Below are positions 1-64,000 of a stretch of DNA of 64,000 bases, in pieces. A program made the position numbers and the translations under genes. The stretch comes from an uncultured Holophagales bacterium (GTDB taxonomy: Bacteria > Acidobacteriota > Thermoanaerobaculia > Multivoradales > UBA5704), in the NCBI GenBank assembly GCA_963842525.1, contig CAWJGT010000009.1, positions 864,001 to 928,000 of the forward strand, in the 5' to 3' direction. The notes beneath the pieces were generated by a model, which searched no databases, had not been told where the DNA came from, and saw only the letters and a program-made list of their open reading frames with translations. Position 1 is the stretch's first letter; each line of letters opens with the position of its first letter.

Positions 1-56
1 GCGTCTTCGATTTGAGAGCAACAGCCGAACCGCGGAGCCACTTGGGGCCATTGCAC

Positions 57-623
57 ATGCGATCCGAGCCAGAGGTGCAGGAGCAACTGAATCCAGAGGC
101 CGATGCCGAGCTGGTGGCCCGGGTGCTCCGCGACGGCGACGAAAGAGCCTTCCGGACGCTTTATCAACGGCACACTCCGGCGCTCCTCCAATTCGTGCAT
201 CGTCTGTTGGGGAGCGACCAGCGGGAGGCCGAGGACGCCGTGCAGGATACCTGGATCCGGGCGGTCGAGAGATTCGCCGATTTTCGTTGGCAGGCCAGCT
301 TGCGGACCTGGCTCTTCGGCATCGGCCTCAACCGTGTGCGGGAGATTCGCCGCAAGGCAAGGCTCTCGCAGGGGGAAGCCACCCAGGAGATCCGCGATGT
401 CTCGCCTCTTCCTCACCTCGTCGAGCGGATCGATCTGGAGGAGGCGATCCGCCAACTGCCTGAGGGATACCGGGAAGTCCTGCTGCTCCACGACGTCGAA
501 GGATTCACCCACGAAGAGATCGCCGGTCAATTCGGCATCACGAGCGGTACCTCCAAAAGCCAATTGCACTTCGCCCGCCAGGCGCTCTGCCGCCTTCTGA
601 CCGGGAAAGGAGTCCAGACATGA
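57..623 (+). CDS. ECF-type RNA polymerase sigma-70 factor
   Basis: Region 2 motif AEDAVQDTWIRA...LRTWLFGIGLN and region 4 motif LPEGYREVLLLHDVEGFTHEEIA...GTSKSQLHFAR. ATG at 57 chosen, but the ORF is open from 12. Confidence 0.93.
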   Translation: MRSEPEVQEQLNPEADAELVARVLRDGDERAFRTLYQRHTPALLQFVHRLLGSDQREAEDAVQDTWIRAVERFADFRWQASLRTWLFGIGLNRVREIRRKARLSQGEATQEIRDVSPLPHLVERIDLEEAIRQLPEGYREVLLLHDVEGFTHEEIAGQFGITSGTSKSQLHFARQALCRLLTGKGVQT

Positions 624-1154
624 GCCCTGAAAACGACGACCTGCCATCCGAGATTCGTGCCCGTCTTCAATCTCTGCGCCGGGAGCTCGCCCCAAGCGAT
701 CTTCTGGAAGAGCGTGTCGTGCGTGACCTGCGGGCCCGCGGTCTGCTCCGGTCGCGCCGTCCATGGCTTCGTCCCGCCTCCTGGACCGCCCGGCTCGCAG
801 CCGGGCTGCTTCTCTTCGTCTCGGGATGGATGGTCGGCAGCCGATGGATGGCAGAGCGCCCTGGAAGCGAAGGCACACCGTCGCAGCAAGGAGCGGTGTC
901 GGCCGCGGAGCTGGTGGAACAGGCCGGGGACGAGCTCGATTCAGGCGCTGACGATTGTGGCCCGGCAGACACCCTCAGAGGCCAGGGATCAAGGGCGCGA
1001 CGCAGCCCTGACCTCACTTCGCGCGGCAGCGGGAGAGCTCACCCGCATCCAGGAAGACGATGCGCGTCTCGAGCAGGTCATCCTCCTTCTCGATGAGGCA
1101 AGCGGGAAGAGCTCACGTGAGCCTTCTGAGCCAAACCAGGTGTTCTGGTTCTGA
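620..1154 (+). CDS. Putative single-TM anti-sigma factor (one frameshift near 930-940)
   Basis: ATGA overlap with the sigma stop and one TM segment (LAAGLLLFVSGWMVG). The helical C-terminus continues in the 657..1154 frame to ...NQVFWF. Confidence 0.6.
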
Positions 1155-1203
1155 TTAGGGCATAGTATTCAGCACCGGGCCTGGTACCGGAGGAGGACAG
1201 CCG

Positions 1204-1858
1204 ATGAGATCCCCTATCAGAATAACGGTGTCGCTGCTCGCAGCTCTGGCGCTCGCGACGACAGCTCTTTCGCGCGTCGCGGCCGAGAGCACCCGCCGCC
1301 GAGGCGCCCGACCCCTTCTCCTACGACGCACCGGAGGGGTGGAAGTCCGAGCGCATCCCGTTCCCGCTCGGCTTCGCTCCCTCGCTCTCCTACAAAGGGT
1401 TCGAGCAGCTACGCTTCGCTCCGGGGATGTTCGATCCGAAGTCGGATACGTACTTCACGTATTTCTTTTTCTGGTGGCTCGAGGACGAGCCGCACATCTC
1501 GGCCGACGGCCTTGCGCGCGATCTCACTGAATACTACAAGGGTCTGAGCGGCGCCGTGGCGGGCGCCAAGAACGTCACGCTCGACCTGTCGAAGGTGAGG
1601 GCGCGCGTCGAGCGAGCTGCTCTCGAGCAGCCGAAGCTGCCATTCCGGACCGAGCGCTTCGCGGGGGTGATCGAGGCCTACGACCCGTTCATGACCTCTC
1701 AACCCATCACGTTAAACGTCGAGATCTGGGCGTGGCGCTGCGACGAGGCGCGTCGGACGTGCGTGTTCTTTAGCGTCTCGCCGAAGCCGACGACGGACCC
1801 CGTCTGGGCGCCCATGCGGACCGCGCTCGCTTCGTTTCGCTGCGCGCGACCGCAGTAG
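1204..1858 (+). CDS. Secreted hypothetical protein (frameshift near 1290-1300)
   Basis: GGAGGA RBS and a signal peptide in the 1204 frame. The body WKSERIPFPLGFAPSLSYKGFEQLRFAPGMFDP... is in the 1427..1858 frame. Confidence 0.7.
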
Positions 1859-1911
1859 ACGGAGGCGTGGCGCCGTCGGCCCCAGGCGGCGCTCACATCG
1901 TCTCTACCTCG

Positions 1912-2464
1912 TCATTGCTTCCCGGAGCCGGCCGCCGCGATCACCCGGCGGCTCTGGGCTTCCAGGGCCTGCTGGGCCCGCAGCGACAGGTCGCTGTAGC
2001 TGCGGCGCGCCCGCACGCGCAGCCCGGAATTGCGCACCTCGAGCCGGATGTCGTGCTTCTTGCCGTCGGCATTCCAGGTCGGCGAGAAGCCGAGCCAGTA
2101 GTAGGCCTGGGTGTCGTCCAGGGTCCGTTCGAGAGCCGCCTCCCGCAGGCCGTTCAGCGAGGCCTTGCCGCCGGTCTCTCTCGCCAGAACCTCGAAGCCG
2201 TAATGGACCCGCCGCTCCCAGCCCGACGTGACGAACCCGTAGCTAGCATTGGAGTCCTCCGGCGCGAGCCCGACCTTGGACGCATCCAGAGGCACCGCCG
2301 AGGCCTGGAGGCCCGACACGTCCACGGGATAGAGCGAATAGCCGAGCAGTCGACTCGCCGACCATGCCCTCGACGCTCGCGCCGGCCGGAGCCGGCTCCT
2401 GCGCGGAGAGCGCCATCGAGCCGGCCAGGAGCAGCAGCGGGATCAGAGTGCCGGGAACCTTCAT
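1912..2464 (-). pseudogene. Truncated or frameshifted VWA-associated exported protein (signal peptide plus C-terminal part only)
   Basis: AGGAGG RBS and signal peptide MKVPGTLIPLLLLAGSMALSAQ, then a frame change. The rest, LYPVDV...LARETGGKA...YYWLGFSP...HDIRLEV...LRVRARRSY, resembles the C-terminus of acidobacterial VWFA-related proteins. Confidence 0.55.
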
Positions 2465-2943
2465 ATAGATCCTCCTGTCAGGAATCTCTGCAACGCGAGT
2501 CAGCCTTCGCAAGACGGATGCCGGCCGGAAAAGCCCATTCTGACAGGATTTTGGCGGCCCGGGCGTGCTCGCCGGAGGTCGGGAGACTGCGGGAGCGTCC
2601 TCCGGCGAGGACGGGATGCCCCTTCAAAAGACCTAAAACGAATCGCGAATCTTGCATAACGTGGCAAAGTTCTTGTCGCGAACGGAGTTGGGGCCCGGAT
2701 TGCTGCCTGAATGTCAACGAAGAGCTTGATGGGAGGCTTCCATTGGCAATTGAGCACATCTGCGATCAGGACTCCCTCGGCGTGCTGAAGGTGGCCGGCG
2801 CCCCGATCCATTGCGCTTGCCTCAAATTACCTGTAGAGTCTGGAAAATCATCTGGCCCCGCCTTCAACGCGCGCCTGCTTTCGCGTAATGCTCAACTTAA
2901 TGCAACCTGGATAGCCGGCACCTGCGAAAGGAGACAACAAGGC

Positions 2944-5310
2944 TTGAACGAGGTCGAAAAGCCTTCTGGTGAAGCACCGGCGCCGGCCGCAGCTTCTGAG
3001 CGGCAGCCCGCGGCCAGCCGCCGCCGGCCGCGGCTGGGAAGCCTGGCGTGGCAGGGAGTGGTCGGTCTCCTGGCTCTGTTCTCCCTGGTCTTCATGGGCA
3101 TTGCGCTGGTCATGAACACCTATGGCCGGCAGCAGGTCGCGGAGGAATCCGCCGGCAAGCTGGAGGAGGCCGGCAGGCGGAGAGTGGAGGAGGTGCGGCG
3201 ATGGCTTGGCGGCGAGAGACCCCTCGACTCGTCCAACCTGCAGCGTCTCTCCCAGGCGTGGCAGGGCGAGGGCAGCGGCTACGCCTTCCTGCTCGATCGC
3301 AATCAACGGTTCCTCTCCTTCCCCCGGCCCGAGCTGGTCAAGAAGGCCGGTGCGGCGCTCACCGCCGGCGAGGTGGCGGCTCGCCATCCCGGATTCCGGC
3401 CGATCGTGAACGCGCTCGGGCGGCTGCAGGCGGGCGGCGGAGCGGCAGCGCCGGTCCGCGTCCCGGTCCGAGTCGAGCTGCCGGCCGATCTGCTCAACGG
3501 GGGGCCTTCCCTGGCCCTCGTTTTCCCGGTGCCCGGGACCGACTGGAAGCTGGTCCAGGTCTCTCCCAAGGGTGAGCTGGAGCAGGCCGCCGGCCGCATC
3601 TCCCGCTCGCTGCTGCTGCTGATCTCCGGCATCCTGCTCGCCGTGCTGCTGCCCTCCTATCTGTTCCTCTCCCGCCGCTGGATCATGCCGGTCACCACCC
3701 TGGCCGAGGCCGCCACCCTGGTGCGCGATGGCGAGCTCGACGTGCGGGTCAGCATGCCGGGGCGGGACGAGATCGCGGTGCTGGCGGATTCGTTCAACCA
3801 GATGGTCGACCAACTGGCGGCCAACACGGCCGGCCTGAAGCAGGCCAACGTCGAGCTCGGGCGCTCGCTGGGCCTCACCGACACCATCATGGGGGCGGTG
3901 CGTGAGGGCCTGTTCCTGCTCACCCCCGAGCTCGCGATCGAGGCCAAATACTCGGCCGCGGCGCGGCGGATCTTCGGCCAGGAGGATCTGGAGGGGGCTG
4001 ATTTCCTCGACCTGATCCGCCGTATCACCCCCGAGCGCACCCACGAGCTCACCGCCCGCTTCCTGCGCCTGCTGTTCAACCCGGCCAAGACCGACAGTGT
4101 GATCGCCAAGATCAACCCCTTGAAGGAGGTCGAGGCCTCGTTCCCCAGCCGCAGCGGGCAGTTGGAGCAGAAGTTCCTGACCTTCACCTTCGAGCGCATC
4201 CGCGAGGGCGGCGAGATCCGCCACGCGATGGTGACGGTGGCCGACATCACCCCCCGGGTGCTGCTGGCGCAGCAGCTCAGGGAGTCGCAGCAGCGCATGG
4301 AGCGCCAGGCCGAGCTGCTGTTGTCGGTGATGCACGTCGAGCCCCAGATGCTGCGCGAGTTCATCGAGGACGCCCACACCGAGCTCGAGAGCATCAACGC
4401 GCTGCTGCGCGAGGGCCGGTCGCCGGTGCTCTCGATCCCCGATCGCAACACCTTCTACCGCTACCTGGCGGAGGACATCTTCAAGAGCGTCCACACCATC
4501 AAGGGCACGGCGGCGATGCTGCGCATCGACTACTTCGCCGCCGCCGCCGACCGCTTCGAGGAGAAGCTGGCCGCCCTCCGGGGCCGGACCATCCTGGACG
4601 GCAGCGACTTCGTCCCGATCGTGCTCGAGCTGTCGGAGATGGTCGACAGCCTGGCCGAGATCCGCGGCGTGCTGGCCCGATTCGCCGAGACCCAGCGCAG
4701 CCTCAAGGCAGCCTCCGGCGCCAGCGACACCGAGGTGCTCTCGGCGCTGGTGACCCGCTTCGTCGACGACCTGGCGGAGAAGTCGGGAAAGAAGGTCGTG
4801 GTGGCGTTCCGCGCTCCCGGCGACCTGGCGATCCCGTTCAAGTACAAGAGCGCGCTCCGCAACGTCATGGCCCAACTGGTTCGCAACTCGATCGTCCACG
4901 GCATCGAGACCCCGGCCGAGCGGCAGGTGGCGGGCAAGCCGGAGGAGGGGCACATCCTGGTGGCGGCCCGGCAGAACAACGGCAACCTCGAGTTCCTGTT
5001 CAAGGACGACGGCCGGGGCATCGACCACAAGCAGGTGGTCGAGCGGGTTAAGGAACTGGCCAAGAGCGAGCCCTCGATCCTCGAGCCGCTGATCGACCGC
5101 GAGCAGAATCGGTGGAAACCGGACGCGCTCGACCAGATGATCTTCCATCCCGGCTTCTCCACCGCCGACCAGGCGACCGAAGACGCCGGGCGCGGCGTCG
5201 GCATGAGCGCCGTGCGCGATGCGCTGGCCAGGCTGGGTGGGCGAATCGCGCTACGGCAGAAGAGGGGCCAGTTCTGCGAGTTTCACATCGTGCTGCCAAA
5301 TGGGGGTTAG
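2944..5310 (+). CDS. Membrane-bound CheA-like histidine kinase (TM-Cache-like-TM-HAMP-PAS-like-Hpt-HATPase, no CheW domain)
   Basis: Two TMs, HAMP (RDEIAVLADSFNQM), Hpt (IFKSVHTIKG) and CheA-type ATPase boxes (LVRNSIVHGIE, DDGRGID, IFHPGFSTA, GRGVGM). TTG at 2944 follows AAGGAG. Confidence 0.88.
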   Translation: MNEVEKPSGEAPAPAAASERQPAASRRRPRLGSLAWQGVVGLLALFSLVFMGIALVMNTYGRQQVAEESAGKLEEAGRRRVEEVRRWLGGERPLDSSNLQRLSQAWQGEGSGYAFLLDRNQRFLSFPRPELVKKAGAALTAGEVAARHPGFRPIVNALGRLQAGGGAAAPVRVPVRVELPADLLNGGPSLALVFPVPGTDWKLVQVSPKGELEQAAGRISRSLLLLISGILLAVLLPSYLFLSRRWIMPVTTLAEAATLVRDGELDVRVSMPGRDEIAVLADSFNQMVDQLAANTAGLKQANVELGRSLGLTDTIMGAVREGLFLLTPELAIEAKYSAAARRIFGQEDLEGADFLDLIRRITPERTHELTARFLRLLFNPAKTDSVIAKINPLKEVEASFPSRSGQLEQKFLTFTFERIREGGEIRHAMVTVADITPRVLLAQQLRESQQRMERQAELLLSVMHVEPQMLREFIEDAHTELESINALLREGRSPVLSIPDRNTFYRYLAEDIFKSVHTIKGTAAMLRIDYFAAAADRFEEKLAALRGRTILDGSDFVPIVLELSEMVDSLAEIRGVLARFAETQRSLKAASGASDTEVLSALVTRFVDDLAEKSGKKVVVAFRAPGDLAIPFKYKSALRNVMAQLVRNSIVHGIETPAERQVAGKPEEGHILVAARQNNGNLEFLFKDDGRGIDHKQVVERVKELAKSEPSILEPLIDREQNRWKPDALDQMIFHPGFSTADQATEDAGRGVGMSAVRDALARLGGRIALRQKRGQFCEFHIVLPNGG

Positions 5311-5314
5311 AACC

Positions 5315-5692
5315 GTGCTGGGGACCAGCGGCAAATTGTTGATCGTCGACGATTCGAGCACCATCCGGCGGAGCATCGAGCGGCACATCTTCTCGGACCG
5401 GGTGACCGAGATCTACCAGGCCGCCAACGGCCGCGAGGCGATGGAGCTGTTCGAGCGCTACCGCCCGGAGTTCGTCACCATGGACCTGACCATGCCCGAG
5501 ATGGACGGCCTGACCTGCATCTCCAAGATGATGGCCCTGAAGCCGGACACCCGCCTGATGGTGATCTCGGCCCTGGGCGACGCCGAGACCGCCATCGAGG
5601 CGGTGGAACGGGGCGCCAACGAGTACGTGGTCAAGCCGTTCTCGGCCGAGGATCTCAACCTGGCGCTCGCCAACCTGGTCGCCGAGGCCTGA
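5315..5692 (+). CDS. CheY-like single-domain response regulator
   Basis: LLIVDDS, MDLTMPEMDG and YVVKPF receiver motifs. Confidence 0.92.
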   Translation: MLGTSGKLLIVDDSSTIRRSIERHIFSDRVTEIYQAANGREAMELFERYRPEFVTMDLTMPEMDGLTCISKMMALKPDTRLMVISALGDAETAIEAVERGANEYVVKPFSAEDLNLALANLVAEA

Positions 5693-5707
5693 GGTCCTGG
5701 GAGAGCG

Positions 5708-6195
5708 ATGAGAGACGAGGAGATCAAGGTCTTCATCGACGGCGTGGTGCGCTATTTCGAACGGGTCACCGGCGAGCCGGCGGAGGTCGATCCACCGTAC
5801 CTCAAGGGCGAGGACTCGGTCACCCTGGACTTCACCGGAGTGATCGGCATCTCCGGGCGCCACCGCGGCGCGGTGTACTTTACCTCCGGCGCCGAGCAAC
5901 TGACCGAGCTGCTGCGCCGCTTCGGCTTCGGCGAGACCGAGGTCGGCTTCTCCGACCACGAGGACCTGGTGGGCGAGGTCGCCAACACCATCGCCGGCAA
6001 CGCCCGCCAGTACTTCGGCAGCGAGTTCCTGATCTCGGTTCCGATCGTGCTCTTCGGGCGGCCGGACAAAATCTCTTTTCCCCGCCATCTGAAGAACTTC
6101 GTCATCCCGATCACCTGGCGCAGCCACCGGAGCTACCTCATCATCTGCCTCGAGCGGGCCTGCGAGCCGAGCGCGCCGTCGACCTCCAACCCTGA
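5708..6195 (+). CDS. cheX: CheX-like phosphatase (stop probably lost to an indel)
   Basis: DFTGVIGISG and DLVGEVANTIAGNAR (ExxN) motifs. The in-frame ORF runs on to 7186, but an off-frame TGA at 6193-6195 lies just before the next RBS. Confidence 0.8.
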
Positions 6196-6209
6196 AGCCG
6201 GGAGGTGTC

Positions 6210-6947
6210 ATGGACACGATGCCGCACAACTACAACCTGTTCCTCATCGCCCTCTCCTACGTGATCTCGGTCCTGGGCTCCTTCACCGCGCTCAAGCTCT
6301 GCCGCCAGCACGCCGGGGCCCGCGGCGCCGAGAAGTGGCGCTCGCTCCTGGCCGGGGCCCTGGCGATGGGGGCGGGGGCGATCTGGTCGATGCACTTCAT
6401 CGGCATGCTGGCCTTCGACATGGGCATGCCGGTGGCCTACGACGTGCCGATCACCCTGGCCTCTCTGCTGGTGGCGGTGGTCGTCACCGGCCTCGGGATC
6501 TACGTTGTGGGCAAGGGGCCGACCAGCCTGTGGCGGCTGGTCGGCGGGGGCACGGCCATGGGGGTGGGGGTGGCCGCCATGCACTACACCGGCATGGCCG
6601 CGATGCGGATGCAGGCCCAACTGTCCTACGACCTGGTGATCGTGGCGATCTCGCTGGGGATCGCGGTGGTGGCGTCGATCGCCGCCCTTTGGCTGGTCTT
6701 CAACACCACCCGCCTGTGGCAGATCGTCGCCAGCGCCCTGGTGATGGGGCTGGCGGTGTGCGGCATGCACTACACCGGCATGAAGGCGGCGATCATGCGG
6801 CACGACCCGGCGCTGCCGGCCCAGGTGGTAGGGCTCTCGCCCGAGATCCTGGCCTACGTGATCTTCCTGGTGACCCTGGTGATCCTGTCGCTGGCGTCGC
6901 TGTTGGGCCGCGACCGGCAGGCGATCGCGATCCGGCGTACGGCCTAG
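6210..6947 (+). CDS. Stand-alone MHYT-domain integral membrane sensor
   Basis: IWSMHFIGMLAF, AMHYTGM and GMHYTGM repeats, about 7 TM segments, GGAGG RBS. Confidence 0.92.
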   Translation: MDTMPHNYNLFLIALSYVISVLGSFTALKLCRQHAGARGAEKWRSLLAGALAMGAGAIWSMHFIGMLAFDMGMPVAYDVPITLASLLVAVVVTGLGIYVVGKGPTSLWRLVGGGTAMGVGVAAMHYTGMAAMRMQAQLSYDLVIVAISLGIAVVASIAALWLVFNTTRLWQIVASALVMGLAVCGMHYTGMKAAIMRHDPALPAQVVGLSPEILAYVIFLVTLVILSLASLLGRDRQAIAIRRTA

Positions 6948-7088
6948 CTAGGCCGGCGGCGTCCTGTTCGAACCCGGTTCCGTCCTCTGTTCGGCTGGCA
7001 CTTCTGCGGACGCACCTCCCGGGACCCCCTGTCCGCGGTCAAGGCGAGCGGCTGACGGCGGCAGGAAACTGTGCTACAAAAGGCGGCG

Positions 7089-8231
7089 ATGCGATTCCTG
7101 GCTCGAACCCTCCCGCTCGTCCTCGCCTTCGCCTGCCCGTCGTGGGCTCAGCAGCCCTCGCCTCCGCCCGCGAACCCTCCCGCTGACGAGCACCAACACC
7201 ATCACCATGAGAGCCCGGCCCCTGCGGCCGGCGAGGAAGGCGTTCCCCGGGAGCTGGAGATGGAAGGCGGGACCGAGCGGCCGCCCGACTCTCCCGAGGT
7301 GGTCGAGCTCAAAGGCAGGTTCGCCGTCGACTACATGCTCAAGGCGGGGCAGCGGCGCCAGGTCTACGAGAGCTATCTGAGCACCCTCGGGACGCAGGGC
7401 ATCCTGGACGTCCTGGAGGAACGGAACACCCTCTGCCACAACGAGGCGCACGAGCTGGGGCGGGCCGTCTACGCCCATTTCAAGGACGTCGGCCGGGCCT
7501 TGAGCGAGTGCGGCTCGCGCTGCACCTCGGCCTGCCTGCACGGCGTGCTCAAAGAGGCGTACGGCAACAGCACCGTCGACCAGCTTCGCCCGCAACTGGC
7601 GTCGGTCTGCACCAAGGGCGCCATGGCCGGCATCAAGCGGCCCGGCAACTGCGCCCACGGTATGGGCCACGCGCTGATGATGGTCGCCAACAACGACGTC
7701 GAGAAGTCGATCGACGGCTGCTCCGGTTTCGGCAGCCCGGCCATGGCGTACTACTGCGTCACGGGTGTCTACATGGAGCTGTTCGACCAGGCCGCGCAGT
7801 GGAAGGGCAAGGGCACCTTCTATCCATGCGACACCTACACCCGGTTTCCGGCCGCCTGCTACCGCTACCAATCACCCCGGATGCTCATCAAGCTCGGGGG
7901 GGACCGCAACAAGCTGGCAGAGCTGTGCCGTTCGCTCCCTGCCGACCAGCGCAGCGGGTGCTTCCACGGTGCCGGCTTCGCGGCCCTGTTGCCCGTCACG
8001 AAGCAGCCCGAGCTGATCGCCACCGCCTGCCCGGATCAACCGGCCGAGGACCAGACGCTGTGCCTCGAAGGGCTGGTCGAGAGCTTCGCCGCCTACGAGC
8101 CCACCAAGGCGGCGGCGAGCTGCGCTCACCTCCAGGGCAAGGCGGCCGAGGTCTGCCAGGCCGCGGCCCGCGAAGGTACCTACCGGTTGACCAAGCCGTC
8201 GCTGCCGCTTTATCTGGACAAGGATCGATGA
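7089..8231 (+). CDS. Secreted Cys/His-rich repeat protein
   Basis: Signal peptide, HQHHHH linker, repeated CHNEAHELG / CLHGV / CAHGMGH / CFHGAG motifs, and 16 Cys in the mature part. Confidence 0.75.
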   Translation: MRFLARTLPLVLAFACPSWAQQPSPPPANPPADEHQHHHHESPAPAAGEEGVPRELEMEGGTERPPDSPEVVELKGRFAVDYMLKAGQRRQVYESYLSTLGTQGILDVLEERNTLCHNEAHELGRAVYAHFKDVGRALSECGSRCTSACLHGVLKEAYGNSTVDQLRPQLASVCTKGAMAGIKRPGNCAHGMGHALMMVANNDVEKSIDGCSGFGSPAMAYYCVTGVYMELFDQAAQWKGKGTFYPCDTYTRFPAACYRYQSPRMLIKLGGDRNKLAELCRSLPADQRSGCFHGAGFAALLPVTKQPELIATACPDQPAEDQTLCLEGLVESFAAYEPTKAAASCAHLQGKAAEVCQAAAREGTYRLTKPSLPLYLDKDR

Positions 8232-8243
8232 GCTTGAACGTCC

Positions 8244-8726
8244 TCAGATCCAGCGGCGGACCTGCGCCCTGTACTGCCGGTATTCGTCGCCGAACTTCCC
8301 TTCGAGGTACCGTTCCTCCCTGGCGATGACCATTCGTCCGACCAGCAGCACGACGACCGGGCTCAGCAGCAGCGCCCAGAGCACGTCGAAGAGCAGGGCG
8401 ATGCCCAGGTAGACCAGCAGCATCGCCAGATACATGGGGTTGCGGGTCCATCGATACGGCCCCGACAGGACGAGAGAGCTCGTCGGCCGCATCGGCAACG
8501 GGCTCGTCCGGGCCCGCAGGAAGAGCCACAGGCTCCAGAAAAGCAGCCCGAATCCAGGGAGGAGGAGGACTGCCGCGATCAGTCGAGAAGGTGTGCGAGG
8601 CAGCGGAGGCAAGGGAACGAGGCGGTCCAGCAGGAACCCCAGCAGGAACAGGGCGACATAGAGGAATGGGGGAGGGAAGCGAATCCCGGAGCTGTGCGGA
8701 TGCCCGGTCGTGGAGGGGGCGGCCAT
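8244..8726 (-). CDS. Isoprenylcysteine carboxylmethyltransferase (ICMT/PEMT) family membrane protein
   Basis: LVLSGPYRWTRNPMY and EERYLEGKFGDEYRQYRAQVRRW motifs. Confidence 0.92.
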   Translation of the reverse strand: MAAPSTTGHPHSSGIRFPPPFLYVALFLLGFLLDRLVPLPPLPRTPSRLIAAVLLLPGFGLLFWSLWLFLRARTSPLPMRPTSSLVLSGPYRWTRNPMYLAMLLVYLGIALLFDVLWALLLSPVVVLLVGRMVIAREERYLEGKFGDEYRQYRAQVRRWI

Positions 8727-8817
8727 GGCAGTGTGATCCTACACTGCATGAGGTATGATACCGCAAAGCCGCATCGCGGCAACGACGCCAAACTCCGCCA
8801 GACTCAGGAGGAGAGGA

Positions 8818-9747
8818 ATGAGCCGATCCACGCATCGCCTCGCCCTGTTCACCGGCACCGTAATGGCCTTGACGACGTTCGGTCCTCCGGCCGTCTCGGA
8901 GGCTGCCGTCGTCAAAGACCATCCGCTGGTCCAACCCTATTCCGGCTCGACGCTGACGCGCCGCGAGGATGAAGGTTTCAGTGAATACAAAGTGGTCGTC
9001 GGCCTCGATCAGAAGGGCAAGACCGATGACGAGGTCATGAAGACGACCAAGGCCTCCGGCGAGCTGACGCGCCTCTTCTACGAGAATCCCAAGGAGAGGT
9101 CTCCGCTCGAGGTCTTCAACAACTACAAGGAGGCGCTCGAGCGCGCCGGTTTCCAGATCCTCTTCGAGTGTGCGGACACGGGATGCGGGCCGAGCTGGGC
9201 ATCGAGCCGCTGGGGTCGTGTCAACGGCATGAGATACGTATCGAGCTCGATGTGGTATCTCGCGGCGCGGCGGCAACGTGAGGAAACCTATGTCGCGCTG
9301 TCGGTCATGAAATTGCGCCACCAGATCGACGTCCTCGAGGGAAAGCCGATGGAACGGGGTCTGGTGACCGTCACGGCCGAGGCGCTGCAGAAGGGATTGA
9401 TGGCCGACGGGAGAGCCGTCCTTGACGGCGTCCTGTTCGATCATGACAAGGCGACGATCAAGGCCGAATCGAAACCGGCGCTCGACGTCATCGGCAAGTA
9501 CCTGAAGGACAACCCCGGCCTCAAGGTCTTCATCGTCGGACATACCGATACCGCGGGCGCCCTCGATTACAATCTGAGCCTCTCGCGCCAACGCGCGCAA
9601 GCCGTGGTGGACGCCCTCGTCAAGAGCTATGGAATTCCCGCCGAGCGGCTGGCGGCTCATGGCGTCGGCCCGCTGTCGCCCGCCAGATCGAACCGGTCCG
9701 ACCCAGGCAGGGCCGAAAACCGGCGCGTCGAGATGGTCGAGCGATAG
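8818..9747 (+). CDS. OmpA-family protein with N-terminal DUF4892-like domain
   Basis: Signal peptide and DHPLVQPYSGS N-terminus. OmpA C-terminal motifs FDHDKA, IVGHTD, NLSLSRQRA and NRRVE. Confidence 0.9.
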   Translation: MSRSTHRLALFTGTVMALTTFGPPAVSEAAVVKDHPLVQPYSGSTLTRREDEGFSEYKVVVGLDQKGKTDDEVMKTTKASGELTRLFYENPKERSPLEVFNNYKEALERAGFQILFECADTGCGPSWASSRWGRVNGMRYVSSSMWYLAARRQREETYVALSVMKLRHQIDVLEGKPMERGLVTVTAEALQKGLMADGRAVLDGVLFDHDKATIKAESKPALDVIGKYLKDNPGLKVFIVGHTDTAGALDYNLSLSRQRAQAVVDALVKSYGIPAERLAAHGVGPLSPARSNRSDPGRAENRRVEMVER

Positions 9748-9767
9748 CCGCGCGAGTCAGAAGCCCG

Positions 9768-12227
9768 TCACTTCGCCGCTCCGTCCGCCAACCCAAGATC
9801 GTCGAGGATCACCACGCCCTCGGGGCTGCGGTCGAAGACGAGTCGGATTTCCTGGAGGGCCGCTGGATCGAATCCGGGCTTGGCCGCGGCGAAGGCGCGC
9901 AGCGGCAGCTCGAAGGTCTGGAGGATCGGCTCCCAGGCGTCGCCATAGAGCTCGGCTTCGTCTTTCAGCTTGGTGAAATGGGACTGGAGCGGGATCGGCA
10001 AGGCGCGGAAGCGTGACAACGGCAGGCGGACGGTGGTTCCGTCATCCGCGACGAGCTCGACGGAGAGGTCGAGGGGCTCTTTGCCCTCCTTCTTGTCCCG
10101 CTCCTCCTTGGCTTCGCGCTCTTTCGCCTTCCGCTCTTCTTCCTTTTCCTCGGCCTTCTTCGCGGCCTCGCTTTTAGGCTTGTCGTCCTTCTTCGCTTTG
10201 TCCTTGGGGTCGGGCGGCTCGTCGCCGGAATCGGTCAGGGAGAAGACGAGCATGGATTCGGCGTCCGGGCCTTTCCAGTCGGGCGGCAGCTCGTGCGGCA
10301 GCCGGACGGCGTACGTTGCAACCTTTTTTGGCGTGGCGGAGTCGCGCTTCCAGCCGAGGACGACCACCTGGTTCTGCTTCGTGCCCTCTCCCTGGCGGAA
10401 GCCGAGGTCTTTCTCTTTCCAGAGGGCGAGATCGCGGCCTTCGATCTTAGCGCCTTTCAGGGCCGCCGTGGTCACGTCCACGTCCTCTTCGGAATCGGCG
10501 ACCGCGCGGAAGGTGGAGTCCTGGAACCGGGTGATGTAGAGGTCGTCGGGCAACCAGGCGCGGGCGCTTCGGCTGTCGCGGAAGAGGCCGACATAGGCCG
10601 GATTGTCATGGAGCGTCGCCTCCAGAAAGGCGGAGATGTAGACCACTCCGATCTTCCGTTGCGCCTCGGGCGTGAGGAGCGCGGCGCGGTTGAGGAGCAG
10701 GGAGCCGGGCTGACCGTTGTCGGCGTCGCCCCAGACGGTGTTGAACTGGCCGTGGTTGGCCCGGTAGCTGTAGAGGATCGCCTTGAAGGCATAGCGGCCG
10801 TCCTCGAAGGTGAGCCGGCGGTAGAGGCGCTCGCCGAGGAAGACCGAGACGTCGGCGTCGTGTGCCCCTTGGAGGAGGAGATAGCTGACGTCCGCAACCG
10901 GCGCCGGCTTGCCGGCGGGTTTGTACTGGCCGTCGCTCGGTGCGATGGCCACGACCGCGCGGATGTTGAAGTTGAAGCCGAGGGGCACGGTGGCGTCGTC
11001 GGGATAGCGGGGGAGGCGGTTGAAAGAGGCGGCAAGGCCCGCGGCCTCGCCGCCGCGTGAGTGGCCGATCAGGGCGATGCGGTCGAGGTTCACCTTGCGA
11101 TGGAAAGGATTTCCCGGCGTGCGGTTCCAGCCGCGCCAGACCTCCAGGTGCTTCAGGAGCATCCAGCCGCGGCCGTCGTTCTCCTTCTCCAGCCCGCCGG
11201 ACCAGGAGCCGTTGAAGAAGTTTTCGTCCACCGATACGGTGATGATCCCGCGGCTGGCGAGGAGCTTGCCCAGCCATTCGTAGCCGGGATCGGAGAAATC
11301 GGACATGTCGTGGTTGCCGTGGACGACGAGGACGAGCGGGAAGGGCCCAGGGCCGTCGGGGTACCAGACGCGGCCGTTGCGGGGGAACTTGTCGAAGCCG
11401 AAGCCCCAGTACCACTCGCGCACGTCGATGGTCCACCCTTCGTTGCCTTCGACGAACGGCGTCGCGTCCACGGTCGGGGCTTTGAGGTCGACATTGCGTC
11501 CAAATTCGGGGCGCCAGCGGTCGGTGCCGCTGCCGTAGGTCAGGGTGAGGACGCGGTAGGGGCCCGGCCGCGATGGATCGGCGGCGGCAATGGGTGCGAC
11601 GCGCACGGGATCGGGCCGCCGCAGCTTGACCAGGTGCTCGGTATTGCCGCGGTCGGCGATCCAGAGGACGAGCCAGACGTTGGCGGCCAGAGCGGCGAGG
11701 ACGGCCAGGACCAGAGCTGTGCGCTTCGCCGGCCGAAGGCGCTCCTTTCCCAGGAGCAGGACGAGGGCGCCGCCCAGGAAGGCCTCGACGAGCACGATCC
11801 CCAGGCCGGTCAGGATACCGAGCTGCGCCGGCAGCCCGAGCGTGAGCAGCCCGATGAGGAGGACGCCGAGCGCCCCGAAACCGGCCCAGCCGAGGAAGCG
11901 CGGGAGCAGGCTCAGGAGCTTCCAGGCCAGGACCACGGCGAGGCCGGCGAGCCCGGCGAAAATCAGCGCCACCAGGATGCCGGCCGGGATGTCCAACCGG
12001 AGTCCCACGCCGGGACGGAGGAAGGCGCCGACCAAGGCGACGAAGAGGCCGGCCGCGGCAACCGCCCCCCAGGCTGCACCCTTCCGCGTCCGCGGCCCCG
12101 GCTGTATCCGCTGCCAGGTGCGCGACAGCCAGCCGCGGAACCGTTGCCCTCGGCCCGGCCGGCCGGGCTGTTCCGGCTCGGCCGGGACGGGTTGGACCGC
12201 ATGCACCGGTTCGCTCGCCATGGGCAC
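9768..12227 (-). CDS. Membrane-anchored alpha/beta hydrolase
   Basis: N-terminal TMs, VLVVHGNH, nucleophile elbow GHSRGG and ANHGQFN. Confidence 0.85.
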   Translation of the reverse strand: MPMASEPVHAVQPVPAEPEQPGRPGRGQRFRGWLSRTWQRIQPGPRTRKGAAWGAVAAAGLFVALVGAFLRPGVGLRLDIPAGILVALIFAGLAGLAVVLAWKLLSLLPRFLGWAGFGALGVLLIGLLTLGLPAQLGILTGLGIVLVEAFLGGALVLLLGKERLRPAKRTALVLAVLAALAANVWLVLWIADRGNTEHLVKLRRPDPVRVAPIAAADPSRPGPYRVLTLTYGSGTDRWRPEFGRNVDLKAPTVDATPFVEGNEGWTIDVREWYWGFGFDKFPRNGRVWYPDGPGPFPLVLVVHGNHDMSDFSDPGYEWLGKLLASRGIITVSVDENFFNGSWSGGLEKENDGRGWMLLKHLEVWRGWNRTPGNPFHRKVNLDRIALIGHSRGGEAAGLAASFNRLPRYPDDATVPLGFNFNIRAVVAIAPSDGQYKPAGKPAPVADVSYLLLQGAHDADVSVFLGERLYRRLTFEDGRYAFKAILYSYRANHGQFNTVWGDADNGQPGSLLLNRAALLTPEAQRKIGVVYISAFLEATLHDNPAYVGLFRDSRSARAWLPDDLYITRFQDSTFRAVADSEEDVDVTTAALKGAKIEGRDLALWKEKDLGFRQGEGTKQNQVVVLGWKRDSATPKKVATYAVRLPHELPPDWKGPDAESMLVFSLTDSGDEPPDPKDKAKKDDKPKSEAAKKAEEKEEERKAKEREAKEERDKKEGKEPLDLSVELVADDGTTVRLPLSRFRALPIPLQSHFTKLKDEAELYGDAWEPILQTFELPLRAFAAAKPGFDPAALQEIRLVFDRSPEGVVILDDLGLADGAAK

Positions 12228-12334
12228 ACCTCCTCCAGGTCTGGTGATCTACGCCCTGGAGGATAGAACGAGTCGGAGGCGGGCAAGGTTGCTGCGAGGT
12301 GGGATCGCGACCCGATCCCATCTCACCACCGCAT

Positions 12335-13666
12335 TCATCCGCCGGCAGGCTCCGGGATGGCCGGCAGGGGTGGGGGCGGCGGCTCCACGACGCTTCCCGG
12401 TGCGGGCGTCAGGACCGAGTACACCTCGCGCGGGGCGAGCCCCAGCCAGGGGTCCCAGCCGGGTGTCCGGAACAGCTCCCGGTAGACCCTGCTGTTGAAG
12501 TCTTCCAGGTTGGGTACGAGCTCAGCCTCGGCGAGCCAGGAGTGGATGGTGGCGTGGAGGAGGTATTCGTTGCGCACCGTGTCCTCGGCCAGAAGCTCTT
12601 CGAAGCGAGCGAACGACGGTTCCAGGCCGTGTGCGCCGACCCAGGAGCCGAGCTTGCTGCGGAGCAGCCGCCGGCTGGCGTCGTCGAGGACCGCCTCGTC
12701 GCGGTGGAGGGACGCGACGTCCACCGGGGTGATCTCGGCCGCGTCGGGAGCCTGGACGCGGTCCAGTGTGATTGCCGTGAGGAACGACTGCTCCCCGGCC
12801 GACTTCATCATCGTGAGCCGCGACAACCGGACAGCCGAGTAGATCGGCTTGCCCCCGCCCCAGCGGGCCGCGCTGATGGTGGATGCAGCCATGATTTCGG
12901 GTATCTCCACCCCCAGCTCCTGGAGGTCCCGGGTGAGGGCGCTCTGAAGGGACTCGAGCCGGTCGCGATGGTACCGCGCGCTCCTCTTGGCAAACTTCGG
13001 GTCCGGGAGGTCCGCCAGCCGCTTCGCCTCGGCCTCGGCCTGGCCCAGCGCTTTCAGGAAGGCCTGCGGTCCGTAGAGGCCGGGCAGGGCGTCGACAAGC
13101 CGGCCGTTCTGGTCCAGCACGTAGTGGATGCTGTTTCCTGTGATCGTCCCTTCGAGGCGCCGGCCGTCCCCGAAGTCGACGGTCACCTTGGGCACCGGCC
13201 GTTCCGACTGCCAATACAGCACGAAGCGGTCGCGCAGCACGCTGGAGACCGATTCGTTGGCGTACAGCACGGCGCGGAAAAAACGGCTGTTGGCGCAGCT
13301 CAGCTCCTCGTCCAGCCGGCCGAGCAGGCGCAGGGAGAGGATCGGCCTGCCGGTCCGTTGCGCCGCCTCGCGGGCCGACGCGAGGTCGGTATACCAGTAG
13401 AGGTGAGAGGCGGCGCAGTCCCGCTGCGCGCAGACCGCGTCGAGGGCCGCCTGGAACGCAGGGCTCTCGCCCAGATCGGGCTCGGCTTCCGCGAAGGCGA
13501 GCATGTCCTCGACGCCCGAAGGCCCGGCGGCGCGCAGCTCCGCGATCGCCGCGGCGTCGCCACCTGCCGCGCGATGGAGCAGGTCCGGCGTGGCCGTGAC
13601 GGCTGCACAGATGCCGAGGCTGGCGCCCAGCAGAAGGATCACTGACTTCCATGTTCTGGGTTGCAT
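12335..13666 (-). CDS. Exported protein with thioredoxin-like segment resembling the selenoprotein N catalytic region
   Basis: Signal peptide and WYTDLASAREAAQRTGRPILSLRLLGRLDEELSCANSRFFR motif. Confidence 0.65.
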   Translation of the reverse strand: MQPRTWKSVILLLGASLGICAAVTATPDLLHRAAGGDAAAIAELRAAGPSGVEDMLAFAEAEPDLGESPAFQAALDAVCAQRDCAASHLYWYTDLASAREAAQRTGRPILSLRLLGRLDEELSCANSRFFRAVLYANESVSSVLRDRFVLYWQSERPVPKVTVDFGDGRRLEGTITGNSIHYVLDQNGRLVDALPGLYGPQAFLKALGQAEAEAKRLADLPDPKFAKRSARYHRDRLESLQSALTRDLQELGVEIPEIMAASTISAARWGGGKPIYSAVRLSRLTMMKSAGEQSFLTAITLDRVQAPDAAEITPVDVASLHRDEAVLDDASRRLLRSKLGSWVGAHGLEPSFARFEELLAEDTVRNEYLLHATIHSWLAEAELVPNLEDFNSRVYRELFRTPGWDPWLGLAPREVYSVLTPAPGSVVEPPPPPLPAIPEPAGG

Positions 13667-13776
13667 TGCATCCTCCTTTCGATCGTGGCCAGTCTAGGAT
13701 CTGGCCGGGCCTCGTTTCGTAACGCCTCTGTAACTTCGGCCCGGGCTGCCGAACCCGTGCGCTAGACTGAACGCGC

Positions 13777-14469
13777 ATGACCTGCCGCACCGTGCTCGTG
13801 ATCGAGGATGACCTGGCCATTCGCCGCGGTCTGCGCGACGCCCTGCGCTACGAGGGATACGAGGTCCAGGAGGCGGGCGATGCCGCCGCGGGAGAACGGC
13901 TGGCGCTGGACAGCGATGCCGACCTCGTCCTCCTCGACCTGGTGTTGCCGCGGGGGGACGGGCTCGCGGTGCTGTCGCGGATCCGCGCGGCAAAGCCCGC
14001 ATTGCCGGTCATCCTGATTACCGCGCGGGGCTCCGAAGAGGACCGCGTGCGCGGCCTGCGGCTCGGCGCCGACGACTACGTGGTGAAGCCCTTCAGCGTT
14101 CGCGAGCTGCTGGCACGCGTCGAGTCGGTCCTGCGGCGCTCGCCGGAGAGGCAGGCCGGCGTGGCCTCGCTCCCGCTGCCTGGCGGCGAAGTGGATCTCG
14201 ACCGCCTGGAGATCCGGTTCGCGGACGGGCCGAGCGTCGAGCTGACGCCGCTGGAGGCCGACCTGCTCCGCTATCTGGCATCGAGCACCGACCGCGCCCT
14301 GTCACGCGAAGAGCTGCTCCTGCGCATCTGGAAGCTCGACCCGCGGCACGTGCAGACCCGCTCTGTGGACATGGCCGTCGCACGTCTGCGAAAGAAGCTG
14401 CGCGACGACGTCGATCCGCCCCGTCTCCTCCTCACGGTGCGTGGCAAGGGCTACAAGCTGGCGCGATGA
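13777..14469 (+). CDS. OmpR/PhoB-family response regulator
   Basis: Receiver domain (VIEDD, LLDLVLP, DDYVVKPF) plus winged helix (RSVDMAVARLRKKL, TVRGKGY). Confidence 0.95.
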   Translation: MTCRTVLVIEDDLAIRRGLRDALRYEGYEVQEAGDAAAGERLALDSDADLVLLDLVLPRGDGLAVLSRIRAAKPALPVILITARGSEEDRVRGLRLGADDYVVKPFSVRELLARVESVLRRSPERQAGVASLPLPGGEVDLDRLEIRFADGPSVELTPLEADLLRYLASSTDRALSREELLLRIWKLDPRHVQTRSVDMAVARLRKKLRDDVDPPRLLLTVRGKGYKLAR

Positions 14470-16112
14470 TCTGGCGGCGGCTCGCTCTCGGCCTGGCTCT
14501 TGCGGTCGCCGTGACCGTGCTCGCGGGCGCGCTGGTCTGGATCACCCGTACGACCCTGAAGCTCGAAGAGGACCAGGTTGAGGCACAGCGTCTCGCGACC
14601 CAGGAGGAGAAGGTCCGGCTCGCGCTGTGGCGCCTGGATTCGGCGCTCACCGCCTTTGTCGGCCGCGAGAACTCGCGCCCCGCCGAGCCGTTCCCGAAAG
14701 AAAACCGGAGTGATGACGTCTACAGCCGCTTCGAACGGAGCCGGTTCGATGTGAGCGCTGGACGTTCGGCCCGCGCGGCTTCGGATGGCGGCGTGCCCGT
14801 CGAGACGCTCTTCGCCGCTCTCGCCGCGTCGCCTTCGCTGCCCGAGCTGCCGCCGGCTCCCCGGCCGCCTCCGCCGCCGGAGCCCAAGCAGATCGCACAG
14901 GCAGAACCGGACCCGCAGGAGATCCAGTCCCTGCTGAACGAGAACGAGTTCGTCCAGCGCAGCATGAACATGTCCCAGCAGACGGCCTTGTACGTGCCAC
15001 CTGCAGGCCCCCCTGCCCCGACCGGCCGCCAGCAGGCTGGTCCGGCCCCGCGCCAGGTTGAAACCACGTTCCAGCCGGTGTGGGTGGGGGAGGACCTCTA
15101 CCTCGTGCGGCGGGTGCGCCAGGGCCGGGAGGTGCGTCTCCAGGGAATCGCGATCGAATGGCCGGAGATGCGCGGCTGGATGCTCGATCAGGTGCGTGAT
15201 TTACTCCCGCGCGGCGCCCTCCTGCCGGCTGTCGCGAAGACGGCCGATCCCGGGCGCCGCCTCGCTCTGCTGCCGGTGCGCCTGGTCCCGGGCCCGCTGC
15301 CCACGCCGGCGTCCCCTGCCTGGACCCCGGCGCGGCTCACCCTGGCCGCGGCCTCCGGGGCCATCGTGCTCGTCGTGGGAGGATTCGCGGCGCTCCTCCT
15401 CGGCAGCCTCCACCAGAGCCGGCGGCGCGCCGACTTCGTCTCCGCAGTCACCCATGAGCTGCGCACCCCGCTCACCACCTTCCGGATGTACGCGGACATG
15501 CTGGCCGACGGCATGGTCCCGGCCGGCCAACAGGGGGAGTACCTCGACACCCTCCGGGTCGAGGCGGGCCGCCTCGGGCACCTGGTAGAAAACGTGCTCG
15601 CCTACGCGCGCCTGGAGCGGCGGTCGCGGCACGTCGAGCCCGAGCCGGTGGATTTGGAAGCGTTCCTCCAGGAGATGGAGGACCGGCTCGGCGAGCTTGC
15701 GGCCCGTGGCGGCTTCGAGGTGGTGCTTCATCCGGCCGGCGACGCCGCGGGGGCCTGCGTCCTGGTCGATCGCGGCGCGGTCGAGCGCATCCTCCTCAAC
15801 TGGGTGGACAACGCCTGCAAGTACGCCGCGGAGGCCGAAGACCGCAGGCTGGAGATCCAGCCGCTGCGGCGGGGCTCGTCCGTCATCCTACGCCTGCGGG
15901 ACCACGGGCCGGGCATCCCGCAGCCCGAGCGCCGGCGGATCTTCCGTCCCTTCCACAAATCCGCCCACCGCGCCGCCGCCAGCGCGCCCGGCGTAGGCCT
16001 CGGGCTCACGCTCAGCCGCGGGCTCGCCCGCAGCCAGGGAGGCGATCTGCGGCTGGTCGATGCCGAGGGGGGAGGGGCGGCGTTCGAGCTGCGGCTGCAG
16101 GTAGTGTGTTGA
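14466..16112 (+). CDS. Sensor histidine kinase
   Basis: Two TMs, H-box VTHELRTPLT, N-box NWVDNACKY, DHGPGI and GVGLGL. ATGA overlap with the regulator. Confidence 0.93.
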   Translation: MIWRRLALGLALAVAVTVLAGALVWITRTTLKLEEDQVEAQRLATQEEKVRLALWRLDSALTAFVGRENSRPAEPFPKENRSDDVYSRFERSRFDVSAGRSARAASDGGVPVETLFAALAASPSLPELPPAPRPPPPPEPKQIAQAEPDPQEIQSLLNENEFVQRSMNMSQQTALYVPPAGPPAPTGRQQAGPAPRQVETTFQPVWVGEDLYLVRRVRQGREVRLQGIAIEWPEMRGWMLDQVRDLLPRGALLPAVAKTADPGRRLALLPVRLVPGPLPTPASPAWTPARLTLAAASGAIVLVVGGFAALLLGSLHQSRRRADFVSAVTHELRTPLTTFRMYADMLADGMVPAGQQGEYLDTLRVEAGRLGHLVENVLAYARLERRSRHVEPEPVDLEAFLQEMEDRLGELAARGGFEVVLHPAGDAAGACVLVDRGAVERILLNWVDNACKYAAEAEDRRLEIQPLRRGSSVILRLRDHGPGIPQPERRRIFRPFHKSAHRAAASAPGVGLGLTLSRGLARSQGGDLRLVDAEGGGAAFELRLQVVC

Positions 16113-16118
16113 CCAGGT

Positions 16119-16415
16119 CTAACGCCGGCCGATCCAGTACTCGGGATGACGTTTCTGGTGAGCTACAGCCAGAATACGGATTCTACCTTTCGGGAGAGGG
16201 CGATACAGCAGGGAGTAGGGAAACTTGGGGAGAACGAGCCGCCGAGTGTTGCCTCGGATCTTCGGAGCAATCTCCGGATAATCCATGAGGAGCGCCACAC
16301 CAGCCTCTACCTCATCGAGGAAGCGACGACCAAGGCCGGGCACCTCTCGTTCATAGTGTTCGATCGCCTCGGCGAGCTCGCGCTCGGCCAAGCGATTGAA
16401 GATAGCGCCCCTCAT
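16119..16415 (-). CDS. RelE/ParE-family toxin
   Basis: AERELAEAIEHYE...GLGRRFLDEV...FPYSLLYR...ILAVAHQKRHPEYW. Confidence 0.9.
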   Translation of the reverse strand: MRGAIFNRLAERELAEAIEHYEREVPGLGRRFLDEVEAGVALLMDYPEIAPKIRGNTRRLVLPKFPYSLLYRPLPKGRIRILAVAHQKRHPEYWIGRR

Positions 16416-16648
16416 CCGAGAGACGAGCGGAGGCGCTGGAAGACCTCCTCAGCCGGAATCTCCGGCTCCTCTCCGCTCTCCATCGCCAGATCCCGGCGCT
16501 CCGCTTCCTCTGCCCAGACCTGGGCAACCCTCTCGTCGATCTCCAGACTATGCTCGTATTTCAGGAGCAGGCGCTCCAATAGCTCGGCGCGGTCTCCTGG
16601 AGGCAGCCTGAGGGCTTCGGCTTCGATCTCGTCGATCGTCAGGTTCAT
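16412..16648 (-). CDS. Addiction-module antitoxin (TIGR02574-like)
   Basis: EALRLPPGDRAELLERLL...WAEEAERR...IPAEEVF. Overlaps the toxin start. Confidence 0.88.
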   Translation of the reverse strand: MNLTIDEIEAEALRLPPGDRAELLERLLLKYEHSLEIDERVAQVWAEEAERRDLAMESGEEPEIPAEEVFQRLRSSLG

Positions 16649-16732
16649 AGGTTCCCCTCGGTCATTCCGATCTCGGCAACTCATATCTTATACTGCCATC
16701 GGAATACTTTCTACCCTTGCCGAGACCGGCCG

Positions 16733-18628
16733 TCACCAACCGATCCCGTAGTCCTCGCCGAAATCGCTGGCGCCGCCCCACATGGTGCCGTGCTCGTGGT
16801 CGAAAAGGATGGCGTTGGTGGGACCGGAGGTGCGCTCTTCGACCTCGATCCTGTAGCCCATCTTCTGCAGCTCGGCCCTCACCCAGGACGGGGTGCTGGC
16901 ATGCACCATGACCCGCCCTGGCTGGGATTCGTGATTCCCGAAGGAGCTGCGCATCTGGAAGCTGTTGATGTTGGGGCCTTCAACCGCCTCCTGGACGTTC
17001 ATCCCGAACTCCACGACGTCGAGGAAGAACTGGAGGAGGTTCTGGTCCTGCGTGTCGCCACCCTGGACCGCGAAGGCCAGATAGGGCTTGCCGTTCTTGA
17101 GGGCCAGGGTGGGGGTGAGCGTCACGCGTGGGTGCTTGCCGGGCACCAGCACGTTGAAGGGGTTCTGCCCCTCGTCCAGCACGAAGCTCTGCATGCGCTG
17201 CGAAAGGCCGATGCCGGTGCGGCCGGCCACGAAGGCCGGCACCCAGCCGCCGCTCGGCGTCACGGACACCACCCAGCCCTCCTCGTCGGCGGCCTCGATC
17301 GAGGTCGTCCCGGCGCGGAAGCCTTCGTCGAAGCTCATCGCCGGTTCGAGGGAAGCATTGTGCGGCTGCGTCCAGCTCTTCGACTCCTCGGGCGTCCCCC
17401 ATTTCTCCAGGAGCTGGAGAAAAGGGTTCTTTTTCCCCTGCCCTTCGAACGGATAGGGGTCGCCCGGCTTGACCGCCGGATCGTTGCGCTCCCAGTTGAT
17501 CTGCTTCCGCCGGGTTTCGGCATAAGCCTTGGACAGCAGCCCCTGGACAGGCTCCTCGGGCGGGAAGTACGGGTCGCCGTAGTAGAAGTCGCGGTCGGCG
17601 AAAGCCAGGTTCATGGCCTGATAAATGGTATGGATATAGCGCGAGCTGTTGAGCCCCATCCCTTTCAAGTCCAGGGGCTCCAGGATGTTCAGGGCCTGGA
17701 GCATCGCGGGACCCTGGGTCCAGACCGTCAGCTTGTAGACGTCGATCCCCTTGTAGGTGGTCTTGACCGGCTCCTCGATCCTCACCTGCCATTTCGCCAG
17801 GTCGTCGCGGGTGATGAGGCCGCCCTGTTCCTGCGTGCCGCGGGCGAGCTCTTCGGCAATGTCGCCCTTGTAGAAACGGTCGTAGGCGGCCTGGATGGCC
17901 TCCTTGCGGTTCTTGCCCTGGGACAGGGCCTGCCGCTCGGCCTCCACCAGCTTGCGCAGGGTGGCGGCCAGGTCGGGCTGGCGGAAGACCTCGCCGGCCC
18001 AGGGCGCCTCCCGAGTCTCCCCGAGGTGGGGGAGGAAGACGGCGCGGGAGGCAGGCCACTCCTTGATCCGCTTCTTCTCGGCCTCGATCCGGTTGGTGAG
18101 CTGCGCCTCGATGGGGAAGCCGTCGGCCATCTGGATCGCCGGCCCGAGGACGTCGGCAAGCGAGAGGCGTCCATACTCCGCCAGCATCACCATGAGCCCA
18201 CCCGGCGTGCCCGGGGTCACCGCCGCCAGAGGTCCGTACTCCGGCGGATAGGCCATGTTCTTGCCGTGGTAGTAGTCCGGCGTCGCCCCGGTGGGCGCCA
18301 CGCCCAGCGCGTTGATGCCGATGACCTTGCGGGTCTTGGGGTTCCAGATCAGGGCCTGGGTCTCGCCGCCCCAGCCCAGGGTGTCCCACATGGTGCAGGT
18401 GGCGGCCAGCATGGCGCACGCGGCATCCACGGCGTTGCCGCCCTTCTGGAACATCATGGCGCCGGCCGTGGCCGCGAGCGGCTTGCCGGTGATGGCCAGC
18501 CAGTGGCGGGCATGGAGAACAGGCTTGGCGGTGCGGGCCGTCCCAGGCTGGACAGCCAGGCTGGTGACCAGGAGCGCGAGCGTTGCGGCGAGCAGAGCGG
18601 GGCGACGAAGACCGGAGAGCTGGGCCAT
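16733..18628 (-). CDS. ggt: Gamma-glutamyltransferase family protein
   Basis: GGNAVDAA, FYKGDIA, autocleavage TTSIEAAD and QGGDTQDQ motifs, plus a signal peptide. Confidence 0.9.
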   Translation of the reverse strand: MAQLSGLRRPALLAATLALLVTSLAVQPGTARTAKPVLHARHWLAITGKPLAATAGAMMFQKGGNAVDAACAMLAATCTMWDTLGWGGETQALIWNPKTRKVIGINALGVAPTGATPDYYHGKNMAYPPEYGPLAAVTPGTPGGLMVMLAEYGRLSLADVLGPAIQMADGFPIEAQLTNRIEAEKKRIKEWPASRAVFLPHLGETREAPWAGEVFRQPDLAATLRKLVEAERQALSQGKNRKEAIQAAYDRFYKGDIAEELARGTQEQGGLITRDDLAKWQVRIEEPVKTTYKGIDVYKLTVWTQGPAMLQALNILEPLDLKGMGLNSSRYIHTIYQAMNLAFADRDFYYGDPYFPPEEPVQGLLSKAYAETRRKQINWERNDPAVKPGDPYPFEGQGKKNPFLQLLEKWGTPEESKSWTQPHNASLEPAMSFDEGFRAGTTSIEAADEEGWVVSVTPSGGWVPAFVAGRTGIGLSQRMQSFVLDEGQNPFNVLVPGKHPRVTLTPTLALKNGKPYLAFAVQGGDTQDQNLLQFFLDVVEFGMNVQEAVEGPNINSFQMRSSFGNHESQPGRVMVHASTPSWVRAELQKMGYRIEVEERTSGPTNAILFDHEHGTMWGGASDFGEDYGIGW

Positions 18629-18766
18629 GGTTCCTCCTCCTCTTCGGGGCAGGAGTCTACAGGAGGAGGGTGTGAAACTTTTTGCCCGCCCAATCGCCTA
18701 TGATTGACGAAACAACTGGACAACGGCCCGGGAATAGTGGCCCGGCGATCGTCCGGGGAGGTGCAT

Positions 18767-19816
18767 ATGCCCAAGCGACTGGCGCTCTTCTTTGACGGGA
18801 CCTGGAACACCCCGGATTCCAACGAGGATGTCGACGGCGATAAGAACACCAACGTCTGCAGGCTGTATAAGGCGGTGCTGCCGGCCGGGGGCGGGACCAA
18901 GCAGGTCGCCTGGTACCAGGAAGGCGTCGGGACGAAGTGGTACAACCGGCTGCGGGGCGGCATTTTCGGCGTCGGCCTGTCGACCAACATCCAGAACGGC
19001 TACCGGTTCCTGATCGACAGCTACGAGCCGGGAGACGAGGTCTTCCTCTTCGGCTTCAGCCGGGGGGCCTATACGGCGCGCAGCCTCGTGGGACTGGTCC
19101 GCAACTCGGGCCTGCTCAAGAAGGAACACGCCTCCCTGGTGCCTCAGGCCTACTCCCTCTACCGGACCCGGGACAAAGAGGGCGGCGGAGCGGACTCGGC
19201 AAACGCGCGGTTCTTCCGCCAGAAGTATGCGCGCGACGCCAAGATCAAATGCCTCGGGGTCTGGGACACGGTCGGCGCGCTGGGCGTCCCCCTGTCATCC
19301 TTCGAGTGGTTCAACCGCTCCTACTATGCGTTCCATGACACGGAGCTGAGCGGCATCGTCGAGAACGCCTTCCACGCCCTCGCCATCGACGAGCACCGGG
19401 AGGACTACCCGGCGACGCTCTGGGCACCGAAGGCGAAGCCCAACCAGCGGATCGAGCAGGTCTGGTTCGCGGGTGCCCATTCCAACGTCGGAGGCGGCTA
19501 TACCGACAAGGTCCTGGCGGACATCACCTTGGACTGGATGGCCGGCCGGGCGACGTCCTGTGGTCTCATCTTCGACCGTGCGAAGCTCCCGCGCATCCAG
19601 GAGAGTAATGTCCGGGGAGCAGTCCGGGATTCGTACAAAGAGTTCATGGGTGGCAAGTACGCGAAGGCCCGCAAGCCCTACTACCGCGCGATCGGGTCCG
19701 CGGAGCATGGCTTCGAGGAGATCCACCCGTCGGTCGTCGGCCGGCTGGGAAGCGGCGGCTATTCGCTGGACAAGCACCGGGTGGGCAAGTTCGTCAAGGG
19801 CTTGCCGCAACGGTGA
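18767..19816 (+). CDS. DUF2235 (Tle1-like) alpha/beta hydrolase domain protein
   Basis: FFDGTWN, TNVCRLY, FGFSRGAYTARS, GVWDTVGALG, HALAIDEHR and WFAGAHSNVGGG. Confidence 0.92.
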   Translation: MPKRLALFFDGTWNTPDSNEDVDGDKNTNVCRLYKAVLPAGGGTKQVAWYQEGVGTKWYNRLRGGIFGVGLSTNIQNGYRFLIDSYEPGDEVFLFGFSRGAYTARSLVGLVRNSGLLKKEHASLVPQAYSLYRTRDKEGGGADSANARFFRQKYARDAKIKCLGVWDTVGALGVPLSSFEWFNRSYYAFHDTELSGIVENAFHALAIDEHREDYPATLWAPKAKPNQRIEQVWFAGAHSNVGGGYTDKVLADITLDWMAGRATSCGLIFDRAKLPRIQESNVRGAVRDSYKEFMGGKYAKARKPYYRAIGSAEHGFEEIHPSVVGRLGSGGYSLDKHRVGKFVKGLPQR

Positions 19817-19829
19817 ATGATTCTGGGCT

Positions 19830-19896
19830 TCACTCCTCCCGCAGCGCCAGGGACGGTGACGTGCGGGCCATCTTCCAGGCAGGGTAGAGGCCGGCG
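19830..19896 (-). repeat. Diverged duplicate of the last 67 bp of the ABC permease gene (att-like direct repeat, copy 1)
   Basis: 60/67 identical to 22535..22601. Encodes AGLYPAWKMARTSPSLALREE* versus [21 protein letters not shown]. Confidence 0.9.
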
Positions 19897-19935
19897 CCTC
19901 CCAGGCAGGAGCCAGGGGCGCGAGAGAGCGGCACG

Positions 19936-20385
19936 GATGAGCGTGGACGGCATGGATAGGCGTGTCTACGGCAGAGGATGTCATCTGTTCCGGATAAGCC
20001 TGGCCGCGCTGGATAGCGTTATCTGCGCTGGATAAGCTTATCTACGCCGGATAAGCTTATCCTGGCCCAGATAAGCTTATCTGCGGAGGATACGCTTATC
20101 CGTGGCGGATAGCGTTATCTACGGCAGATAAGCTTATCTACGGCGGATAGCCTTATCTGGGCCGGATAAGCTTATCCGCGGCGGATAACGTTATCTGCGC
20201 TGGATAAGCTTATCCGCGGCAGATAGGCTTATCCGCCGCGGATAGTGTTATCTGGGCTGGATAAGCTTATCCGGGCTGGATACCGCTATCTACGCCGGAT
20301 AAGCTTATCCGCGGGCGGATAACGTTATCTGGGGCGGATACGCTTAGCTGTACCGGATACGCTGATCCGCGCCGGATGACTTACG
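19936..20385. repeat. Tandem array of about 23-24 palindromes (consensus GATAAGCTTATC) with 7-nt variable spacers, 19-bp period
   Basis: Read directly, e.g. GATAAGCTTATC-TACGCCG, GATACGCTTATC-CGTGGCG, GATAACGTTATC-TGCGCTG. Degenerate at both ends. Confidence 0.95.
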
Positions 20386-20680
20386 CTGGCGCCGGTAAGG
20401 GTCTCTGCGATGGATACGGGCTGATTGCCTGCACCCGGAGGGATGCTGCGACGTTGCGCCGCCTGGCTTTGTGGGGAGGGAGCCTGGGCAGATCGACTGC
20501 GGAGGTGGCGGGAACAGACGACGGCGCCGGCTTCGTGGCGCTGCTGGCGCGGTTGCGGCCACGGAAGGGCTGCTGCTGGAGGAATGCCTGGATCGCCTCG
20601 TTGCGGACGCACATGCCTGCCAGCGCGGCGATGAGCCACGGCAGTGCTCCCAGCGTCCCTACATAGGCGAATTCAGTCAT
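20381..20680 (-). CDS. Small hypothetical protein, possibly an internally deleted remnant, ending at the palindrome array
   Basis: Purine-rich RBS (GAGAGGAAAGAGA-ATG). QPFRGR followed by a Pro/Ala/Ser-rich tail. Confidence 0.4.
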   Translation of the reverse strand: MTEFAYVGTLGALPWLIAALAGMCVRNEAIQAFLQQQPFRGRNRASSATKPAPSSVPATSAVDLPRLPPHKARRRNVAASLRVQAISPYPSQRPLPAPA

Positions 20681-21068
20681 TCTCTTTCCTCTCGTTCCTC
20701 ATCGGTCTCTGATGATACTCTGGATCGAAATCGACCTCGCAGCGCATGATAGGGATGAGGAACTCACAGTGGTCTCGACCGCGGCAATCAGCTCCTGGGC
20801 TTGCTGCTCGGGCGTACCCGCAGTTCCCGGCTGGGGAGTCGGCGGCGTGGCCGGCACACGCACTGGGTAGGGCTGGCCCGCCGACCTTGGTGCGGCCGTG
20901 ATCCGGTCCTCATGGTCTATGACGCTGCTGTCGGCGAGGAGGGCGGATGGGTGCAGGTCCACGCTGTCTTTGCCTGCATCCGGATTCGGGCCGAGGCCCG
21001 ATTGCGAATGAAGGCGTATTGGGCGTTAGGTAGGCATGGAGCGGGGGCGGAGCGCACTTCTTCTCAGC

Positions 21069-22133
21069 TCATCTCATCAGCCCTCCGCACGCCGCTTTGA
21101 TCTGGTCAACCGACAGCCCCGCGCCCTGCATCTGGATAATCTGGTCGACCGTGCAGACCGGAGGCTTCGGCGCTTCCACCATCACGGCCTTTTTCGCAAG
21201 AACCTCCTCCAGAAGGCCTTCAAGAATAGGCGCTGCTACCTTAGTTATGGATTGACTGTCGGCCGGGGCTTCTCCGCTCGCCGTTGCCGCAGCGACCGCC
21301 CTGCCAGCAGTGTCGAAGACGTTCAGCGTCATGCTGTAATGCAGCGCCTGCGCGACCTCCCATTGCTTCAGCTCCAGGAGAAACAAGCGCATTCCGCCGG
21401 TCGCCCTGAGCTTTTCGACGAGTTCGCTACGGTCAACCACCGGTGCAGCCTCGACGGCGGTGTAGCTCAGCCCGCGGCTTCTTAGAATCCGGCCCAGCAA
21501 CCCTCGGACCTCTGTAACCGGGACCCCCCGCGCGCCCTCGGGCCTCTGGTCCCATACGGCCACTCCCGCCATGTCCTCAGGAGATCGGCCGTCGGTCAGG
21601 CCTAGATCAGGATCCCATCCCCTGAAACCACCTCTGTCAGGCACTGACGAGACCACCACGGTGGAAACGCCCGACTCAACAACCTCTGCAATCGCTGCCA
21701 CTATGCCGCCCTGAATACCCGCGTTGCCAGCGCTCCAAGTGACAACTGAACGGACGAAGTAGCGGCCTGGAGCTAGGTTCGCAAAGACAAACCTCCCGTC
21801 TGCGTCGGCCGTCGTTACTCTGCGCGCGTGGCGAAAACGCCCGTCAGGGGGCATCGCCTTCTTTTCCCGCCAGTCTGAACCGGCGTGTTTCCACCAGACC
21901 GCTGAATAGGGCGTCACCGGATCGAGGGTCACCTCGGCGCCCGCCGCCGGCTTGACAGCCCCCCCAACCGTCGTCAAGAACGCCTGGCCCCTCAACGACC
22001 CGGGGCCGCCGACAGCAAACGAAGCGTACTCCTCGGTAGGGAAGGGCGGATACTGCGGGTCCCTCTCTCTCGCTGCCAGCGGCGCAACGGCCGCTGCTAC
22101 GGCAAGGGCGATCGCTACGACTCTGACGCGCAT
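21069..22133 (-). CDS. Exported protein with carboxypeptidase-regulatory-like beta-sandwich domain
   Basis: GAGGAG RBS and signal peptide. GSLRGQAFLTTVGG...TTADADGRFVFANLAPGRYFV. Atypical codon usage. Confidence 0.75.
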   Translation of the reverse strand: MRVRVVAIALAVAAAVAPLAARERDPQYPPFPTEEYASFAVGGPGSLRGQAFLTTVGGAVKPAAGAEVTLDPVTPYSAVWWKHAGSDWREKKAMPPDGRFRHARRVTTADADGRFVFANLAPGRYFVRSVVTWSAGNAGIQGGIVAAIAEVVESGVSTVVVSSVPDRGGFRGWDPDLGLTDGRSPEDMAGVAVWDQRPEGARGVPVTEVRGLLGRILRSRGLSYTAVEAAPVVDRSELVEKLRATGGMRLFLLELKQWEVAQALHYSMTLNVFDTAGRAVAAATASGEAPADSQSITKVAAPILEGLLEEVLAKKAVMVEAPKPPVCTVDQIIQMQGAGLSVDQIKAACGGLMR

Positions 22134-22338
22134 GGCTGTGCTCCTCTCTCAGAGGGAGTGGGGGTTCCCAGCGGGCTTCTCTTCCCCCCGTGCCTCTCTG
22201 GAAATTCTGTAGCGGCGCCGTTACGACGTCCAACCGCCCCACTACCGCCCAAGTCTACCTCAGGGAGTGCATGTTGGGCCCACGGTCCGCCCGTCCGGAA
22301 GCACCCCCCAACGGCTCCTGGAAATTGGGAGGCGCCAA

Positions 22339-22385
22339 CCTGGCGCTGAAGCGCCAGGCTTTATGCCCAGGCCCCTTCGGGGCCT
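22339..22385. repeat. REP-like double hairpin
   Basis: CCTGGCGC-TGAA-GCGCCAGG followed by AGGCCCC-TTC-GGGGCCT. Confidence 0.6.
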
Positions 22386-22534
22386 CTCCAATCGAAGCCG
22401 AGCGAATCTGACAAGGTAGGTTTAGGCGTCCCCCTATAATTGCCGGCCGACCTCACCCTTCCCATATATTTCTCGATAGTCTGTATCGAAGTTCTTTGTC
22501 GACAACCACGACTCGGTAGTAAGCGCCTTTCCGC

Positions 22535-25129
22535 TCACTCCTCCCGCAGCGCCAGAGCCGGCGACGTTCTGGCCATCCTCCAGGCCGGGTAGAGGCCGGC
22601 GAGGAGGGCGGCAGCGAGGGCCAGGAGGAGGGCCTGGAGGAGGATCTCGGGGGCGACTTCCATCCGAATGGTCCAGCCGAAAGAGCGCCGGTTGATCACG
22701 AAGATCATGATTGCCGCGAGCGCCAGGCCCACCGGGATCGACAGCAGGCCGGCGGCGAGTCCGATCAGGCCGGTCTGGGCCGTGATCAGCTCCCAGACCT
22801 GTCCCGGCGTGAGACCGTTGGCGCGAAGCACGCCGAGCTCCCGTGCCCGTTCGAGCTGCAGGGCCATCAGCGACGAGAGGACGCCCAGGAAGGCGACCAA
22901 TCCGGCCAGAAGCCGGAGCACGGCGGTGATCCGGAACGTGCGGTCGAAGACTTCGAGCGAGCCCTGCTTGAGGGCCCGGTTCGAGCGAAAGAGCACCGCC
23001 TGGTCTCCCAGGGCGGCGCGCAGGCGCTCGATCGTCGCGTCGGGATCCGCTCCCGGCGCAAGGTCCAGCGAAAAGCCTGAAAGCTTCGGATCGTTCCACC
23101 AGCGCAGGTAGGCAGGCCGGCTCATGAGGACGAGCCCCTGGTCCGAGGCGTAGTCGTAATAGACGCCTGCGATCCGGAAGGTCTGGTCGCCGCGGGCGGT
23201 CCGCAGCCGCAGGGTCGAGCCCGCCTCCACGCCGTGGCGGCGGGCGAACGGCTCGGACACGGCCACAGCCTCGCCGCGCTGGAACGCCGGCCAGACCTCG
23301 TCCGGGTCGCCGTCCAGCAGCTCGAAGGAGGAGGCCAGGCTCCGCTCGTCCGTGCCGAGAGCGAGCATGCGGACCGGCCCCTCGGGGGTCGGGATCTCGA
23401 CCCGCCGCAGCAGATGGACCCGCTCGACTCCGGGAAGCGCGGCAGTGCGGCGAGCTACCTCCGGATCGAGGTCGGCGCCCGCGAAGCCGCCGGCCCGGCT
23501 CAGGACGGAGGCGTAGATGTCGGACTGGAGCGACATCTCCAGCCAGCGCACGACCGTCTGCCGGAAGCTGCCGATCATGACTCCGATCCCGACCGTCACC
23601 GAGACGGCGATCACCAGCGCGGCGATGGCGACCGCGGTGCGCGACAGCGACGCGACCACGCCGCCGGCCGCCATTTTCCCCAGGATGCCGAACAGTGCTC
23701 CCATCGGGCGGCGGAGCAGGAGCATCAGCAAGACTGTCGCGCCAGGAGCTAGCAGGGCGCAGCCCAGGATGACCCCGAAGAGGCCCACGAAGCTCAGGAC
23801 CAGGCTGCCGGGGACGGCGAGGAGCACCGCGCCGGCCAGCAGGAGCCCGAGGCCGAGGAGCGTGGCGCGGGGCAGGGCCCTGCGCAGACGCGCCTCCAGG
23901 GCGGAGCGGGTGAGCACGGCGCGCGGCGGCGCCTGCGTGGCCTCCCAGGCCGGGGCCAGGGCGGCGAGCAGGGTCGCTCCGAGGCCGATCGCCGCCCCCT
24001 TGACCAGAGAGAAGAGCGGCAGGTCGAGGTCGCGCACGGACAGGACGAAGTAGAGGTCGTTGATCGTCTGCGTGGTCAGCCGCACGAGCTCGCGGCCGAG
24101 CAGGACGCCGCAGACCAGCCCCGCCGCGGTGCCGAGCACGGCCACGCCGAGCGCTTCGGCGAGCACCAGGGTGAAGACCTCGCGGCGGGTCACGCCCAGG
24201 GCGCGCAGCGTGCCGATCAGCGTCCGGCGCTGCACGACCGAAAAGGTCATGGTGTTGTAGATGAGGAAGACGCCGCAGACCAGGGCGAGCAGGGAAAGAG
24301 CGGTCAGATTCAGCCGGAAGGCGCTCGTCATCTCCTCCGTTGTCCGGGAGCGGCCCGCTGCCTGGAGGATCTGGGCTCCGGGCGGCAGGACGGCTTCAGC
24401 GCGGGCGAGGAGGCTGGCGCCGGCAGGTCCTTCCGGGGTGATCAGGTCGATGCGGTCGATCCGCCCGGCGCGGCCGAGCAGCTCCTGGGCCGCCGCGATG
24501 TCCATCACCAGGAGGTCGGCCAGCGCACGGCGGGTGTTGTCGTCGTCCGGCTCCAGGATGCCGGCGAGCTCGACGGTCTTTTCGGTATTGCCGATCCGCA
24601 CCACGAACCGGTCTCCGGGCCGGAGGCCCAGCTCCGCGGCGGTGAAGGAGGAGAGCACGGCCGCTCCCGGACGGGTGAGCAGGGGGCCGAGGTCGACGCC
24701 TCCTCCCCGATCCTCGGCACCGCGGGAGAGGGTGCCGGTTGCCCGAAGGTAAGGCCGGAACGGAGGCTCCGAAAAGGGATCGATTCCCAGGACGCGAAAC
24801 AAGCGGATCCCTTGGCCGGGCCGGCGGGGGATTGTGACGTATCCCTCGACCGCGGGGGCCATGGGCAACTCGCCGGCGAGCCCCGCATCCACCGCCAGCC
24901 GGCGGAAGACCGGATCGGGCAGCCCCTGCGGCCCGCCGACGATCTGATGAGTGGCGCGTCCGGTCACCGCCTCGGTCGAGAGCGCGAAGGCGCGGCTCGC
25001 GCTGGTGTTGGCAACGTCGATCGAGACCATGACGGCGACGCCGAGCGCCACGCCCAGGATGGCGAGCCCGATCTGCCAGGGGTGCCGGACGAGGTAGCGC
25101 CGGCTCGACCGCCAGAGGAGAGGCGTCAC
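22535..25129 (-). CDS. FtsX/MacB-type ABC transporter permease (duplicated FtsX domains)
   Basis: [44 protein letters not shown] and C-terminal [16 protein letters not shown]. Confidence 0.93.
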
Positions 25130-25824
25130 TGCTCCCCCCGGGCTGTCTGCTCGACGAGGCGGCAGTCCTCGACCCGGAACACCCGGTCGGCGAGCCCTAC
25201 GACCTCGGAGCTGTGGGTGACCATGACCATGGTCTTGCCGGCTTGGCGGGTCAGCCGGTCGAGGATCTCCAGGATCTGGAGGCCGGTTTCCAGGTCCAGA
25301 TTACCGGTCGGCTCGTCGGCGAGCACGAGGAGCGGATCGTGCGCCAGGGCCCGGGCCACGGCGACCCGCTGCTGCTCGCCGCCGGACAGGCGGTCGGGAT
25401 AGCTCGACGCACGGTCGCCCAGCCCCACCTCGTCGAGGAGAGCGAGCGCGGCCCGCCGCTCCTCCGGCCGCACCTTTCCCTTCAGCTCCAAGGGAAGGAG
25501 AAGGTTTTCCTCGACGGTCAAGGTCGGGATCAGGTTGAAGAACTGGAAGACGAAGCCGATCTTGTCGCGCCGGAAGAGAGTCCGTTCCCGTTCGGAGAGG
25601 CGAGCGATCGAGACCCCATCGATCACCACCTCGCCGAAGCTGGGCAGGTCGATCCCTGAGAGCAGGTTGAGCAGCGTCGATTTGCCCGAGCCGCTGCGCC
25701 CGATCAGCACCGCCAGCTCGCCGCGCCCGATCTCCGCGCTGGCATCGCAGAGAACCATCCGCTGCCGCCCGCCCTCCTCGTATGTCTTGGTGAGGTTGCG
25801 GATCTCGATGAGGGGGGACGTCAT
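25126..25824 (-). CDS. ABC transporter ATP-binding protein (LolD-like)
   Basis: [28 protein letters not shown] and MVTH. Confidence 0.95.
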
Positions 25825-26243
25825 GCGGAGGCGAGACGGGTCCGGATCGCGTTCACGAAAGTCAGGAGATCGTCGAGATGGAAACGGACGATTTTCTCGA
25901 CTTCTGCCGGATCGACTCTCTCATAGCTATGGACGAGGATGTTGCGGAACCCCACCATCTTGCTCAGGGGCTCTGCGAGGTCTCTGGGAAGCCAGCCATA
26001 CCGCACCAGCAGCTCGAAAAAGCCACGGTTTGTATCGGGAACGCCGTAACGCTCGTCGGCCACGATGTGAGCGGCAATGTCGAGGGCGGCCTGGATTGCG
26101 ATCTGCAACGTACGCTCTTCGAATCGCTGCTCCCTGATGTCCGTCTGGAGCTCTTCTGGGTGAGCAAACGTCCGCAGCTCGCGAACGTAGGACTCGATAA
26201 GGGTGAGTTTCTTGTACACGAGATCGACATCGGTCACGATCAC
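25821..26243 (-). CDS. HepT-like (DUF86, HEPN) ribonuclease toxin
   Basis: [17 protein letters not shown] and FRNILVHSY (RxxxxH). GTGA overlap with the MNT stop. Confidence 0.9.
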
Positions 26244-26647
26244 GCTCCTGGCCGATAACACAGGCGAAGGTACGGTTCGAGATCCCAATATTCCTTGTGC
26301 GAGCGGACCTCGAAGCGGATACGTCGAGAGCGGTCTCGCTCCACGAGCAGCCTGCCGTCGCGCAGCACCCGGAAGATCAGGTCGACAGGCGCGCGGTTCA
26401 GGACGACGACCTGGGTGGGAAGCCCGAGAGCTACGGTCAGGTCTTCTTCGAGGTCGAAGGCGCGCCCGATCTCGTCGAGGGTCTGAGGCCGGTTCTCGCT
26501 GTACAGGATGCCGACATCGACGTCGCTGTCCGGCCGGGCGGTCCCCCGGGCCACACTGCCGAAGAGCCACGCCGCGGCGATCCCCTCCGCCTCCGCCCGG
26601 GCGGACAGGACCTCCCGCAGCTTCCTCTCGATCGCCGCCACGTCCAT
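26240..26647 (-). CDS. MntA-like minimal nucleotidyltransferase antitoxin
   Basis: LFGSVARG..RPDSDVDVGIL. Confidence 0.9.
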   Translation of the reverse strand: MDVAAIERKLREVLSARAEAEGIAAAWLFGSVARGTARPDSDVDVGILYSENRPQTLDEIGRAFDLEEDLTVALGLPTQVVVLNRAPVDLIFRVLRDGRLLVERDRSRRIRFEVRSHKEYWDLEPYLRLCYRPGA

Positions 26648-26739
26648 GGCTGGGGATTATAGGATGGTCCGAGTGCAGGGCTCTCTCGCCCGGGAAGTCA
26701 TCGCCGGCTGACAACCGCACCCAAGGTGGCGGCACGCGG

Positions 26740-26905
26740 CGCTGGGAGCGCCGGCGTCTCGCCGGCATCATCAAGACAGTGGGCCGAAGGCCCGGCCTTG
26801 TTGGGGACGGCGGGAGGCGAGATGAGGCTTCGGGGCTGCGGAGCCCATCGATGGCCGTCATGGTCGCGGGGAGTGTGGGCCGGCGAGACGCCGGCACTCC
26901 CAGCG
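26740..26905. repeat. REP doublet (27-bp inverted repeat pair)
   Basis: CGCTGGGAGCGCCGGCGTCTCGCCGGC at 26740-26766 with its reverse complement (1 mismatch) at 26879-26905. Confidence 0.8.
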
Positions 26906-27116
26906 GGCGATGCTCGGCCTTCGCGCCGAAGGCCTGCATCAAAGTGCAGGTCATCCCTCGCATCGGGAGCAGTGCACGCTGATACAGGAGCTCCAGTTCT
27001 GGTTGCTAGGGTTACGTGGTAGAGATCGCCACAAGGGGTTCTTCGAGCGGATCGACCACGAGAAACTCATGCAGACGCTCGAGCTGAGACCGCAACACAC
27101 TATTCCGCCAGGAAAG

Positions 27117-28064
27117 ATGAACACGGCTTTTCTGCTCGGCGCCGGCTTCTCGAGGTGGGCAGCCGATGTACCTGTCGCCGCGCAGCTGTTTGACTTCCGT
27201 ATATCCGCGACGTCGCGTGACCGCCCCAAGCTGGATCTCGTCCGCAGCCTAAAAGAATCCTGGGACGATGCTCATCCGGGTGCCTACGCCGAGCAGTTCA
27301 TTGCGCACGTGTTCGAGCGCTATCTTCAACGCGAACAAGCAGCCCTCAGCTGGTACATAGCTCGTCGTCTGAACGAACCCTTTCTGTGGCGCCAGCAGCA
27401 CGGTGGCGTTGTTCGACGCCGAACTCTCTCCATCGACGAGACATACAAGCGCCATCTGCCCGGCCTCAGCACCGTACGTGACTTTCTGACCGAGCAGGGG
27501 CTTGAGCGAGCGCTGGGTATTATCACCACCAACTACGACCTCCTCGTTGAGTACGCACTTGGATCAAGCGGCTTTCACTATGGAGAAGAGGGCGAGCAGC
27601 TTCATGGACCGGGTGCGCACCCAATGCGGCGTGAGCCCGTTGTCCTCACCGGTCGTCTTCCGCTCGCGAAGCTTCACGGCAGCATCTCCTGGGACCAGGG
27701 GACACGGACACGGTACACTGATGGGAGGCGTGCACTCACAGGGAATGCCCTCATCGTAGCCCCCGTGCCAGAGAAGACGCCACCGCCTGCTCTGCAGCCA
27801 ACTTGGCAGCTGGCTGCGGACATCTTGAGGCGCAGCGAGCGAGTGGTGGTCTTCGGCTTCGCGTTCAACCCATACGACGTCGCGGTCCAAGAGCTGCTAT
27901 CTGAAGCTGGCAAGTCATTACGAAGGGTGGAGCTGTTCGACATCGCACCACCCGTACAGCGAGCGCAGGAGGTGTGGCCTGCGGCTGAGATCATGCCTCT
28001 GCGCCCGCCCCCTGAAGCCGGTATGCCAACGCTGCCGACTGGTAGCGATCTAATGAGGCGTTGA
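27117..28064 (+). CDS. SIR2-like (SIR2_2) domain protein, probable defence NADase
   Basis: FLLGAGFS, IITTNYDLLVE, LAKLHGSISW and VVFGFAFNPYD. Atypical codon usage. Confidence 0.85.
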   Translation: MNTAFLLGAGFSRWAADVPVAAQLFDFRISATSRDRPKLDLVRSLKESWDDAHPGAYAEQFIAHVFERYLQREQAALSWYIARRLNEPFLWRQQHGGVVRRRTLSIDETYKRHLPGLSTVRDFLTEQGLERALGIITTNYDLLVEYALGSSGFHYGEEGEQLHGPGAHPMRREPVVLTGRLPLAKLHGSISWDQGTRTRYTDGRRALTGNALIVAPVPEKTPPPALQPTWQLAADILRRSERVVVFGFAFNPYDVAVQELLSEAGKSLRRVELFDIAPPVQRAQEVWPAAEIMPLRPPPEAGMPTLPTGSDLMRR

Positions 28065-28147
28065 AGCTGACAAAGCGGCCCGGCTCTCCTCGGCACAGAA
28101 GTCACAGCGTGGGCTGCTTGGCGCTTAACTTTGTTCTCCTGTTGAGG
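28048..28147 (+). mobile_element. Degenerate integron attC-like site
   Basis: ATCTAAT-N5-GTTGAAGC-TGAC-AAAGCGGCCC...GGGCTGCTT-GGC-GCTTAAC...GTT. Box order and central stem match attC, but R'' and the R' spacing are imperfect. Confidence 0.55.
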
Positions 28148-28185
28148 TATGGCACGATCCGCAATAGGCTAAAGACTGCAGTCGA

Positions 28186-29649
28186 TCAGTTTCCCTCCTC
28201 CGCCAGCTCGGCCAACATGGCCTTCAGCAGCTCCCAGAACCTTCCGACCGCGGGGACGTGGACCCGCTCGTCGGGGGAGTGGGCGCCGCGGATGGTGGGT
28301 CCGAAGGAGATCATTTGCATGCCGGGGACCTTCTCGCCGATGATGCCGCATTCGAGCCCGGCATGGACCGCCTTGACCTCGGCCTCCTTGCCGGTCAGGC
28401 GCTGGTGCAGCTCCTGGAACTGGGCGAGAAGGGGCGACTGGGGGTCCGGCTTCCAGCCTGGATAGCCGTGCGGCTCGTCCACCGCGGCGCCGGCCAGCTC
28501 GGCCGCGGCGCGGATCCGGCGGCGGACAGCCCGCAGAGCGGAGTCGACCGAGCTGCGCGAGCTCGAAAGGAGCGCCAGATCACCGTTCCTCGGCTCGATC
28601 GACGCCAGGTTCGTGCTGGTCTCGACGAGGCCGGGGATGGCCTGACTCATCGCGACGACGCCGTGGGGAAGGGCTTCCAGCAGGTCGATCGCGCGATGGC
28701 TGAGCTCCGTGGTCCAGGCGCTCTCCGGTGCGTCGGACGCGCCGACTGTGAGGCGGACGTCGGGCTCGCCCGGATTGAGCTCGGACCGGATCGCCTCCGC
28801 CTCCCGCTCCAGGATCGCTGTCACAGCCTCCCGGTCCTCAGAGCGCACCACGATCGTGGCGGCGGCCTCCCGGGGGATGGCGTTGTGCTTGCCGCCGCCT
28901 CGGAGCTCGCCGAGACGGAAAGGATGCTCGAGCGCCGCTGCGTGGAGGGCCCGGGCGAGGAGCTTGATGGCGTTGCCGCGCGGCAGGTGGATCTCCATCC
29001 CGGAGTGCCCTCCCTGCAGCCCGGACACCTTGACCGCCAAGGCTGTCGAGCCGGCCGGGACCGCCTCGCCCGCGATCGGGAGCGAGAGCGCGCTCATCCC
29101 TGCGCCCGCGCAGCCGATGGTCACCTCCCCCTCCTCCTCGGTGTCGAGGTTGAGCATTTTCTTCCCAGTGAGCAGGCTGGCGTCGAGGTCGGTCGCACCG
29201 GTAAGGCCGGTCTCCTCGTCGATGGTGAACAGGAGCTCCAGAGGACCGTGGACGAGGTCGTCGGCTTCCAGGACGGCGAGCATGGCGGCGGCGCCGATGC
29301 CGTTGTCCGCCCCCAGCGTGGTCCCGGTCGCCCGCACCCAATCGCCGTCGCGCTGCGGCACGATGGGGTCGCGGGAGAAGTCGTGGGTCACGTCCGAGTT
29401 CTTCTCGGTGACCATGTCGAGATGGGATTGGAGGACGACCGTAGGCGCCCCTTCCTTGCCAGGGCTGGCCGGCTTGTGGACCACTGTGTTGCCCGCCGCG
29501 TCGGTGCGGAGGGCAAGGCCCTTGCGGGCGGCCACATCGAGGACATACTGCCGCGCCGCGGCCTCGTGCTTGGACGCGCGCGGGATCTTCAGGATCTCGT
29601 CGAAGTGCTTCCAGAGGGGCTTGGGGTCGAGGTCGGATACGAAGGTCAT
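28186..29649 (-). CDS. pepD: Aminoacyl-histidine dipeptidase (peptidase M20C)
   Basis: LQSHLDMV, TTLGADNGIG, DEETGL, GGHSG, HAGLECG and GAHSPDE. Confidence 0.95.
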   Translation of the reverse strand: MTFVSDLDPKPLWKHFDEILKIPRASKHEAAARQYVLDVAARKGLALRTDAAGNTVVHKPASPGKEGAPTVVLQSHLDMVTEKNSDVTHDFSRDPIVPQRDGDWVRATGTTLGADNGIGAAAMLAVLEADDLVHGPLELLFTIDEETGLTGATDLDASLLTGKKMLNLDTEEEGEVTIGCAGAGMSALSLPIAGEAVPAGSTALAVKVSGLQGGHSGMEIHLPRGNAIKLLARALHAAALEHPFRLGELRGGGKHNAIPREAAATIVVRSEDREAVTAILEREAEAIRSELNPGEPDVRLTVGASDAPESAWTTELSHRAIDLLEALPHGVVAMSQAIPGLVETSTNLASIEPRNGDLALLSSSRSSVDSALRAVRRRIRAAAELAGAAVDEPHGYPGWKPDPQSPLLAQFQELHQRLTGKEAEVKAVHAGLECGIIGEKVPGMQMISFGPTIRGAHSPDERVHVPAVGRFWELLKAMLAELAEEGN

Positions 29650-29664
29650 GGGGCGCCTCCCAGG

Positions 29665-30249
29665 TTATTGATCAGTGATCAGGAGCAGGTGTGCGCCGAT
29701 TTGTGCCAGATCGGCGATGAACTGGTCGGGATCGGGTTTGTCGATCCATCTAACGACAGCCCAATCGTCTCGCGTGACAGTGCAGAGAAGGCGTGCCAGA
29801 TCGGCCGGAAAGATGCCCGCCGCCTTGCTGCTGGCGCCCTCCAGGGCAGCCTCGATGGATAATCCCAGGTGACAGCAAAATCCCCAGATATCTGCCGGAT
29901 CTTTCGGTTCTTCCCGGTCGATGAGAGCCGTGATCTTGTTGGCCAGGATGTTCAAGCGGATCGACTCTTCTACGAGACTCAGGCGGACGAATCGCTCCTC
30001 CCGCTGCAAAACGTCGGTGCGCCATGTTTCGCCTTCCGAGAGCGCCGCGATGAAGCGCTCCGCCCAGAGCCGGAAGTCCTTCTGATCATTAACGAAGAGA
30101 TCCAGGTCGTCCGAAAACCGGTGGCGCAAATAGCCCCGCGAGGCGGCCGTCCCACCTGTCAGATAGAAGCCGGTCTCGAGACGGTCCAGTACTTGGAGAG
30201 CTCGATCCTGGAGGGGATAGAGCACATCGAAATAGAAGGAGCTATCCAC
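29665..30249 (-). CDS. AbiEii/AbiGii-family nucleotidyltransferase toxin (possible internal deletion)
   Basis: FYLTGGTA, HRFSDDLDLF, ILANKITAL and R.EPKD..DI. Confidence 0.85.
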   Translation of the reverse strand: MDSSFYFDVLYPLQDRALQVLDRLETGFYLTGGTAASRGYLRHRFSDDLDLFVNDQKDFRLWAERFIAALSEGETWRTDVLQREERFVRLSLVEESIRLNILANKITALIDREEPKDPADIWGFCCHLGLSIEAALEGASSKAAGIFPADLARLLCTVTRDDWAVVRWIDKPDPDQFIADLAQIGAHLLLITDQ

Positions 30250-30550
30250 GCCCGGCGCCCCGATCGCCCTCGGGCGACAGCAGCTCGGGATGCTTCTTCG
30301 GCAGCCAATCGGCGAGGAAATCGAATCCGCGCCTCCGGCCTTCGGAGCGGATGCGTGGACGCCACCGGGACCACCCCTGGACCAGGTCCGGGAAACCGAG
30401 GAGTCTAACGATCTCCGGGTAGGGGGCGTGCTCGAGGAGGCGAACCGCGGCCCAGTCTCGATCCAGGCGGCCCAGCCTCTTCCGGCCAGCCAGGATCTCC
30501 CGGAAGGTGCTCTCGTCGATGTCGTAGTCCCAGAGGTAAGCCGGTTTCAC
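30242..30550 (-). CDS. Putative antitoxin partner of AbiEii
   Basis: Small protein YLWDYDID...WAAVRLLEHAPY overlapping the AbiEii start. Confidence 0.7.
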   Translation of the reverse strand: MKPAYLWDYDIDESTFREILAGRKRLGRLDRDWAAVRLLEHAPYPEIVRLLGFPDLVQGWSRWRPRIRSEGRRRGFDFLADWLPKKHPELLSPEGDRGAGRG

Positions 30551-30721
30551 GATTCAAGAGTCTCCTTGAAGAGACGGACAGCCGTCGCCTGCTGGCGGCC
30601 GGCAGCAAGAGTGTAGCGTGCCGGGCTGGCGCTCTGCTCCCGACTCTGGTAAACACAGACCCTCTCCGAGCCGTCCTGGCTCCGGAGCAGTAGGTGATCT
30701 GCAAAGTGGCAGCGGGAGAGC

Positions 30722-32053
30722 ATGAGGATGAGCGGCGAAGCGGGCTGGCAGCGGGTGGTCATCGAGGGGGTCGTGCCGGAGATCGACTGCGGCCAGTTCC
30801 CGATTCAGCGGGTGGTCGGCGAACGGGTGGTGGTGGAGGCGGATCTGTTCGCCGACGGCCACGACGTCATTGCTTGTCGTCTGCTGTACCGTGCGCCGGC
30901 CGCCGCGGAGTGGAGCGAGGTCGAGATGACGGCCCTCCGCAACGACCGCTGGCGCGCCGCCTTCACCGTCACCGAGGAGGGGCGCTGGCGCTATACGATC
31001 CTCGGCTGGATCGCCGACCGCCGATTCGCCACGCCGTACCGCGAGCTAGAGGTGGTGGTCGACCGCGTCCGGGCGCGGTTTTCCACCTGGTATGAGCTGC
31101 GGCACGGGGCCGAGGAGCGTCTGGAAGACATCGCCGGCCTGGGCTTTGATGTCCTCTGCCTGCCCCCGGACATAACCACAGACCTCCGCCGTTTCCGTGA
31201 GAAGGCCGCGGAGCACGGCCTGGAGATCGCCCTCGATCTCACGGACGAGGTCTCTCCCGACCACCAGCTCGCGAGCGCCGTCGGCTCCTGGGTAGAGCAG
31301 GGGGTGCGCATTTTTCGGGTGCAGGAGCCGCAGAACCGGCCGTTTCCCTTCTGGGAGCGGTTGATCCACGAGGTCAAGCGCGAGCACCCGGACGTGCTCT
31401 TCGCCGCCGCGGCGCACACCCGCCCGAAGGTCGTCATGCGGCTGGCCAAGCTCGGCTTCCATCAGCTCTGCACCGATTTCCCCTCGCGCATCACGCGCCG
31501 GGGGCTGATCGAGTCCATCACCGACCTGCGGCGGGCCGGGATGCGCGAGGTCTTCCGTCCCAATCTGCAAGTGAGCTTACCGGATCCCCAGGAGGCGCCG
31601 GCGGTGTTCGTGCAGCGGCTGATCCTGGCGGCCACCCTCGGTGCGAGCTACGGGCTCGACGGCTCGGAGGTCGAAGAGGGCCTGGGCGAGCTCATCGCCC
31701 GGGTCAACCGCATCCGCAACGAGAACCCGGCCCTCCAGAGCGATCGCGGCCTGCGCTTCCATGCGGCCGAGAACGACCAGATCCTCTGCTACAGCAAGAT
31801 GGACGAGCGGGGCGGCAACGTCCTCCTTGTGGTGGTCAACCTCGATCCGCAGAACGTCCAGTCCACCTGGGTGGAGCTGCCGGTCGAGGACCTCGGGGTG
31901 CCCGGCGAAGAGCCGTTCCAGGTCCACGACCTGCTGACCGGCGCGCGGTATCTCTGGCACGGATCGCGCAACTTCGTCCAGCTCGACCCGAAGTCGATCC
32001 CGGCCCACATCTTTCGCGTGCAGCGGCGGGTCCGGCCGGACGGGGGATCTTGA
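30722..32053 (+). CDS. glgE: Shortened GlgE-like maltosyltransferase homologue lacking catalytic residues
   Basis: DUF3416-type N-terminus ([25 protein letters not shown]), ARFSTWYE and C-terminal VVNLDP...NFVQLDP...AHIF. FRVQEPQ replaces FRVDNPH. Confidence 0.8.
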
Positions 32054-35000
32054 TGAGGGGTGAGGGAGAGAACCGGGGAGGGAGCGATCCTCTCTGGTAC
32101 AAGGATGCGATCATCTACGAGCTGCATGTACGCGCCTTCTTCGATTCGAACGGCGACGGCCGCGGCGATTTCCAGGGGCTGACTGCCAAGCTCGACTACC
32201 TGCGGGACCTGGGCGTCACCGCCATCTGGATCCTGCCGTTCTATCCCTCGCCCTGGCGCGACGACGGCTATGACATCTCCGATTACACGGACGTCCATTC
32301 GACCTATGGCACGCTCGAAGACTTCAAGACGTTCCTCGACGAAGCCCATCGCCGCGGCCTCAAGGTGATCACCGAGCTGGTGATCAATCACACCTCGGAC
32401 CAGCACCCCTGGTTCCAGCGCGCCCGCCTCGCGCCGCCCGGCTCCACCGAGCGCGACTACTACGTCTGGAGCGAGACGGATACGAAGTACGCCGGCACGC
32501 GCATCATCTTCACCGACACCGAGGTCTCCAATTGGACCCGCGACCCGGTGGCCGGCGCCTACTACTGGCACCGCTTCTTCTCGCACCAGCCGGACCTCAA
32601 CTTCGACAACCCGCGCGTCCACGAGGAGGTTTTGAAGGCGCTCGACTTCTGGATGGAGATGGGGGTCGACGGCCTGCGGCTCGACGCCGTGCCGTACCTC
32701 TACGAGCGCGAGGGGACCCACAACGAGAACCTGCCCGAGACGCACGCCTTCCTGAAGAAGCTCCGCGCCCATGTCGACCAGGAGTTCCGGGGCCGCATGC
32801 TGCTCGCCGAGGCGAACCAGTGGCCGGAGGACGCCATCGCCTACTTCGGCGACCCGGCGGCCGGGGGCGACGAGTGCCACATGTGCTTCCACTTCCCGGT
32901 GATGCCGCGCCTGTTCATGGCGATCCGCCTGGAAGACCGGTTTCCTGTGCTCGACATCCTGCAGCAGACCCCGCCCATCCCGGAGAACGCCCAGTGGGCG
33001 ACCTTCCTGCGCAACCACGACGAGCTGACGCTCGAGATGGTGACCGACGAAGACCGCGACTACATGTACCGGGTCTACGCGCAGGACAAGGCACAGCGCA
33101 TCAACGCCGGTATACGCCGCCGCCTGGCGCCGCTCCTGGGCAACGACCGGCGGCGCATCGAGCTGATGAACGGCCTGCTCTTCTCGCTGCCCGGGACGCC
33201 GGTGATCTACTATGGCGACGAGATCGGGATGGGCGACAATTTCTATCTGGGCGACCGCGACGGTGTGCGCACCCCCATGCAGTGGAGCGCGGACAGGAAC
33301 GCCGGTTTCTCGCGCGCCAATCCGCAGCGGCTCTATCTGCCGGTGATCGTCGACCCCGAATACCACTACGAGGCGGTCAACGTCGAGGCCCAGGAGAGCA
33401 ACCGGTACTCGTTGCTCTGGTGGATGCGGCGGCTCATCGCCTTGCGCAAGCGCCACCTGGCGTTCAGCCGCGGCACGATCGAGTTCCTGGAGCCGGAGAA
33501 CCATCGCGTGCTCGCCTTTCTCCGCCGCCACGGCGACGAGGCTCTGCTGGTGGTGGCCAACCTCTCCCGCTTCGCCCAGCACCTGGAGCTCGACCTGTCA
33601 GCGCTGGCGGGGATGACGCCCCTCGAGCTCTTCGGACGCTCTCCTTTCCCCCGGATCACCGAGAGGGCCTATGCCCTGACCCTGGGGCCGCACTCGTTCT
33701 ATTGGTTCTCGCTGGTCACCGAGCCTGCGGCCTTCGGGAGGCCGCGGCAGAGGGCCTCCGGAGCCGCTCCGGTCGAGCCGGAGGTCCCGGCCTTCGCGAT
33801 CCTGGGCGGCTGGGAGGAGGTCCTCGCAGCGCGCTTCAAGGAGGGCCTGGAGAACGCTCTGGCCGGCCTCCTGCCGTCGCGCCGCTGGCTCGCCGGCAAG
33901 GCCAGGACCGTGAGCGGCGTTGCGATCCAGGAGGCGATCCCGGCCGGCTTTTGCGACGCCTGGTTCCTCCTCCTCCGGGTGGACTTCACGGACGCGGAAC
34001 CGGAGACCTATGTCCTGCCGATCGCCTTTGCCCCCGCGGGCAGGTCGAGCTTCATCCGCCAGCTCCGCCAGGCAGCGGCTCCGTGGATCCTCCTGCGGCT
34101 CGAATCCGACCGGCCGGAGGGGACGGGCCTGCTCTACGATCCGCTCGGAGATCCGGGCTTCTCGCGGGAGATGCTTGCGGCGATCGACCGGGGCGGCCGT
34201 TTCCGCGGCGGGCAGAGCGATCTGATCGTCCGGACTGCGCCGCTCTTCGCCGAGCTGCGCGGCCAGGGCGAGCTCGAGCCGGCTCCTCTCGGCATGGAGC
34301 AGGCCAATTCCCTGATCCGCTATGGAGATTGCCTGGTGCTCAAGCTGTTCCGGCGGCTGGAGCCGGGGATCAACCCCGACCTCGAGGTCGGCCGTTTCCT
34401 GACCGAGGAGACGACCTTTCGCAACGCGCCGCGCGTGGCCGGCTGGCTGGACGTCCAGCCGCGGGAGGCCGGCGCCGAGCGTTTCACCCTCGGCATCCTC
34501 CAGGAATTCGTGCCCAACGAAGAGGACGCCTGGCGCTTCACGCTGGACGCCCTGGGGCGCTTCTACGAGCGCGCCCTCACCGGCTGGGGCCGTGGCGAGC
34601 ACGGGCCGGCCCGGCTGCCGGAGGAGCCCTGGTCGAGTTGGCCCGGGCCGAGCCGCCCGCCGAGGCCTACGAGCGGATCGGGACCTATCTGACGATCGTG
34701 CGGCAGCTCGGCGAGCGCACCGCCGGGCTGCACATCGCCCTGGCCTCCGGGACCGGCCGGGACTTCGCGCCAGAGCCTTTCTCCGAGCTCTACCAGCGGT
34801 CGCTCTATGATGCGATGCGCACGCAGGTGAAGAAGAGCTTCCGCCTGCTGCGGCAGCATCTCGACAGCCTGGAGCCGGCCGACCGCGAGAGGGCGGAACG
34901 GGTGCTCGCCGCCGAGGATGCGATGATCGGCCGCTTCCAGCGCCTGACCAGTGGCAAGATCTCCGCCGATGCGGATCCGCATCCACGGCGACTATCATCT

Positions 35001-35454
35001 GGGCCGGGTGCTCTGGACCGGCAAGGACTTCGTGATCGTCGGCTTCGAGGGCGAGCCGTCGCGTTCGCTGTCGGAGCGGCGCCTGAAGCGCTCGCCGTTC
35101 CGGGACGTGGCCGGGATGCTGCGCTCGTTTCACTATGCCGCTTCGGCAAAGCTCTTCGAGGAGGCGTCGGTGGGCGTGGTGCCCCGGGATGAGTCCCTGG
35201 CCGAGCTGAGGACCTGGGCACGGTACTGGGAACGCCGGGTCTCGGCGGAATTCCTCCGCGCCTACCTGGACCGGGCGCGGGGCGCCTCCTTCGGCTCCTT
35301 GCCGCCGCAGGAGGTCGCCGTCCTTCTCGACGCCTACCTCCTCGAAAAGGCGGCGTACGAGCTGGCCCATGAGCTGAACAACCGCCCGGCCTGGGTGGGG
35401 ATCCCGCTCGAAGGCATCCTCCAGATCCTGGGCGGCGAGGGAGAAGGCCGATGA
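32053..35454 (+). CDS. treS: Trehalose synthase fused to maltokinase (frameshifts near 34630 and 34965)
   Basis: [34 protein letters not shown] and [11 protein letters not shown]. Maltokinase motifs [20 protein letters not shown] and RIHGDYHLG. Confidence 0.92.
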
Positions 35455-37541
35455 GCTCGGAGCGCGAAGACCTCCTCACGCTGGCCCGCCTGTACGGCGT
35501 GCAGACGTCGTATCACGACGTCTGGGGGAACTACGTCGAGGCATCCCCCGAGTCGCTGCTCGGCGTGCTGCGCGCGCTCGAAGCGCCGGTCGAGGGTCTC
35601 GGCGACGTCCCGGAGGCCCTGGAGGCGCGGCGCGAGGAGCTGGCCTCGCGGATTGTGGAGCCGGTGGTGGTGGCCTGGGACGGGCACGTGCACGCCGGCA
35701 TCGAGCTGCGGCTCGGGGCTCTGGGGGCGGACATCCGCGGACCGCTCGCCTGCCATCTCGACCTCGAAGGCGGCGAGCGCCGCGGCTGGGTGCTCGACCT
35801 CGAGAGCCTGCCCGAGACCCGGGAGGGGGTCCGCAGCCTGACCCTCCCGGAGCCGCTGCCCACCGGTTATCACGAGCTGCGGATCGAGGCGGGCGGCCGG
35901 GCCGAGGAGACGCTGATCCTCTCGGCGCCATCGCGCGCCTGGACGGAGGAGAGGCCGCTCTGGGGCGTCTTCCTTCCTCTCTATGCCCTGCACACGGCGC
36001 GGAGCTGGGGCGCCGGAGACTTCTCCGACCTGGAGACCCTGGCCGAGTGGACCGCGGGCCTCGGCGGCGGCGTGGTGGCGACGCTGCCGATGCTCGCCGC
36101 CTTCCTCGACGAGCCCTGCGAGCCCAGCCCCTACGCGCCGGCCAGCCGGCTGTTCTGGAACGAGCTGTACCTCGACCCCCGGCGCCTGCCCGAGATCGAG
36201 GAGAGCACCGCCGCCCGGCGGCTGCTCGAGTCGGCGGACTTCCAGCGCGAGACCGAGACCCTGCGCGCCGCGCAGCGGGTCGACTATCCCCGGCTCGATG
36301 GCCCTCAAGCGGCGGGTGCTCGAGGAGCTCGCCCACCGCTTCTTCGCCCGGCCTTCGGACCGGCAGGAGGAGCTCGAGCAGCTTCTGCGAAGGAAGCCGG
36401 AGCTCGAGACCTATGCCGCGTTCCGCGCGGTCGGGGACCGCCGGGGCGAGACCTGGCAGCGCTGGCCGGAGCGGCTGCGCGAAGGCACGCTCGCTCCCGC
36501 CGACTACGACGAGGACGACCGCCGCTACTACCTCTGGACCCAGTGGGCCTGCGACCAGCAGATGCGCGCCATGGCGAAGGAGGCGCGGCGCCGCGGGCCG
36601 GGGCTCTACCTCGACCTGCCGCTCGGCGTGCACGGCAGCTCCTACGACGTCTGGCGCGAACGCAACCTCTTCGCCCAGGGGGTCTCGGGAGCAGCGGCGG
36701 GGGCGCCGCCGGACTCGTTCTTCACCAAGGGGCAGAACTGGGGCTTCCCGCCGCTTCACCCCGAACGGCTGCGCGAGCGCGGCTACAAGCATCTCGATCG
36801 CCGTGCCTGCGCCACCACCTGGAGCACGCCGGGCTGCTGCGCATCGACCACGTGATGCAGCTCCAGCGGCTGTTCTGGATCCCGCAGGGGATGGAGGCCC
36901 GCGACGGCGCCTACGTCACCTACCCGGCCGAGGAGCTGTGCGCCGTGCTGTCGCTGGAGTCCCACCGCCACAAGGCGATGATCGTCGGCGAGAACCTCGG
37001 GACCGTGCCGCCGCGAGGTCAACGAGGCCATGGACCGCCACGAGGTCCTCGGCATGTACGTGGTGCAGTACGAGCTGCAGCCGGCGGCCAGGGCCTGCGC
37101 CAGCCGCCGGCGAGGTCGGCGGCAAGCCTCAACACGCACGACATGCCGACCTTCCGCGCCTTCTGGGAGGGCCGGGACGTGGAAGACCTGGAGAGCCTCG
37201 GCTTCTTCGACGCGGAGCAGGCGCGCAACGAGCGCAACCGGCGCGCCGAGATCCGCGCCTCGATGGAGAACGAGCTGCCTCCCGAGTCCCGCGGCGACGC
37301 GGAAGCGATCTGGCGCAACGTCCTGCTCCTGCTCCTGGAGCGCCTCGCCGCCAGCCCGGCCCGGATGGTCCTGATCAACCTGGAGGACCTGTGGGGCGAG
37401 GCCGAGCCGCAGAACATCCCGGGCACTCACACCGAGCGCCCGAACTGGCGGCGCAAGGCGCGGCTGTCGTTCGAAGAATTCTCGACCGATCCCCGGGTCG
37501 TGGACACGCTGCGCCGGGTGGATGAGCTGCGGAGGGGATGA
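35451..37541 (+). CDS. malQ: 4-alpha-glucanotransferase (several frameshifts)
   Basis: [61 protein letters not shown] and NIPGT...NWRRK, spread over frames. Confidence 0.9.
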
Positions 37542-37548
37542 CCTCACG

Positions 37549-39561
37549 ATGACCAGCCCGATCGCCGACCAGGACCTCTATCTGTTCAACGAAGGCACCC
37601 ACTTCCGGCTCTACGACAAGCTGGGCGCCCATCTCGGGGAGAACGAGGACGGCGAGAAGGGCGTCAGGTTCGCGGTCTGGGCGCCCAACGCCGAGAGCGT
37701 CTCGGTGATCGGCGACTGGAACGATTGGGATGTTCGAGCGAGCAGGCGGACCGGCTCACGCCACGCGGCGGCTCCGGCATCTGGGAGGGCTTCGTCCCGG
37801 GCATCGGGCGGGGGACGCTGCTACAAGTACCACATCGCTCCCGCTTCCACGGCTACCGGGTCGACAAGGCCGACCCCTTCGCCTTCTACGCCGAGATCCC
37901 GCCGCGGACCGGCCTCGATCGTCTGGGACCTCGACTACGAATGGGGGGACGACGAGTGGATGGCGGCGCGCGGCGAACGGCAATCGCCCGCGGCGCCGAT
38001 GTCGATCTACGAGGTCCACCTCGGCTCCTGGCGGCGGGTCCTGGAGGAGGGGAACCGATCGCTCACCTACCGCGAGATCGCGCCGCTGCTCGCCGAGCAC
38101 GTCAAGCGCCTGGGCTTCACCCACGTCGAGCTGCTGCCGATCATGGAGCACCCGTTCTACGGCTCCTGGGGCTACCAGACGACCGGCTACTTCGCCCCGA
38201 CCAGCCGCTACGGCACGCCGCAGGACTTCATGTTTCTGATCGACCACCTGCACCAGCAGGGGATCGGCGTCATCCTCGACTGGGTGCCGTCGCACTTCCC
38301 GAGCGACGAGCACGGCCTCGGCTTCTTCGACGGCACGCACCTCTACGAGCACGCCGATCCGCGGCAGGGCTTCCACCCCGACTGGAAGAGCTTCATCTTC
38401 AACTACGGCCGCAACGAGGTGCGGAGCTTCCTGATCAGCAGCGCCCTGTTCTGGCTGGAACGCTACCACGCCGACGGCCTGCGGGTGGATGCGGTGGCCT
38501 CGATGCTCTACCTCGACTACTCGCGCAAGGCCGGCGAGTGGATCCCCAACGAGCACGGCGGCCGCGAGAACCTGGAGGCCATCGCATTCCTGCGCACCCT
38601 GAACGAAGCCGTCTACGAAGCGTTCCCCGACGTCCAGACCATCGCCGAGGAATCGACCGCCTGGCCGATGGTCTCGCGCCCGATCTACCTCGGCGGCCTG
38701 GGCTTCGGCTATGAAGTGGGACATGGGGTGGATGCACGACACCCTGAAGTACTTCCCGCACGATCCGATCCACCGCAAGTACCACCACAACCAGCTCACC
38801 TTCCGGATGCTCTACGCCTTCAGCGAGAACTTCGTCCTGCCGCTCTCCCACGACGAGGTGGTCCACGGCAAGGGCTCGCTGGTGAACAAGATGCCGGGCG
38901 ACGAGTGGCAGAAGTTCGCGCAACCTGCGGCTGCTCTACGGCTACATGTTCGCCCAGCCCGGCAAGAAGCTGCTCTTCATGGGCGCCGAGCTCGCGCAAT
39001 GGCGGGAGTGGAACCACGACGCGAGCCTCGACTGGCACCTCCTCGACGAGCCCGGCCACGCCGGCGTCTCCCTCTGGCTCGAAGACCTGAACCGCCTCTA
39101 CCGCGAAGAGCCGGCGCTCCACGAGCTCGACTTCGAGCCCGAGGGCTTCGAGTGGATCGATGCCAACGACGCGGAGAACAGCGTCTTCTCCTATCCTGCG
39201 GAAGGGGAAGGAGGGAGAGCCGGTCCTGGTCGTCCTCAACTTCACGCCGGTCCCGCGCGACAACTACCGGATCGGCGTCCCGGCCGCCGGCCGCTGGCGG
39301 GAGATCCTGAACAGCGACGCCGCGTGCTACGGCGGCATGAACCAGGGCAACATGGGGTGTGTCGACGCCGAACCCATCCCCCTCCACGGCCGCCCGTGCT
39401 CCCTGACCCTCACCCTGCCGGCGCTCGGGGCGGTTTTTTTCCAGCGTGGTGCAGCACCGGAGGCGCCGGCGCAGCCCGCGGAACCGGAGGAGGCTGCGAC
39501 ACCGGAGGTTGCCGAGGCGGAGAACGATCTTTCCGAATTGCGATCTCCAGGTTCCGCCTAG
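37549..39561 (+). CDS. glgB: 1,4-alpha-glucan branching enzyme (several frameshifts)
   Basis: [62 protein letters not shown] and [10 protein letters not shown]. Confidence 0.93.
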
Positions 39562-39766
39562 GAGTTTGTCAAAGCTTCTACGGCGCAGCCGGCAACGTCT
39601 GATTCCGCTCTGCCGGGAGAAGCGAGGCGGCTCGGCGTCGTGCGACCGGACAACAGGGCAAACAAAACTACCCAGAACTGTGTCTCATTGAGCTAGGCAG
39701 CGGGAGCCACTGGTTGGGGTGGCTCCTAGACTAGCGAAAAGCGCCTCGGCACTCGATTCGGGGTAT

Positions 39767-41065
39767 ATGGCTATGCTCTACTCGGATTTCGACCTCAGAA
39801 TCGTCGCGGACGGCCCGGACTTTCAGGTTCTCGCCGACTGCGGGTCTGCTCATGCCGGCGGTCCTCTCGACCTCTGCCGGGATGACGACATCTTCCGGAC
39901 AGGCGCTTTCAGGCCGGAACGTCCATGGAGTGTCTCGCTCCGCCATCTTACTGCGGAGGCTGAAGGCGCGCGGCCGATGGCGAGGATCCTGGGGGAAAGA
40001 CTCTTCCGAGCGTTGTTCACAGGCGCCGTACGCCGGCTCTTCGACCGTTGCCGAGGGAGCCTGGAAGGTGAGTTGGATCATGGTTTACGCGTCCGCATCC
40101 TCCTCGATCCACGCGACCCGCGCGTACGGTGGCTGGCCAACATCTCGTGGGAGCTTCTCTACTGCCCTGATACTCCGGGTTTTCTGAGCCTCGATCGCCG
40201 CACTCCCGTTGTACGCTCACTCGATGTCCTGCAGCCTTTGAAAAAACCGATGCCGCAGTCTCCGTTACGTGTGTTGCTGGTGAGCGCGGGTCCAAGTGAC
40301 GCTGTTGCCTTGAGCCTCCACGAGGAGGGATCGAAGATCGAGAAGGCCATTGGGCAAATCGGCTACGTCGAGACTCGCAGGCTTGAGCACGCGACGCGGA
40401 GAGATCTGCGTTGCTGCTTGCGGGTCCAGGACTTCCAGATCGTCCACTTTATGGGCCATGGCGAGTTCGACGAGACGGCCGGGGAAGGAAGCCTGATCCT
40501 GGAGGATGCGAACGGTTTCACGGACGCTGTTTCTGGCGAGGCCCTGGCGATTCTGGTAAATGGCTCGGTGCGGCCTCTGCTGGTCGTCCTCAACGCCTGC
40601 GAGAGTGGGAAGTCCACTGACCAGATGGAGGCCGATGCTTTCGCCGGTGTGGCCGCCTCTCTGGTGCGGGAAGGCGTACCTATGGTGCTGGCCATGAGGC
40701 AGTCGGTCGACGATGGTGCCGCGGTCGAATTCGCCGAAGAATTCTACCGTGCCTTGGCTGCTGGCGACGCCGTCGAAGCCGCACTGGTCGAGGCTCGAGT
40801 TGCCGTTCACACACTGGCGCCCCACTCGCCAGAATGGGCAACCCCGATCCTCTTCTCCCGGCCTGTCGATCCTGTGCAAGAATCGTTGGCGAATCCGGAT
40901 ATTCTGGACGATCCCGGTGCTTCGGGAGAAGAGGGAGATGGCGCTACGCATCTCTCTCCTGCAGGTCCTGAGTTCCAGCAGAGCACCCGCGCGCGACGGA
41001 TCGGAACGGTCAACAACTTCCAGGCAAAGTCCATGACGTTCGGCGTGGAAAGCAAGCCGCGCTAA
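39767..41065 (+). CDS. CHAT (caspase-like) domain protease with low-complexity linker and C-terminal short motif
   Basis: ISWELL, His in IVHFMGHG, Cys in VVLNACES, VLAMRQSV, EFYRAL and EWATPILF. Alternative GTG start at 39719. Confidence 0.9.
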   Translation: MAMLYSDFDLRIVADGPDFQVLADCGSAHAGGPLDLCRDDDIFRTGAFRPERPWSVSLRHLTAEAEGARPMARILGERLFRALFTGAVRRLFDRCRGSLEGELDHGLRVRILLDPRDPRVRWLANISWELLYCPDTPGFLSLDRRTPVVRSLDVLQPLKKPMPQSPLRVLLVSAGPSDAVALSLHEEGSKIEKAIGQIGYVETRRLEHATRRDLRCCLRVQDFQIVHFMGHGEFDETAGEGSLILEDANGFTDAVSGEALAILVNGSVRPLLVVLNACESGKSTDQMEADAFAGVAASLVREGVPMVLAMRQSVDDGAAVEFAEEFYRALAAGDAVEAALVEARVAVHTLAPHSPEWATPILFSRPVDPVQESLANPDILDDPGASGEEGDGATHLSPAGPEFQQSTRARRIGTVNNFQAKSMTFGVESKPR

Positions 41066-41082
41066 GAGCAGAGGGGTAGGTC

Positions 41083-43761
41083 ATGCCTGATGCAACAGAA
41101 GAGAAGGTTGCAGCAACAGAACCGACCGAGGAGAGGACCAAATCCACGCCACCCGCAGAGACCGCGGCGGCGGTCGCGGTGGCAGATCCGACCTCCGGAA
41201 ATGCAGAAGGTTCCTCGGCGCCCGATGAGGTCTCCGTCACAAATGAAAACAAGCAGAGCACCAAGGGGAAGGACATCGGGACCGTCAATAATCAACAGGC
41301 AGAGACGATTGTCAATAAGAAGAAGGTTAAGAAGATCATCAAGGTATTGAGAGAGCAGGGCGACGAGAAGGTAGTTTCTCACGATTTCACAGATCCCACT
41401 GATTTGCTGCCCAGCCACCCGCTAGAGAGTTTGGACCTGGAGACGGAGGGCCATGAGCAGCTCCTGGAGACTTTAGTCGAAAAGCATGCGATGGTGGTCA
41501 GCTCGTATGACCTCGATACGGCCGTGGCGGGGGCATATTCATTGATTCGTCATCAGCGATTCGCCACGTACGAAAGAAGAACGTTGATCCTCGGCCGTGA
41601 TAGCAATAAGGGTCGCGCTGACCTCACCATCGATCTGTTTCTTCGACAGGAGTATCGAGACCAAAAGCGGCAGATTATTTTGGTCCCGGTCGACCGCGAA
41701 GGAGATTTTCTAGCCTCTCTCCGGGACGTACACTCAATCTATGCGGAAACGATCCGGGAAAGCCTAAAGAAACGCGATGCCTTTCTCCTCTGCTCCGTTG
41801 GCTGCAAACTCCTTGGCCTCGAACCTGAACTCCTTCAATCCTACAGCACTTCGCTTTTTCATTGGCCTGTTCCTTTTCTCCCAACTACACTCTGTCGCTC
41901 CTTTGCTAGGGCCCGAGCAGTTGAGATCACAACGCAATTGCTGGATCAGAGAATTAGTGGTCTGTGGCCGAGGGCCCTCGGAGATTTCTACCATGATATC
42001 GCCCTTCACATGCGGAAGGGTCGGCTCGAAGAAGAGGTGCAGCGTCGCCTCGCGATAGTTCAGCGACCGGCGAGCGAGAAATTCCGAGAGACTCTAGAAC
42101 GACTCTCTCCGGAGGAGGTTTTTCGTGGCGATAGCGATGTTCATGCCGCTGCGGTGTACGTGGCAACATACTTTCAGGATCTGACGCCAAACGACTTTGA
42201 GCGCTTGGTGCGCGTTTTTCTGGGAAATCGGGTCTATATCACTGAAACGGAGTCGCAGGTGGTGACGGACGAGGGTGTTGTCCAGACACTCAAGAGGAAG
42301 GTCGAAAGGCCGCTAGTCGATCTCTGGCAGGACTCGCCGGACCGCATCCTGAATGAGTGCCATCTCGAAGCCATACCGCTGGCTACTGGGACGCAGGTCG
42401 TTGAATTCACCGCGCCTCATTTACGTAGGGACCTTAAAGATCTACTAGAGTCCAGATATCCGATCTTCCTCGCGCAGGCGTTTAGGCGCCTTCAGGAAGT
42501 TGGAATTCTGTTTGCTCACGACGTATCTATTGTTATAGTAGACAATCTCATTCGCCTTTCAGTAGAGCAAACAATCTCTGACCCTGCCTACTATAGCCGT
42601 GACTGGCTAGTGGATTTCGTACTCTCGCTTCGTGTTCACCTCCAGGCTGATGCGACACCCGAGGATTCTCCCGAGAAACTCCTCCTGCTGCTGATAAAGG
42701 ACAAGTATGAACGGTTGCGTATTCATTTTCTCGACCGCCTTACGCAGCTCATTCGCGAGATGCTGGAACATAGGGAGCTTCACGATACTGTACGCGGATT
42801 TCTCGATCGTCTGTTTGCGTATCGTGAAGACGACGCAGTCTTGTACATAGTCTTGGAGTTGGTCAAGCGGCTTCGTTTCAGTACAGAATTTGACGCCCTC
42901 TCCTGGATCAAGCGCATGCTTGACGAGAGAGGAAGTGAACTCCGTGCGAAGGCCTATCGTTGCCTGATGGACCTCTCTCTGGAGAGTGGCCCGCGGATTT
43001 TCGAGTTCCTCGAGGCGCTATACGGCTGGTTGCCGGCTGCCGACCGGGAGTCCCATCGTCTTTCGCGCGCAAATCGCCTTGCGCTCTTGTTCTTACCGCA
43101 TTATTGTTTCCGCACTACCTCGTCGTTTCTACCCAAATATTGCGGCGAATGGCCTTCGCGCTACGGACTCTTCAGTGCTTGCATCGTTGATCCAAAAAAG
43201 CTGCGAACGAAACTCGACCTCCTTGCATCTTGGCTCACTCATCCGGGAATGGTCGCTGTTCTGACGATCGACGAGCTTGTTTCCGAGAATGCAGAGTTCA
43301 CTCCTATGGTGGATTTGGTAGAAAGCTGGCTTTCGTCGTCGGTGCCCTGGCCGGATCTGTTCCTCGATGTCGACTCGCTGGAGATCGAGCTTCTTTCGAT
43401 GCTGGATTTTGAACCCGAGCAACTCCCATCCACCCTGATCGCCGACCTGCTCGAACAGTGGCTATGGATTCTGGAAGGCATAGTGGCCGAGGGGGGTGCA
43501 GATCCGGAAGCACACCGCCTTGCTAACGCCTTGCTCGCCTCCTTTGCGGAGCATGCAAGCCCTAAGCAGAAAAAGGGGTTTGAGCGGCGATGGCTCCGCA
43601 ACCAGCAGAGATATTGCGAGGAGATCAACCGCTTGCCGATCGGCCAGCGAGAGAGGCGGAAGGAGCTACAGGCGAAGCGCAAGAGGGTTATCGAGCTCAG
43701 GCATAGGTTTGCGGAAGTCGGGGCCTGCCGCCCCGAGCCGGAATCTCGGAGGCACTCATGA
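41083..43761 (+). CDS. Large protein with N-terminal motif, degenerate STAND/P-loop-like region and helical repeats
   Basis: Acidic disordered N-terminus. LVEKHAMVVSSYDLDTAVAGAYSLI sits where a Walker A would be, and RQIILVPVD is Walker-B-like. Leu-rich helical C-terminal half. The fold is inferred. Confidence 0.55.
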   Translation: MPDATEEKVAATEPTEERTKSTPPAETAAAVAVADPTSGNAEGSSAPDEVSVTNENKQSTKGKDIGTVNNQQAETIVNKKKVKKIIKVLREQGDEKVVSHDFTDPTDLLPSHPLESLDLETEGHEQLLETLVEKHAMVVSSYDLDTAVAGAYSLIRHQRFATYERRTLILGRDSNKGRADLTIDLFLRQEYRDQKRQIILVPVDREGDFLASLRDVHSIYAETIRESLKKRDAFLLCSVGCKLLGLEPELLQSYSTSLFHWPVPFLPTTLCRSFARARAVEITTQLLDQRISGLWPRALGDFYHDIALHMRKGRLEEEVQRRLAIVQRPASEKFRETLERLSPEEVFRGDSDVHAAAVYVATYFQDLTPNDFERLVRVFLGNRVYITETESQVVTDEGVVQTLKRKVERPLVDLWQDSPDRILNECHLEAIPLATGTQVVEFTAPHLRRDLKDLLESRYPIFLAQAFRRLQEVGILFAHDVSIVIVDNLIRLSVEQTISDPAYYSRDWLVDFVLSLRVHLQADATPEDSPEKLLLLLIKDKYERLRIHFLDRLTQLIREMLEHRELHDTVRGFLDRLFAYREDDAVLYIVLELVKRLRFSTEFDALSWIKRMLDERGSELRAKAYRCLMDLSLESGPRIFEFLEALYGWLPAADRESHRLSRANRLALLFLPHYCFRTTSSFLPKYCGEWPSRYGLFSACIVDPKKLRTKLDLLASWLTHPGMVAVLTIDELVSENAEFTPMVDLVESWLSSSVPWPDLFLDVDSLEIELLSMLDFEPEQLPSTLIADLLEQWLWILEGIVAEGGADPEAHRLANALLASFAEHASPKQKKGFERRWLRNQQRYCEEINRLPIGQRERRKELQAKRKRVIELRHRFAEVGACRPEPESRRHS

Positions 43762-46041
43762 GTCAAACGTATCCACTGGACGGTGTTATTCGCAGGTCGG
43801 AGCCAGCGTTGAGCCAGTCCGACCTTGACCCTGAAGAGCGCCTCGTCATCTTCGATGCGAAGGCGCGCCGGGTCCTCCCCAAGAAGCCGGTGCTCTCTTG
43901 GGGTAAGGACCTGCGATTCTTTGTGGTTTCTCTACACAGGCATCCTGTCGAATGCCAGGGCCCGGTTTTGCTCGTGAAGAGCATCACTACCCGCTCGTCC
44001 TTCAACCTCGAGTGCTCGTATGAGGCATATTGCGAGCGGGGGAACGAAGAAAAGCTGGTTGCGGCTGTTCACCGCGGCGAACATCCCGCAGCGGTGGTGA
44101 ATCAGTTCCTCTCGGACCGCTTCCAGGACTTCGTGGGCAAGCAGCGTGACGTTGGCCGGGACGTCTGTCTTGAATTCGTGCAGCTCCGTGCGGAAATCGA
44201 GTCGCATTTGGAAGGCCGTGCCTGCGACGAGCTGGGCATCACCCTCGACGTGTTCTTGCGGCCGCAGCTCGAGCCCAAGCTCGGTCCGGTTCCCATCAAG
44301 ACCGGATTTTTCCCGGTGCGCGTGCGCGACCACGATAAGGAGTTCCATGTCAAGGTAGAGGCCGAGCTTGCCGTGGACGAGGCGGAAAAGATGCGCGCTT
44401 TCCTGGCCTATCACCAAGTCAACGCGCTTGAAGAGACAGTCCGGCGGTGCGTTCGGCAGTTCCTGCAGGAGGAGGTCACCTTTCATGCGTTCAGTTATGA
44501 GTTCAATGGCTCGATCCGTGAGCGGCTAGTTGGTGTGATCAACGCGCACCTGCGCGAGCATGGCAGGAAGGTATCCTTTCTGCGGCTCGAAAGCCCAGTC
44601 ATCCAGGCCGCGGCGGCGGGTCTGCGGGAGATCGAACACACAGTGGAATGTGGGATCAGGGACTGCCAGGATAGAGTGCGTGTAAGCCACCGGCTCCAAA
44701 TGAGCCTGTGCGACCTGGGGCGGTTCCGGTCCTCGGGGATCGAGGACCTCGAGAAGTGGACACGCAGCCGGCTCGACGAGATCACCAGGGGGGCTCTCTT
44801 CGAAAAGAAGTATGTTGACCTCCTCCTCGGCTTCGGACCTCAAGAGAGTGAGATCAAGGCACGCATGGAGCGCGAGGCCGAGGGCATCGGTCATGCAGTA
44901 CGGCAGCTCATCGTCATTCCGGACCTCGACCCCTTGACCTGGAAGGATGGCATTCTCCTCGACAAGAACGACGATAGTTATGCGACGCAGGATTCGCGGG
45001 TCGAAGTCGGCCTAAACGTTGTCGTGCACCTGAAGATTGAACGTCTCGATAACGAGAAGATCACACGATACCTTACGCCACAAAGCCGGATCCGTGACGA
45101 TATACAGGACGCCATACGTAAGCAAACACGGCGGATCATGCATGGGATTGATCCCGAGAGCTTCTACATGCACTTCAGCCACACTGACGACCCCAACGGG
45201 CAGCCAGTGAAGGAGGTTATCGAGTCAGGAGTTGCCCAAGCCCTCGTCGGCCAGTTCGGGATCGATGAGATCCACGTTTTGGCCAAGCCTCTCGAGACGG
45301 ATCTCACGAAGCGCTTGGGAGCCCTTCAGCAGGGACCGCATATGCTCCAGGTGACCAGCCTTCCTCTGCGCAGCGGCGGCAAACGGGAGGAGGTCACTTA
45401 CCGCATGTATTTCGACGTGCTGGGCGTCCATGAAAAGGGCTGGCACACCTTCCGCCTGAAGAGCTTTGCCTCGCCAGAAGAAGAGCTCGAGCGAATCAAG
45501 GAGATCCTGCGCGAAGACATTCGCGGCGTGCTTGACACGGTTCCCAGTGATTACCTCCAATACAGCGATGTCAAGATCAAGCAGGAACTCGAGAGGATCT
45601 TCGCCACGACAATTCTCAAGATCGTCCGAACCTTCGGGGTTGTCATCGCAATCGTCAGCCTCCGGCGCGAGGCGACACGCGGTGAGGTCGCTGAGCATGA
45701 GGTGCTCGCGGGTGACATCGAGGTCAACAAGCGGGCGGCTCTCAAAGCGGCGGAGAGCGGCGCGGAGGCCAGGCTCGACCAACTCGAGATGCTGGAGCGG
45801 AAGGAACACGAATTGATCGAGGCGGGATCCGAGAGCGACGATGTCGAGCTCCGCGAGGTACGGCGGCGGATCGAGGAAGCTCCGTTCCGACCTCCTGGCC
45901 TACCCCTCAAAACAGGAAAAGCAGCACGTCCAGCCCTCCGCTCTGAATGACTTTGACTTCAAGGACTATGCCCAGCGGATCCTGACAGCGGGCGAATATA
46001 GGAAACAGCTCCAGGAAAAGATCGAGGGCGAAGGGTTGTGA
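43758..46041 (+). CDS. Protein with tandem SPFH/Band-7-like domains and C-terminal coiled coil (frameshift near 45890)
   Basis: ATGA-coupled. About five similar units end in ELGITLDV, EHGRKVSF, GIGHAVRQ, QFGIDEIH and TFGVVIAI. The tail in the 45841..46041 frame ends in a GTGA overlap with the next gene. Confidence 0.6.
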
Positions 46042-47633
46042 GCTATTTCGAGCGCATCGCTACCTCGGCGCCGGTCAGCCTTTTGAGAGAGCCTCGCTTC
46101 TGGCTGCAGAACCGCTCTATGGTAGCGACGGTCGTCGGCGGGTTGGTCTTCATCGCTGTCTCTCATCGCCTTACCTACTCGACCGGTGATCCTGCCGCCT
46201 GGCTCACGGTCATGATCCATCTGTCCGTCTTCTGGGGAATCTGGTTCGCCGTCCGCGCCCTGGCGAAGATCGAGGTGGAGGACGCAATCGCGCGGCTCGT
46301 CGAGAACCGGGCATCGCGGGAACTCGGCCGCATCCAGGGGAAGGTCGCGGACAGGATTTTCCTCGATCGACTCGAGACTGACTTCCTGCCCCACAACCCG
46401 AGCAGCGACAAGGGTATGCTGCGGCTCTTTCAGCACATCCTGGCGGAGGCGCGCGATCGGCGATTTCATCCCAACTCCATCGTGATGCAACCGTTTCGCG
46501 AAGAAAGCTTGGGAGATCTGCTCCGCATCCAGACGGTTCAGAGACTCGCACTGCAACTCGGCATTCTGGGCACCTTCGCGGGCTTGATCATCGCTCTCGC
46601 CGAGCTGAGCCGCAGTGGTAGAGACCTTCTGGAGCCGAAATCGCTCAACCTACTGTTCGGCGCCCTTCACCTCTCGTTTGGCACGAGCGTCGCCGGCCTC
46701 CAGGTAGCGATCATTCTCGCAGTGGCCATGTCGGTGGTGCGGCGCCGCCAGGAGTCGTTCTTCCAGGACATGGAGAGCGCCAGCGCGGCGATGATCTCGC
46801 TGGCGCGCAACTCCATCAATAGGGATGACTTCCTTGTGGAGTTCGAGCAGGTGCGCTCAGTGATGGCTCAGTTGAGCGATCGGGTTCGAGAGCAGAGCCG
46901 AGAGGCTGAGGTGCAGACAGAGACGATCCGGACAGGCCTCGGGCAACTCGCCTCTCTGAAGCTGGATTTCAACGGCTTCCTTGATCGGATCCGAGAGGAG
47001 CAGGGCCTCGTATTGGCCGAGATGAAGAGTGTTTACGAGCTTATCTCGCCCCGGCGGACTGCGGAAGAATTAGGAGAAACATTGACGCAGGCTCTGCAGC
47101 GGGTCTCCGACAGATTCCAAGCGAACCTGAAGCAAGGTGTTTCGGAGATCGACAAGGTCAATACTGGCCTCCGGCTGCTCAGCGAGGCCGGAGAGGAATC
47201 GCGCCTGCGCATGGAGCGGCAAACGGAAGACATGGAGCGCAGCCGGGCGGCGCTCCGCGGCGCTACTTCTGTCCTGGCGGAGTCTCTCGAAAAGACGGCG
47301 CGCATCCAAGCCGAGTTAGTGACAGCCACGGGCCGCCAGCCGCCGCCAGCGGGCGCTGTACAGGGACCGTTGGGCCGTTCTTCGCGGGAAGCTGACGAAA
47401 TTCGGGCTCCGGCCTTGGACGTGGCCTCGCGGCAGATCGAAGTGCTTTGTCGCGAGATGACGAGGAACAACGAGCTACTCAGTCAGATCCTCGCGCTCCA
47501 AGCGAGTTACATGTCGCTAGCGCGCAAACCACTCGAATGGGCTTCCTCGGCCAAGCCCTTCCTCAGAAAAGCAAAAAAGCGGCTTGCCGCCCGTTGGCCG
47601 ATCCGTCGGGAGAAGCAGGTTAAGGTACCATGA
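46038..47633 (+). CDS. MotA/TolQ/ExbB-family (ZorA-like) membrane protein with long coiled-coil tail
   Basis: ALQLGILGTFAGLIIAL and ALHLSFGTSVAGLQVAIIL proton-channel helices, two additional N-terminal TMs and a long heptad tail. Confidence 0.85.
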   Translation: MSYFERIATSAPVSLLREPRFWLQNRSMVATVVGGLVFIAVSHRLTYSTGDPAAWLTVMIHLSVFWGIWFAVRALAKIEVEDAIARLVENRASRELGRIQGKVADRIFLDRLETDFLPHNPSSDKGMLRLFQHILAEARDRRFHPNSIVMQPFREESLGDLLRIQTVQRLALQLGILGTFAGLIIALAELSRSGRDLLEPKSLNLLFGALHLSFGTSVAGLQVAIILAVAMSVVRRRQESFFQDMESASAAMISLARNSINRDDFLVEFEQVRSVMAQLSDRVREQSREAEVQTETIRTGLGQLASLKLDFNGFLDRIREEQGLVLAEMKSVYELISPRRTAEELGETLTQALQRVSDRFQANLKQGVSEIDKVNTGLRLLSEAGEESRLRMERQTEDMERSRAALRGATSVLAESLEKTARIQAELVTATGRQPPPAGAVQGPLGRSSREADEIRAPALDVASRQIEVLCREMTRNNELLSQILALQASYMSLARKPLEWASSAKPFLRKAKKRLAARWPIRREKQVKVP

Positions 47634-48370
47634 GAAAAGTTGAAGACCTCATTGAGGAGGACGAAGGCTACTTTGGTCCAGGTACCGACTTGGCGATCTC
47701 GCTCGCCGCGGTGTTTATGTTGATGATTGCAATCAAGGTCAGTGTGGAACAGGCCCGGAGAGGCAGTTACGAGATCGAGGCTGTCCGTGCTAACCAGATG
47801 CGCCTTGTCGACGCGCTGTCTTCTTATTATGGCACTCCTCGTGAAGATCTTGGCGAGGAACACTACGGCATTCTCATCGGCAAAGGCTCAGTTGCTTCTG
47901 ATCCTGACATCGATATACGGAACGAGGCGACTCTGCAGAGGCTCAGCTTCGGGAGTCATGTTCTGTTTGCGCCGGACAGGGTTGAGTTGCTGCCTGCTGG
48001 GCGGGCGGTTCTGAAAGTTGTGGGCGAGGTGCTTTCTACGAAGCTCGACCATGTCAGGGAGATCCACATCCAGGGTCATGCAGACCGGTTGAAGTCGAAA
48101 ACCTACGGCTCCAACCTCGAATTGGCGTCTCAGCGGGCGATCACAGTCTATCACGCCTTGACTGACTACGGTATTGATCCTTCTTGCGCGATTATGTCGG
48201 CAGCTTCCTTTGGCGATTATGTTCCGGTGCAGCGCACCAAGTCCGAAGGACCCTATTCGCAGGAAAGGTTGGCGAAGGATAACGATACTCCCGGAAAGCG
48301 AAGGGTGAACCGACGAATCGAGATTGTCTTGATCTATCGGGATGCTCGGTCATCGTCCAGAGCGAAGTAG
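47630..48370 (+). CDS. MotB/OmpA-family (ZorB-like) protein
   Basis: TM with conserved Asp (YFGPGTDLAISLAAVFMLMI). OmpA-like IQGHAD, NLELASQRA and NRRIEIVL. ATGA-coupled. Confidence 0.88.
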   Translation: MRKVEDLIEEDEGYFGPGTDLAISLAAVFMLMIAIKVSVEQARRGSYEIEAVRANQMRLVDALSSYYGTPREDLGEEHYGILIGKGSVASDPDIDIRNEATLQRLSFGSHVLFAPDRVELLPAGRAVLKVVGEVLSTKLDHVREIHIQGHADRLKSKTYGSNLELASQRAITVYHALTDYGIDPSCAIMSAASFGDYVPVQRTKSEGPYSQERLAKDNDTPGKRRVNRRIEIVLIYRDARSSSRAK

Positions 48371-48608
48371 GCATGGGCCAGAATGTCCCGTAGGCCCGCC
48401 ACCCCTCGCCAGTCCACCTCGGGATACCGCTGGCGGATCTCGTCCGGGATGTTCTTCGCTGCCTCTCCGAGGATTTCCAGATTGCGCAGCGTGGCGTCGT
48501 AGGCCATCTCGTCCGCCACGACTCGACCTGCCGGTCGTCGGTGTAGCGGATCACCTTCCGGGCCGCCTCCAGCATGTCGCGGAGGAAGAGCTCCCAGCTA
48601 CGCGACAC
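48334..48608 (-). pseudogene. HepT-like (DUF86) toxin, frameshifted and 3'-truncated
   Basis: FLRDMLEAARKV, a frame change, then DATLRNLEILGEAAKNIP...LRDILAHAYF. Ends abruptly inside the convergent ZorB-like gene. Confidence 0.75.
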
Positions 48609-48891
48609 GGATAGCCTCGGCCTCGACCAGGGGTGTTGCCCAAGGCTTCAGCCCCTTCTTCATCACGAGGTCGACCTGGCGCCCCAGATGGTCTTCGAGC
48701 CAGAATTTGAGGCGCATGTACTCGGTCAGACCTGGCGTTTCACGAAACTCGACCAGGACGTCCACGTCGCTTTCCGGTCCGGCTTCGTCCCGGGCCATGG
48801 ACCCGAAGAGGGCGATGGAGCAGACGCCAAAATGCTCCTCGAGCTCCTGCCGGTGTGAAGAAAGGAAGCCGATCACCTCGTCGCGTCTCAT
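48598..48891 (-). CDS. MNT-family nucleotidyltransferase antitoxin
   Basis: LFGSMARDEAGPESDVDVLVEF...GRQVDLV. Confidence 0.9.
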   Translation of the reverse strand: MRRDEVIGFLSSHRQELEEHFGVCSIALFGSMARDEAGPESDVDVLVEFRETPGLTEYMRLKFWLEDHLGRQVDLVMKKGLKPWATPLVEAEAIRVA

Positions 48892-48964
48892 GATCCGGAT
48901 ATCCTAGTCTAGTTCCTGTCCGTGGAGAGTTACCTTCCAGCGACTTAAAGACTTACGGTCAAGA

Positions 48965-49130
48965 ATGGCCCTCGAAGCTCAGCAGATGGCCCCTGAGGGC
49001 CGGCCGATGGCCTCAGGGGCGAGCAGATGGCCCTCGAGGGAGGCCGCGTTGCCCTCAAGGGCCGGCACGCCTCCCTCAAGGGCCAGCAGGGTGCCCCCAG
49101 GGGCCAATGCGCCTCCGTGCCAGGGCCGAC
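48965..49130. repeat. About 8 tandem ~21-bp units with palindromic core GCCCTCRAGGGC
   Basis: Units start at 48965, 48986, 49007, 49027, 49048, 49069, 49090 and 49111. Confidence 0.8.
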
Positions 49131-49257
49131 ACCCTATAGAGGTCCGGCGGCAGCGCATCGCTCTTCTGTTGCGAAAGAACCCTGAAGCCAACCGGCAGGG
49201 TGGCTTATCGCCGTTCCGCCCATATAATCCTCCCGCCTGAACTTGAGGGAGAACTTC

Positions 49258-50934
49258 ATGACTGTAGCGACTGCTGTGCCTTCCGACATCGCCCTGGCCC
49301 AGGCCGCCCGGATGCGGCCGATCGCGGACGTGGCTGCCGAGCTCGGGCTGACTCCGGAGGAGGTGCTTCCGTTTGGCCATCACAAGGCCAAGATCTCTAC
49401 CCGGATCAGCCGCAAGCCCAAGGGCCGGCTCGTCCTGGTCACCGGGATCAGCCCGACTCCGGCGGGGGAGGGCAAGTCGACCTGCACCATCGGAGTCGGC
49501 CAGGCGTTGCGGCGGCTCGGCAAGAAGGTCGTGGTCTGCATCCGCGAGCCCTCGCTCGGGCCGGTGTTCGGCGTCAAGGGCGGCGCGGCGGGCGGCGGCT
49601 ACGCCCAGGTCGTCCCCATGGACGAGATCAACCTCCACTTCACCGGCGACTTCCATGCCATCGCCGCGGCCCACAACCTGCTCTCGGCCCTGCTCGACAA
49701 CCACCTCTATCACGGCAACGCGCTGGGCATCGATACGCGGCGGATCACCTGGCCGCGCACCGTCGACATGAACGACCGGGCGTTGCGCTCGGTCGTCGTC
49801 GGCCTGGGCAAGATGAACGGCGGCCCGACCCGCGAGGACCGGTTCGTCATCATCGCCGGCAGCGAGGTCATGGCGCTCCTCTGCCTGGCGAGCGACATCC
49901 AGGACCTGGAGCGGCGCATCGGCCGCATCGTCGTCGGCCTCACCTACGACAAGAAGCCGGTCCGCGCCAGCGACCTCGGGGCCAGCGGCGCAATGACCCT
50001 GCTGCTCAAGGACGCGTTCCTGCCCAACCTGGTGCAGACCCTCGAGGGGGGGCCTGTGCTCGTCCACGGCGGCCCGTTCGGCAACATCGCGCACGGTTGC
50101 AACTCGATCGTCGCCACCAGGCTCGGCCTCTCCCTGAGCGACGTCGTGCTGACGGAGGCGGGGTTCGGCGCGGATCTCGGCGCCGAGAAGTTCTTCAACA
50201 TCAAGTGCCGCTTGGGCGAGCTCAACCCTGAAGCGGCGATCGTCGTCGCCACGGTGCGCGCCCTGAAGATGCACGGCGGCGTCAGGAAACAGGACCTCGG
50301 CACGCCGGACGTGGCGGCGCTGCGGCGCGGCCTCGCGAACCTCAAGGCGCACGTCGACGCGGTGGCGAAGTTCGGTGTCCCGGCCGTCGTGGCGATCAAT
50401 CGGTTCATCACGGACACGCAGGACGAGACCGACACCTTGCTCGACGCCTGCCGCGCGTGGGGCGTCCGCGCGGCGCTGACCGAGGTGTGGGAGAAGGGCG
50501 GCGCCGGCGGCGAGGACGTGGCGCGGGAGCTCCTCGCGGTCCTCGACGAGGGCAAGGCGAGCTTCAAGCCGCTCTACGACGCCAGCCTGCCGATCCACAA
50601 GAAAATCGAGGTCATCGCCCGCGAGATCTATGGCGCCGACGGCGTCGACTTCCTGCCGGCCGCGGAGAAAGCGATCCACCAGATCGAGGAGATGGGCTAC
50701 GGTGAGACGCCGGTCTGCATGGCGAAGACCCAGTATTCGCTCTCCGATGACCCGACGAAGCTGGGGCGCCCCACCGGCTTCCGGATCACCATCCGCGACG
50801 TCCACCTCTCGGCCGGAGCGGGTTTCGTCGTGGCGCTCACCGGCGAGATCATGACCATGCCCGGCCTGCCGAAGACGCCGTCCGCCGCCGGGATGCGCCT
50901 GCTTCCCGACGGCACGATCGAGGGGCTGTTCTAA
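49258..50934 (+). CDS. fhs: Formate--tetrahydrofolate ligase
   Basis: PTPAGEGKST, REPSLGPVFGVKGGAAGGG, HGGPFGNIAHGCNS, TEAGFGADLGAEKF and MTMPGLP. Confidence 0.97.
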   Translation: MTVATAVPSDIALAQAARMRPIADVAAELGLTPEEVLPFGHHKAKISTRISRKPKGRLVLVTGISPTPAGEGKSTCTIGVGQALRRLGKKVVVCIREPSLGPVFGVKGGAAGGGYAQVVPMDEINLHFTGDFHAIAAAHNLLSALLDNHLYHGNALGIDTRRITWPRTVDMNDRALRSVVVGLGKMNGGPTREDRFVIIAGSEVMALLCLASDIQDLERRIGRIVVGLTYDKKPVRASDLGASGAMTLLLKDAFLPNLVQTLEGGPVLVHGGPFGNIAHGCNSIVATRLGLSLSDVVLTEAGFGADLGAEKFFNIKCRLGELNPEAAIVVATVRALKMHGGVRKQDLGTPDVAALRRGLANLKAHVDAVAKFGVPAVVAINRFITDTQDETDTLLDACRAWGVRAALTEVWEKGGAGGEDVARELLAVLDEGKASFKPLYDASLPIHKKIEVIAREIYGADGVDFLPAAEKAIHQIEEMGYGETPVCMAKTQYSLSDDPTKLGRPTGFRITIRDVHLSAGAGFVVALTGEIMTMPGLPKTPSAAGMRLLPDGTIEGLF

Positions 50935-50936
50935 AG

Positions 50937-52451
50937 GTGGATCGCTGGCTTTGCATCCACGGCCACTTCTATCAACCGCCGCGCGAGAATCCCTGGCTCG
51001 AAGCCATCGAGAGCGAGGGCTCGGCTTGGCCCTACCACAACTGGAACGAGCGGATCACCGCGGAGTGCTACGCCCCGAACGCCGCCTCCCGGATCCTCGA
51101 CCGGGAGGGGCGGACCGAACGGATCGTCAACAACTACGCCTGGATCAGCTTCAACTTCGGCCCGACGCTCCTCGCCTGGCTGGAGGCGCAGCAGCCCGAC
51201 GTCTACCAAGCCATTGTCGATGCGGATCTGGCGAGCCGGGAGCGCTTCTCGGGTCACGGCTCGGCCCTGGCCCAGCCGTACAACCACACCATCCTGCCGC
51301 TCTCGAACCGGCGCGACAAGAGGACCCAGATCCTCTGGGGCCTGCGCGATTTCGAGACGCGGTTCGGCCGCGCCGCCGAGGGGGTGTGGCTGCCGGAGAC
51401 GGCCGTCGATCTCGAGACCCTCGACCTGCTGGCCGAGCAGGGGATCCGCTTCACCATCCTGGAGCCGAATCAGGCGCGGCGGGTGCGGCCCCTGGGAGAG
51501 GACGGCGCCGCATGGACAGAGGTCCCGGACGGGCGGATCGATACGACCGTGCCCTATCAGCTCCGGCTCCCTTCGGGGCGGCGCATCGCGCTGTTCTTCT
51601 ACGACGGCCCGATCTCGCGGGCCGTGGCCTTCGAGGGGCTGCTGTCGTCGGGAGAGCGCTTCGCCGAGCGGCTGCTCTCCACCCTGCCGGCCGACCCGGA
51701 CCGCCCCCGGCTGGCGCACATCGCGACCGACGGCGAGACCTACGGCCACCACCATCGCCATGGCGAAATGGCGCTCTCCTACGCGCTCCATCACATCGAA
51801 TCGAACGGCCTCGCGCGGCTGACCAATTACGGCGAATTCCTGGCGGCCCATCCGCCCGAGCAGGAGGTGGAGATCCACGAGGGCACGTCCTGGAGCTGCC
51901 TCCACGGGGTGGCCCGCTGGCGCGAGGACTGCGGCTGCTGCACCGGCGGCGAGCCGGGCTGGAACCAGGCCTGGCGGGCGCCGCTGCGCCTCGCCCTGGA
52001 CTGGCTGCGCGACGAGCTGATCCCCCGTTACGAGGAAGCGGCCGGAAAGATCTTCGCCGATCCCTGGGCGGCCCGCGACGACTACATCTCCGTGATCCTC
52101 GATCGCTCGCCGGAGAGCGTGGCCGCCTTTTTCGAGCGCCAGGCGGGGCGGCAGCCGGAGGAGGACGAGCGGGTGCGGGCGCTCCAACTGCTGGAGATGC
52201 AGCGCCATGCCATGCTCATGTACACGAGCTGCGGCTGGTTCTTCAACGACCTGGCGGGGATCGAGACGATCCAGGTCCTGCGCTACGCCGGTCGCGCGGT
52301 GCAGCTCGCCGAGCAGCTCTTCGCGGCCCCGGTGGAGCCGGGGTTCCTCCATCTCCTCGAGGAAGCCCGCAGCAACGATCCGCGCGCTGGCACCGGGCGT
52401 GACCTCTACGAGCAGCACGTGCGCCGCGGTGTTGCCTTCTTTACGGCATGA
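50937..52451 (+). CDS. Glycoside hydrolase family 57 protein (DUF3536-associated type, short form)
   Basis: HGHFYQPPRENPW, WLPETAVD, ATDGETYGHH and MYTSCGWFF. Confidence 0.9.
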   Translation: MDRWLCIHGHFYQPPRENPWLEAIESEGSAWPYHNWNERITAECYAPNAASRILDREGRTERIVNNYAWISFNFGPTLLAWLEAQQPDVYQAIVDADLASRERFSGHGSALAQPYNHTILPLSNRRDKRTQILWGLRDFETRFGRAAEGVWLPETAVDLETLDLLAEQGIRFTILEPNQARRVRPLGEDGAAWTEVPDGRIDTTVPYQLRLPSGRRIALFFYDGPISRAVAFEGLLSSGERFAERLLSTLPADPDRPRLAHIATDGETYGHHHRHGEMALSYALHHIESNGLARLTNYGEFLAAHPPEQEVEIHEGTSWSCLHGVARWREDCGCCTGGEPGWNQAWRAPLRLALDWLRDELIPRYEEAAGKIFADPWAARDDYISVILDRSPESVAAFFERQAGRQPEEDERVRALQLLEMQRHAMLMYTSCGWFFNDLAGIETIQVLRYAGRAVQLAEQLFAAPVEPGFLHLLEEARSNDPRAGTGRDLYEQHVRRGVAFFTA

Positions 52452-52470
52452 TTGCTAAAATTTTCTCTGC

Positions 52471-55400
52471 GTGCTTCCTCCTCCGATCAGCCCACCGAAC
52501 CTCCACTATCGCAATTTCCACCTCAAACTGTTCCAGAGCCCTCTCGACAGGGGCTATTACATAGAGGCCCTCGAGACGCCCTTGTCCAGGAGCGACCCGG
52601 TGCGGCTGGACCTCCCGCTGGCGGACCTCCAGCAGCATGTGAGCCGATTCAAGAGCGGAACGGCCGACCGGGAGGTCTCGAAGAAGCTGGGCGCGGCGCT
52701 GCTCCAGGCCCTGCTGCCGCACCCCATCCGCGAGATCTGGGAGCGGAGCCAGGGCTCGATCGAATCGGCAAGCATCCTGCGCCTCCGGCTGGACGTCCGC
52801 TGTCCGGAGCTCGCGGCCCTGCCCTGGGAGATGCTGTATGACGCCGGCAGGCGCTATTTCCTGGCCACCGCTCCGCAGCGTCCGATTGTGCGGTACGTCT
52901 ACGACGCCGCGTCCGAGCGGCCGCTTTCCCGGGTCTCGGACCTGAACGTCCTGATCGCGGTCTCGCGGCCTTCGGGGCTCGACGAGCTGGCGGCTGCGGG
53001 GCAGGAGGTCTCGATCATCCTGGACGCCTTGCAGGACCTCCGCGACCGCAACCGGGTCCGCGTGGACGTCCTCGAGCGGGCCACCATCAAGAAGCTCCAG
53101 CAGTCTCTCCTCCATGGCTACCACGTTCTCCACTTCATCGGTCACGGCCTGTTCGAGCGTGGTATCGGCCATCTGATCTTCGAGGACGATCGAGGGAAGC
53201 CGCAGTGGATCGACGGCGAGACGCTGGCGGTCTTCTGCCGCGAGACGCCGCTGCGCCTCCTGGTGCTCAACTCATGCGAGACGGCGGACGCCTCGGCCGT
53301 CGATCCGCTGTTGGGCGTGGCCCAGGCCGCCCTGGTGGCCGAGGTGCCGGCTGTCGTCGCCATGCAGGGTGCGATCCGGGACAAAGCGGCCGCGGAGTTC
53401 GCGCACGGCTTCTACCTGGCGCTGGCGGAGGGCTATCCTCTGGAGACCTGCGTGACGGAGGGGCGCAAGGCCATCATTGCCCAGAACCATGGGCTGGATC
53501 CTGCCGACTGGGCGGTACCCGTGCTGTTCAGCAATGCCCCCAACGGCCTCCTGTGGGAAAGCCAACCCTCGTCGGTGGTATGGTCCCATCCTCCCTTCAC
53601 CCCTCTGCCGGTGGCGAGCACAGCAGAGCGGGGCGCCCCCGCCGCCGAGCCCAAGCCGCTTCCCGGGGTGCCGCACAACCTGCCCGAGGCGGGGCCCGTT
53701 CGTTTCGTGGACCGCTCCGCGGAGCTGGCGCGCGTGCTCCAGGTGCTCGCGCCGGAGAGCGCGACGCCGGTAGCCGTCCTGACCGGCCTGCGAGGCATCG
53801 GGCGCTCGGCGCTGGCCCAGGAGGTGGCACGCCGGTGCCTCGCCCTCTCCCTCGAAAAGCCCGAGGATCCGCGGGCGTTCCGGGGCATCGTCTGGGCCTC
53901 TGCCCAGAAGGCCATGTGGACCCCCCAGGGCACGGCCCAGCTCCCGACCTCGACCTTGTGGAGCATGGACGACCTCACACTGACGATCGCCACGGCGCTC
54001 AGGAAGCCGGCGCTCAGCCAGGCGCGGCCCGAGGAGCGGCTGTCCCTGATCGAAGGCCTCCTGCGCGAGGCGCGATACCTCCTCGTGCTGGACGACGTGG
54101 ACGAGCTCCAGGACCCGCGCTGCCTCGACTTCCTGAAGAAGCTCGGCGCGTCCAGCCGGGCCGTGGTCACGAGCTGCTCGCCCATCGAGACCGGCGTCGA
54201 GATCCCCCTGGGCAGCCTGGGGAGCCAGGCAGCCCTGGAGCTTGTGCGCGAGGACGCCCGGGCGGCCGGCAGCCGTGCCGTCGAGGAGGCGAGCCCCGCG
54301 GACCTCGACGAGCTGGTGCGGCAGGCCGACGGTCTGCCGCTCGCGCTGCGGTGGGCCGTCGGCCAGCTCAAGGACTCCAGCCAGCCGCTCTCCTCGGTGG
54401 TCGAGCGTCTGGCCCAGGCCGGCCGTCAGTCGCTGGCCGAGTTCTGCTTGCGCAGCTCCGTCGAGAGGCTCACCCCGCCGCAGCGCAGGCTGTTCCTCGC
54501 CTTTGCCCTATTCCCCCGTGCCGCCACCGCCGAGGCCGCGGCAGCAGCCGCTCGCGTGGACGGCGACGATCTGGAGCGCTACCTCGAGCGGCTCGTGCGG
54601 CTGCGGCTGCTCGAGCCCGCAGACCGCCCGGGCCAGTACCGGATGATGCTCCTCACCCGCCAGTACGGCCTGGCCGACCTCGAGCTCGATCCCTCGTTCC
54701 ACCGCGACGCCGTGCGGCGGGCCGTCGAATTCATGGTGGATTTCGCCCGGGACGCCGCCCCCCAGGGCCAGCAGCCCGACGCGGACCGGTTGGAGGGGGA
54801 GATCGGCAATCTCCTGTGGGCGGCGCGCCAGGCGTACCAGATCAAAGCCTGGAAGCCGGTCCTGGGTTTCCGCGAGGCGCTCGGCGACTTCCTGTATACC
54901 TGCGGCTACTGGAACGAAGGGCTCCAGCTCGGGGAGTGGGCCTTCGACGCGGCGGACCGCCTGGGCGAGCGCAAGCAGAGGGCCTGGTGCGCCCTCTATC
55001 CGCTGGCCCGCCTGTACTTCCACCAGGGCAAGCACGAGGATGCGGAGAGCTGGTGCGAGCGGGCCCTGGCCCTCTTCGAGCAGCAGGAGGACGACCACGG
55101 CGCTGCCGCGGCCCTGCGCTACCTCGGCCGCGTAATGCAGGCCCGGGGGGAGTGGGAGCAGGCGGAGAAGCTCTTCCGGGAGGGGCTGGAGAAGGCCCGG
55201 AGCTTCGGCACCCAGCACTACGAGCTCAACCTGCGGGGCCACCTGCTGGCGGCTCTCGCCGGGCTTGCCGAGGCGCGCAAGCAGCACGCGGAAGCCTACG
55301 CGGGGTACGACGCGGCCTTGGCGCTCTATCGGACGACCGGGGACCTGATGGGGATCGCGACCACCCTCCTGAGCCTGGGCCGGGTGGCGCTGGGGCTGCG

Positions 55401-55677
55401 CCGTTTCGACGAGGCCGAGCGCCGCCTCGGCGAGAGTCTCGAGATCGCCAAGGGCCGGCACTGGGCCCGGCGGGAGGGGGACATTCTCGTCACCCTGGCC
55501 CACCTCGCCGAGGACCGGGGCGACCTGTCGCAGGCTCGCGACCTGCTCACCCGCGCCCGCGGGCTCTTCCAGGACTTTTCCGCCGCCGCCGCCGCAGACC
55601 TGGCCCACGCCGACGCGGCCCTGACGCGGATCTGGGCGGCTCTGGCCGCCCACCCGCAGCCGGCCGGAGGGTCTTGA
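52471..55677 (+). CDS. CHAT-NB-ARC-TPR protein (NLR-like with caspase-like effector)
   Basis: LPWEML, VLHFIGHG and VLNSCE (CHAT). HNLP..FVDR, GLRGIGRS, LLVLDDVD and GLPLAL (NB-ARC). C-terminal TPR repeats. Confidence 0.9.
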   Translation: MLPPPISPPNLHYRNFHLKLFQSPLDRGYYIEALETPLSRSDPVRLDLPLADLQQHVSRFKSGTADREVSKKLGAALLQALLPHPIREIWERSQGSIESASILRLRLDVRCPELAALPWEMLYDAGRRYFLATAPQRPIVRYVYDAASERPLSRVSDLNVLIAVSRPSGLDELAAAGQEVSIILDALQDLRDRNRVRVDVLERATIKKLQQSLLHGYHVLHFIGHGLFERGIGHLIFEDDRGKPQWIDGETLAVFCRETPLRLLVLNSCETADASAVDPLLGVAQAALVAEVPAVVAMQGAIRDKAAAEFAHGFYLALAEGYPLETCVTEGRKAIIAQNHGLDPADWAVPVLFSNAPNGLLWESQPSSVVWSHPPFTPLPVASTAERGAPAAEPKPLPGVPHNLPEAGPVRFVDRSAELARVLQVLAPESATPVAVLTGLRGIGRSALAQEVARRCLALSLEKPEDPRAFRGIVWASAQKAMWTPQGTAQLPTSTLWSMDDLTLTIATALRKPALSQARPEERLSLIEGLLREARYLLVLDDVDELQDPRCLDFLKKLGASSRAVVTSCSPIETGVEIPLGSLGSQAALELVREDARAAGSRAVEEASPADLDELVRQADGLPLALRWAVGQLKDSSQPLSSVVERLAQAGRQSLAEFCLRSSVERLTPPQRRLFLAFALFPRAATAEAAAAAARVDGDDLERYLERLVRLRLLEPADRPGQYRMMLLTRQYGLADLELDPSFHRDAVRRAVEFMVDFARDAAPQGQQPDADRLEGEIGNLLWAARQAYQIKAWKPVLGFREALGDFLYTCGYWNEGLQLGEWAFDAADRLGERKQRAWCALYPLARLYFHQGKHEDAESWCERALALFEQQEDDHGAAAALRYLGRVMQARGEWEQAEKLFREGLEKARSFGTQHYELNLRGHLLAALAGLAEARKQHAEAYAGYDAALALYRTTGDLMGIATTLLSLGRVALGLRRFDEAERRLGESLEIAKGRHWARREGDILVTLAHLAEDRGDLSQARDLLTRARGLFQDFSAAAAADLAHADAALTRIWAALAAHPQPAGGS

Positions 55678-56696
55678 TGGGGCAGTACCAGGGCGTCCTC
55701 CCCCAGGAGCATCCGCTCCACGGATTCCTGGCCAGGGACGTGCTGCAAGGGGTGCTCGGGCTCGCGGGAAGCGCCCCGGTCTTCGACGTCTACGCCCTGG
55801 CTGACTGCTCCACCCTCGTCCGCTACGTGGATCGGCAGACCCGCGCGGACCTGGTGGGCAAGTTCTACGGCAACAAATGGCTCCACGGTCGCCAGGACGG
55901 CGAGCCCGAGCTGCGCACCGCCCTGATGTGGCGGGAATTCCACAATCTCGAGCGCGTTCGCGCCCTGGGCCTGGACGCCCCGCCGCACTGCGTGGTCCGG
56001 CCCCTCGCGGCCAGCGAGGCGCACCACTGCATCCTCGTCGAGGAGTACGTGCCGGGAATCGACCTGGACACCCACGTCCGCGAGGCGATCCACTCCGGCC
56101 AGGGCGGTCCGCTGACCGCACGGCTCACCGAGGTCGCCCGGTTCCTCGCCGACCTGCACGACCGCTCCCGGACGGAGGAGGGCCCGGATCCCCAGAAAGC
56201 GCTGGGCTCCCTCGACAGGTACCTCGACCAACTTGCCTACTGGAACGTGATCTCGGGCGCCGAGAGGGAGCGTTTCGAGCGGCTGCGGGCCCGCTGGGCC
56301 GACTCCGGCCTCCTGGCGACGGGCCGGCAAGTGCTGGTCCATGGGGACGCCACGCCGGTCAACTTCATCCACGACGGCGAGCACAACGTGACCGCGATCG
56401 ACCTCGAGCGGCTCTGGCCCGGCGATCCCGCCGAGGACCTCGGTTGCCTGGTGGCCGAGCTCAAGCACCTCTTCTTCTGGTACGCTCACGAGACCTGGGA
56501 CAGCGAGCCCTGCATCCAGCACGTGTACGGTATCTATAAAAGCTACGAGCGTGGAGGCGAGGACTTCGGACGGCTCACCACGCGTGGCCGCTTTCACATG
56601 GGCTGCGTCCTGCTGCGCATCGCCAGGAACTCCTGGCTCGACCTCGACTACCGTCGGCGCTTGGTGGAGAAGGCGGAAGAATGTCTTCAGATTTGA
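55677..56696 (+). CDS. Aminoglycoside phosphotransferase (APH/kinase-like) family protein
   Basis: VGKFY, LVEEYVPG, LADLH, LVHGDATPVNF and IDLE. TGATG coupling with the upstream gene. Confidence 0.85.
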   Translation: MGQYQGVLPQEHPLHGFLARDVLQGVLGLAGSAPVFDVYALADCSTLVRYVDRQTRADLVGKFYGNKWLHGRQDGEPELRTALMWREFHNLERVRALGLDAPPHCVVRPLAASEAHHCILVEEYVPGIDLDTHVREAIHSGQGGPLTARLTEVARFLADLHDRSRTEEGPDPQKALGSLDRYLDQLAYWNVISGAERERFERLRARWADSGLLATGRQVLVHGDATPVNFIHDGEHNVTAIDLERLWPGDPAEDLGCLVAELKHLFFWYAHETWDSEPCIQHVYGIYKSYERGGEDFGRLTTRGRFHMGCVLLRIARNSWLDLDYRRRLVEKAEECLQI

Positions 56697-57418
56697 GACC
56701 GCGAGCGGTCCTCTTCGACCTCTACGGCACCCTGATCGACATCCACACCCGGGAGGACCAGCCCGAGGTCTGGGACCGGCTGGCCCGTTTTCTCCGCTAC
56801 CGCGGGCTGCGCGCCGACGCCGACGCGCTGCGCCACGGCTTCTTCAGGAGCGCCCAGAGGATCCAGGAGGAGAGCGCGGAGCGCCACCCGGAGGTCGACA
56901 ACCTCGGGATCTTTCGCTCGCTGCTGCGCGAGCTGTCCTACGACGGTCCCGACGCCTTCGCCGAAGAGGTGACCCAGCTCTTCCGTACCCTGAGCATGGT
57001 CCATTTCAGCTTGTTCCCGGACACCCTGCACACCCTGGAGTCCTTGCAGCAGCAGCGCTTCCGGCTGGGCCTGGTCTCCGACGCACAGAGGGTCTTCCTC
57101 GATCCGGAGATCACCATGACGGGCCTGCGGTCCTTCCTGGACGTGATCGTGATCTCCTCCGACCACGGCTTCCACAAGCCGGACCACCGCCTCTTCGAAG
57201 CGGCGGTCGCCGAGCTCGGACTACCGCGCGAGCGGGTGCTCTATGTAGGGGACAACATCCCGCGGGACGTCTGTGGCGCCAAGGCCGCCGGCCTCAAGAG
57301 CGTTCTCGTCAACCGCAACGGCAAGGAGGCTGGAGAGGGGGACGTCCAGCCCGACATCACCCTGCCGGACCTGGCGAGCTTTCGGGAGTGGGTGATGAAT
57401 CTGCCGGAGGCAGGGTAG
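56681..57418 (+). CDS. HAD-superfamily hydrolase
   Basis: LFDLYGTL, LVSD, KPD and YVGDNIPRDV motifs. Confidence 0.92.
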   Translation: MSSDLRPRAVLFDLYGTLIDIHTREDQPEVWDRLARFLRYRGLRADADALRHGFFRSAQRIQEESAERHPEVDNLGIFRSLLRELSYDGPDAFAEEVTQLFRTLSMVHFSLFPDTLHTLESLQQQRFRLGLVSDAQRVFLDPEITMTGLRSFLDVIVISSDHGFHKPDHRLFEAAVAELGLPRERVLYVGDNIPRDVCGAKAAGLKSVLVNRNGKEAGEGDVQPDITLPDLASFREWVMNLPEAG

Positions 57419-57436
57419 GGAGCGCTGCCCAGAGTC

Positions 57437-58093
57437 TCATGGAGCCGTCGGCGCGCTCCGGGTCGTCTCCTGAGCCCGGACCGAGTCGCCGGGCGAGCCG
57501 CTGACCTGCGAGGCGTAGGAGCAGCCGCCAAACCGTCCGTGGACCGAGCCCCGGCCTGCCTGCCCGTCGTAGGCTCCTTCGAACGAGCCGCTGAGGACGA
57601 CTGGAGGAGGGGGAAGCTCCTCAGCCCCGCCGGCCCGGCCCGGGCTCTCCCGCTGTTGCATCTCGAGGGTCACCTCGCCGGTCGAGCCGACGAGGGCGCC
57701 GCTCCGGCTGCGCCCGGTGACGAAGAGCCGGGCGCGGTACGGGCCGCTGCCATGAAATTCGTCGATCCGCACCGCGACCGCGGGCAGGTCGGGATCACCG
57801 GTCCGCAGGTTGATCTGCAACCCGTCCTTGTCGTGCAGGACGCAGCGGGAGGCGCTTCTCCCTTCGAAGGCCTGCCGTCCGGTCGCCACCAGCATTGCGC
57901 CCTGCGTCTCCGGCTTCCAGCGCGAGGGAGGCGCCGCTGCCGGCGGACCAGCGTCCGAGAGGCGCGGCGGCTCCTCGCCGCCGCAGCCGGCCAGCCCGAA
58001 AAGCGTGAGCGTTGCGACCAGGGCCATTCCAGCGAGCCCAGATGTCCGAGCCTGGCATCGGTTCGACCAGATCATCGGCTCCTCCAGGGACAT
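57437..58093 (-). CDS. Hypothetical lipoprotein
   Basis: Hydrophobic stretch ending in lipobox LAGC. Start uncertain. Confidence 0.6.
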   Translation of the reverse strand: MSLEEPMIWSNRCQARTSGLAGMALVATLTLFGLAGCGGEEPPRLSDAGPPAAAPPSRWKPETQGAMLVATGRQAFEGRSASRCVLHDKDGLQINLRTGDPDLPAVAVRIDEFHGSGPYRARLFVTGRSRSGALVGSTGEVTLEMQQRESPGRAGGAEELPPPPVVLSGSFEGAYDGQAGRGSVHGRFGGCSYASQVSGSPGDSVRAQETTRSAPTAP

Positions 58094-58187
58094 GAGACGG
58101 CCGCTCCGATGCGGCTCCGCCTTTCATGCGCGACTGCAGGAAGGGTGCCACTGACGGGTGCCCGGAGCTGTGAAGATCTTCACAGGC

Positions 58188-59897
58188 TCAGCGCTTCACC
58201 AGCGTCCCGTACAGAAACGAGACCCCGGCGAGGCCGGCCATCCAACGGCCGTACGAGGTCTCCGGCTGGTTGAGGTGGAGCAGGACGCCGGCGAGGAGCA
58301 ATGCCGCCGAGACCACCATCCAGGCGAGCCGCTGGAGCGAGCGCTCCAGGCGCTGGATGACCCGCTTCGTCTCCGGGGCGAGGGCGGTCTGTATGGTCAG
58401 GCCGCCGCGCTCGGCACGGATCAGGAAATTGTCCATGCGCCGCGGCAGGTCGAACAGGAGCCGGAGCTGGACGACCGCTTCCTCCAGGTAGCCCCGCCAG
58501 TCGCGCCGCAGGTCTTCGCGGGCGAGGCGCTGGGCGAACGGTATGGTCTCCGCCCAGGGGTCGAACTCCGGATCGAGCTGGGTGGACAGCCCGGCGAGCA
58601 GCCCCACGGCGCGCGAGGCGAAGAGGAGCTCCACCTGCATCTGGAAGGGCACCTGGTAGAGGAGGTCCCGATACTGGCGCAGGAAATAGCGGGCCTCCGA
58701 GAGCGCCACATCGCGCAGGCTGCCGATCCGCACCCCCCAGAAGCGGTCGAAGAGCTCCTCGTGGATCTCCTCCAGGCGCGTCAGGTCGGCGCCGGGCAGC
58801 AGCACACCCGCGCTGACGTAGGAGTGGACCACCCGGACGGGGTCGCGGGTGCCGAGCCCGATGGCGTACTCGCGCAGCGCGCCGCGCAACCGCTCGGGGA
58901 TGACCGCCACCATGCCGAAGTCGACGAAGACGATCTGGAAAGCCCGCTCACCGCCGTCCGGCGGGGGCGGTACAGGGTCTCCAGGCCCGAACGGGGCCTC
59001 TCCTTCCTGGGGCAGCGGGCGGACGAAGAGGTTGCCCGGATGGGGATCGGCGTGCACGAAGGAGTGCACGAAGATCTGTTGCATGTAGATCCGATAGAGG
59101 GTGCGCGCCACCTCGGCGCGGGAGATCCGGGCCTGGGCAAGCGCCGTGAGGTCGTTGATCTTCAGATACCCGACGTTTTCCAGCGTCAGCGTGCGGTGGG
59201 CGCTCTGGGACCAGAACACCCTGGGGATGCAGACGCGCGGATCGTCCGCGAAGTCGCGGGCGAACCGCTCGGCGTTGCGTCCTTCGGCCGCGAGGTCCAG
59301 CTCCTGGCGGGTGGTGGTGACGATCTCCTCGGCCAGCCGGTCGAGGTCGACCCGGCGCCGGATGCGGCTCGAGATCTTGAACAGCCGCAAGGCCAGGGTC
59401 GCCGCGGCGAGGTCGGTCTCGACGATGACGTCGATCCCCGGCCGCAGGACCTTGACCACGACCTTGTGGCCGTCGGGGAGATGGGCGGAGTGGACCTGGG
59501 CGAGGGAGGCGGAGCCTACCGGCTCGGGAGAGATCCAGGGGAAGACCTCGGCCAGCGGCCGGCCGAAGTCCTCCTCGATCTGGCGCGCGATTGCCGCGAA
59601 CGGCCCGGGCGCGACCTCGTCCTGGAGGCCGGCCAGCTCGCGGGTGACCTCCGGCGGCAGGAGGTCGACGCGGACGGAGAAGAACTGCCCCAGCTTGATG
59701 AGCACGCCGCCCATCTCGCCGGCCAGGGCCCGATACCGGCGAGCGATCCGGGCCCAGCGCTCCACGGCCGGCCGGCGGAAACGCCGCAGCCCCGGCACAT
59801 TGAGCAGGACGTCCCACCAGACGACGTGGACGAAGACCCGGGTAACGAAACGGCGCACCTTGCGGTAGCGCCTGAAATCAATGCCGGTCGGCCGCAT
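58188..59897 (-). CDS. AarF/UbiB/ABC1-family atypical kinase
   Basis: IKLGQFFS, SASLAQVH, VVKVLRPG, HADPHPGN and DFGM, plus C-terminal TMs. Confidence 0.93.
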   Translation of the reverse strand: MRPTGIDFRRYRKVRRFVTRVFVHVVWWDVLLNVPGLRRFRRPAVERWARIARRYRALAGEMGGVLIKLGQFFSVRVDLLPPEVTRELAGLQDEVAPGPFAAIARQIEEDFGRPLAEVFPWISPEPVGSASLAQVHSAHLPDGHKVVVKVLRPGIDVIVETDLAAATLALRLFKISSRIRRRVDLDRLAEEIVTTTRQELDLAAEGRNAERFARDFADDPRVCIPRVFWSQSAHRTLTLENVGYLKINDLTALAQARISRAEVARTLYRIYMQQIFVHSFVHADPHPGNLFVRPLPQEGEAPFGPGDPVPPPPDGGERAFQIVFVDFGMVAVIPERLRGALREYAIGLGTRDPVRVVHSYVSAGVLLPGADLTRLEEIHEELFDRFWGVRIGSLRDVALSEARYFLRQYRDLLYQVPFQMQVELLFASRAVGLLAGLSTQLDPEFDPWAETIPFAQRLAREDLRRDWRGYLEEAVVQLRLLFDLPRRMDNFLIRAERGGLTIQTALAPETKRVIQRLERSLQRLAWMVVSAALLLAGVLLHLNQPETSYGRWMAGLAGVSFLYGTLVKR

Positions 59898-59934
59898 CCC
59901 GCCGCTACGATGTACCACGATCCCCGCTGGGTCA

Positions 59935-60139
59935 ACCTCACCCCCTGTCCCCCTCTCCCATCGCCCCCCCACCGACCGGGAGAGGGGGGACGTAGCTGGA
60001 GCTTGGAGGCGAGGTCGAGGTTTGCTCGTAGAGAAGTTCTCCGAGAAGAAACAGCCAGCTATCCCCTCAGAGTACCAACCACGTTCCCCCTCTCCCGGAG
60101 GAAGGGAGGGAGATGGGAGAGGGGGCCAGGGGGTGAGGT
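59935..60139. repeat. REP-like element with 28-bp terminal inverted repeats (CCCTCTCCC/GGGAGAGGG type)
   Basis: ACCTCACCCCCTGTCCCCCTCTCCCATC at 59935-59962 with its reverse complement (1 mismatch) at 60112-60139, plus internal CCCTCTCCC...GGGAGAGGG hairpins. Confidence 0.85.
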
Positions 60140-60160
60140 GCCGTACTACAATCCCCGCCC

Positions 60161-61103
60161 ATGCGCCCCCGCCTCGTCTTCTGTGGATGCCTCCTTCTCG
60201 CCGCCTGCGGTACCAGCGCGCCTCCGTCAACCGTCGCGGCCGGAGCCGAGGCGGTCTCCCTGTTCGGCCAGCCGCTGACCTCCCCGGAGCTGCCGCCGGA
60301 GGTACGGGCCGACCGCGAGGCCAAGCTGGCCCAGGCCCGCGCCGATCTCCAGGCCCGGCCGGAGGATCCGGACGCGCTGATCTGGGTCGGCCGCCGGACC
60401 GCGTACCTGGGGCGCTATCGCGAGGCGATCGAGATCTTCGGCCAGGGGATCGAGAGATTCCCTCAGGACGCCCGCTTCCTGCGCCACCGCGGCCACCGCT
60501 GGATCACCGTACGGCAATTCGACCGCGCCGCCGAAGACCTCGGAAAGGCCGCGCGGCTCGTCGCCGGCCAGCCCGACGAGGTCGAGCCCGACGGGCTGCC
60601 CAACCGGTACAACATCCCCACGAGCACGCTCCAGTCGAATATCTGGTATCACCTGGGGCTGGCCCACTATCTCCAGGGGGATTTCGAGGCGGCCCTCCCG
60701 GCCTGGCGCGAGTGCCTGAAGGTGTCGAACCACCCGGACATGGAGGTGGCGACCCGGCACTGGCTCTACATGACCCTGCGCCGCCTGGGACGGGAAGCCG
60801 AGGCGGCCGAGGTCCTGGCTCCGGTCCGGGCCGACCTCAAGATCCTGGAGAACGGCGCCTACCACAAGCTGCTGTTGATGGTCCGCGGCGAGGTCACGCC
60901 CGAGGCGCTGTTCCGGCCCGGGGAGGGGGACGCGATCGATCCGGCGACTCTGGGCTACGGCCTCGGCAACTGGCATCTCTACAACGGCCGGCGCGGCGAG
61001 GCGGTCCGGGAAGCTCCAGGCGGTCCTGACCACCGGGCAGTGGGCGGCCTTCGGCTACATCGCCGCGGAGGCGGACCTGAAGCGCCTGGGGGAGCTGCCG
61101 TGA
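60161..61103 (+). CDS. TPR-containing lipoprotein (frameshift near 61010-61030)
   Basis: Lipobox LAAC and TPR helices. The natural-looking end GQWAAFGYIAAEADLKRL is in another frame, with TGA at 61101-61103. Confidence 0.75.
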
Positions 61104-61918
61104 GCTTCACGCTCCGCTCGTTCTCGTCGAACGAGGACTTCGAGGCCTGCGTCGAGCTGCAGAAGCTGACCTGGGGGCACGACTTCTCGGACGTCGTGCC
61201 GCTCAGCATCCTGAAGATCGGTCAGAAGGCGGGAGGGGTCGCCGCCGGAGCGTTCGCGCCGGACGGCCAGATGCTCGGCTTCGTCTGGGGCCTGACGGGT
61301 CTCCGCGACCGCCGCCCGTTCCACTGGTCGCACATGGCCGCGGTGCGGCCGGGGACCCGCGACACGGGGATCGGCCGCGAGCTCAAGCTCTATCAGCGCC
61401 AGCTCGTCCGCGAGATGGGGGTCGAGGAGGTCGAGTGGACCTACGATCCGCTCGAATCCCGCAACGCGAACCTGAACCTCGACAAGCTCGGCGCCGACGT
61501 CAAGGAGTACGTGGAGGACATGTACTCCGGCGAGATGGGCAGCGAGCTCGCAAGGGGGATCGGCACCGACCGGTTCATCGTGAGCTGGAAGATCGCCAGC
61601 CCCAAGGTGGCCGAGCGCCTGGCCGGACACCGGCTCGATCCTGCCGTGGTGGCCGAACGTTTCCGGGATGCGCCAGTGATCGGCCTGGAAGCCGCGGAGG
61701 AGGAGGTCGCTCTGCCTGACGCCCCCCTCGTCCGCGTGGCCATCCCGGACGACATCCAGGCCGTCAAGACGGAGCGGCCCGAGGAGGCTGCCGCATGGCG
61801 GCAGTCGACCCGGCGGGCCTTCGTCCGCTACCTTCCTCCCCACGGCCGTTACAGCGTCGAGGCCTTCCTCCGGGATCCGGAAAGCCACCTCGGCTTCTAT
61901 TGTCTCGTTGCCCCTTGA
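61100..61918 (+). CDS. GNAT-family acyl(succinyl)transferase
   Basis: HWSHMAAVRPG.R..GIGRELKLYQR, WTYDPLESRNA.LNL.KLGA and TDRF. Adjacent to the NSAR gene. Confidence 0.85.
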   Translation: MSFTLRSFSSNEDFEACVELQKLTWGHDFSDVVPLSILKIGQKAGGVAAGAFAPDGQMLGFVWGLTGLRDRRPFHWSHMAAVRPGTRDTGIGRELKLYQRQLVREMGVEEVEWTYDPLESRNANLNLDKLGADVKEYVEDMYSGEMGSELARGIGTDRFIVSWKIASPKVAERLAGHRLDPAVVAERFRDAPVIGLEAAEEEVALPDAPLVRVAIPDDIQAVKTERPEEAAAWRQSTRRAFVRYLPPHGRYSVEAFLRDPESHLGFYCLVAP

Positions 61919-61926
61919 GGGGGACC

Positions 61927-63063
61927 ATGCTGCGAATCCAGACCGTCGTCCTGCGTGAGATCGCCCTGACCTTGAAAGAGCCGTTCCGGATCTCCTCCGG
62001 GACCCAGAGCCATCGCCGGATCTTCCTGGTCCAGCTCTTCGGTCCCGACCGAGCCGAAGGCTGGGGGGAGTGCGTGGCGGGTGAGGACCCCCATTACAGC
62101 TCGGAGGCGATCGATACCGCCTGGGTGGCGATCCGGCAGTGGGTTGTACCGCGGGTCCTCGGCCGCTCTTTCGCCGGGCCGGAGGAGGTCCATCCGGTCC
62201 TGGAGCGCAATTTCCGCGGCCACAACATGGCCAAGGCCGCCATCGAGATGGCCGCCTGGGACATGGCTGCGCGGGCCGAAGGGGTGCCGCTCGCCCGCAA
62301 GCTCGGAGGTATCCGCGGCATCCGCGACCACATCCATGTCGGCATCTCGCTCGGCATCCAGGAGAGCCCGCAGGTGCTGGTCGAGAAGGCGCGGGCGGCG
62401 CTGGAGCGCGGCTACCGCAAGGTGAAGATCAAGATCGAGCCCGGATCGGACGTCCAGTACGTGCGGGCCGTGCGCGAGGCCCTCGGCCCCGAGGCGCCCC
62501 TCATGGCCGACGCCAACAATGCCTACACCCTGGACGACACCGAAAGCCTGCGCCAGCTCGACGGCCTCGGCCTGATGATGATCGAGCAGCCTCTCGCCTG
62601 GGACGACATCCTGCGTCACGCCGAGCTCCAGAAGCGGCTCTCGACGCCGATTTGCCTCGATGAATCCATCACCAGCGTCGACCGCGCGGAGGACATGATC
62701 ACCCTGGAGGCGGGCCGCGTCGTCAATATCAAGCCCGGCCGGGTCGGCGGCTTTGTGCAGTCGCTCGCCATCCACGACCTCTGCCAGCGGCACGGCATCC
62801 CGGTCTGGTGCGGCGGCATGCTGGAGAGCGGCGTCGGCCGGGCGCACAACGTCGCCCTGGCGTCCCTCCCGAACTGCACACTGCCGGGCGACATTTCGCC
62901 CAGCGAGCGCTATTGGGAGAAGGACATCGTGGTCCCGGAGTGGACCATGGACCGGGAGGGGCGCATCCAGGTGCCGCTCGACCGTCCCGGCCTGGGAGTC
63001 GAGGTGGACCTGAACCGGGTCGAAGACCTGACCGTGCGCCGCGAGGAGCTGACGGCGCTGTAG
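61927..63063 (+). CDS. menC: o-succinylbenzoate synthase / N-acylamino acid racemase (enolase superfamily)
   Basis: GWGECVA, KVKIKI, MADANNAY, IEQPL, CLDESI, NIKPGRVGG and WCGGMLESG. Confidence 0.88.
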   Translation: MLRIQTVVLREIALTLKEPFRISSGTQSHRRIFLVQLFGPDRAEGWGECVAGEDPHYSSEAIDTAWVAIRQWVVPRVLGRSFAGPEEVHPVLERNFRGHNMAKAAIEMAAWDMAARAEGVPLARKLGGIRGIRDHIHVGISLGIQESPQVLVEKARAALERGYRKVKIKIEPGSDVQYVRAVREALGPEAPLMADANNAYTLDDTESLRQLDGLGLMMIEQPLAWDDILRHAELQKRLSTPICLDESITSVDRAEDMITLEAGRVVNIKPGRVGGFVQSLAIHDLCQRHGIPVWCGGMLESGVGRAHNVALASLPNCTLPGDISPSERYWEKDIVVPEWTMDREGRIQVPLDRPGLGVEVDLNRVEDLTVRREELTAL

Positions 63064-63074
63064 GACGCCGAGCG

Positions 63075-63461
63075 ATGCTCTACCGCCTCCTGGCCGACCT
63101 GGTCGTCGTCCTCCACGTTGGTTTCGTGCTGTTCGTGGTGCTGGGCGGCCTCCTCGCCTTGCGCTGGCCCCGCGCCGCCTGGCTCCACCTGCCAGCCGCC
63201 ATCTGGGGCGCGGCCATCGAATTCGTCGCCGGCATCTGCCCCCTGACCCCTCTGGAGAACCGTCTCCGCCGCCTCGGCGGGGAAGCCGGCTACTCCGGCG
63301 GCTTCGTGGAGCACTACGTCCTCCCCGTCCTCTACCCGGCAGGGCTGTCCCGCGGCGTGCAGCTCGCCCTCGGCGCAGTCGTGGTCGTGCTGAACGTGGC
63401 GGTCTATGCGGTGGTGTGGCGGCGGTGGAGGAGGAAGAAGAGCCGGCCGGCTCCGGCGTAG
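63075..63461 (+). CDS. DUF2784 family membrane protein
   Basis: LADLVVVLHVGFVLFVVLGG, ICPLTPLEN and FVEHYVLPVLYP. Confidence 0.9.
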   Translation: MLYRLLADLVVVLHVGFVLFVVLGGLLALRWPRAAWLHLPAAIWGAAIEFVAGICPLTPLENRLRRLGGEAGYSGGFVEHYVLPVLYPAGLSRGVQLALGAVVVVLNVAVYAVVWRRWRRKKSRPAPA

Positions 63462-63483
63462 CTGCCGTGAGCCATACCGCGAT

Positions 63484-64000
63484 GACCGGGGCCGGAAGCT
63501 CCCTGCCCCGGCTTCACGCACCCCGGACCGCGCGCCGGATGCCGGGGGTCGCGCCGCGAGCCCCGCTGCTCGCGGTCACCCCCTGATCGACCGCAGGCGG
63601 CGGCGCATTGACACCGTTCGGTGGGCCGCCGCCCGCGGCCCCTGCTTCGTTGGCAGCGGTCCGCATCCCGTTGACCGCGGTCAACGCGTCAAAGCCCGCG
63701 ATCCGGATGCCGGCGACCGCGTGGAGAGTCTCGCTGCTCGAGGTCAGCGCCTCGCCGACCACGGTCGGCGGCTCATGGACCGCGGTCCGCGGTCCATGGA
63801 CCCATGGCAACGCCTCGCCGTCCGCGATCCGGATTCCATGGACTGCGGTCGACAGCATCAGGCTCGCGGTCGATGACTCAGCGACCGCAGCCGGCGGCTC
63901 GTTGCTTGCGGTCAACGTCACGGCGACCGCGGTCCCAGGCTTCGTGACCGCGGTCTGCGACCCGTTGCCTGCTGTCTCTGAGCCATGGAGCGCTGTCAGC
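63484..64000. repeat. Tandem array of about 25 palindromic cores (consensus GACCGCGGTC) at a 21-bp period, running off the window edge
   Basis: Cores fall at about 63484+21n. Perfect GACCGCGGTC at 63673, 63778, 63925 and 63946. The 11-nt spacers are variable. Confidence 0.85.

Follow-up and report, generated by a model that had tools for sequence, protein, structure and literature searches.

Non-coding tandem repeats with a constant unit length of 20-21 nt and a variable sequence have been described in many groups of bacteria (Subirana and Messeguer, PMC8161180). The covered parts of that article give units of 20-23 nt across bacteria and families that allow ±1 nt, call the function unknown, suggest either a polymerising protein or small RNAs, and relate the unit length to two helical turns. 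The terms "Acidobacter", "coiled" and "ArgR" are absent from its main text, and the parts covered name no linked gene. Here we describe an array in a 64,000-nucleotide stretch of DNA (the window) from the genome G000 which, compared with the covered parts of PMC8161180, is likewise non-coding, shares its genome with many families that are equal in unit length but differ in sequence, is largely species-specific, being limited to kin, and carries a short motif in most units. In contrast to the repeats described there, the arrays in this genome have mostly a 19-bp period and are tied to a defined cassette and to the genes that we call A, B and the ArgR paralogue. The array is thus a constant-size repeat by the published description, except that its period lies at the edge of the described range, and the cassette is undescribed, no account of it having been found in the literature searched, which was thin on subscription journals. 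The family ties constant-length repeats to two small, expressible, Pfam-less proteins, A and B, as candidate binders, and it supplies natural cognate and non-cognate protein-array pairs with periods of 19, 20 and 21 bp that are directly testable in vitro. The idea of two helical turns can likewise be put to the test with the 19-bp period.

Several other systems share some of these features. Plasmid centromeres and iterons (sopC, parC, tubC, and the P1 and F iterons) are periodic, partly palindromic sites located beside a small protein gene. Unlike them, the present arrays have no motor or Rep gene, occur in many dispersed chromosomal copies, and turn over in sequence while the protein motif stays. 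REP/BIME and MITE elements are dispersed, palindromic, intergenic, species-specific and non-autonomous, whereas the arrays considered here consist of head-to-tail units of fixed period, lack fixed ends and terminal inverted repeats, and carry a protein gene along. The closest analogue of gene B with its upstream arrays, compared by description, is KfrA of plasmid RA3, which is alpha-helical, forms oligomers and binds DNA, and has a repetitive operator (covered part of PMC7783346). KfrA is plasmid-borne and linked to segrosome proteins, whereas protein A has no helix-turn-helix and the arrays are of about 20 units, those of A type lying past a terminator.

The window array consists of 24 tandem units at 19935-20387 (unit starts 19935-20374, no strand assigned) with a period of 19 bp, as determined by unit mapping, TRF (period 19, score 233) and shuffles. 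Nineteen of the 23 intervals between units measure 19 bp and two measure 20 bp, while one pair measures 22 and 16 bp. Perfect GATA-N4-TATC cores occur 17 times consecutively (20012-20329), where 0.09 are expected from 100 shuffles of the window, and the units become degenerate at both ends. The initial annotation had counted about 23-24 units at this period, which these data bear out. It had also described the spacers and the inner 4 nt as free to vary, and here it was mistaken. The unit is an RGATA-N4-TATCY core plus a 5-nt GC-rich linker; the 7-nt spacer (Y + 5 nt + R) has the family consensus R-S-C-G-Y on the minus strand at 0.65-1.03 bits per position, AGCT occupies the inner positions in 8/17 window cores and 61/168 family cores, and every unit position is informative across the 221 19-bp units of the array family. 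The unit is polar, with 1.56-1.69 bits in the right half (TTATC) and 0.93 bits at positions 2-3 of the left half, and the polarity of the window array was set relative to its minus-strand gene A remnant. The array is non-coding, with 6-11 stops in every one of the six frames and a longest open stretch of 42 codons. The earlier statement that it cannot be coding therefore holds on the evidence of the stops, although the spacing from which it was drawn is insufficient alone, three 19-bp units adding up to 57 nt. A CRISPR array, which requires identical repeats and unique spacers of about 25-45 nt, is excluded by the 5-nt consensus linkers, in line with the original remark that the spacers are too short. 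DNA contigs from four independent soil studies contain parts of the array and of its flank, which makes an assembly artefact unlikely.

One reading of such an array, raised at the outset, is that of a multi-hairpin RNA or single-stranded DNA, or a protein sponge. The array folds strongly on the minus strand, with z = -14 against shuffles that do not keep the repeat, and better on the plus strand (-279.5 vs -239 kcal/mol); some satellites are also transcribed according to the covered parts of PMC8161180. However, a strong fold is trivial for repeated palindromes. Compensatory pairing is absent, with R-Y within the core anti-correlated (p=0.03) and cross-spacer pairs independent, and no strand is preferred across families (23/42). 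An Rfam scan of the window gave 0 matches, and in intact copies of the cassette a terminator stands ahead of the array. Self-complementarity above controls is found in only 51/88 arrays, and palindromy was accordingly rejected as a universal feature. We consider the RNA reading improbable, the searches having yielded no positive support for it.

The array is part of a larger feature. The initial annotation placed it at 19936-20385, where an array does indeed lie, but alignment to sister copies extends the whole cassette copy, with leader, gene A remnant and array, over 19927-20762 on the minus strand. This copy is 88% identical to G000:C1:200359-201239 and about 90% identical to the shorter G000:C3:632174-632688, and the array can be aligned unit for unit with that of one sister copy over 18 units. 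Comparison with intact copies shows that gene A is broken here: the 99-aa open reading frame at 20381-20680 (minus strand) retains ~35 residues at the N-terminus and, at the C-terminus, the QPFRGR motif, has two internal deletions, has lost its own stop and terminator, and runs into non-coding DNA. The leader (20681-20762, minus strand), as read from the sequence, contains a -10-like hexamer (20746-20751) as well as a ribosome-binding site. It lacks the TTGACA -35 hexamer carried by the sister copy because the similarity ends at 20762, and a promoter scan of the leader found no complete promoter. The window copy is a decayed, non-autonomous member of the cassette family.

The cassette copy sits inside a 2.7-kb segment bracketed by the 3' end of an 864-aa ABC permease gene (22535-25129; the 3' end itself at 22535-22601, minus strand) on the right and a 67-bp, 90% identical duplicate of that 3' end (19830-19896, minus strand) on the left. 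Both sister copies adjoin comparable local duplications. A general pattern of duplicated gene 3' ends holds in part only: 9/26 duplications touch the stop codon of a long open reading frame, and 11 have no called long open reading frame. Just left of the array, a gene at 18767-19816 (plus strand) encodes a DUF2235 / T6SS Tle1-like phospholipase domain (PF09994, E 1e-83) and shows short similarity only, in two congeners; the other neighbour is a 354-aa open reading frame with sub-threshold Pfam matches only. The segment also contains a multi-copy palindromic REP-like element outside the array family (22313-22428, no strand assigned), which is very abundant in soil contigs. A copy at G000:C1:202699-202878 adjoins a 124-bp copy of the array distal end, past the stop of an aldehyde dehydrogenase-like gene.

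The genome-wide search called for by the initial annotation shows that the window array is not unique. G000 contains 18 dispersed related arrays, of which 14 have a predominant period of 19 and the other four one of 20; in the 14 arrays, which are of A type, the unit measures 19 bp in 221/274 cases, 20 bp in 50 and 21 bp in 3. The exact two-unit pattern was found in 0/40 relatives, and a related period-20 family occurs in 1/5 congeners. The names attached to homologues assign the lineage to Thermoanaerobaculia. A-type genes or remnants flank 12/18 arrays of this GATA family and B genes 2/18. This dispersal bears on the suggestion, made originally, of a centromere (parS- or sopC-like) or an iteron array. 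The arrangement of a small helical protein gene beside a palindromic repeat array does resemble partition loci, and the winged helix of protein B has a weak TubR match (E 0.08). However, the 18 copies are scattered, the 22 neighbour clusters that recur most often around 148 A loci include no NTPase or Rep gene, and a search of viral contigs gave 46 pattern matches and 0 confirmed relatives of A. An iteron origin was rejected, with the DUF2235 gene and the 354-aa open reading frame in the place of an adjacent Rep gene and no AT-rich unwinding element adjoining the array, whose 500-nt bin has 57% GC within surroundings of 57-66%. The centromere or iteron proposal thus fails, and we regard it as very improbable.

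The arrays of G000 as a whole allow a further reading, that of a hitch-hiking satellite without a reader, which would arise and be kept uniform through slippage and conversion, its step being dictated by the machinery of replication or repair, and would collect in variable islands beside expanded gene families. The non-coding arrays number 181, in 20 multi-member families and 29 singles; 150/181 have neither an A nor a B gene within 700 nt, and 11/20 multi-member families have no linked member at all. Members of most families have little or no flank in common, and copies have many different start and end points and lack the fixed ends, terminal inverted repeats and target duplication required of a MITE or insertion sequence, both of which were ruled out. 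Arrays lie near local direct duplications in 5/18 and 36/192 cases, against 24/300 controls, and the same kind of repeat is found in unrelated phyla (covered parts of PMC8161180; GTDB matches). A satellite without a reader leaves unexplained the fixed position of arrays just past the gene A terminator (58/70 loci), the polar motif common to unrelated B arrays, and the different positions conserved in period-19 and period-20 members. We judge the satellite reading, the main rival of the docking lattice, to be on the unlikely side, while deserving serious weight.

Divergence within the family bears on both this and the docking reading set out below. When the window array is compared with its sister copy, 2/144 sites of the GATA/TATC core and 21/365 sites of the flank differ (p=0.03, by an alignment that favours well-matching units), whereas the R/Y edge positions diverge faster than the flank (6/36, p=0.025). 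This fast R/Y toggling suggests conversion, as a satellite would undergo, and conversion could also preserve the core without selection. A binding-site lattice, as originally suggested, is still the best reading of the array, with the reservation that gene conversion can mimic the slow divergence of the core. The constraint also differs between members: the four period-20 arrays keep CCGCR 12-14 times, in nearly every unit (0-3 times on the opposite strand); in the 14 period-19 arrays it occurs 1-8 times, and the palindrome is kept instead. In the window array the CCGCR motif is decayed, with 5 sense and 5 antisense occurrences.

Similar arrays occur elsewhere. Independent GATA-N4-TATC arrays of period 20 are present in Saprospiraceae (L039, L049, L050) and Holophagales (L044, L048), which account for 11 and 2 of 18 GTDB matches. 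Three of these arrays closely precede an unnamed gene of 169-174 aa, and the L048 array has a boxA-like motif and a hairpin upstream. The Saprospiraceae gene has no detectable relation to A by profile comparison and no match in the ESM Atlas. In the window itself, a second and more degenerate array at 63640-64000 (TRF: 63757-63802) has a period of about 21 and GACCGCGGTC palindromes and apparently runs to the window end. The largest array family of G000, with 25 members and a GGGACC..GGTCC core, is similar to this second array; its core may resemble the sopC site of the F plasmid.

Flank alignments of the cassette give the order GC hairpins, an outward boxA-like motif, back-to-back promoter-like sequences, a hairpin leader with ribosome-binding site, gene A, a hairpin and T-tract terminator, and the array; the full cassette adds an ArgR-like gene ahead of the back-to-back promoters. 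The boxA-like motif, present at 31/129 A loci with enough upstream DNA, resembles motifs in the rRNA leader and spacer of G000 as well as the consensus given in the covered part of PMC5725501. Many A genes (e.g., at L057, L058, L061 and L066) have a conserved two-hairpin leader before the ribosome-binding site, CCGGCGYC...GRCGCCGG followed by GAGCCC...GGGCTC, which is possibly a cis-regulatory RNA. At G000:C24:153034-153549, an A-type leader and start codon are followed immediately by a 21-bp array, which can be read as a heptad-repeat open reading frame replacing gene A.

Gene A encodes a helical protein of 124 aa without a Pfam family above cut-off. Its AlphaFold2 model (pLDDT 85) predicts helices at residues 6-22, 28-87 and 92-97 and a less ordered tail, that is, a short helix, a 60-residue helix, a short helix and a basic PFRGR tail. 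P..RGR is present in 192/265 A proteins, and the gene family has 1073 representatives at 50% identity. Gene A was found in 22/24 genomes of the family and 0/16 others of the order, and in a phylum sample in which 13 candidates were scored per genome, 1/300 other genomes carried it, that one being a family member. A tree of 88 A proteins was made quickly and has many open forks, and serves as a view only. Searches with Pfam, PDB sequences and folds found no recognisable DNA-binding fold: no PDB sequence matched better than E 0.04, Foldseek gave no match at E<=0.001 in PDB or BFVD, and a wide fold search (VIA) returned generic helical bundles only (best Z 6.9). A search of the ESM Atlas yielded unnamed Acidobacteriota clusters only, with DUF6261 (0.77) as a lead. 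The YG..SEKL motif of A presumably resembles the IS66 leucine zipper; IS66 is absent among the 25 of 53 Pfam families listed for A.

The nucleoid proteins H-NS and Lsr2 combine a helical oligomerisation region with a basic Q/RGR motif. Protein A is alike in having a predicted helical oligomerisation region and a basic RGR motif, and unlike H-NS it has no folded C-terminal domain, while H-NS is not known to have linked repeat arrays. Pfam Histone_HNS_N scores in 26/71 A members with a best E of 3e-4, below cut-off, and hhalign of the A profile with a single E. coli H-NS sequence gave a probability of 0.1%. Homology of A to H-NS is thus unsupported by sequence comparison.

Gene A and arrays are linked across the family. 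In G000 an array lies downstream at 22/40 A loci and upstream at 5, while random windows contain one in 68/1500 cases; in relatives and metagenomes, counted over best-hit loci in which kin are not independent, an array lies downstream at 58/70 A loci and upstream at 10/85. The array begins beyond the hairpin and T-tract terminator, at a median of about 75 nt from the A stop, and is therefore off the A mRNA by default. All 51 array families have a period of 19-21 (or 38-42), while the sequence turns over. Array units are alike in 49/58 pairs of A proteins that are at least 70% identical and in about 1% of pairs below 60% identity, a relationship that would be expected from physical linkage alone and that does not demonstrate co-evolution. 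The 37 A-linked downstream families have no common motif, so the conserved C-terminal motif of A cannot read one fixed sequence. A single AT-rich patch per unit reaches significance in 15/51 families (4% and 3% in two control sets of about 400 segments each) and does not in the remaining 36/51. The arrays conserve their period and position and, in many cases, an AT-rich patch in each unit, but not RNA pairing.

Gene B, which is also Pfam-less, is modelled as a long helix with a predicted winged-helix domain, for which Foldseek gives Fur/PadR-like matches at a probability of about 1.0 and E 0.006 or weaker. B genes lie directly downstream of two period-20 arrays of the GATA family. Among B genes in relatives, 20/30 have upstream arrays by a loose filter, a count that includes one run of N and two copies from G000 itself, and 15 by a stricter filter. 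The B arrays carry a polar CGCA in 6/11 unrelated families and CGCAA in 5/11.

ArgR-family genes are found divergently upstream at 31/148 A loci. G000 has six PF01316 matches, of which one is the canonical argR before argG and five are extra paralogues (G000:C32:139617-140075, C19:423926-424378, C3:1238069-1238536, C3:1133262-1133744 and C24:152472-152918); opposite three paralogues lies an intact A gene, and opposite another is an array that follows an A-like leader. Of the ArgR gene, the GATA clade retains only the first codons (MMPIDR, vs MPIDR in the intact C24 paralogue). The GDD loop, which we assume to be the arginine-binding site of ArgR, is often altered in the paralogues (GED, GEN, GDS), suggesting that arginine sensing may have been changed or lost. 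Matches to the ARG consensus with at most 2 mismatches occur at 17/31 ArgR-flanked A promoters, 23/110 without ArgR and 12/99 downstream controls, which weakly supports a regulation of the cassette promoters by the paralogue. An ARG-box reading of the array was rejected: the unit does not match the TGCAT-N4-ATGCG palindrome of the canonical argR promoter, and the recognition segment does not co-vary with the arrays.

These proteins are among the candidates for another reading, in which the lattice would be read sequence-specifically, at GATA-N4-TATC or the linker, by another dimer (a B-type winged helix, the ArgR paralogue or a host factor), with A as a passenger or co-polymer. A dimer would fit the 5-4-5 palindrome, S-C-G-Y-R is retained in the linker on one strand, Saprospiraceae and Holophagales have GATA-N4-TATC arrays as well, and four arrays of the family are of the period-20 B type, two of these immediately preceding B genes. 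On the other hand, the ArgR recognition segment Q-S/P-S-I/V/L-SRDL is near-invariant (30/31) while the arrays differ wholly, which makes ArgR an unlikely array reader. The mismatch with the argR palindrome and the decay of the B motif in the window copy also count against recognition by another dimer. So does the lack of DnaA boxes, whose high-affinity consensus is TTATCCACA and which near dnaA in G000 are TTTTCCACA-like: no array contains a perfect box, and the window array has none within one mismatch. A DnaA-box cluster was itself rejected, with 0/4 perfect boxes and 43/416 one-mismatch sites lying inside arrays. We think a separate dimeric reader distinctly unlikely.

Taken together, the sequence comparisons point to the array as a periodic docking lattice, where an oligomeric protein made in trans by intact cassette copies at other genomic sites would bind double-stranded DNA; to this reading we give a little less than an even chance. 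Protein A would oligomerise through its long helix, and its RGR tail would grip one AT-rich patch per unit (ATAAGCTTAT here) in the style of an AT-hook, so that the oligomer and its grip would fix the spacing and leave the sequence free. The arrays may be homogenised by unit-to-unit conversion and may spread as fragments with variable lengths of the cassette, unlike a fixed-end transposon, while the ArgR paralogue would regulate promoters instead of reading the array. The docking lattice is favoured by the slow divergence of the core, the fixed position, and the partner-specific constraint seen in CCGCR vs the palindrome and in the polar B motif. Against it stand the orphan arrays (150/181), the lack of a common motif in the 37 A-linked families, conversion as an alternative explanation of the slow core, the lack of a recognisable DNA-binding fold in A, and the broken A copy of the window. 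In addition, a step of 19 bp corresponds to about 1.8 helical turns, which makes successive sites drift off one face of the helix. Going further, A and B may be the first candidate readers of constant-period satellites, forming "chromatin cassettes" in which a coiled-coil polymer with AT-hook-like tails would act as a 19-21-bp ruler with its own docking array and an ArgR paralogue as switch, and in which dozens of diverged copies, together with orphan arrays, would serve to organise, silence or mark chromosome islands. We put this wider proposal forward tentatively, as a possibility that is more doubtful than docking itself.

Two minor observations concern other genes. A 445-aa open reading frame, which seems to resemble a group II intron reverse transcriptase, is present in two copies, at G000:C19:363282-364619 and on C6 near 149500-150850; one copy lies at a distance of about 1.1 kb from a GATA array, the other beside a truncated ArgR paralogue. 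Within the window, small gene pairs of toxin-antitoxin appearance lie at 16119-16684 and 25878-26647. One pair includes a nucleotidyltransferase (Pfam PF18765), presumably with a HEPN-like partner, and a RelE/ParE-like protein with an addiction-module partner is our presumptive label for the other.
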